A stretch of 64,000 nucleotides of DNA, taken from the IMG/VR virus record IMGVR_UViG_3300017598_000768, positions 1 to 64,000 of that record. One strand, written 5' to 3'. Source of the stretch: a virus. Shown in pieces: positions 1 to 64,000 of this stretch (positions are counted from its first letter, which is position 1; each line of letters opens with the position of its first letter). Below the pieces are notes generated by a model that was not told where the DNA came from, did no database searches, and was given only the letters and a program-made list of their open reading frames with translations. The translations under genes and the position numbers were made by a program.

Positions 1-384
1 GTGCGTAAGTATTTGATATTATTTTTTATACTTGCGTTTTGGCTATACGTTTTTACGTATACCGATGACTATAAACTTTTAGGGGAATTCGTAGGGGCGT
101 GACGTTGGGTACATATAATGCGTTATCGGGTACGTTTGTATTTGACGTTCTCGGGTCTTCATATAGGGTGGTCTGTGGTATGGGCAGCTATTGATTCATT
201 ACTCTTATACATGGGGTGCTTTCTCCAACCCCGCATATAGGTAGGGTGTTAAATGGCTCTTTTACGTCCTTCCTCTGACGCCCCGCATACGGCCCGTATT
301 GTTATGGTGCGTGACGCTTATGGGGAGAGGTATTCGTCATGGCCCGCTTATTCAGCGTTGCAATCGCTTGCAAACGGTGCCCTT

Positions 385-573
385 CTACGGTGCCCTTTTC
401 TCCAGCCTCAACACCAATCGCTTTCGTTTGATCGACTGCACCTTGAATTTCGAGCCTTTTATCACCAATCTTTCACCAACTCTGAAGACTCCAGACAGTC
501 CGGGCCATTTACGTTCTGCCTGCTCATACAATTCTTTCGGTATCTCTTCAAAATGTCCTCTTCCTGTGTCCAT
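385..573 (-). CDS. hypothetical protein
   Basis: 62-aa ORF, GGAGG RBS, continues the minus-strand gene array. Confidence 0.6.
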   Translation of the reverse strand: MDTGRGHFEEIPKELYEQAERKWPGLSGVFRVGERLVIKGSKFKVQSIKRKRLVLRLEKRAP

Positions 574-576
574 TCT

Positions 577-795
577 TCACCTCCAAACATTGTTCCATAT
601 CATTAGCATGAGCACCGCAAGCATCACGTAGTATGCAACCTGTGCAACCTTACCAAATTCTGCTTTGATTTTTATCGGGCACAGAATGCATACGATCAAC
701 AAGAATAGCAGGCCGAGGAATGCTGTAACAACTGACAGCATTACGCAGCCTACACATTCTGCAAAGCCTCTAAACAATCCTGTGGCCGCATCCAT
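577..795 (-). CDS. small membrane protein
   Basis: Two hydrophobic segments; start re-placed at MDAATG after AAGGAGG. Confidence 0.55.
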   Translation of the reverse strand: MDAATGLFRGFAECVGCVMLSVVTAFLGLLFLLIVCILCPIKIKAEFGKVAQVAYYVMLAVLMLMIWNNVWR

Positions 796-1000
796 CGCCA
801 GCCTCCTTTCGTTCAACTTCAACAACGTCGACTTTACAGTGCCTTCTTCTAAACTCATCTATTTCGTCCAGTAGGCCAATTGAAACTTTCAACTCCTGCA
901 ACCGTCTGCTGTCTGTCTCATCAATCTTGAAGGTTACTTCCTCCTCCAGCATCTTTGCATCGCAGACCATCAATGTCAGTCTGTACATTTTGCCTTTCAT
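770..1000 (-). CDS. hypothetical protein
   Basis: 76-aa ORF with GGAG RBS. Confidence 0.5.
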   Translation of the reverse strand: MKGKMYRLTLMVCDAKMLEEEVTFKIDETDSRRLQELKVSIGLLDEIDEFRRRHCKVDVVEVERKEAGDGCGHRIV

Positions 1001-1071
1001 TGTGCAACTCCTTCGCCTGGTTCTTCATTAACTCGACGACATCTTCTATCTCGGCTTCACCATTTCTAAAA

Positions 1072-1383
1072 TCAAACACCTTGTGCTGAAGGCGGCTGAG
1101 CATTGCATGCATTAGGTTCGCTGTCTGGCATCTTCTTTTGAGAGGCATTCTCCTCCTTACATTTCGCGCAGTATAAATGATGGCATTCTTCGCACATGAT
1201 TTCCCCGTCTTCATTATCAGGTGCCGTGCAATCGAACTCTCCAGTCCAGTATCTGTGACCATAGCCACAAGCTTGCGCCGGTCTCATTCCACATCCAGGG
1301 CAAGGCATTCTATTTCCAAAGCTGACTTGCCATAAGTCCCAAAATCTTTCCCAGAACATTTCTTTCTTCATTTCATAAATCAT
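1072..1383 (-). CDS. Cys-rich (zinc-binding) hypothetical protein
   Basis: CPGC, CEEC and CAKC motifs; start uncertain. Confidence 0.45.
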   Translation of the reverse strand: MIYEMKKEMFWERFWDLWQVSFGNRMPCPGCGMRPAQACGYGHRYWTGEFDCTAPDNEDGEIMCEECHHLYCAKCKEENASQKKMPDSEPNACNAQPPSAQGV

Positions 1384-1768
1384 CCAGATCACGTCCGAAC
1401 GGAGTACCATGGGTGCGTGCAACGGCTCCAACCTCTCCTTGCTTATAACATAAAAGGCATAGACGTGTCAGCTTCACCCCATTCACTGGCTCCAGTGGAA
1501 CTACACGCTCTCGGCAACACCCACATACCCTGAGCCCATGCTTCTTAAGCAACTGGGCATCTATTCGGTCTCCTTCTTCTAATCGTCTTTCACCGCGTTG
1601 GATCTTACGTATCAGCCATCTCGAACAGTTCATTATCTTTGCGATTTCTCTGACAGTCAAAATTCCTGTCAACGCGATAACTGTCACTGAACTGATATCT
1701 TTTCTTGGCTCTCCTGCCTTCTTTTTTCTTAGGTAGAAGTTCAGCAACTGCTGAACGGGGCCTACCAC
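1373..1768 (-). CDS. HTH + CxxC zinc-ribbon protein
   Basis: LTVREIAKIMNCSRWLIRKIQRG HTH-like segment, CGCC..CLLC; start uncertain (GTG 1768, or up to 1813). Confidence 0.55.
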   Translation of the reverse strand: MVGPVQQLLNFYLRKKKAGEPRKDISSVTVIALTGILTVREIAKIMNCSRWLIRKIQRGERRLEEGDRIDAQLLKKHGLRVCGCCRERVVPLEPVNGVKLTRLCLLCYKQGEVGAVARTHGTPFGRDLDDL

Positions 1769-2088
1769 GTAATCAGGCGCATTCTCTCCTCGTGCCGTTG
1801 TCGGTTCCACCATACGAGCAATGCAAGGGCGATGATCTCAATCTCCCTGTCTTTCCTCTCAAGCATACCTTCTTTGATCATCGCAGCCAGTCTTTTCCTC
1901 CATTCGAGCAAGTCCTTACCATCGCCGTCCCATCTTGGACTTCCGACCTCCGATACTATCAGAGATAATGCCCTTTCGACCTTTGGTGTCAATGCTTTTC
2001 TCAACACCCCTGTCAACCTCTGTGCAACTTTCGTTTCGTCCTTACTCTTGTGCCTTATTTTCGGTGGCTTCGTCTTGTCTTTGATCAT
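1762..2088 (-). CDS. hypothetical protein
   Basis: 108-aa ORF with AAGGAGG RBS. Confidence 0.6.
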   Translation of the reverse strand: MIKDKTKPPKIRHKSKDETKVAQRLTGVLRKALTPKVERALSLIVSEVGSPRWDGDGKDLLEWRKRLAAMIKEGMLERKDREIEIIALALLVWWNRQRHEERMRLITW

Positions 2089-2926
2089 CGCATTCCTCCT
2101 TCATACATCGCAACTGTGCAAGCCTTTCCGCATAGCCGTATAAATGCAAACCTTTACTTTCAACAATCATCTCTCCATCCTTCACTCCAATCTCATTTGC
2201 CATGTATTCTTTCAAGTGCTGGATTGCAGGCAGGTTCGCCGGAAGGCCGCCCCATAAATCCCACGACCTAAAATACACGAAAAAATGCAACGTGTCGTCT
2301 TGAATCCGTGTATCAATCTGACGCAGACATGGCGGGTCTTGCAGAAGATCATCATCAGGCTTCGCAACTTGCAGAACCCTCTGATTATTTCGTGGCCCAA
2401 ACAGCATGTAAGTCTTGATGGTCAGCTCCACCTGATTCAGATAGAACACTCCATCCTCTTCTATAATAACTCTTGGATCATTCCATATAACGTCTTCCTG
2501 TACAAAAATCTCCGGGCTCAGTTCCCATACCGGAGTTCCTTCTTTCGTGTGCAGCTCATCAACCGTGCCAAGTCGATGCCTCGTCAACCTTTCACCATAC
2601 GTATAAGACTCATTCGGATTCTTGATCGACCCCATCACGTACTCAACATACGATCTTTCATAACCATCTCCTCCATACACATAATCAAACTCTACTGGAT
2701 TCGGTATGCCTATCGCCGGTGGGATCTGTGGCAGTATCTCCGGTGTAAAACTTCCATGGCCCGGATGCCGAACGTGACCTATGAAATAATCATACTCCAG
2801 TCTTGTTTGGCCTTCATAACTGCCTCTGTGGATTTCGAATCTCCTTCCGACATCCAAGATGTCGTTGACGGCTTGAAACCAGAGATCAGGCAGATCCCTG
2901 GCTACTATCTTGTGAATGTTGATCAT
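2042..2926 (-). CDS. thyA: thymidylate synthase family protein (ThyA or dUMP hydroxymethylase-like)
   Basis: YTYGERL, catalytic PPC, FRSWDLWGGLPAN (Asn indicates dUMP specificity), GLHLY. Confidence 0.85.
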   Translation of the reverse strand: MINIHKIVARDLPDLWFQAVNDILDVGRRFEIHRGSYEGQTRLEYDYFIGHVRHPGHGSFTPEILPQIPPAIGIPNPVEFDYVYGGDGYERSYVEYVMGSIKNPNESYTYGERLTRHRLGTVDELHTKEGTPVWELSPEIFVQEDVIWNDPRVIIEEDGVFYLNQVELTIKTYMLFGPRNNQRVLQVAKPDDDLLQDPPCLRQIDTRIQDDTLHFFVYFRSWDLWGGLPANLPAIQHLKEYMANEIGVKDGEMIVESKGLHLYGYAERLAQLRCMKEECDDQRQDEATENKAQE

Positions 2927-3092
2927 CAGTCACCTCCAATCCTCTTCTCTTCATTTCTTTACGTACAACTTCAATTAGGCCACGATAGAAATGCGCCGCC
3001 GTGTTATTCTGATACATCAAATGCACCATTTCAACAATGGCTCTCCCCATCTGGCTGCCAGCCTTCCTTCCTCTAACCGTAGCTCCTGCCAT
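2886..3092 (-). CDS. hypothetical protein
   Basis: ATG after AGGAGG directly downstream of the terminase stop. Confidence 0.55.
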   Translation of the reverse strand: MAGATVRGRKAGSQMGRAIVEMVHLMYQNNTAAHFYRGLIEVVRKEMKRRGLEVTDDQHSQDSSQGSA

Positions 3093-3102
3093 TATCACCC
3101 TC

Positions 3103-5142
3103 CTAAACCATTCTTGACTTCCTTCTTCTGCCAATCTTAACAGACCTGACTCCAGTGCTTTTCGGTCGTGTCCTTGTGCGCCTCCGCGCTGGCCTTCCAA
3201 ATCTGGCCTCCTTCTGCATCAACATATACACCACACCAGCAACCGAGTCTGCACAGTCCTTGCTCCCTCCTTTCGGGTGATCAATTTTATCCTTCTTCTT
3301 ATCTCGTTCCACCGTCCTTAACTCTGTCGTCAGGACCGGATGGTTCGGATACAGTATGCGTTCATCCTTGATCGCCAGTTTCACTTCAGTGTACGGGGCT
3401 ATGCTCGTGTCGACCGATAATACTCCGGATCTCATTCGCGCCTTCCTGAACGCCTGTATCATCATGGCTGACTGGTACGAGTCCATCGTTGCCCATCTTA
3501 CGAACAGGTGGCCTCGCAGGAACAGGATCAGGTCTCGGATCGCCTCCAAGTCGACTTCATCACCAGGCTCTGCAATACACCGCAGTACTCCGTCAATCGT
3601 GTACATCGGAGCACGTGCATCCGATACTTCGACGAACTCCTTCGTTCTTTCATTGTACACACGCATGTTTGGCAACAGTCTGTAACCCGTAATTCTGCCA
3701 ATGCCTACCCCTGCTGCATCTCCAGTTAATCCGACGTCTATGTGCGCAGCAAAAACTGTACTCTTGTCCAGAATCATTTCTTCGAGATATTCGCGGTTCA
3801 CCAGCCTCCAGAAATCTTGGCTATAAGCTTCTTCGGGCGGTAGAATATCCTGTATGACTACTTCGTCATGAAGAAAGAGTTGATTGCCTTCTCCCACAGT
3901 AGCCTCATACGTCTCGTATGCCTTGACTATCAGCTCCTTATGTGGGATAAATGGGTGCTTAGTTCCGGCTGCTATACCACCGAGATCCCTCAGTGCGTCA
4001 TCAAGGTTTCTTTCAAAAGCTGGTCTGTACTCAGTCGGAACTTCAATAACATCATCTGCATCTTTTGCATCTTCCCTCGTTGCAACAATGCGCGACTGTT
4101 TATATTCATTCCCTACCTCTACTAAAAACTTGTCTCCACAAAATCTGTCAGCAGGCAGCGCCTCCCATTGGGCATAGTTCATCACAAATATCGACGGATC
4201 AGTTGCGGCTTCGTCCATCTTCCTGTCCGTAAAATCGCCTGGGTAACTTCTCGACGAAACAAGCAGCAACTTTCCTGGCAGCCTTCCTTGCTGCATGAAC
4301 CTTGACCTCATACGATTTATCAACGTGTTATACAGTCTTTCTGCCTGATCGTACTCTTCTTCACCAGTATGGCGCGTGTACGTACTATCAACAACACGTT
4401 CCATATAGTTCATCTCATCGATCATCCCTCCATATACGTTCATACCAAGGGCGGACGTGTCCGAGCCTCCAATCGGGTAAACGTTTATCTGTTTCGGAAA
4501 TCTTAGTTCTGACTTGACCTGTGGATCGAACGGGAATAGCTTCTGGAAATACGGTGATCTTTTGAGTCTTGCTGCGAACTGCTCAAACGCAACTTTCTGT
4601 GCAAGCGTTGCAGTCTTGGACTGTAAGATAAAAACAATCGAGGAGCCCGGAGCAAGCCCATACTCAATCTGCGGATTGTGATAACACGAAAGCTTACATA
4701 TCATGTACGCCAGTGCAATGTCTGCGAAATAATTCTTGCCTATTCCAATTGCTCCTGTCAGTACAGCTTCTACAAATTCTCCACCACCAAACAGTCTTTG
4801 CAATTCATACTTGATCACCGGCCTTAGATAACCCCTCTGGTTCATATACTCCGGTGACTCTGCAAACTCTTCGATGTCCGGCACCTTCCACCTTCTGCCT
4901 CTCTTCTGCATCAGCCAGCTTGAGTCTTTCTGTTCAACGGCTCTCTGGAAATTCTGTATGAAACCCTTCAGGTCTGACAGTCGGAACACTCCTCCGTCTT
5001 CCAGCTCTATCAGTGGCACCGACTTCACCAACAGAGACAGCACTTCTTCTTCTCGAAGAGACAGGCCCCTCTGCGTCTTTGCAATCTTCATCATCAAGTG
5101 CAGCGCATAATCAGCTTTGACTATCTGTAACGTCTCCGCCAT
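3103..5142 (-). CDS. terL: terminase large subunit
   Basis: Walker A GAIGIGKN, Walker B GGMIDE, nuclease HIDVGLTGD, C-terminal KIDHPKGGSKDCADS. Confidence 0.9.
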   Translation of the reverse strand: MAETLQIVKADYALHLMMKIAKTQRGLSLREEEVLSLLVKSVPLIELEDGGVFRLSDLKGFIQNFQRAVEQKDSSWLMQKRGRRWKVPDIEEFAESPEYMNQRGYLRPVIKYELQRLFGGGEFVEAVLTGAIGIGKNYFADIALAYMICKLSCYHNPQIEYGLAPGSSIVFILQSKTATLAQKVAFEQFAARLKRSPYFQKLFPFDPQVKSELRFPKQINVYPIGGSDTSALGMNVYGGMIDEMNYMERVVDSTYTRHTGEEEYDQAERLYNTLINRMRSRFMQQGRLPGKLLLVSSRSYPGDFTDRKMDEAATDPSIFVMNYAQWEALPADRFCGDKFLVEVGNEYKQSRIVATREDAKDADDVIEVPTEYRPAFERNLDDALRDLGGIAAGTKHPFIPHKELIVKAYETYEATVGEGNQLFLHDEVVIQDILPPEEAYSQDFWRLVNREYLEEMILDKSTVFAAHIDVGLTGDAAGVGIGRITGYRLLPNMRVYNERTKEFVEVSDARAPMYTIDGVLRCIAEPGDEVDLEAIRDLILFLRGHLFVRWATMDSYQSAMMIQAFRKARMRSGVLSVDTSIAPYTEVKLAIKDERILYPNHPVLTTELRTVERDKKKDKIDHPKGGSKDCADSVAGVVYMLMQKEARFGRPARRRTRTRPKSTGVRSVKIGRRRKSRMV

Positions 5143-5878
5143 CTTCGTTTCCCTTCAGTATATAACGACCGTCATCTCCTATCTCCATGGTCAGTGCCGA
5201 CTTCTCTGCTTCTGCCAGAAACGTGCTTGTTGCTTCGATCATTGCTACTCCACCATCTCCGACCGTATGCTTCATTAGGCCGTCAAATCGGTGCTTGACA
5301 TTCAGATTGAATTCTGATGGCGGAGCGTCGAGTAAGCCAAGTTCCATGCATCTGCATACATACTGGTTCAAAAGCTCTCCAAGGATCTTAACTGACCTGT
5401 CTGTACTTTTCAATGGAACATTCGTCTTCTTCTCCGTCGATCGGTACAGCTCTATCCGCTCCGACTGGATCTCAATCAGCCATCTTAGCCTACCCATCCC
5501 ATCAAGCTTATCTTTTATCTTATCTTTCAGTTTTCTGATCACCTTCTTGTCTTCTGGCGGCTTGTTCGGGTCCACCATCTCTACATTTATCTGGCCTATC
5601 GCCTGGTCTCTGAATTTCGCCAGTGCTCTCCTCATGGACTTGTTCGAGCTTTTCTCCATAATCCCCCATTCATTTCTTACTATGCGCATGATGTGGGCTG
5701 GAGTCTGACCTCTCCTGAGCCTGTGGAATATTTCCGTCAACTGTCTGTCTGAGAGTAGTCGGAGCCACGTCCCTTTTCTTCCGGGCGGCTGGGCAATCCT
5801 TCTTAGTCGCTTAACTATAGACGCCCCAGTCACCTCGACTTTTCCTGCAATATCATTCGGCGTTTTATTAATCGACAT
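5111..5878 (-). CDS. putative terminase small subunit
   Basis: Basic helical protein with N-terminal HTH-like segment, overlapping the terL start. Confidence 0.55.
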   Translation of the reverse strand: MSINKTPNDIAGKVEVTGASIVKRLRRIAQPPGRKGTWLRLLSDRQLTEIFHRLRRGQTPAHIMRIVRNEWGIMEKSSNKSMRRALAKFRDQAIGQINVEMVDPNKPPEDKKVIRKLKDKIKDKLDGMGRLRWLIEIQSERIELYRSTEKKTNVPLKSTDRSVKILGELLNQYVCRCMELGLLDAPPSEFNLNVKHRFDGLMKHTVGDGGVAMIEATSTFLAEAEKSALTMEIGDDGRYILKGNEDGGDVTDSQS

Positions 5879-6761
5879 CGTTTACCTCTCCAAGCAAATC
5901 GTCAATATCAAGTTGTTCTTCGTGAACTTCTTCCAAAAAATCTCTGTGGATTTCAATGAACTCATCTACGTCTAACAATACTAACATTCTTTCCACCACA
6001 CTGTCAAACGTAAAACCATGAGACATCACTTCACGAGCATGACCTTCCACCATCTTGTAAGACTCCTGTCTCATTCGCACCCATATATGCTTCTTGCCTC
6101 CAAAATCCAGAATCATGAAATTCGCAGGCAGCGTGCTGCCAAACTGCGTAAACAGCTTGTTCAGGAGCAGGCTGAGATCATCAACCGTTCTAAGTTCATC
6201 ACGTGCGTCATCGAACAACTTTTTCATATCGTCGGTAGGCAGTGCATCTCTGGCTTCATCCAACAGATCTTGGAACTCGTCAACATTGACAAAACCTAAC
6301 TCATGGGGCAAGTCTTCAAGCTCCATATCACTCTTCTCCACCAGCTTCTCAACCAGCCGCGAGAACTTCTTTGCAGACATACTGCCTCGGATCTTGTTCA
6401 TACGAACAGTCTGTCTCATCTGTTCGACTTCGTCCATTCTTTCTGGCTTGGCTACAACACACCGGATCGTGGAAGCATCAGCCAGTCTTTGCTGTTCATA
6501 CCTATGCTCCCCATCAATTATTCTGAACTTTCCAGTGGGAAGCGGCACTACCAGAAGCGGATCAAGGAAATCAACGTCTTCTACGTTCTCAGACAGCATG
6601 TCAAACTCTTCTGCTGACATTTCGTTCGGGTTCCACTCATTTGCTTCAAGCAGACTCGTTGGGATATCAAATATATCACCATGCTCCCACTTCTTAGGCA
6701 GCTTGAACGTTTTCCTTGAGCGTGCTGCTACACTTTTCTGTTTCGTTTTTACCTTCGCCAT
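5868..6761 (-). CDS. ParB/Srx N-terminal domain protein
   Basis: NEWNPNEM, DPLLV, FRIIDGEHR, RMNKIRG motifs. Confidence 0.85.
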   Translation of the reverse strand: MAKVKTKQKSVAARSRKTFKLPKKWEHGDIFDIPTSLLEANEWNPNEMSAEEFDMLSENVEDVDFLDPLLVVPLPTGKFRIIDGEHRYEQQRLADASTIRCVVAKPERMDEVEQMRQTVRMNKIRGSMSAKKFSRLVEKLVEKSDMELEDLPHELGFVNVDEFQDLLDEARDALPTDDMKKLFDDARDELRTVDDLSLLLNKLFTQFGSTLPANFMILDFGGKKHIWVRMRQESYKMVEGHAREVMSHGFTFDSVVERMLVLLDVDEFIEIHRDFLEEVHEEQLDIDDLLGEVNDVD

Positions 6762-6774
6762 TTTTAGCTCCTAA

Positions 6775-7110
6775 CTACTTCTTTGGAAATCGTATCGTTC
6801 TTACCGCATCACCTACACTCAGCATTCGGACTGTTTTCCGTTCTTCACTGCTAACTGCTGGCATCAACATCTCCAGACTGTCAGGCTCCACGGAGCATCG
6901 CATGCTTACTTCCTCTCTGAGAAGCACACGCTGGTCTAAGCTGCGGACTCCATCAAGAGCAGTGTAATGCTCCATGTACTCACTTTCTACATCGATAACT
7001 ACTGACGAGCACCTGAACTGGAGTGAAGCGACGGGGGCATCTTGTGAGCCTGCTCCCTCAAAGCTTACTATTCCTTCACCAAGCATCATCGAGCTTATTC
7101 TTTCTGACAT
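6775..7110 (-). CDS. hypothetical protein with C-terminal VRTIRF motif
   Basis: ORF filling the gap between the epimerase and ParB genes. Confidence 0.55.
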   Translation of the reverse strand: MSERISSMMLGEGIVSFEGAGSQDAPVASLQFRCSSVVIDVESEYMEHYTALDGVRSLDQRVLLREEVSMRCSVEPDSLEMLMPAVSSEERKTVRMLSVGDAVRTIRFPKK

Positions 7111-8135
7111 CCGCCATCCCCCCATCTGTGCTCAATCTCGTTCACTATCTTCACCGACACATTTTTGCCATACGGCTGTTCCCATGCATCAGCAAACTTG
7201 GCATGCTTCATTGCACTCGCCATATACCGCGAGGGCTGCATTGGACTTATCAACACATTACACTTAAGCGCCAGCGTCTCCTGCCGCTCGGTATTCGGTC
7301 TTATAGTAAACGTTCTCGTTCCAAGCACGCATGCCTCTTCTTGGAGTCCTCCACTGTCAGTAAAAACATACGAAGACTGTTCAATCATTTTCCACATTCT
7401 CTTCGGTCCAACAGGAGCCATGGCAACTATATGCGGTGGGATCTGCAAGTCGCTTAGCGTCAACATGTCCTTCGTCAACGGGTGGATTGGGAAATGAACA
7501 TTCATCCTTTCCGACTCTGCAAAGTCGTTTACTGCCTTCAGCGTCCTGGCAAACATTGGCTTGTTTCTTACTAACTCGGGTCTGTGGAGTGTCATCACAC
7601 CGGACCTTTCCCTTCGGGGCGACCCAGCTCTAATCACATCTACTATCGTGTTGCCAGTAACGCACATCTTGTTAAACGGTATGCCTTCATCAAGACAGTT
7701 CTGTATGTTCATTCGAGTCGGGCACATTAGCACGTCCGCTGCATGGTCTATCATCTTTCTGTTTCTTTCCTCCCGCATGCTTTCGTCAAATGACCTTAGA
7801 CCAGCCTCCACATGCACCAACGGTGTTTTCGTGTGAACCGCTGCAAGGGCACCGAGAACTCCAGACGTTGTGTCTCCCTGAATAATCACCACGTCCGACT
7901 CTTCTGCAAAACCAGCTATCTTTTCAAAATCATACAGAACCATCCTTCTATCCAAACACTTCTTGCTGTCCACCTCATAGCCCAACTCATCAAAAATGGC
8001 TATGGACATATCCTCCGAAAAATGCTGCATGGTGTATGCGAACATCACCATCCATTTCCTTCTCTGCATCTCCTTAACAACCGGACATAGCTTAATGATC
8101 TCCGGACGCGTCCCAGCAACAATCAATACTCTCAT
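7095..8135 (-). CDS. wecB: UDP-N-acetylglucosamine 2-epimerase (non-hydrolysing)
   Basis: GTRPEIIK, QGDTTS, HVEAGLRS, GNTIVD, TLHRPE, TDSGGLQEEA, TERQE. Confidence 0.92.
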   Translation of the reverse strand: MRVLIVAGTRPEIIKLCPVVKEMQRRKWMVMFAYTMQHFSEDMSIAIFDELGYEVDSKKCLDRRMVLYDFEKIAGFAEESDVVIIQGDTTSGVLGALAAVHTKTPLVHVEAGLRSFDESMREERNRKMIDHAADVLMCPTRMNIQNCLDEGIPFNKMCVTGNTIVDVIRAGSPRRERSGVMTLHRPELVRNKPMFARTLKAVNDFAESERMNVHFPIHPLTKDMLTLSDLQIPPHIVAMAPVGPKRMWKMIEQSSYVFTDSGGLQEEACVLGTRTFTIRPNTERQETLALKCNVLISPMQPSRYMASAMKHAKFADAWEQPYGKNVSVKIVNEIEHRWGDGGCQKE

Positions 8136-8192
8136 TCATCCTCCTTCACCATTATTTGCAAGCGCTTGCAAATTTTACGCTGCCTCCATTCA

Positions 8193-8267
8193 TGGAGCGG
8201 ACAGGAGGATTCGAACCTCCGACCTCCAAGCGGGGAGCCTGGCACTCTACCACTGAGTTATGCCCGC
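8193..8267 (-). tRNA. tRNA-Gly(CCC), atypical (C37, G38, A51-U63)
   Basis: 75-nt cloverleaf GCGGGCA-TA-ACTC AGTGGTA GAGT-G-CCAGG CTCCCCG CTTGG-AGGTC-GGAGG TTCGAAT CCTCC-TGTCCGC-T-CCA; G1-C72, C2-G71 and U73 Gly identity elements. Confidence 0.92.
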
Positions 8268-8274
8268 TTTTGTT

Positions 8275-8793
8275 TTAGATACACGCTCTCACTTTTCCAT
8301 CAAAGACAAAGTCTGAGTTATGCTTCCCCCAGTAAAACAGACGGTCTTCTCTTTTCGATCCTTTCGGACCATAATCCGTGCGCCTGACTTCTCCTACAAA
8401 AATCGTGTGCGAGCCAACTGTCATTGACGATATCTTTCTACACACCATAACACACGGAGAACCTTTTAGCAATGGACATACTGACGTGTCCGACCATTCA
8501 ACTCCTTCCATTATTGTCAGCTTATTCCCGTCTACTCCAGAGCATGAGCCGTAAACCCGCGCCAGTTCTGCATCTGCTGATCTTAGAAAATTCACTCCAA
8601 ACCAGTCAGCTGCCATCAACAAGCCGTGCGAGAACCTCCTCTTGCTTATGGCAATCATGTATTGCTGCGGATTATACCCACAGCTCATGTGCCATTCTAC
8701 AGGGAGGCAGTTCGATGGGCCGTCTGGGACTTTCACACTGACCAGAACTATCTCCCTCGGGCCATGTTGAATCCTTTCATCATAACCAGCCAT
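8275..8793 (-). CDS. flavin reductase-like (split-barrel FMN-binding) protein
   Basis: PVEWHMSCGYNP, FGVNFL, GSCSG..GNK, VGSHTIFVGEV. Confidence 0.8.
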   Translation of the reverse strand: MAGYDERIQHGPREIVLVSVKVPDGPSNCLPVEWHMSCGYNPQQYMIAISKRRFSHGLLMAADWFGVNFLRSADAELARVYGSCSGVDGNKLTIMEGVEWSDTSVCPLLKGSPCVMVCRKISSMTVGSHTIFVGEVRRTDYGPKGSKREDRLFYWGKHNSDFVFDGKVRACI

Positions 8794-8802
8794 GCATCCT
8801 CC

Positions 8803-9771
8803 TTACAGCCAAGCAGGATTCTTGATATGCCATTCATACGCTACTCGCATTCCTTCTACGAACGGCGTCGTGGCCTTCCATTCCAGCAGTTCTTCCGTAT
8901 GCGTCGGATCGATATAACTGACCCTGATGTCAATCGCCCTCTTGTCTGTGTGGACAATACCAACATTCGGATTGATCTCCTGCATAGCCTGAGCCATCTG
9001 TAACACTGTCGTCTTCCATCGAGGAACCAGATATACAATCTGATTTCTGGCTTCCGGCCTTAGACACTTGACCTGCGCCTGTACTATGTCTTTCACATAC
9101 AGGCATTGCCTCCATTGGCTTCCGTCACCATGCACTGTGATCTGTTCATCCTCCAAGGCTCCCTTAATGAAATAATGCTCCACAACTCCAGGCATCATTC
9201 TTGGGCCAAAGGCAGTCCCAAAACGCATCTGGGTTACGCTCTGCCCAGTTAGCACATGGTAGTCCCAGAGCGCCATCTCCATCGCAATCTTATTCGATAC
9301 ATACGGGTGGTAGCTTCGCGCCGTGTTGACCCAAGCTTCATTCGATTCAACTTCAAGAGTCACCGGATCACATTTCAGTATCCCAGATATCAAGCTTGAG
9401 CTTGCAACCAGAATTCGTTCGAAATGCCAGTGCCTCTCTTCCGTAAACTCCCTGCACACGTCAAGCAAACAGACGAAACCATACACTCCAGCTTCATAAG
9501 CGGCCCGCGCTCCCATCGCCGACGACACCGTGTGGCTGATCCCGGCAAGGTTGTAGATCACACTGATCTCTTGGTCGTATATTATTTCACGCAGCAGTTC
9601 TTTGTTCGTAATCGAGCCAAGATGCATCTTATCCACGAAACCCTTCACCTGCCTGAACCCACCTAACGATACATCGAGCACAGTCACAACATGACCTTCC
9701 ATGGCAAGCTCTTCGCACAGGTGGCCTCCAATAAATCCATTGCCTCCTATTATCAAGCAATTCCTTTTCAC
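8803..9771 (-). CDS. NAD-dependent nucleotide-sugar epimerase/dehydratase
   Basis: GGNGFIG, YNLAG, ASSS, YVSNK (YxxxK), FGPR, HGDGSQWR..YVKD. Confidence 0.9.
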   Translation of the reverse strand: MKRNCLIIGGNGFIGGHLCEELAMEGHVVTVLDVSLGGFRQVKGFVDKMHLGSITNKELLREIIYDQEISVIYNLAGISHTVSSAMGARAAYEAGVYGFVCLLDVCREFTEERHWHFERILVASSSLISGILKCDPVTLEVESNEAWVNTARSYHPYVSNKIAMEMALWDYHVLTGQSVTQMRFGTAFGPRMMPGVVEHYFIKGALEDEQITVHGDGSQWRQCLYVKDIVQAQVKCLRPEARNQIVYLVPRWKTTVLQMAQAMQEINPNVGIVHTDKRAIDIRVSYIDPTHTEELLEWKATTPFVEGMRVAYEWHIKNPAWL

Positions 9772-18993: not shown

Positions 18994-19533
18994 CTATTTT
19001 GCAATCGCTTGCAAATCCTTTCTGAACTTCTTCAACACCTGTTCTTCGTATTTCAGCAGCGGTCTGAGACGCGCCTTCGGGTTATGGAAATGGAATCCGA
19101 AATCAGCCAGAGCATACGCTACAAACTCATCGTGCTTCTTGAACTCCACCTTGAATTTTTTATACACAGCAACAGGGATCATGTCTTTCTTCAGATCTCC
19201 TCTGCCTGATATCCACTTCTTAATTACTCCACTTCCAACGACAGTCGGATGCTTGCCGGTCCATCTCCACAACACCAGCTTCACTATCCCGCCAAGCTCT
19301 GCCAGCGTCGCCAGGCTTGACTTCTTCGGGCTGATCCCATACGCATAGTCTTCTATGAAAAAAATATCTCCTTTGGCGCTGTTCTTCCGGATCTCATCGG
19401 CAATCTGAAACGATCGTTCTGTTATATTCCCACAACCCGGACTCGTACCAAACCACCAATGCTCATGGTCGTCGTTTGCCAGCCTCACCATTCCGGTTCC
19501 GGTTAACGACAAATCAAGACCTACTATTCCCAT
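18994..19533 (-). CDS. RuvC-like Holliday junction resolvase
   Basis: IVGLDLSLTGTG, FIEDY, LAELGGIVK, IKKW..G.G...K. Confidence 0.8.
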   Translation of the reverse strand: MGIVGLDLSLTGTGMVRLANDDHEHWWFGTSPGCGNITERSFQIADEIRKNSAKGDIFFIEDYAYGISPKKSSLATLAELGGIVKLVLWRWTGKHPTVVGSGVIKKWISGRGDLKKDMIPVAVYKKFKVEFKKHDEFVAYALADFGFHFHNPKARLRPLLKYEEQVLKKFRKDLQAIAK

Positions 19534-19550
19534 CCCAACTCCTTCCCCTG

Positions 19551-20426
19551 TCATTTACTGAAACAAATCTTCTTGCAAGGGCATGTGTTCGCCCGCCAAC
19601 ATCCTTTATTCCTCTCACACTCTCTGTGCTTCGGAGGCAAATTCTTCGGGTAACTTGCTATCCCCTTCTTGTAGAGAATCAGCTTGGCTTTTATTCTGCC
19701 AATCAGGTGCGGATCTTTCTGCACAGGGAACATCTTCATCGGAAACAGATCTGAATGCTCCATCTTGGATATATACAGTACGTATCCAACTTCGTCATCA
19801 ATCTCCACCGGCATGTTCTTACATTTATTTGCTGCCCACATATACGTCTGTATCTGCCACATGTGCGCTATCATTGGAGCTTTCAGCGACGGGAACGCGT
19901 TGCCGGTGATCGTTTTGATCTCCGTAACACGATGCTTCTTTCGCAGCAGGAACATATCTGGGTGCCCGGTCACGATCATCCCATTCTCGTCTACCTCCAG
20001 ATAATGCTCCTTATACTCCGACGCCTTTGCATTCGCTCCACACGAGCATTTACGCTTCGGCGGACCTCCAAAAAATCGGACAGTCCCGCATGCCAAGCAT
20101 TTCCACCATCCATATCTACGATCCCCAAACACATCCGGCGTATTCTGAATCCAATAATGGACGGCTCCTCCTATGCCATAAGTCAGTCGACCTTTGAAAT
20201 TCACCCGCTGGTAGCGTTTGTATCGCTCCTTCGTCCCAATCACATGCATTCGGATGCAGGCATCATACAGCGAGGATGCTCTCGGAGCACGAATCAAATT
20301 CCTCTCCTCCTCCGGAGCAATATCGACCAGCGAAGCTGCTATGGCTTCGGGGTTTCCGCTCTCCTCGATCTCATCAAGCGCCTTGCCTCCTCGCCTGAAC
20401 CTAACCGCTCGCGTCACAAATGACAA
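19551..20426 (-). CDS. Cas4-like PD-(D/E)XK exonuclease
   Basis: RASSLYDAC, TGHPD, EIKT, QIQTY, C-terminal Cys cluster. Confidence 0.75.
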   Translation of the reverse strand: MSFVTRAVRFRRGGKALDEIEESGNPEAIAASLVDIAPEEERNLIRAPRASSLYDACIRMHVIGTKERYKRYQRVNFKGRLTYGIGGAVHYWIQNTPDVFGDRRYGWWKCLACGTVRFFGGPPKRKCSCGANAKASEYKEHYLEVDENGMIVTGHPDMFLLRKKHRVTEIKTITGNAFPSLKAPMIAHMWQIQTYMWAANKCKNMPVEIDDEVGYVLYISKMEHSDLFPMKMFPVQKDPHLIGRIKAKLILYKKGIASYPKNLPPKHRECERNKGCWRANTCPCKKICFSK

Positions 20427-20916
20427 CGTTCTCCTCCGTATAAAATTCGTGCCTCAACACCCAAGGAATTACAAGTACTGGGACATGCCTATTTCTCATT
20501 CTGAACGCCTCAAGCTTCTTTCTCGCACCAATCCACCACACGCCCTTAACCTCTACCACGCATTTATGATCTGGCAACCAGAAATCAGGAGACCACCATT
20601 TATCTACTCCGATCATAAACTCCCACATTTCGTACTGGAACCGTATTCCGCTTTCATGCATCCACTCCGCAACGTGCATCTCAAAAAACGACCGGAACGA
20701 CATACCCAGCAGTTCTGAGTAGCAGTGATCGGGCCTGCTTAACTGGCATGATACCATCGGGGACGGAGTCGGCTGGCACTGCCGTGCTCCACTCTTCTCC
20801 ATCCACTTGAGAATGCATTTCTTGCAGCAGACAAAAGCTCCGTGATCTAAATACTTCCACTCTCCCTTTGGGACACGTACAAACTGTTCGCAAATCACAC
20901 ACGCAGACGACGCCAT
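20401..20916 (-). CDS. PD-(D/E)XK endonuclease (T7 endonuclease I-like) with N-terminal Cys motif
   Basis: FRSFFE, FQYE, PDFWLPD, VEVKG. Confidence 0.75.
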   Translation of the reverse strand: MASSACVICEQFVRVPKGEWKYLDHGAFVCCKKCILKWMEKSGARQCQPTPSPMVSCQLSRPDHCYSELLGMSFRSFFEMHVAEWMHESGIRFQYEMWEFMIGVDKWWSPDFWLPDHKCVVEVKGVWWIGARKKLEAFRMRNRHVPVLVIPWVLRHEFYTEENVVICDASG

Positions 20917-20924
20917 CTGACCTC

Positions 20925-22022
20925 CTATTTGGACAATCTCGCTTTCGCTCTGTTTATAATTTCAAGCTGGGTTCTGAATTTCTCATCTGGCATCTTCTTC
21001 CACAACGTCTGGATGTCAGCAAGTCTCTTGGCTTTCTTCCCGAAATACATATAAACTTTGCCCTTCTTTTCTATTACCCCATACGTCTTGGCATAGTTCA
21101 GCACTGAGGCATAGTCGTCTATATCACCAGAATTCAAATCAAGCTCTGGTATGTTTTCGCGGATTCGAACATACTCCCCAACTCCAGCCAGCGTCAACAC
21201 CTTAGTTTTTCGGATCGAAAACGAATGCCGTTGAGCAACCGCAAACTTGCGCTTGGTATCGTAAAACTTCTTCTTGTCTGTGTCTGTCAACGCCTTCTTC
21301 ACACACCGAAACAACAATGAGAACTCGTGCTGAAGGCCCTTCCCTCCAGGCATCGTCTCCGGATCTCCATACACGTTCATGATCTTCATTCTAATCTGGT
21401 TCGTGAACAGGACAGCGCACGGGTGATCTCTCTTCCTTTCTCTGGTGAGCCTCTGCTTCAACTTTCTGACAAGACGCGTAATCATTCGGGCTTGCAGACC
21501 AATGAAATCCTGCTCTGCATCGGCCTCCATCTCTGACGCTGGAGTCAACGCCGCGAGCGAATCTATAACCAACAGTCCGCAGTCGTCTGCGCGAAGCGAT
21601 GACTCCGCAATGTTCGCATATTGCTCTCCGTAGTCCGCCAAAACTATATACATCCCCTTCGGATCTGCGCCAATCCTCTCCGCCCACCCTTCATCGAGTG
21701 TGCCTTCTGAGTCAAGCCAAGCCGCCCCCATTCTCGTCGTTTTAGTCGAGCAGGTGCAGTACTTCGCCGGATTGAAACACTTCCAACACATCCCTTTTGC
21801 TGACTTCACCGTGTTCAGCGCAAGACTTGTCTTACCGCCAGCCTCCGGACCCCATGTACAGGTAGTCGCCCATATCGGCAGCCCTCCTCCACTGGAGTAG
21901 TCGACAGAAAAGACGCCAGTAGGCAGCCTCGGTGGATCGCGCCTTTTATCTGTTCCTCTGAACATTGTCCCTTGACCACACTGCTCGTTCACACTTTGCA
22001 TCAGCTGTGCCATTTTCGTCAT
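20925..22022 (-). CDS. recA: RecA/UvsX-like recombinase
   Basis: PTGVFSVD..GGGLP, GPEAGGKT, DSEG, VIDSLAAL.P..E, GLQARM, FTNQIR.KI..YGDPET.PGG. Confidence 0.9.
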   Translation of the reverse strand: MTKMAQLMQSVNEQCGQGTMFRGTDKRRDPPRLPTGVFSVDYSSGGGLPIWATTCTWGPEAGGKTSLALNTVKSAKGMCWKCFNPAKYCTCSTKTTRMGAAWLDSEGTLDEGWAERIGADPKGMYIVLADYGEQYANIAESSLRADDCGLLVIDSLAALTPASEMEADAEQDFIGLQARMITRLVRKLKQRLTRERKRDHPCAVLFTNQIRMKIMNVYGDPETMPGGKGLQHEFSLLFRCVKKALTDTDKKKFYDTKRKFAVAQRHSFSIRKTKVLTLAGVGEYVRIRENIPELDLNSGDIDDYASVLNYAKTYGVIEKKGKVYMYFGKKAKRLADIQTLWKKMPDEKFRTQLEIINRAKARLSK

Positions 22023-22342
22023 GCTTCCCCCGCCTCATCAGTTAGCCTTGCCACTTCAGCATCTGTCATACGGTCAACCATCTTCCTCACCTGTTTCCAT
22101 ACGTCTTCTACCTCCTCAACATAGCAGGGGCACGTGACCATAACATCAACTCTCACGTTCGCATAAGGTTCGGTCGGAATCGTTGCTCCGTACTTAACTG
22201 ACACTGTGGCTGTTTCAGTTAAAAACGGTCGTATCTTGATTTTCTTCTGTCTCGACTTCTGCTGCTCTCCGGCTTTTCTATCAAGAAGCGTCGTCGTAAC
22301 TATCAGATCTGCTTCTTTCTCCGAATACTTTTTCTTCGTCAT
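22019..22342 (-). CDS. hypothetical protein
   Basis: GGAGGTG RBS; GATIPTEPYANVRVDV. Confidence 0.65.
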   Translation of the reverse strand: MTKKKYSEKEADLIVTTTLLDRKAGEQQKSRQKKIKIRPFLTETATVSVKYGATIPTEPYANVRVDVMVTCPCYVEEVEDVWKQVRKMVDRMTDAEVARLTDEAGEA

Positions 22343-22344
22343 TG

Positions 22345-22779
22345 TCACCTCCACCGATCATATAGCCATGCGGACAGATCTCTTATCTTCCAGCTGCTAT
22401 TGGAATCATACAATCTGAACGCTTCTATAATTAAATTATACTGCTTGACTGAGTACAGCCGCCAGCCAGAGGCGAGCCAGTGAGTCGCAGGCGGTATTAC
22501 TCTCGTTCGCTGGTACTCTGCAACAGTCGGTCCTGCTCTTCCAATCGCCTTGGCAACAGCTCCTCTTGTGTAAAACCTTACACCGCTCTTCGATATTACA
22601 ATACACCTATCCCTCGGCGGCTTCCTGCGCCTCTCGTCATAATCGCGCGTCTGTTCGAGGCACTTCTTCCTGTACTCCACATCTTCTTTATACCGCTTTC
22701 GACGGGCTTCGTTTCGAGCGGCCTTGTTATTCTTCCACCACTGCTGGAAATACGTCATCCCTTCATCAGAACTTCCCAT
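22345..22779 (-). CDS. MerR-like HTH protein
   Basis: YTRGAVAKAIGRAGPTV..YQ...VIPP...SGWRLYS. Confidence 0.7.
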   Translation of the reverse strand: MGSSDEGMTYFQQWWKNNKAARNEARRKRYKEDVEYRKKCLEQTRDYDERRRKPPRDRCIVISKSGVRFYTRGAVAKAIGRAGPTVAEYQRTRVIPPATHWLASGWRLYSVKQYNLIIEAFRLYDSNSSWKIRDLSAWLYDRWR

Positions 22780-24142
22780 CTCTTCTCTCCGTAATTGTCA
22801 ACCTCCCGCGCCTGTATTTCCTGAGCCTTTTGTCCCCCCAGCCAACAGAATCTTTATACGCCATATCGATAATATCAATTACAACCGGCTCTTTCTTGTC
22901 AGGGAACAGCCTTTCAATTCTCCCTTTTGACTGAGCTACTTCAGACTGCGGAGTCGCATACACCAACGCTGCCAGTTCAGGGATGTCAGTTCCAAGCGCC
23001 ATCATTCCGTATGTCGCAAAGATAATATTGCAATCGCTTGCAACGCGAGTCCTTTCTTCCTCACTAACTTTCAGCTTTTTGCTTCCGGTATCAAGCGAGC
23101 TTGTGTAGAACCCAATCTCTTCTTTATCAATACCATGAAGCTTCTCCATCATGGCAGCAAGCATCCACAACTGATGCGTCCTGTCTGACAAGATCACCTG
23201 TTTACGGTCAGACCTATAAATAAGGTTGATGTACTTGCACAACAGCATATTACGCTCTGTGCTGTTCGCAAGGAGCGACAGGAGCATGCCTCTTCGGTTC
23301 AGTCGCTTAGACCCTCCATGCAGATAGCCTGAGTTCTTCGAATACTTGTGGACTATCACCTGCGGAATCATTCTCGCATCATCCTGACCAGACAGCATGC
23401 ACTCACCCATGTGCTTCTGGAACACCACGTGCAGACCATCCGGCCTTCGTAGCGTAGCCGACGCTCCTATCCTTATTCTGCTCGGAAACATTTCAACTAC
23501 CGGGCAAAAAGTCTTTGGAGGGACTGATCTATCTACCTCGTCAAATATAGCTACTCCAAGTACCTCCTTCAACTCATCTTCATATCTGCCCAGCGCCAAC
23601 GTGTGAACCAGACCGACGATTATTTTTGCGCCTTTCCATCTCATCTTCGTTCCTGAGATTATCCCAATATCACCTCGTCTTATATTGGTATGCTCGATAA
23701 TTCTCTCGATCCACTGACCCACCAGATTCGACCTCGGCACTACTACAATTGCAGTTCGTCCTACAATCTGCGCCATTTTCAGCAACAAGACGGTCTTACC
23801 AAATCCGGGCGGGGCTTGGAGTATAAACCCGGTTCGCCCGGACTCAAAATTCCGTCTAAACTTCTCGGCGAGTCTGTCCTGTTCCTCTCTAAGAACTGAG
23901 GTAAATCGGAACTTCGCAACGTTTCCACCAGATCGTTTATCAACCAGCTTCTCTGCTTCCAGTTTCCTCCAATGACATAGAGGCACCCCGAACATCTTAC
24001 TGGTTTGCTTCCACAGCACGACATCCGTAGCATCTTCATACTTGCCGCTGATCGTCAGGCCCCTCTTCTCTGCTTCAATCGACCGTACTTCTCCTTTCGG
24101 CACCCAACACATATCGTAAAGCAACGCTCTGCTGAAAATCAT
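22766..24142 (-). CDS. superfamily 2 (DEAD/DEAH-like) helicase
   Basis: APPGFGKT, FDEVD, GASAT, GTDIPEL, QSKGRIER. Confidence 0.88.
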   Translation of the reverse strand: MIFSRALLYDMCWVPKGEVRSIEAEKRGLTISGKYEDATDVVLWKQTSKMFGVPLCHWRKLEAEKLVDKRSGGNVAKFRFTSVLREEQDRLAEKFRRNFESGRTGFILQAPPGFGKTVLLLKMAQIVGRTAIVVVPRSNLVGQWIERIIEHTNIRRGDIGIISGTKMRWKGAKIIVGLVHTLALGRYEDELKEVLGVAIFDEVDRSVPPKTFCPVVEMFPSRIRIGASATLRRPDGLHVVFQKHMGECMLSGQDDARMIPQVIVHKYSKNSGYLHGGSKRLNRRGMLLSLLANSTERNMLLCKYINLIYRSDRKQVILSDRTHQLWMLAAMMEKLHGIDKEEIGFYTSSLDTGSKKLKVSEEERTRVASDCNIIFATYGMMALGTDIPELAALVYATPQSEVAQSKGRIERLFPDKKEPVVIDIIDMAYKDSVGWGDKRLRKYRRGRLTITERRDGKF

Positions 24143-24193
24143 ATTGCTCCTCAGTTGTAATTGAACTTGTACAGGTATGATTCGTTCTATCTG

Positions 24194-24952
24194 TTAACCG
24201 AGCAAGTCGTCTATAGACTCCGCTTCATCTTCTTCTTTACCTGCGCTATCGTCATCTTCACCTCCGGTGTCAAACGGAAGATCGTCATCACCAGTCTTAT
24301 CACCCTCCGCCCCTACCGGAGTTTCTCCGCCAGCCAGTTTCGTCAGGTCTTCAACACTTAACGGTGCAAAAATCTTCTCGTAGTCAAACGGATTCAACCA
24401 GTCGTCATTTTCCCCTTTGGGAATCAACTTCGACAGTGCCTTCTTTGTGAGACGTTTCAAGAACTCAAAGTCTTCACCAGTTGCTGCTTCTGTCTGCGTT
24501 GTGCCTCGGGCCATTTCATACGCACAGAACTTCAGGTTGTTGTCTCGCCGTTCGATCTGCTTCAACAGCCTCTGCCTGGCTCTGCCCTTCGCAACGAACA
24601 ACATCTTCTCATTCTGATGCATCGAACCGTCTGAACTCTTCCATTTTTTATGGTTGATCACAGTCCCGACCAGAATGAAACTCGGGTTTTCACCACCTTC
24701 GCAAAGCGGACAAGAATCAATCTCCTTGATACAAGTGAAATAATTTCTCCACTTGTTCCCGATCTTAATCGTATGCTCCCAGATAAAAAACTGCGGGTTA
24801 TCGAGGAACGTCAGTTTTGCAGCCGAATCATACTCCAACCAGAACCGCATCGGACCAGCCGCATCCCTTCTTGCCTTGGCTTCAGTGTCGACCTTCTGCG
24901 ACTCCTTCACCCCTTCTTTGCCTTTCTTAAACCACGCCTTCTTCTTAGCCAT
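24194..24952 (-). CDS. single-stranded DNA-binding protein (gp32-like)
   Basis: EH..TC..CPLC zinc motif, acidic C-terminal tail, position in the replication module. Confidence 0.7.
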   Translation of the reverse strand: MAKKKAWFKKGKEGVKESQKVDTEAKARRDAAGPMRFWLEYDSAAKLTFLDNPQFFIWEHTIKIGNKWRNYFTCIKEIDSCPLCEGGENPSFILVGTVINHKKWKSSDGSMHQNEKMLFVAKGRARQRLLKQIERRDNNLKFCAYEMARGTTQTEAATGEDFEFLKRLTKKALSKLIPKGENDDWLNPFDYEKIFAPLSVEDLTKLAGGETPVGAEGDKTGDDDLPFDTGGEDDDSAGKEEDEAESIDDLLG

Positions 24953-24965
24953 TTCATCCTCCTCT

Positions 24966-25982
24966 TTAGTTTAAAACTTTCATAAGATCTAAAGCTTCTC
25001 TCAATTGATCTCTACTCTCCAACTCCCCCGGATCGCTGCAACTCACATCGCTCCAATCAATACAATATATCCGTGCAGAATCTTTAAGGCTTTCAAAAAC
25101 TCGCTCCGACGCCTTTCGACCGGATACATCATCGTCGTATCCTGATATATAACTCGATCCTGCAAGCGCCTGTAATTGAGCAGTTGTGACATTCGAGGTA
25201 GACGACGCAACAACATTTGGGAATCCCAGTGTAACAAGCCTCAACGCTTCCATTTCAGCTTCAACCAACATCACCGGCTTCGACCAGTCAACAGCGAACA
25301 TATTAAACCAGACACCAGACCGCGTTAGGCTTGGAAACTTCATATCCTTGAAGTCAGGCCCCGCGATTTCTGGGCTCACAGTCCACATCCTCTTTGTCTT
25401 TCTGAGGCGTTCTCTGAGAATATACACTATCCCATTCACGTCGGTAAGCGGAAAGATTAGGCTGCTGTTATCGGCATTATACCGCACACGCGCTGAAAAC
25501 GCCGCCCACCTCGAAACTCCGCGTTCAAGTTCTAAAAAAGAAATACAACGTCTCCCTTCATAATCCTGCCCTTCCTGCAACAATGGATACTGCCGAACCA
25601 CTCTTTTATCCATCGGCACGTCTTTTTTCTTCGGCTTAGTCCAATCATCATACTTATCTGACGGCGTTATCTGCCTAACCGAATGGTTCTCTTCCAGCGA
25701 ATATACAGCCGCCGCCTCCCATGGATAACGGCCTGACAGGATATAAATATTATGAAGCAGCCTCGCCAGTGGCTGGGCCTCCGTTGTGCAACCAAAACAA
25801 TAGTAGATAGATCTGCCTTCGTCGGAAACAGTAACACCAAAACTCGGTCGCTTATCCTCGCCAGACTCATGTGTCCATGGAGCAAGGGGGCACTTCGCCC
25901 TTATCCACTCTTCGTCGTCTCGGATATCGTCCTCATCTATTCCTATCTCAAGCAGGAAATTTATTACGCCTCGTTTTCGCAT
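24966..25982 (-). CDS. DNA primase
   Basis: CPLAPWTH..D.RPSF..YCFGC zinc finger; TOPRIM LVEAEME, YDDD, DPGE. Confidence 0.85.
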   Translation of the reverse strand: MRKRGVINFLLEIGIDEDDIRDDEEWIRAKCPLAPWTHESGEDKRPSFGVTVSDEGRSIYYCFGCTTEAQPLARLLHNIYILSGRYPWEAAAVYSLEENHSVRQITPSDKYDDWTKPKKKDVPMDKRVVRQYPLLQEGQDYEGRRCISFLELERGVSRWAAFSARVRYNADNSSLIFPLTDVNGIVYILRERLRKTKRMWTVSPEIAGPDFKDMKFPSLTRSGVWFNMFAVDWSKPVMLVEAEMEALRLVTLGFPNVVASSTSNVTTAQLQALAGSSYISGYDDDVSGRKASERVFESLKDSARIYCIDWSDVSCSDPGELESRDQLREALDLMKVLN

Positions 25983-26250
25983 CTTCGAATCGTTCCTCTA
26001 CTTCATCGGCTTTGGTTTGCAAGCGCTTGCAAACACTGGTCCAGCGCCAGTCTTGAAATGCAAAAGTGGTTGCGCACCCCAAATGAGTTATACAAGTCTC
26101 CGTATTCCCCCGCTCATAATGCTTCAAAGCAGACAGGGCAAATGTCCAGAACACAATCGGACCGTACAACCACCACTTCTTCCACCTCCAATAAAAATGG
26201 AAATGGAAAAAATACATGCGCCAACCTACAAAATACAACAGCTTCACCAT
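25948..26250 (-). CDS. aromatic-rich hypothetical protein
   Basis: Only minus-strand ORF filling the gap; overlaps both neighbours. Confidence 0.4.
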   Translation of the reverse strand: MVKLLYFVGWRMYFFHFHFYWRWKKWWLYGPIVFWTFALSALKHYERGNTETCITHLGCATTFAFQDWRWTSVCKRLQTKADEVEERFEDAKTRRNKFPA

Positions 26251-26546
26251 TTCTTCTGCCTCCTAAAACGGATCGTCCTCACCAGCTCGTATTTCATTCT
26301 CTCCACATCTGCTTTGGTGAGTTGCAGCTTGGGAGAAGCTACCCCTTCTCCTGTAAGTGCCTGTACAGCCTTTATTGACTCTCTGAGGTTCACCCCAGCA
26401 ACACTTCCAGCCACCGCCGCATAACGAAACGCCTCCGCCATCTGGCTCATGGACATCCTTGACCTATCGACCGCTTTTTGCATCGCCTTAGCTAATGCTT
26501 TTGCATCTACATCAAGGTTAACATGTATTTTAATTTTAGTCGCCAC
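26244..26546 (-). CDS. hypothetical protein with C-terminal VRTIRF motif; partial tape-measure-like segment
   Basis: SQMAEAFRYAA.AGS.AGVNLRES resembles TP901 tape-measure repeats. Confidence 0.55.
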   Translation of the reverse strand: MATKIKIHVNLDVDAKALAKAMQKAVDRSRMSMSQMAEAFRYAAVAGSVAGVNLRESIKAVQALTGEGVASPKLQLTKADVERMKYELVRTIRFRRQKKW

Positions 26547-26811
26547 CTTTCTTAAACCTTATCGTTCGTACCGGCTCCCTAAGCTTCGGTAGTTTCACAT
26601 TGCTCACAACTGCAACAACGCCGTCTTTCAACGGACTATTACCGCACACCATCAAATGCTCTCGCATTACAGGAATGATAATCTCCCTTAACACCATCTC
26701 CAATAAGTCTTCTTCTGACGGTATCGTATTCAACGCCAACGCCTCATCAAATTCCCCAATCGCTGCTCCGCGACCCTCAATCACTTTTCTGTTTCTTATA
26801 TTAGAAGTCAT
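26536..26811 (-). CDS. hypothetical protein with C-terminal VRTIRF motif
   Basis: AGGAG RBS, overlaps the helicase stop. Confidence 0.6.
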   Translation of the reverse strand: MTSNIRNRKVIEGRGAAIGEFDEALALNTIPSEEDLLEMVLREIIIPVMREHLMVCGNSPLKDGVVAVVSNVKLPKLREPVRTIRFKKGGD

Positions 26812-28054
26812 AGTCCGTTACTCCTACACCAACTCCGCGAACCACCGAATGCTGACTGATATTCATTCGATCCATGTCGTAGTGGATTCTGATCACTCCA
26901 CGCTCCCCCTCACGACCTTTCAACAATTCAAGCAGCTTGTATCCTTCAAGCTCCGCAGGATCATCCGGCTCTCCCTCATCTTCGATCCCAATAACCATAC
27001 TCGCAAGCTGACCGACAGCATCTGACAATGCAATATTCCCAAGGCTTCCCGGTCCCCTTCGGTTGAACTGATACGTTGCGATCACTGGGATCATAAACTC
27101 CGTTGCAATCTTCTTCAAATACTCTGCCGTCGACGTTACACGTTCCCAGTGCGACTCCTGACGCCCTGACGTTCTCAACATATAAGCGCCGTCGACATAA
27201 ACTATATGAGGTCTCGTTTCCCGAATTCTCAACACCAAGTCGTCGACAGTACTGGTGAGGGTTCCTTGCATAAAATAAAATGGATGAGTCGCTCCATCTG
27301 CAATATTCGCCAATGCGTCTCCGACGACCCTTCTACCCAACCACCCGACCTTGCCAATACGAATCAACGTGGCTGGTACATGCGATCGTAGAGCAAGAAT
27401 ACGTCGAACACACTGCTTGACCGGCATCTCCAGCGTCACTACCAGCGGGATTCTGCCATGGTTATACGCATTATTCGCGTTACTCAAGAGCAAATAGCTC
27501 TTTCCCATCCCTGGTCTACCTACCAGCGCCACCGTATCCCCTGGTTGAGCGCCATTGGATACATAATCGAGGTGCTCTATTCCAAACGGCACCCCATCTA
27601 TATAACCCTTTCTCCGTAGTTCATCGTGGTCGACAACCACCGCATCGGCTACATCCTTCAGCTGATGCAATCTTTCCTCCGGATGTCTCTCTTCGAGGCG
27701 CAGGTAAACATCTCGAACAGCAGTCCGAGCTTCAGCCACCTGCCCTTCCCTCAACAGCTCATCAACACGAGCATTCGCCTCCGACAGCATAAACGACTGA
27801 TGCCTCTGCTCAAATCTGTCTAACCAGTAGCCAATCGGTTCATCAGGGAAAGGCTGAATCACCACTCCGGTTTCTGCCTCTATGGTTTCAACCTCTGGCA
27901 AGCGACCGAACTGGATTACGTGCTCATTCATGTATTCGAACACAGGCTTCTCATCGCCCCTAAACAAATCCCCTGAAATTCCGTGCTCACCCAGCAGCGT
28001 CATAGGACTGCTATCCTGAACCATTCGTATTAAGAGCCCAAGACCTACACTCAC
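26801..28054 (-). CDS. DnaB-like replicative helicase
   Basis: GRPGMGKS, TLEM, VYVDGAY, LK.IA....IPVIATYQFNR, SD. Confidence 0.88.
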   Translation of the reverse strand: MSVGLGLLIRMVQDSSPMTLLGEHGISGDLFRGDEKPVFEYMNEHVIQFGRLPEVETIEAETGVVIQPFPDEPIGYWLDRFEQRHQSFMLSEANARVDELLREGQVAEARTAVRDVYLRLEERHPEERLHQLKDVADAVVVDHDELRRKGYIDGVPFGIEHLDYVSNGAQPGDTVALVGRPGMGKSYLLLSNANNAYNHGRIPLVVTLEMPVKQCVRRILALRSHVPATLIRIGKVGWLGRRVVGDALANIADGATHPFYFMQGTLTSTVDDLVLRIRETRPHIVYVDGAYMLRTSGRQESHWERVTSTAEYLKKIATEFMIPVIATYQFNRRGPGSLGNIALSDAVGQLASMVIGIEDEGEPDDPAELEGYKLLELLKGREGERGVIRIHYDMDRMNISQHSVVRGVGVGVTDYDF

Positions 28055-28056
28055 AA

Positions 28057-28734
28057 TTACACCTGTCCTTTCCTAATTGTCAGCTTGTCAATCTTTTTCG
28101 TTACTCCGAGAACATCAGCCTTCTGTTCTATAATCGCTGTCACACCAACTCCAAAACCGTTCTTGATGTCAGCAAAAACTTGCGAGACTGACTTTGCGCT
28201 GACTGCCTTTTCCGACAAAACTGGAAACATTGTCCTCGCATTCCTCAATCCCGCCCGCTTGCTCAACGTATTATAAAAACTTCCGGCATAGCTTAGACTC
28301 AACGCCCCTCCCTGCGTTATGCCATCCAAAACTAAAAATCCAGCATGTGTCAGCGAATGAACCGCCTCTCCAGCTGGATCAATTTCAAAATCATCACGTG
28401 GTAGCCTTGCTCGATAGAATCGTAACATATCCTCGACGGACGAATTGAACACTTTCATTCTCGTCGTGAGACAAACCGTTGACGGAACATAAATTGCAAG
28501 CGATTGCAAAAGCTCCAAACTATTACTCATTACAAGCAACCACGGCTTCGCCTTTTCCTTGAAAAAAGCGTCGAGCACCATGTCGATGCCCTTTTTTGTG
28601 CTATCGTCCGGCTCCACTTCTATTTTTTTAAGAGGATACCCTCTCTTGTACATCAAATCATACAGCCTGTCCTTCGTGAATTGGTTTCCTTTGAACTTCG
28701 ATGAGTCCCACGGATAAACATATTTACCAGTCAT
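28057..28734 (-). CDS. degenerate DnaC/IstB-like helicase loader (tentative)
   Basis: Between the initiator-like gene and the helicase; FLVLDG Walker-B-like motif but no Walker A. Confidence 0.4.
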   Translation of the reverse strand: MTGKYVYPWDSSKFKGNQFTKDRLYDLMYKRGYPLKKIEVEPDDSTKKGIDMVLDAFFKEKAKPWLLVMSNSLELLQSLAIYVPSTVCLTTRMKVFNSSVEDMLRFYRARLPRDDFEIDPAGEAVHSLTHAGFLVLDGITQGGALSLSYAGSFYNTLSKRAGLRNARTMFPVLSEKAVSAKSVSQVFADIKNGFGVGVTAIIEQKADVLGVTKKIDKLTIRKGQV

Positions 28735-29672
28735 ACCTCGCCTTCCTCCACAATGAATCTTTCGTCATCATCAGGTTTCTCTGAGCCCCCATCCATCATG
28801 TCGCATACCAGCCAGTCCATTATCTGCCTGCGGTATCCATAAAACTGTGTGAAGTTGACCGACCTTGACAGGCGAACCTTCTTCCCGTCTTCATTCGTCA
28901 TGTCCGTCCTGAACTCCGCCCACCTTCTACACACAGTTTCGAGCAGCTCTACCGGCTCCAGTTCTGCCAGCTCCATTTCCTTCAACCAGTTTCTGGCTTG
29001 ACCCAGCAGCTTCTTCGTCCAAGAATCATTATAAGGGCAGCCTTCCAATTCACAAAACTCTCTCATGATACTGCCAATCCATGACGGCTTCAGCTTGCTG
29101 CTTTTTCTCCTTTCGATTATCTTCTTTCTTGTTGCGATTCCTCTGGCACGTGCTTTTTCACCAAGGGCACGCATCGTATTCTCCTGCCCGGTCGTTTCTT
29201 TCATTGGTTTGACTCCACCATCGTTCATGTGTTTTGACAACCTATCACGCAGATCACTTAACACTTGTAGCCCATACCTTTCTGACTCGTCACCGTAGAA
29301 TACCTCCGTCTTCTCAATGACAAAACTAATAACACCAATCACGTTTGGAGTTATCAATGTCTGATGTCGCACTCCTTTCATTTTATTTCTGAAAGTGAAA
29401 ATACCCCTTTTCGACAAATCAGTTTTCGCTCTCGACACTGCGTCTTCTGAAACACCAACGCTATCACAACAGCCGAAACGCCACCACTTGTCTCCATCGA
29501 AAAAACACCGCGTATACATCAACTTCTTGAATCGCCCTTCTCCAACAGTTCGATCCCACAAAAAATTAAAAAGGAGTTTCTGAACTCCTTCCTTAATTAA
29601 AAAATGCTCGACAGTGCGACCACAATTAAAAATAACCCGCCTGTCCTCAAGTAGTGGGAAAACTTTCTTCAT
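28731..29672 (-). CDS. putative replication initiator (wHTH)
   Basis: VGVSEDAVSRAKTDLSKRGIF HTH; first gene after the AT-rich origin-like region. Confidence 0.5.
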   Translation of the reverse strand: MKKVFPLLEDRRVIFNCGRTVEHFLIKEGVQKLLFNFLWDRTVGEGRFKKLMYTRCFFDGDKWWRFGCCDSVGVSEDAVSRAKTDLSKRGIFTFRNKMKGVRHQTLITPNVIGVISFVIEKTEVFYGDESERYGLQVLSDLRDRLSKHMNDGGVKPMKETTGQENTMRALGEKARARGIATRKKIIERRKSSKLKPSWIGSIMREFCELEGCPYNDSWTKKLLGQARNWLKEMELAELEPVELLETVCRRWAEFRTDMTNEDGKKVRLSRSVNFTQFYGYRRQIMDWLVCDMMDGGSEKPDDDERFIVEEGEV

Positions 29673-29689
29673 AAGCCGACCTCCGAAAA

Positions 29690-30060
29690 AAATTACATCG
29701 TTAAATAATGAATATCACACATACCGCACTTTGTCAAGGGATTTATTTCACATGCCAAAAAAACCGACAGCGGCACAGCGGCGCGAAATGTCCCAAATTC
29801 TTTTTCTCTTTAACAGCTGAAAATCTTTGTGTAAAATCACTTTGGAAAAACTGAGAAAAAATCTTTGTGAAAAGATGCGGGATGCGCGAAGCGCTATCTC
29901 TAAAATCTTTTTAATCTTTTCTTTTTACTTTAGTAAAAAGGAAAGATCGTAAATACTTTAGTATTTACTATGGGAGAAGTAGGCGTAGGACCCACTTTTT
30001 ACCCGACCCACGTGTGGTGGTTGCAATCACTCGTTGCAATCACACTTTTGGCTAATATTC
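29690..30060. other. putative replication origin / control region
   Basis: Non-coding, AT-rich; AAATCTTT repeats; two tandem inverted repeats with core TACTTTAGTA. Confidence 0.45.
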
Positions 30061-30098
30061 TCCAACAAAAAAATTTGCAAGCGATTGCAAAAAAAGAC

Positions 30099-30127
30099 TT
30101 GACAAGTGTGATTCGGTGTGCTATTAT
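30099..30127 (+). promoter_or_regulatory. sigma70-type promoter on the plus (non-coding) strand
   Basis: TTGACA-17 nt-TATTAT with extended -10 TG and an A-tract UP element. Confidence 0.7.
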
Positions 30128-30133
30128 ACAGAA

Positions 30134-30216
30134 AATGGCGGTAGTAATCCTCGTACTTGCCGCCCCGCCGACCTGAAGCTCACTGTCACCTGTCAGATAG
30201 TGGGCTTCACTTTTTT
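30134..30216 (+). ncRNA. putative ~83-nt small RNA (two hairpins, intrinsic terminator)
   Basis: Promoter, then GGCGGTAGTA/TACTTGCCGCC hairpin, then 14-bp TGAAGCTCACTGTC/GATAGTGGGCTTCA hairpin and CTTTTTT; G-U pairs valid only on plus. Confidence 0.55.
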
Positions 30217-30509
30217 GGAACAAACATTTTCTCCACAGTACTTTCAGACGACACCAGCATCTTATCCAGCAGATCTATCTCTGCTTGGATCGCATCTTTT
30301 CTTTCCGTAAAAACATACTCTGTTCTCTGCTCTGTTCCGTCTGGTTTTACCACCCAGATACGCCATTTTTGATCGACTTCATCCCAACGAATATTAGATG
30401 CTCGTCTGATTTGCAGCTGACCAAAATCTCGGAGCATTGATTCGTCATCATACATGAAAAAGATCTCTCCTTCTTTCGAAATCCTAATCGTAATTTCTTT
30501 TCCTGCCAT
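30207..30509 (-). CDS. small protein of the Ycf46/DUF1257/DUF2997 module
   Basis: I.I..EGEI.FMYDD...FGQLQIRRASNI; start after AGGAGG. Confidence 0.65.
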   Translation of the reverse strand: MAGKEITIRISKEGEIFFMYDDESMLRDFGQLQIRRASNIRWDEVDQKWRIWVVKPDGTEQRTEYVFTERKDAIQAEIDLLDKMLVSSESTVEKMFVPKK

Positions 30510-30566
30510 GTCCCCCTCCTGAAACAGCAGCAGCTCCACAGGTAATCCCATGGAGCTGCGCGTATT

Positions 30567-30758
30567 TTATGCTCCGACTTTCACTCCGCTACCGCCTGAC
30601 TGGTGGTACTCGGGCTTCTTTTTAACCTCCGTGTTACCAAGTTTCTTCATGATATCACCCATGAAGTCTAAACAGCCAGTGCCTTCAAACTTCTGAGCGT
30701 CAATCTCCACCTCGGAACCATCGGCACTTATTTTAATCTCGTACTCTCCTTGTGGCAT
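30567..30758 (-). CDS. DUF2997 family protein
   Basis: IKISADG..EIDAQKFEGTGC...LG....KKPEY. Confidence 0.8.
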   Translation of the reverse strand: MPQGEYEIKISADGSEVEIDAQKFEGTGCLDFMGDIMKKLGNTEVKKKPEYHQSGGSGVKVGA

Positions 30759-30773
30759 TACGTCACCTCCCCA

Positions 30774-31172
30774 TTATGCGGCCCTGACTTTTAAAACAAG
30801 CGACCCGTCAGGATTCTCTGTGCGGTTTTTAATCCTACCACCTTTTCTTCGCACACCTTTTTCAATGAAACTCTGCGAGTAACCTCTTGTCAGTTTGCCG
30901 CCGTTCCTGCCAAGACGACCCGTCAATGAACTGTACCTCGGATCGTTGTCAATAATCAATCGAAAACCACCGCCGTCCTTGACCAAAAATGCCTCTCGAC
31001 GGCTTCCACGACCACCACCAACCTGATCACGCAGGGTTGCTTGAACTTCGTATCCCCTCATTTTAAAATTGGCGTCTGTGTTTTCGATATACTCAACACT
31101 TTGCTGATCACATGATCTCTTGAAACATTCAAGATCGCTTATAACCACACCACATTTTGCCCAGAAACTCAA
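30774..31172 (-). CDS. DUF1257 (Ycf35-like) protein
   Basis: MS(F)W....VISDLECF, F.LI.D, KL..GY......R.KG.......PDGSLVL.V; adjacent to DUF2997. Confidence 0.7.
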   Translation of the reverse strand: MSFWAKCGVVISDLECFKRSCDQQSVEYIENTDANFKMRGYEVQATLRDQVGGGRGSRREAFLVKDGGGFRLIIDNDPRYSSLTGRLGRNGGKLTRGYSQSFIEKGVRRKGGRIKNRTENPDGSLVLKVRAA

Positions 31173-31224
31173 AAGACACCTTCCTTTCTTCTAAATGTTT
31201 TTGTGAATAATAAATACATACCCC

Positions 31225-31734
31225 CTACTTCTTGCCACCTCCCTTCCCAATTCGTATCGCTCTGATTCCTTTTCGCAACACTGTCTTGTCAATCGTTATC
31301 ATCTTCCTCAACGTATCTACCGGGAGCATCCCTTGTCTGGATACAAAACGTGCAGACTCTGAACCTTCACCAAGCAGCTTAATCGCCGCCTTGTTCGATA
31401 TGAAGCTCCCCTGAGCCTGAAAAAAATATCCGGTCTTGTCAACGCTGAACGGCTTCAAAGTCACAAGCGGAAATGCATTGCCCATGCGTATATAAAAGGA
31501 ATAGTATCGCTTTCGAATGCCAAATCCCTGCTCCGACACAAAAACTTTCACTATCGGATACACACACTGCCAGTAGTCCTCATCTTTTTCATGCACTTGA
31601 ACCACCAACGAGTTCTCCTTCATCTGGTAGAACGGAACCTCGTTCCCATTGACCAGAAAAAACAGCATGAACTTCTCCAGCCTGTGTTGCTGGCTTTTTA
31701 CTGCCCCGCCTCGCCATTTGAATTTACACACCAT
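31225..31734 (-). CDS. hypothetical protein
   Basis: First ORF after the promoter; ends IRAIRIGKGGGKK. Confidence 0.7.
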   Translation of the reverse strand: MVCKFKWRGGAVKSQQHRLEKFMLFFLVNGNEVPFYQMKENSLVVQVHEKDEDYWQCVYPIVKVFVSEQGFGIRKRYYSFYIRMGNAFPLVTLKPFSVDKTGYFFQAQGSFISNKAAIKLLGEGSESARFVSRQGMLPVDTLRKMITIDKTVLRKGIRAIRIGKGGGKK

Positions 31735-31752
31735 ATCATCATCCTCGCCTCT

Positions 31753-31805
31753 GTTAGTGTTATTTCCATTGTTTAGATAATAACACTAACTAACTGGAAT
31801 GTCAA
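31753..31805 (-). promoter_or_regulatory. sigma70-type promoter overlapped by a 12-bp inverted repeat
   Basis: TTGACA(31805-31800)-17 nt-TATTAT; GTTAGTGTTATT(31753-64)/AATAACACTAAC(31779-90). Confidence 0.7.
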
Positions 31806-31839
31806 GTGTTTTTCGAGTTATTTGCAATCGCTTGCAAAC

Positions 31840-32199
31840 TTAGCGGCCTGTCTCTACGGCATCTTCCGGCTTCTTTCGACCCTTCACTTTGTGCAACTCG
31901 TCTTCTCCGAAGTCCTCGTCAAATCTTCGGTCCAGCATCCCATCGCTTCCACCTTTTAAGCGCTCTGGGATTTCAATATCTTCAACGTCTGGGTAATCCG
32001 TTGCTGAAGCACTCTGGGTCTCTTTTCCTTTGTGGCTCGTTACTGGCATCTTCTCCTCCTTATTTTTTCTATCATAAATGTTGTGGCATATCGCAGCTGC
32101 TTGGATTGGATCATTGGCTGTTCCTTCCTCAATCACATACGGTATGCATCTGTCAACAAAATCTTTCCTTGATTCACCTTCTTGCGGTACTGGCATCAC
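31840..32199 (-). CDS. head-associated hypothetical protein
   Basis: MPVPQEGESRKDFVDRCI...QAAAIC motif, recurrent in phage head modules. Confidence 0.6.
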   Translation of the reverse strand: MMPVPQEGESRKDFVDRCIPYVIEEGTANDPIQAAAICHNIYDRKNKEEKMPVTSHKGKETQSASATDYPDVEDIEIPERLKGGSDGMLDRRFDEDFGEDELHKVKGRKKPEDAVETGR

Positions 32200-32204
32200 G
32201 CCTC

Positions 32205-32444
32205 CTACGCATCATATCCAAACTTCCACAACTCCATCACTAAAACACTGAAATGCTTTTTCGTTCCGGCCTTGTAAGTCACCTTCATTGTGCCTCGAAC
32301 ATTCCCATAGTTTTCGGCAGTTCTTGTTGTGTAATCAGATATCAACAGCTTCCTCAGCTTTTTGTCCTTGGTCTTTACAACTGGACCCTCCCCAGCGACC
32401 CAGCTGAACTCCCCAACCTTCTTGCCTTTTTTATAAATATTCAT
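32205..32444 (-). CDS. small hypothetical protein (candidate MuF-effector immunity)
   Basis: 79 aa, overlaps the MuF stop. Confidence 0.55.
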   Translation of the reverse strand: MNIYKKGKKVGEFSWVAGEGPVVKTKDKKLRKLLISDYTTRTAENYGNVRGTMKVTYKAGTKKHFSVLVMELWKFGYDA

Positions 32445-34041
32445 GGCCTTCGAAAATCTTCTCCTTCATGAATCCATATATCGTCGGATTCTTCTTCTGT
32501 AGTCTGGCACCATCCGTAATATACACCGAGAATGTTTCTGCAAAATGCTCGTTATTATCAACTCCTGCATAAACAGATATTCTCTTCGACTTCGGCGTCT
32601 TACTGCTTAGCGCATTCCACTCAGTCTTCCAGTATCCATTGTTTGCCGCATACGTTTCATGTCCTATTTCATGCAGACCCACCTGCCTCATCGTCTTTAC
32701 GCCACTTTCTCTGATAAAAACTGCATTCGATCCCGCCGCGTGGGAGCCCATTACATCCATGCTCAGCTGCTTCATGCCCGGAAGATACTTGCTGTCTACC
32801 ATTCCAGACGCTGCTTTTCGAAATCTTTCTTCCCTTGCTACTGCAACAACCTTAAACTTTGTTCCTGCTTTCTCCAGACCCTCAAAGTGCGTTCGCATAT
32901 TTGGAGGCATATCATTCCACATCGACGTCGACAACGCTCTCCACTTCTCCTTGTTGGCTCCTCTAAATACTGGACTGAACGCAGTGGCCTTGTAGTCTTT
33001 CGCCTGTGGCAACGGAGCGGGACCCTTTGGTAGCGGAACGGCAACTTCACCCCACAGGTACACAATATCACATCTGCATTTATTATGAAATGGGGGCAAA
33101 AAGCCAAGCGCTCGAACCTGCGACGGCGACTTGTTGTCTATGTCTGGCAATCGCGGAAACGGAGCTGCTGCCACTAAACCATCGGCATCAACTGGCGCTT
33201 CCAACAGCTGCATCATATTCGCGTGCGCTGGAGCGACATCAACATACTTACCGTCAAAGCTTTCACAGACGGGGCACGTTACTTCATCTCGGTGGGCAAC
33301 AATCTGACAGGCGGTGACTCGGTTCTGCTTCGCCATCTCCAGCCCAGTAAACGTCCATGCCCTCCCAATTTGGACATCTGCTACCCCGTCAATATACTTC
33401 CCAGGCATCTTCGTGAACGTCTCGATCCGATTCTTCAGATTCGCCTTATCTATCAGCCTCTGACCCGGACTTAATTCAGCCAGCTTCACCAGCCGACGCG
33501 CTTCCGGGTGTAGAACCCTTTTTGGGAATTGAGTCGTGAATGCCTCTACGTGATCTCCAAGCGCCTCAGTCATCCACAACTGAAACGCCGCCTCTTGCTT
33601 CTGAACCTTCTTTGTTGTCTTCTTTGACTGCTTAATGTAATGCTCTTCCGCTCTTTCAGATGCGACTGCAAGCGCTTGCAACACCTTCTCTTTCGACGCC
33701 TTCCATACATTCTTCATCTTACTGGCTGTCACTCTCACAATCGCCTTCCTCGCCTTCTTTCCATCAACCGAAATATCACCTGACGTGTCAAAGGCGGCGA
33801 CGAAGTCCTTCATTGCGGCACTGTTCTCTTTTCGGAAAGCTCTGATAAGCGCCTGCGACGCCATCTCTACCTCTGGACCCCACATCTGCGTCCTCTTGTC
33901 TGCTTTGGTGAGCCTCTCCAATGCCTCCGATAGCGGTGCCATCTTCACATAGCCCATCATCACCATGAACGCAAGGTCGAACGAGTCAAGTTCAGTAAGC
34001 GCGTCCTCTTCAGGAACCCTACATGATAAGTGACTTATCAT
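32431..34041 (-). CDS. MuF/SPP1 gp7-like minor head protein with C-terminal zincin metallopeptidase domain
   Basis: D..TCPVC...DGK, PPFH.KCRC; then HEIGHE...ISVYA...EHFAETF. Confidence 0.8.
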   Translation of the reverse strand: MISHLSCRVPEEDALTELDSFDLAFMVMMGYVKMAPLSEALERLTKADKRTQMWGPEVEMASQALIRAFRKENSAAMKDFVAAFDTSGDISVDGKKARKAIVRVTASKMKNVWKASKEKVLQALAVASERAEEHYIKQSKKTTKKVQKQEAAFQLWMTEALGDHVEAFTTQFPKRVLHPEARRLVKLAELSPGQRLIDKANLKNRIETFTKMPGKYIDGVADVQIGRAWTFTGLEMAKQNRVTACQIVAHRDEVTCPVCESFDGKYVDVAPAHANMMQLLEAPVDADGLVAAAPFPRLPDIDNKSPSQVRALGFLPPFHNKCRCDIVYLWGEVAVPLPKGPAPLPQAKDYKATAFSPVFRGANKEKWRALSTSMWNDMPPNMRTHFEGLEKAGTKFKVVAVAREERFRKAASGMVDSKYLPGMKQLSMDVMGSHAAGSNAVFIRESGVKTMRQVGLHEIGHETYAANNGYWKTEWNALSSKTPKSKRISVYAGVDNNEHFAETFSVYITDGARLQKKNPTIYGFMKEKIFEGHEYL

Positions 34042-35695
34042 TTTCAGTCACCCTTTCGACAAGGTCTTGTACCATGACCAACGTCTTGTACAGCTGCTTT
34101 TCATCAGCTGAAAACATGTCGGTCTTCAGCATCTTCGTCGTGGCAGCAGGCAGCAACTTCGGCTGCACCGGCTTCGGCGTCACCACCTTCGGCGCACTGG
34201 CAAAATCTTCGACACCTTTCAGCTGCATCTCGCCTTCAAGCAGCTTCATCACAATCGCGAGCGGGAAGTTTGCCCATGGGAAGTCGTACTTCGACATCTC
34301 CAAAGCAAACGCCTGGTTCGCCAGGTCGATCGCCTGGTTAACCGATAGCGCTCCAGCAGCTGAGAACGTAGCAACACCCTTTGCAATCTCCTCGGACCCA
34401 ACAATCTGCGGGCCTTTCGACTTGTAAGACCACAGTTTGAGTCCAAGCTCTTTTCTTATAATACGAGCATTTACCGGCTCATCAAAATCCTTACGCTCCG
34501 GCACGAATATCTGCTCCTCAGCAACATTCTGTGACGCTTTCGCCGTGGCGTGTGTATACGTAGCAGCTGACCCAACATACATTGGCGGAAGCCTAAATCG
34601 ATACCGCGTGTTGTCATGTGTGGCTGTCAGATACTTCTGGAACATCAAGTCTTCTTTCCGGTAATCAGACAGATTCTTCAGATCTATCTTCGCAGTCCCC
34701 TTGTCTTCCAGACCAACAGCTTCCACAGTGGATTCAAGAATCATCGTCCTGTTCCACTTCTCTGCTCCTCTGGCGCTTCGGATCAAATCCTCCAACTCCT
34801 CAATTGACTCTTCAGTCAGCGTGCCTCCGGAGACAAGAATCGCCATTGGCGGAATGCCCTGCGATTCGAACAGGTCCCAGTTGACAAACGAGGCTTGCCT
34901 TCTTCCCATAACATCCAGCACCGCACCTATCCATCTTGGCATCCCATACGCTAAACCGGCAAAATGATGCTTGAAATGCATGAACTCAGACGCCACAACT
35001 TTGCAAGCGCCTGCAGTGGATTTGAATTCTCCGGTCGTGGCATCGAGAAATCTCGGATCTCCATAGCTTTTGAACCAACAAAGATTCATTCCACTTACCG
35101 CACTGATCTGCGCCCACCTTCGGAATCTCTTTTTGATCTTGATCGGTACAATCCGTCCATCCCTCGGGATATTCTCCGTAACTGATATCAGCCTACCCTC
35201 ACTTTTCGACATACGCATGTAACGCATTGGCAAGTGATACAACAGCTGCGCAGCCCCGATCCTGTTTCGAACAACCTCAAAACCTCCGTTCCCGAACAGT
35301 TCATAATCTTCACGCATTTTCTTTCGGATCGTCATGAAGCTCTCATCCTCATTTGCGTGATCAAAAAAGTTTTTAGCTTTGATTTCCTCCTTTACCGCAT
35401 CGGGTGCTGCTCTGGCTTTGATATCGTCTCCAAGGAAAATGAGCTGATACCCAAAACCATCAACGTTCATCGTCATTGCCTCGATGCATTCCTGTAGTAC
35501 ATCACTCTCTTCATAGATTGTGAACAGCCTCTCATAATTATAAGGTGGAACCAAAAGAGCATTCTCCCCATACAAATCGACGAACGGATCTTGCGTTTGC
35601 TGCCGCGAATACAGATCCATCGAATCATCTGCCTTCGACACTAACACTTTCACTCGCCTTCTTCGGCGTGGTTTTTCCTTCTTTTTTTCAGCCAT
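34019..35695 (-). CDS. portal protein (PBSX-like)
   Basis: DYELFGNGGFEVVRN, LYHLP, YGMPRW, F..QGIP, FRLPP..VG, Y.HATA. Confidence 0.88.
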   Translation of the reverse strand: MAEKKKEKPRRRRRVKVLVSKADDSMDLYSRQQTQDPFVDLYGENALLVPPYNYERLFTIYEESDVLQECIEAMTMNVDGFGYQLIFLGDDIKARAAPDAVKEEIKAKNFFDHANEDESFMTIRKKMREDYELFGNGGFEVVRNRIGAAQLLYHLPMRYMRMSKSEGRLISVTENIPRDGRIVPIKIKKRFRRWAQISAVSGMNLCWFKSYGDPRFLDATTGEFKSTAGACKVVASEFMHFKHHFAGLAYGMPRWIGAVLDVMGRRQASFVNWDLFESQGIPPMAILVSGGTLTEESIEELEDLIRSARGAEKWNRTMILESTVEAVGLEDKGTAKIDLKNLSDYRKEDLMFQKYLTATHDNTRYRFRLPPMYVGSAATYTHATAKASQNVAEEQIFVPERKDFDEPVNARIIRKELGLKLWSYKSKGPQIVGSEEIAKGVATFSAAGALSVNQAIDLANQAFALEMSKYDFPWANFPLAIVMKLLEGEMQLKGVEDFASAPKVVTPKPVQPKLLPAATTKMLKTDMFSADEKQLYKTLVMVQDLVERVTENDKSLIM

Positions 35696-35704
35696 GGTTA
35701 TCTC

Positions 35705-38700
35705 CTATATCGTGAGTTCTTTCATTTCAGCTGCATTCAGTCCTACCGAAATCCCCGCCGATAACGGCACAGACATCTTGTAGCCAAAGTCTCTCTCAAT
35801 AGGCGGATTCTCCATCTCGTACTTGACTATTTTAGCGTAATCTTCTACCTTCGAATTATCTTTTACCTCGTATACCAGTTCGTCATGGATAAACAAGACG
35901 TTTCTGAACTCCTCCGGATTCAAATCCCTCTTGTCAATTTCGTTGTTCGCCATCAATACAACATCTGACGACGGATTCTGGATTGGATGATTCACTGCCA
36001 TCCTTTCTGCTCTCCTCTTAACGCCATAATTCTTTGCATTAATTTCCGGTAGACGCCTTCTCCTGCCAAAGATGCTTTCTACATACCCCAGAATCTTGCA
36101 CGACTCGATTATCCTACGGTGGTACTTCGGAAGCCCCGGATACATACCAAAGAACACTTTGATGTACTCCTTCGCCTGCTTCAACGTCAGCTTCACTCCA
36201 TACTCTCTCCACGAATACTCAACAAAACCGTCTGGAGACATCAAAAACAACAGACCAAAATTCACTGCCTTTGCACTTTGCCTCCCTTTCTCAATTCCTG
36301 CCTTGTCAAGCCTATCCCATTTCGGATGCCCAATTAGCCTCTCCGCTGTCGCAAGGTGAATATCTCGGTGATCAATGAACACCTGTTTCATGTTCTTGTC
36401 TCCAGACACCTCAGCAGCCCATCTCAATTCAGAGTTCTTCGACACAAGGCCATTCGCCAATACATACGTATGGACGTTCTCAACCTCAATCTGACAGGTT
36501 TCGACCATCCCAACCTCTCGTATTTCAACAACCTTATGGTTTCGCGGCCTCCTTGGAAAAAACAGATTGCTGCACCTTTTCGAACACGTTGTCTCATGCG
36601 CTTTCGACGGCGGCCTGTAAAACGTCGTTCCGCACACAGGGCAGGTTTTCGTCGCCCCGCTCCTTCGACCATACATCGGGTTGTTTCTTCCAGACGCATG
36701 TATCGACTTATGCTGCGAAACAGTTAATACTTCAATATTGCTCCGTACCCAGTTCACCTTGTCGAAATCTTCGTGGTGCGTCTCATACCCTTCAGGCACT
36801 TCACCTCCGGCTAAGTAGTTCGCCACTACGATATGCTTTCTCACTTGCTGCTTATCTTCGACCCACCATCCTCGGCTTGAAATGCCCCAAGTCGGATAGT
36901 CACTACCACTCGACCAGACATGCATTAGCTTATCTCCGACGACAATTTGATCTGCAAACTGCCACTCCCCAGACCACATTCTAAATCTGTGATCTACGGA
37001 ACACTTCGTACTGGAGCCATCTTCCAGCACAATCTCGATTACTTTCTTGAGACCTGTACTGCCTCCACTCACAACATTCTGGAACGTCAGCTCTCCGTCG
37101 TCGTCAACCGTCAGAACTGGCGTCAGTCTTTCAATAACCTGAGCCAGTGTCTGCACACCATCTATCGTGATAAGCTCCGTCTCCGGGACTAAACATTGCT
37201 CTTGATCTGACGCCATCAACAGATAGCCTGGCCTTGCAACAATTAAACGCCTTATCTGTTTTGACGCCTCGGACCTTTTGGGATTGTTCATCATGTTCGG
37301 GTCGCTGCTTGCAACCCTTCCAGTAACCGCCCTCGTCAACGTATTCGACGAATGGACTCTCCCGTCATACTTCACATGCTTTCTGAATCCATTCAGATAG
37401 CGGCTATCCAACGTGTGATACTCGCTCCACTCGTCAAAAGCCTTCAAGAATCGTCGCGCCGGTGCTGGAATACGTGAAGCCAGCAATTTCTTCCTGACCT
37501 CCTTGTCAACAGACCATGCATCTCCACCCTTCGTTTTCTTTACAGGCGGAAGTCCAAAACCTCTTTCATTAAACAACACGTCCCTTACCAAATCGTCGCG
37601 TGTCAGCTTTAGCCCTTTTTTCTGGTGAAGCTCCATCTCCTTGACTGCGTCAGGGGCTACATTCATCGCAATGTTAAAATTCTTCTTGATCACCTTCCTC
37701 ACTGCCTTCTGCACTTCAGGAAGCTCCTCAAGATCAATCGCGGCTCCGTTCTCTTCAAGCCAAAACAGCGATCGGTGTAATGTCGGCTGGACAAAACGCG
37801 CCGTGTAGCGGAGAAGTCTGAAATTCTCCTTCTTTCTCAGCTCCTCTCTAATTGCAAGACCAGCCTGCAACGTTATGTCAGCATCAGCACACGCATACGG
37901 CGTCCTATCGTGCGTTGGGACCGCAAGCATGTCTGCTTTGTCGTGCTTCTGCTCGAACACCAGATTGTAGTTCCCTCTTACATCAGTGAACGCTCGCTGA
38001 ACAGCAACCAGACTTGCCAACTGGAAATTATTTTCGTCTATGACGTGTGCCGCCGCCTGTACATCCATAGCATAGCCTTGAATCTTCGGCGGCTCAATTT
38101 CATTACGTCTGCATAGAGCATGAATCGAATGCAGATCGTAATTCCCGGCAAACAAATACTTTCTGATCTTCGGGTTTTCAACAAACGATAGCAGATCGAG
38201 CACCTTCCGCTCAAAATTATCCGCTCGCTTCACGTACACCGTTGTCGGTGCTTTCCGCTTCTTACCTTCCTCCTTTCGAGGCCATGTTATCGTAAAATCG
38301 TAATCGTCCTCATCACCTTCTTCATACAATATCACATCATACGCCTGCCCCTTCATCAAAGATATTGAATAAGACAACATCAGAAAGTTTTCGTCCATCC
38401 AATCTTTGCCTTGGGTTTCTGTATCAATACTTGCGTCAAATGGCAAGACCATCTCACGCAAAAAATCCAAGGACTGAACTTCCTGATAGTCTGTCTCCCT
38501 GTCCTCCTTCAGTGGCTTAAACTTATTCCGTATAAACGCAATCAGCGAATCCATGCTCTGCTCAAATATGAGCTTCTTCGACGGATTTCGCAGAATGTAT
38601 GCTGGGTGAAACATCGGTAATACCCAGCAGTTAAACTCCTTGTTCCACCTCCAGCCCTCGTCTATCGCCTTCGTGATTCCACTCTTACGTTCAATCTGCC

Positions 38701-39064
38701 TAAGCGCAATGTCTCCCAAACAAACAACCGCTTTTGGCTTCATGAAATGCAACAACTTCTCAAGCTTCACTCTGCAACATTTGAGAACCTTTGTAATTTC
38801 TTTCGCCGACATTTCATCTTTATTAATCATGCAACGTCCCGAGTTTGCCAGCATTGTCTTTGGGATACTCAAACCTTTGCCCTTCGCCGTTTCTCGTAAA
38901 AGCACTCCTGCATCACCGATAAAAGGTTTCGGCGGCCTTGCAAATATCTCACTCTTACCAGGCGATTCTCCGACCCATACTATCTTTGCGTTTGTTGGCC
39001 CTGAATACGGAACCTCTGTTTTCTTGCGAAGGGGACACTCCAGACACAACCCTGTCTTTGCCAT
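35705..39064 (-). CDS. polA: family A DNA polymerase with N-terminal family-4 uracil-DNA glycosylase domain and an intein
   Basis: UDG GESPG, HPAY and four Cys; exonuclease DTET, YD, YACAD; polymerase TGR.ASSDPN, D..Q|SELR, R.SAKAVNFG, RRR.PEI, N.PIQ, IHDEL. Confidence 0.92.
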   Translation of the reverse strand: MAKTGLCLECPLRKKTEVPYSGPTNAKIVWVGESPGKSEIFARPPKPFIGDAGVLLRETAKGKGLSIPKTMLANSGRCMINKDEMSAKEITKVLKCCRVKLEKLLHFMKPKAVVCLGDIALRQIERKSGITKAIDEGWRWNKEFNCWVLPMFHPAYILRNPSKKLIFEQSMDSLIAFIRNKFKPLKEDRETDYQEVQSLDFLREMVLPFDASIDTETQGKDWMDENFLMLSYSISLMKGQAYDVILYEEGDEDDYDFTITWPRKEEGKKRKAPTTVYVKRADNFERKVLDLLSFVENPKIRKYLFAGNYDLHSIHALCRRNEIEPPKIQGYAMDVQAAAHVIDENNFQLASLVAVQRAFTDVRGNYNLVFEQKHDKADMLAVPTHDRTPYACADADITLQAGLAIREELRKKENFRLLRYTARFVQPTLHRSLFWLEENGAAIDLEELPEVQKAVRKVIKKNFNIAMNVAPDAVKEMELHQKKGLKLTRDDLVRDVLFNERGFGLPPVKKTKGGDAWSVDKEVRKKLLASRIPAPARRFLKAFDEWSEYHTLDSRYLNGFRKHVKYDGRVHSSNTLTRAVTGRVASSDPNMMNNPKRSEASKQIRRLIVARPGYLLMASDQEQCLVPETELITIDGVQTLAQVIERLTPVLTVDDDGELTFQNVVSGGSTGLKKVIEIVLEDGSSTKCSVDHRFRMWSGEWQFADQIVVGDKLMHVWSSGSDYPTWGISSRGWWVEDKQQVRKHIVVANYLAGGEVPEGYETHHEDFDKVNWVRSNIEVLTVSQHKSIHASGRNNPMYGRRSGATKTCPVCGTTFYRPPSKAHETTCSKRCSNLFFPRRPRNHKVVEIREVGMVETCQIEVENVHTYVLANGLVSKNSELRWAAEVSGDKNMKQVFIDHRDIHLATAERLIGHPKWDRLDKAGIEKGRQSAKAVNFGLLFLMSPDGFVEYSWREYGVKLTLKQAKEYIKVFFGMYPGLPKYHRRIIESCKILGYVESIFGRRRRLPEINAKNYGVKRRAERMAVNHPIQNPSSDVVLMANNEIDKRDLNPEEFRNVLFIHDELVYEVKDNSKVEDYAKIVKYEMENPPIERDFGYKMSVPLSAGISVGLNAAEMKELTI
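36434..37195 (-). mobile_element. intein (254 aa) with HNH homing endonuclease
   Basis: Begins CLVPET, block B CSVDHRF, ends TYVLANGLVSKN/S; HHEDFDKVNW..N..H HNH, NPMYGR and CPVC..C..C. Confidence 0.9.
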
Positions 39065-39073
39065 GGACTCCTC

Positions 39074-39838
39074 CTATTTCTTCAACCTTTTGAGTGTCTT
39101 TCTCGCAATCTCTTCTTCCGACTTAACTGACAGCAGCGCCATTACAAAACCCACACAACCGTTCTTCAGACCATGCCCCTTCTTTCTCGATCTAATCTGC
39201 ACCGGATCTCCAACAGTATTCGCATACCAGTCGGATCGTGGAAATCGCCCAAACAAGAAATCATAATACTGAGACTGTATCGCAAACAGCCTGTCTCTTT
39301 TCTTGTCTTGCATCCATATAAGCTCAAGCTCTCCCAAATCCTTCAAATACCACAGCACCGGCTCTATTTTTACAAAGTCCTTCGTCTTGCACCAACTAAG
39401 CACAACCTGAGTCGCTTTCTTTTTGAGATCGTCCTCTGCCCTGCCAACAGGCACCATCCCTTTCATCGGCTTCCCGAGATACATGACCTCTTTGTTAGTC
39501 GTTATGAGCTTCCCTCCTACTGACAGCTGAATCCACGGATGTACTGACACCAACGCCTTGTTCGAATCCCTGCTCTTTCTGGCACCAAACGGAACTCCTT
39601 CCTGCAACGGCTTCAACTTCTGCCGCGTCTGTTTTACCACCTCCTTCCCTTTCTCCGTCACTTGTCCACCAGTTACAATTAATCCTGCTTCAGTCAGTCG
39701 TGGCACCGTCTCTGGATCTCTAATCACTTCGCGATCGTTTACAGCTACTTTCCACTTGCTGTTGTGAGACAGCAACGCCACCAAGTCGGCTTTCTTCAAA
39801 TTCTTCACATCGCTCCTCCTTCCTCTGAATTTTAGCAT
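39074..39838 (-). CDS. hypothetical protein
   Basis: 254-aa basic ORF, first gene after the promoter. Confidence 0.7.
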   Translation of the reverse strand: MLKFRGRRSDVKNLKKADLVALLSHNSKWKVAVNDREVIRDPETVPRLTEAGLIVTGGQVTEKGKEVVKQTRQKLKPLQEGVPFGARKSRDSNKALVSVHPWIQLSVGGKLITTNKEVMYLGKPMKGMVPVGRAEDDLKKKATQVVLSWCKTKDFVKIEPVLWYLKDLGELELIWMQDKKRDRLFAIQSQYYDFLFGRFPRSDWYANTVGDPVQIRSRKKGHGLKNGCVGFVMALLSVKSEEEIARKTLKRLKK

Positions 39839-39853
39839 TACCTCTATTATAAT

Positions 39854-39882
39854 AAGGTACCATTTCGTCCTCTAAATGTCAA
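39854..39882 (-). promoter_or_regulatory. sigma70-type promoter
   Basis: TTGACA-17 nt-TACCTT with extended -10 TG. Confidence 0.6.
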
Positions 39883-40186
39883 TAATTTTCCGTTCAAGCC
39901 AGAAAAATGCTGACTCGCTCAATCAGGTTTGAATATAAGTATAAGGGGTGTCCTGAGATCTTTTGACATGAGGCTTTACATAGCCCTTTTGAAATTCGCG
40001 TGGCGGTAGGAATGATAAGGGTTTACAATGATTCGCACGCTTTCGGTATCTCACCAAAGCCCTTTCTGGTTCAACTTAACTTCAAAACGCGCGAAACGCT
40101 TTATTTGCGCATGGAACGCTATTTTTTTGGCTCAGCGCATTCCCGCCAAATATTTCCTACGAAGGGACGGTTGCAAGCGATTGCAC

Positions 40187-41104
40187 TTAATGAGGCCAAT
40201 TCGACAGCCAGTCTTCGATATCCTCCGTCATCTGACCTCTAATAATTTTTCTGTGATCTTCGCAAGTCGACAGAACACTGTCCAAAATCGAAAACCAAAT
40301 TCGCCTGCTGCCTCTCCTCTGACTGTCAATAAATCGTGTGGCGAGATCTACACCTCCAAATAAATAATTCGCGATCGTTCTATTTCGAACATAATCGTCT
40401 TTGTTCCAGCTATACCCTCTCCTGTCTCCATGGTGATACAACGGCTCGCCCGGCATGATCCACTTCTTTCTGCCAGTAACAGCAAGGGCAAAATTCATAA
40501 AATTTTCGCCTCCGCCATAGATCCCAAGCTCGGCAGGCCAGCCTCCCAATTCATCATACAGTTTTCGGGTCATCATCATTCCGCACGTAGACATGCACGG
40601 AACCTCGTATGGAAAATCTGCATCCCAATACCCTTTAAAGGTATAATGAATATCTCCGACTGAGAGGTCTGACTTCAGCCCATAAATCAGCTTCTTCCTT
40701 TCAAGGATTTGATACGTGAGCGGAAGATGCATCGTGCCATTCAAAGATTCGTGGTTTTCTCTGTAATACTCGAACATCTTCCAAAGAGCCCCTCTCCCAA
40801 CCATGCAGTGGGCGTCGCAATGCCACAGGAACTTCCCGGACGAATTTTCTATTCCGACTCGCTTTGCATTCCAATGCGACAGCTTATCATTATATTTCAC
40901 AACCTTCAGCCATGGATGATACTTCCTGATCCCCCACATGTACGGGGTCCCTCTATCTTCTTTGCCTACTGACGGGTGAAAGTTATCGATCGCAATGATC
41001 TCAAAATTCACTCTTCCTCTAAGCTCCTCTACAATGCTCCGGATCGTGAAAACCACTTGAGCCCATTCATTCACGAACGGCACGATGCAACTAAGCTCTA
41101 TCAT
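40187..41104 (-). CDS. glycosyltransferase family 2 (GT-A)
   Basis: SCIVPFVNE, IIAIDN, CDAH (DxH, as in polypeptide GalNAc-transferase-like GTs), ELGGW..LGIYGGGE. Confidence 0.85.
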   Translation of the reverse strand: MIELSCIVPFVNEWAQVVFTIRSIVEELRGRVNFEIIAIDNFHPSVGKEDRGTPYMWGIRKYHPWLKVVKYNDKLSHWNAKRVGIENSSGKFLWHCDAHCMVGRGALWKMFEYYRENHESLNGTMHLPLTYQILERKKLIYGLKSDLSVGDIHYTFKGYWDADFPYEVPCMSTCGMMMTRKLYDELGGWPAELGIYGGGENFMNFALAVTGRKKWIMPGEPLYHHGDRRGYSWNKDDYVRNRTIANYLFGGVDLATRFIDSQRRGSRRIWFSILDSVLSTCEDHRKIIRGQMTEDIEDWLSNWPH

Positions 41105-41505
41105 ATCCTCCCTCCTTGTCTTCTGAAGCCACGTGCTTTCAACACTTCTTGCTTGAACTTCGGAAAATCACCTACCAACGCACTTGACAGATCAAGCACA
41201 TCCTCCACCTTAATCGACGCAAAATGGACAACGTGAGCAGAAGCGAGTCTCACCTGCTTCCCCTTCATCTTCTTTATCTTCGCTTTAAAACCTGCCGACT
41301 TCTTGATCAGACCATAATAATCTAAAGCGAGAACCAAATCTGTACCAACTGTTGTCCCTATTATCTTCCCAAATGACGAAGCCGTCAATCTTCCGTCACG
41401 AACGGCTACAAGTTCAAGCTGCCCGAGCACACCTTTGCGAACTCCAGACAACATCACCTCTTCTTCAAACCTGCCTAAATACTTTCTGAAGTCTGTTCTT
41501 TTCAT
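41101..41505 (-). CDS. hypothetical protein
   Basis: ATGA-coupled on both sides. Confidence 0.6.
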   Translation of the reverse strand: MKRTDFRKYLGRFEEEVMLSGVRKGVLGQLELVAVRDGRLTASSFGKIIGTTVGTDLVLALDYYGLIKKSAGFKAKIKKMKGKQVRLASAHVVHFASIKVEDVLDLSSALVGDFPKFKQEVLKARGFRRQGGRI

Positions 41506-42005
41506 TTTGGTCTCTTTATCATCCTTGCGGGCGATCCAACATAAATGGCTCCTGGAACGTCGCAGTTCTTTGTCACGTATGACATTGCCCCGATTTTTAC
41601 CCTATCAGCAATCTTGATACCGAAGTTTATCACAGTCGCCGTACCTATAAAAACATCTTCACCTACTATGATCGGGTTCTGGTGAGGATCTCCTTTGGCA
41701 TCCATGTAAATCGTCATCACGTTCGGAGAGATAAAAACATTCTCACGCACAATCACATTTCGCGCAATCGTAACCCCGTACTTCAGAATCGACCCGTCGC
41801 CGACTTCGTTACTTCCAGAGCTTCGCACATAGCTGTCAAGGATAACTCCGTGTCCGATTTTAGTCCCTGCCTTCAGATGTACGTAGCTTCCAATAACAGC
41901 TCCATTCCCAATAACAACTCCGTCTTCTATAACGCAGAAATGCCCAATGTTGAAATTGACACCTATATCAACATGCTTTCCTATGACATTACCATTCACC
42001 ATCAT
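41502..42005 (-). CDS. hexapeptide-repeat (left-handed beta-helix) acyltransferase
   Basis: [LIV]G hexad repeats, GAMSYVTK, YVGSPAR; start re-placed after GGAGG. Confidence 0.8.
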   Translation of the reverse strand: MMVNGNVIGKHVDIGVNFNIGHFCVIEDGVVIGNGAVIGSYVHLKAGTKIGHGVILDSYVRSSGSNEVGDGSILKYGVTIARNVIVRENVFISPNVMTIYMDAKGDPHQNPIIVGEDVFIGTATVINFGIKIADRVKIGAMSYVTKNCDVPGAIYVGSPARMIKRPK

Positions 42006-42750
42006 AACCTCCAATCCTTCTTGCGGGCGATCCGACATACGTTCCCGGCTTCTCAATATCTTTTGACGCCACAGACCCGATGCCCAAACGCACTCCAGAA
42101 GCAATCTTGATGTTATCCCTCACCAACGCACCCATCCCAAACCAACAGCCTTCCCCTATCTTTGCCGATCCTCCGATATGAACATTCTCCGCCAACATCG
42201 TTCCAGCCCCTATTTCGACGTTATGTCCAACATTGCAATGGCCTCCAATTTTCACCTCTTCCATAAGAACCGTCGAGTCAATAGTCCCTCTGTTGACTAT
42301 ACTAAGCGGCCCCACTTCAACAGCATCTCTCATTACAATATTGCCCATGTGCTTCATACGAACCAGCCCAGACTCTCCACGAACAAATCGCATTCCTTCA
42401 GCACCAATCACCGCTGTTGGGTGTATCACAACCGATGGAGCAAATTCATTCGCTGCTGGAGTCCTATGCCGGTTTACCTCGTTGTGAAACAACACGAACG
42501 TCTTTATCAAACCATCCACAACTATCGGCCTAATCTTCTTCTTAACTTCCACAGGCAACTGCTGAGCACGATATGAAAGCTCCTTCGGCACCAACGTGAA
42601 CAAATCTACACTCATCGCACTTAGAATTGACAACCACCGCTCATCCTTCGCAAACGTCACTGAGTTGCGTTTCGGATTCTTTATCGTACATGTCGCACGA
42701 AAACCGTGAGTCAGCCTAATCAGCTCATCTAACGTTACATGCCCTATCAT
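41989..42750 (-). CDS. LpxD-like N-acyltransferase
   Basis: [29 protein letters not shown]....KI....NVGHNVEIG. Confidence 0.8.
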
Positions 42751-43460
42751 ATTATCTCCAATGCATTCACTTGATCAATAATCTTCGCCGGAACTCCATA
42801 AACAACTGCATACGGTGGGACGTCCTTCGTCACGACGGCACCCATCCCAACCATCGAATTAGCTCCAATCTCTACGCCCGGAGCAATCGTGACGGAACAA
42901 GCAATCCGAGCAGCTCGTCTGATTATAAAAGGCTCATCTACATAATTGATAATATGCCTTCGCTGGTGCGCCATGCGCGGATCGTTCGCCCCAGTAAAAA
43001 GCATACCTATAAATACCTTGTCTTCTATAACCACGCCCCTCGTAATGCTACAGTGCGTATGAATAAGCACATCGTCTCCAATTTGACTTAGTCCCTCGAA
43101 CACAGTCAAGTGACCTACCCTCGTATTATTTCCTATCTTTGTTTTCGGTCGTAGTACACATCCATTCCCTATGAACGAGTTCTCCCCTATTTCGCACTCC
43201 TCCTCTATCACAACATTGTGGCAGATTCGAGTTCCTGCGCCTATCTTACAGCCTCCACTAATCACGCAGCCTCTTCCGGTTGAAACGTTCGGACCTATCT
43301 GAACTATTCCGCTGCTCTTGCTGAAATCAAAAACCAAGTCGCCGCTTATCTCGGTGTCCACTCCATGCCGCACGCTGCCAGCCTGTATCCCTTGATGGAT
43401 AGAGAAAAACTTTCTAAACTCCGGAGGCGGCATTGGCTCAATTTTTAGTCTGTCCTCCAT
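42747..43460 (-). CDS. hexapeptide-repeat sugar N-acetyltransferase (WbpD/WxcM-like)
   Basis: [23 protein letters not shown]...VYGVPA. Confidence 0.85.
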
Positions 43461-44391
43461 TACTCCCCCTTTCGCGCTCAAATAGCTTTAGCAACTGCGC
43501 TGCCTGAACCTCACAGCTGTACTTCTCTCTGACAAATGACTGCCCCTGCTTTGCAATCCGCTCCCGCTCCTCCTCATGCTCCAAGTAATACCTTGCCTTT
43601 GCTTCAAAATCCTCCAACCCATTGAACAGCACAAGGTGCTCGCCGTCTATCAGCCCAACTTTCTTGAAATCGTTTGGCCTCTCTGTCAGCATGAACGTTC
43701 CACTTGCCAGGCATTCAAAATACTTCAACGTCATCTCATTCCATTCACCATTCGCACACGCGAAAATCTTTGACTTTACAATCGCGTCTCTGTAACCCTC
43801 CGCAGGCAGTCTTTCTTTTCCAACTCCTCCGACAAGCGTTGATACTCCGCTCATCTTACTTATGTGCTGCTGCAACGGTCTCCTTCGTGGATAAGCCCAG
43901 CTCACAGTGGCAAAAACTGCCATAATGTCTATGGACTTCTCTGCTTTCTTCCCATCAAAGAACTTCGTATCTACCGACCAAGGAAACCAATACGCTTTGA
44001 TGCGGGCAGGCAGTGCTTCATCATTCTGGTGTTTCTGAAAAAATCTCAACATCTGCTGGCTTCGTAGAATCGCAATATCATATCTGTTTTTTCTGATGTG
44101 CTTGTGCATCGCTTTGAAATTGCGCGGTAGATAATCACCAAGAAAAATCACCTTCAGCGCGTTCATTGATCCGATCCCTTCAAACTGGTGGTTGTACTTG
44201 AAATCTCCAGTGATCACTACATCGAACGGCCCAAGCTCCTTCTCTACCTGAGGCACGAACAGATTTCCGCTATGCTTCCACCTCCAGCCATACATCAAAG
44301 CATTGGACTGATTCTCTACTTCTTCCAGCACTGACTGGACAGCCCAGCTGTACCTCGCTGTCAGATTCGGATGAATGATCAGAATTCTCAT
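43438..44391 (-). CDS. CgeB/YkvP-like glycosyltransferase (GT-B)
   Basis: [43 protein letters not shown]. Confidence 0.85.
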
Positions 44392-45047
44392 ATCGTCACT
44401 CTCTTTGGCGGCTTTACTTCATCCTTGTAAACAAAGCACATGCTGTCATAGAAATGCATCGACGTTATAAACTGCTCAGTGTACCTGTACGTTTGTGGAT
44501 TCTTCTCCGCAAACTTCTCTGCGCGTGGGCTTCTGCGAGCCCATGGGCACAAATCATCTATCAGGTCTCTCAATAAATTGATCGTATTTGCTCCACTCTT
44601 GCTCCAGAACTTAGGCCAGTACGATGTATGCAGATCCTCAAACACATAAATCCCGCCCAGTCGCATCAGAGGGAACAGCACCGCAAAAGACGTGATCTGG
44701 TCATCCATAACATGACTGCCATCATCAATGACTATGTCGAATCCTCCAGCCTCCTCTGATACCTGTCGAAGAAACTTCGGATCGCCTTGACTTCCTATAG
44801 AAGCCCTGATGCGATCCCCTTCATGCCGCTTGCAGTACTTGTCTACGTCAATCCCAAAAATCTGTGCGTTTGGAAAATACTTCTGCCACATCCACAGCCC
44901 ACCTCCATTCTGAACTCCTATCTCTAAGAGATTCAACTCACGGTGCTTCAACGGCTGGAAATGATGCTGATACGCTTTGAAATAATGCATGTATTTATCA
45001 GTCGTCTTGCCAACTTTCTTAGTCCTCGCTGCATCCAAAACAGTCAT
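44388..45047 (-). CDS. sugar O-methyltransferase (MycE/Methyltransf_24-like)
   Basis: TDK..HY..Y, LLEIGVQNGG..W.KYFP, DIVIDDGSH, GGIYVFEDLHTSYW. Confidence 0.88.
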   Translation of the reverse strand: MTVLDAARTKKVGKTTDKYMHYFKAYQHHFQPLKHRELNLLEIGVQNGGGLWMWQKYFPNAQIFGIDVDKYCKRHEGDRIRASIGSQGDPKFLRQVSEEAGGFDIVIDDGSHVMDDQITSFAVLFPLMRLGGIYVFEDLHTSYWPKFWSKSGANTINLLRDLIDDLCPWARRSPRAEKFAEKNPQTYRYTEQFITSMHFYDSMCFVYKDEVKPPKRVTI

Positions 45048-45646
45048 ATCTTACCCCTCCTCCCAAGAAAAAGATCTGGAATAAACACCTGCCTGCGCAC
45101 CTCCAGCTCCGGATCTATTTTCCTCCACTTCGCAAAGTCTTTCATTAGTCGGTGCATCGCCGCATTATGATGCATACAGCCTTCAGGCGGCTTCTCAGTC
45201 CTATATCCTCCTTGCGCAATGAAGCCCTTGTTCCCTTTATCATGCCAGAATCCTCCGGAACCTTTAACTACATTCAGGAACTTACTGGAACAAAATACTG
45301 CTCTCCCATGGCCTCCGCTGTTGTACGCTGCCTCTCTTCCATTATTAAAGACGAACGCCTGATCTGCATCGATCGTCGCTATTCGGCTGAACACTCTGGT
45401 GTCCTTTACCTCAGTATCGTCATGGATGAACAGTACTGAAGACTGCCCATCCCACAAGTTCATCAGAAAATAATTGTACGCTCCCCACTCCAATCCTACG
45501 TTCTCCTTTAAAACCCATGCCAGATCAAGCGCATGCTTTGGAGGCATACGGTGAGCCACAATCGTTACCGTAAATCTATGGCTGACTTGCATCAGCGACG
45601 TCAGAAACGATTTTCGGAAATACCAACCACAAACGCAAATATTCAT
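45044..45646 (-). CDS. GT-A-like glycosyltransferase (tentative)
   Basis: ENVGLEWGAY, LFIHDD; TAATG coupling. Confidence 0.6.
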   Translation of the reverse strand: MNICVCGWYFRKSFLTSLMQVSHRFTVTIVAHRMPPKHALDLAWVLKENVGLEWGAYNYFLMNLWDGQSSVLFIHDDTEVKDTRVFSRIATIDADQAFVFNNGREAAYNSGGHGRAVFCSSKFLNVVKGSGGFWHDKGNKGFIAQGGYRTEKPPEGCMHHNAAMHRLMKDFAKWRKIDPELEVRRQVFIPDLFLGRRGKI

Positions 45647-63671: not shown

Positions 63672-64000
63672 CTACGTCGTGGTGGTTGTAGTCGTGGTTG
63701 TCGAGTAAGCTGGATCTGAGAACGTGATCAACGCATCGTCATTACTGTAATAGGTTGCTTTAATCCATTCATCAGCTCGAACGATTTTTGAGAGTCTTAT
63801 TTCATCAAGCTCACCAGCATACTCCCTTTCGTTTCCTAAGTCGTCCTGTGCACCTATTCTAAAGTCCTGCGTATGTGTATCAAGAGCACTTGTCTGGGTG
63901 TTGTCTGTACCCTGTGAAACTCCATTTCTCCACAGTTCGCTACCAACCCCAGCTTCAAACGTTCCAGCTATGTGCTGATATCCTGACGTGTGTCCAAGCA
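63672..64000 (-). CDS. LamG/DUF2341-like virion protein, C-terminal part (partial), ending in S-T9
   Basis: Own translation: ...FRIGAQ..EYAGELDEIRLSKIVRADEWIKATYYSNDDALITFSDPAYSTTTTTTTTT*. Confidence 0.7.
   Translation of the reverse strand, partial: LGHTSGYQHIAGTFEAGVGSELWRNGVSQGTDNTQTSALDTHTQDFRIGAQDDLGNEREYAGELDEIRLSKIVRADEWIKATYYSNDDALITFSDPAYSTTTTTTTTT

Follow-up and report, generated by a model that had tools for sequence, protein, structure and literature searches.

The tRNA-Gly(CCC) gene at positions 8193 to 8267 appears to encode a rare type of phage tRNA that is not part of a sugar pathway, because the same design recurs in unrelated phages without sugar genes. Judged from its sequence, it is a tRNA-Gly by every identity feature, and it lacks two traits that elongator tRNAs ordinarily have, namely a purine at position 37 and a tight T stem. 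An earlier note on this DNA suggested that the tRNA is charged and then diverted from ribosomes as a glycyl donor for an amino sugar; this reading is not supported. The explanation that we find best, and to which we give about an even chance, is that the phage tRNA decodes GGG and that its anticodon loop and T stem were reshaped, perhaps escaping host defenses that target tRNAs.

The phage and its record

The window, that is the whole 64-kb stretch analyzed here, is the first part of a 99,832-nt IMG/VR viral contig with an estimated CheckV completeness of 86%. Nearly all the phage genes lie on the minus strand and they include those for the large terminase (TerL), portal, DNA polymerase, helicases, RecA and tail proteins. 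The best TerL matches, 35–38% identical, are found in siphoviruses of Vibrio, Rhizobium and Stenotrophomonas of 80–100 kb. The DNA of the sugar cluster that surrounds the tRNA has no match among isolated phages, and tRNAs of isolated phages are at most 75–79% identical to the tRNA-Gly(CCC). When the flavin reductase and WecB were used as queries in viral contigs, no related loci were found; the flavin reductase has a single close relative, P0002 with 85% identity, encoded on a 2.8-kb contig.

In one marine sediment metagenome DNA run, two 250-nt contigs match the WecB-like gene (positions 7291–7540 and 7673–7922) with 99–100% identity, and no contig of the same run covers the tRNA-Gly. These matches are the only hint regarding habitat.

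A further tRNA-like gene lies outside the window, at 89949–90035 on the minus strand of the 99.8-kb record (G000; 1453–1537 of L174). It is called by ARAGORN, weakly, as an 87-nt class-II tRNA-Tyr(GUA) with A73 and an encoded CCA, and its only Rfam match, to tRNA-Sec, stays below the threshold (31.9 bits, E 0.001). A 294-aa ORF at 2042–2926 on the minus strand encodes a thymidylate-synthase homologue that shares 49% identity over 279 aa with the product of a gene in G306, a 64-kb AT-rich viral record that is described below.

The tRNA gene and its neighbors

The features of the locus are as follows.

8193–8267, minus strand: tRNA-Gly(CCC) gene, 75 nt, CCA encoded (ARAGORN; Rfam RF00005, 60.6 bits, E 1.2e-10)
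8231–8237, minus strand: anticodon loop CUCCCCG, with C32, U33, anticodon CCC (8233–8235), C37 (8232) and G38 (8231) (from the sequence)
8204–8220, minus strand: T arm, stem GGAGG/CCUCC, with A51 (8218), U63 (8206) and the canonical T loop UUCGAAU (from the sequence)
8275–8793, minus strand: flavin reductase ORF, upstream, its stop 7 nt before the tRNA-Gly (Pfam PF01613, E 3.3e-25)
7095–8135, minus strand: WecB-like UDP-GlcNAc 2-epimerase ORF, downstream, its start 57 nt after the tRNA-Gly (Pfam PF02350, E 1.5e-58)
8155–8172, no strand: 18-nt perfect palindrome TTTGCAAGCGCTTGCAAA, between the tRNA-Gly and the WecB start (DNA motif search)

This gene is the sole ARAGORN tRNA call in the 64-kb window. 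Its position, its uniqueness there and its co-oriented placement 7 nt after the flavin reductase and before WecB had all been described in the earlier note, and ARAGORN and Pfam agree with that description. The sugar cluster upstream of the tRNA encodes an NAD-dependent epimerase/dehydratase, a DegT aminotransferase, a methyltransferase, an SGNH hydrolase and a GT4 glycosyltransferase. Beside the tRNA-Gly itself, nothing resembling a promoter or a terminator was found. The palindrome, counted with its near copies, occurs 14 times in the window where 0.04 would be expected, and it is probably an operator or a unit-boundary signal of the phage. Its location suggests that the tRNA lies at the boundary of two units; since one of the 14 copies stands between the tRNA and WecB, the tRNA would end one unit rather than stand in the middle of a pathway. 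Further sites of the palindrome are seen, for example, at 26016–26033, 18998–19015, 30074–30091 and 56205–56222.

Structure of the tRNA

The acceptor stem consists of G1-C72, C2-G71, G3-C70, G4-C69, G5.U68, C6-G67 and A7-U66, followed by U73 and the encoded CCA. The bacterial Gly identity set comprises G1-C72, C2-G71, G3-C70, U73, C35 and C36, and it is complete in this tRNA. The D loop, AGUGGUA, contains both G18 and G19, and other canonical parts are U8, A14, the G15-C48 Levitt pair, G53-C61 and the T54-U55-C56 loop. The anticodon stem is CCAGG/CUUGG and the 7-nt loop reads C32 U33 C34 C35 C36 C37 G38, in which C32 and G38 are able to pair. The T stem, GGAGG/CCUCC, holds G49-C65, G50-C64 and A51-U63. 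The loop with C37 and a pairable C32-G38, as well as the A51-U63 pair, are thus read in the sequence just as they were reported earlier. In ViennaRNA the minimum-energy fold is a cloverleaf of -30.4 kcal/mol, and the isolated anticodon arm folds into six pairs with a five-base loop, the probability of the 32-38 pair being 0.998. Of the traits that are usual in elongators, the purine at 37 is replaced by C37 (8232), and the tight T stem that is typical for Gly, an amino acid that itself binds weakly, is, by prediction, replaced by a weaker one (-9.4 kcal/mol).

How rare the design is

Few features of tRNAs are as constant as position 37. The base there is described as a purine that stacks on the codon–anticodon helix (PMC5699536). 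We scanned one genome per species, 185,579 prokaryotic species in all, for a tRNA-Gly D-loop word, U33-CCC-C37 and a canonical T loop. This C37 pattern gave five stretches and no tRNA, in a scan that demanded the D-loop word TGGTAGA at a fixed spacing and would miss variants such as L175 and L176 (see below). Without the D-loop constraint, 401 genomes of one phylum also gave no tRNA. The corresponding A37 control pattern matched 203 of 301 genomes of one phylum and the reversed control matched none; among the A37 genome matches listed, every loop is UUCCCAA and every base 51 is G. The statement that a pyrimidine at 37 is exceptional is borne out for tRNA-Gly(CCC) by the count of zero among the species genomes. 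In viral contigs the A37 pattern gave at least 120 stretches, and the pattern GGCTCCCCGCTNGG...GTTC gave 15, roughly as many as chance would produce, with no tRNA among them.

Metagenome contigs yielded 17 tRNAs with the C37 pattern. Eleven of these have ordinary bacterial-type bodies with one extra or substituted C, and loops of UUCCCCA or of eight nucleotides, UUCCCCAA, which is the sufD kind. In the other six, which represent four distinct sequences, the loop is precisely CUCCCCG. When viral contigs were searched for this loop with no condition on the D loop, two further members came up, L175 and L176. Together with the phage tRNA this makes seven distinct sequences, six of them from other phage or metagenome contigs, in which the loop is invariant. 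The combination of C37 with a weak T stem in a tRNA-Gly is far from chance, and among the collections searched the CUCCCCG design appears to be restricted to phages. We found no description of such a tRNA-Gly class in the literature searched.

The same scans also returned tRNA-Gly-like genes with 8-nt CCCC loops, CUCCCCAU or UUCCCCAA, in two IMG/VR contigs (L037, 10620–10691, and L038, 3041–3112) and in two metagenome contigs (L030 and L031). They are either natural four-base readers or homopolymer errors. Both L037 and L038 also bear a salivarius-1 RNA.

The CUCCCCG-loop family

The anticodon stems of the family vary (CCAGG, CCCGG, UCUGG, CCUGG, UCAUU and CCCCU) around the constant loop. Across the seven sequences 99.3% of the stem cells are paired, with compensatory changes in 12 of the 21 pairs, while G1-C72, C2-G71, G3-C70, U73 and CCA are invariant. 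The acceptor elements for GlyRS that the earlier note found intact are hence shared by all seven members, and the stem covariation together with the invariant Gly identity argues that the gene is under selection as a Gly tRNA. The pair 51-63 is A-U in five members, U-A in one and C-G in one, and never G-C, so that the odd loop and the weak stem occur together in all seven.

The carriers are unrelated phages with a GC content of 30–49%. In G306, the record behind L175, there are 25 tRNAs and the CUCCCCG variant is the sole CCC tRNA-Gly, and in both the phage and G307, a complete 41-kb carrier, it is the only clear tRNA. The tRNA of L021 is surrounded by AAA, HNH, RtcB tRNA ligase and GmrSD-like genes, and that of L176 by Mu-like protease, HNH and HTH genes.

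Some additional observations were made in the contigs of the relatives. Their tRNA arrays contain tRNAs with a long variable arm (L021, 2490–2575 and 6577–6662; L029, 2611–2698; L016, 38–124; L175, 5579–5661), which are class-II-like and have unexpected anticodons, such as Asn GUU with G73 and Gly UCC in a tRNA of 83–86 nt. The phage-like contig L021 also has a c-di-GMP-I riboswitch aptamer at 9966–10040 (Rfam, 50.9 bits), near a gene with a GmrSD N domain. At 50726–50803 of G306 there is a tRNA with the anticodon CUA, labeled 'Pyl' by ARAGORN, that may act as an amber suppressor and may point to TAG reassignment.

T stem and predicted EF-Tu binding

The affinity for EF-Tu was predicted from the T-stem table of Schrader and Uhlenbeck (PMC3239215). 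For the phage T stem (GC/GC/AU) the predicted dG is -9.4 kcal/mol, which is 1.6 kcal/mol off the mean of the Gly-CCC class (-11.0 kcal/mol, sigma 0.34, n=78; PMC3239215). In the same work the staphylococcal cell-wall tRNA-Gly, at -9.5 kcal/mol, was classed as a true outlier (PMC3239215). The seven CUCCCCG-loop tRNAs are predicted to lie between -9.1 and -10.1 kcal/mol, and 112 viral tRNA-Gly(CCC) controls with A37 have a mean of -11.03 (sd 0.29); the only weak stems among these controls are those of L097 and L112, both relatives of the phage tRNA. The few neighboring His, Ile and Asn tRNAs in the arrays of L021 and L029 that were checked by hand with this table are near their own class means, and the weak stem therefore appears to be specific to the CUCCCCG-loop tRNA. 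The conserved weak 51-63 pair looks like the outcome of selection for a low EF-Tu affinity.

Is the tRNA a donor for the sugar cluster?

In the earlier note the glycyl group was proposed to be transferred to the amino sugar made by the DegT aminotransferase. Six-frame profile searches of the 99.8-kb record, in which the positive controls were detected, gave no FemAB (PF02388), Fem-like GNAT/Acetyltransf_6 (PF13480), LPG_synthase_C, Leu_Phe_trans or Acetyltransf_1 at E<=1, and four related records gave no FemAB (PF02388). The remark that no Fem or GNAT transferase can be recognized is upheld by these searches. One of two large unexplained ORFs near the cluster is an all-helical protein with only viral hypothetical neighbors, and the other is a GT4 glycosyltransferase. 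The single-sequence AlphaFold model of the 334-aa ORF is poor (pLDDT 38.7) and, together with the Atlas neighbors, served only to indicate an all-helical secondary structure, and sequence searches of the PDB with the 499-aa and 274-aa ORFs gave nothing useful. A second glycan cluster of the window encodes three LbH acyltransferases, which could acylate an amino sugar from CoA donors.

The other six CUCCCCG-loop tRNAs are found in tRNA arrays or beside unrelated genes (RtcB, HNH, Mu-like protease). No homologue of any of the phage's sugar genes was found in the DNA examined from the loci and records of these relatives, so the conserved linkage with sugar genes, whose absence the earlier note itself had named as evidence against its idea, is missing in all six. 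DegT is absent from the records behind L097 and L112 (G304 and G305), in which no homologue of the phage TerL was found either. At E<1e-4 the phage has no protein in common with G307 and only two in common with G306, one of them the thymidylate-synthase homologue, and a dedicated phage partner enzyme is therefore unlikely. The proposed role as a donor for the DegT amino sugar is thus disfavored on both counts, by the lack of a detectable transferase and by the lack of linkage.

Comparison with known tRNAs

The canonical tRNA-Gly(CCC) of the E. coli glyU type agrees with the phage tRNA in its anticodon, its length, its D and T loops and its set of GlyRS identity elements, and its bases 32 and 38 can also pair. 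It differs in having UUCCCAA, G51-C63 and a predicted affinity of -11.0 to -11.2 kcal/mol, against CUCCCCG, A51-U63 and -9.4 in the phage.

The staphylococcal non-proteogenic tRNA-Gly shares with the phage tRNA the weak A51-U63 pair with a nearly equal predicted EF-Tu affinity, the extra C32-G38 pair that leaves a five-base loop, and ordinary charging by GlyRS, which on the phage side is predicted. The same arm shape, six pairs and a five-base loop, has been reported for those staphylococcal tRNAs that do not bind to ribosomes. Yet the staphylococcal tRNAs lack G18G19 and U55 (their T loop has UGC or UGU) whereas the phage tRNA keeps G18G19 and UUCGAAU; their pairs 49-65, 50-64 and 51-63 are all weak, in contrast to 51-63 only in the phage; and they carry UCC and live with Fem transferases, while the phage tRNA has CCC and no Fem was found. 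The non-proteinogenic hallmarks that had been ascribed to the phage tRNA can accordingly be accepted in part: the weak 51-63 pair and C32-G38 stand, and the retained G18G19 and U55, the strong 49-65 and 50-64 pairs and the Fem partner that was not found speak against them.

Phage tRNAs with substitutions in the anticodon loop, for which evasion of anticodon nucleases was proposed, were described by van den Berg et al. (PMC10264068). Like the tRNA studied here, they are phage-encoded and otherwise canonical, with a loop that departs from the cellular consensus beside the anticodon, and the relatives of the phage tRNA-Gly likewise stand in tRNA arrays, one of them beside an RtcB ligase. They differ in that the cases described have neither a pyrimidine at 37 nor a retuned T stem (PMC10264068). 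The tRNAs of T5 are discussed in relation to retron and PARIS systems in two further papers (PMC11555353, PMC11464382). The sufD-type +1 suppressor tRNA-Gly also has four consecutive C in its loop, but there the anticodon is CCCC in a loop of eight nucleotides, whereas in the phage loop of seven the C37 replaces A and is not inserted.

Discussion

We infer both that this tRNA decodes GGG and that its reshaped loop and T stem serve an escape. The tRNA would be functional, charged by GlyRS and most likely still employed in translation, where it would read GGG. It would be transcribed as the last part of the flavin-reductase unit and released by RNase P and 3' processing, so that its site in the sugar cluster would be positional and not functional. 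The canonical UUCCCAA would have become CUCCCCG by a change of the 32-38 pair from U-A to C-G and of A37 to C, and the strong G51-C63 of the T stem would have become a weak pair. The loop, and perhaps the T stem, may have been reshaped under pressure from host attackers of tRNAs such as anticodon nucleases, in a way that would keep the 32-38 pairing by which GC-rich anticodons are tuned. Indeed, U32-A38 to C32-G38 retains the pairing potential at 32-38, the tuning position of tRNAs with GC-rich anticodons (PMC6720975).

GGG makes up 20% of the Gly codons in the phage (13.9 per 1000 codons) and 24% in G307 (19.8 per 1000). This heavy use of GGG, the set of 25 tRNAs in G306 and the RtcB neighbor in L021 are contexts that point to translation. 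Efficient decoding is not assured, since no tRNA-Gly(CCC) with a pyrimidine at 37 was found in the 185,579 species genomes and the purine at 37 has a stacking role. The loop differs from the cellular consensus at 32, 37 and 38, and we know of no nuclease that is specific for tRNA-Gly(CCC). The occurrence of the same 7-nt loop in phages of 30–49% GC suggests a specific positive requirement, which it fits better than an escape from varied nucleases. The conserved weak 51-63 pair, next to the tight stems of the 112 A37 controls, also looks like evidence against the GGG-decoding reading.

These points lead to another option, which we nonetheless regard as unlikely, namely that the tRNA is a non-ribosomal glycyl carrier: GlyRS would charge it, its T stem and loop would keep it away from EF-Tu and the ribosome, and an unrecognized transferase would use it for N-glycylation of an amino sugar or for another glycyl transfer. 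The predicted EF-Tu affinity of -9.4 is about that of the staphylococcal tRNA (-9.5), the six-pair stem and the five-base loop closed by C32-G38 match the staphylococcal description, the loop and the weak stem co-occur in seven of seven family members, and the gene lies here inside the DegT/WecB cluster. However, none of the five transferase domains named above appears in the 99.8-kb record at E<=1, FemAB is missing from the four related records as well, the unexplained ORFs of the cluster are all-helical or GT4, and the three LbH acyltransferases could do the acyl transfer from CoA donors. The relatives have no nearby sugar genes, no protein is common to the carriers, and G18G19 and U55 are kept, unlike in the staphylococcal tRNAs. 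A broader form of this idea, to which we assign a similarly small chance, is that the CUCCCCG tRNA-Gly is a phage-specific class of glycyl carriers that avoids EF-Tu and the ribosome and feeds a tRNA-dependent glycyl transfer, invisible to current profiles, whose catalyst would be either an enzyme of the host or one of the phage that has diverged very far.

It is also conceivable, and in our view improbable, that the RNA does not decode and acts as a decoy or sponge that binds or occupies a host defense protein or sensor directed at tRNAs. The loop that is invariant across unrelated phages and the tRNA repair genes close by in L021 would agree with such a role, and as there is no phage partner protein in common the target would be a host factor; yet a decoy would not need the conserved GlyRS identity elements and the encoded CCA, and it would be without precedent for tRNA-Gly. 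Recoding, in which CCCC at 34-37 drives +1 frameshifting or four-base reading at GGGG, or C37 pairs with a G before the codon, is a very improbable use of the tRNA. Frameshift suppressors derived from tRNA-Gly(NCC) are known (PMC6720975) and our own scans returned the 8-nt CCCC-loop tRNAs of L030, L031, L037 and L038, but the phage loop has 7 nt and not 8. Moreover, in no phage gene does a long +1 frame open behind a GGG-G site, which speaks against the +1 frameshifting at GGGG that had been raised earlier, GGG-G is under-represented (0.24 vs 0.34), and the base before GGG is unbiased in comparison with other Gly codons (p=0.25). Least credible of all, in our estimate, is that the gene copy is decaying or neutral, or that the C run was misassembled: a C homopolymer could be miscalled, but independent contigs of several samples have this loop too, and the stems show compensatory changes and 99.3% pairing.

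As regards the sugar cluster, the analysis takes away an attractive connection to the tRNA that has no support. The tuning of the T stem for EF-Tu is thought to hold across bacteria, and here a conserved and clearly selected tRNA breaks this rule and the purine-37 rule together. Should it decode GGG, translation would be seen to tolerate a pyrimidine at 37 where all three pairs of the anticodon are G-C, and nuclease-proof or orthogonal tRNAs could be modeled on this natural example. Should it not decode, the staphylococcal cell-wall tRNAs would have in it their first phage counterpart.
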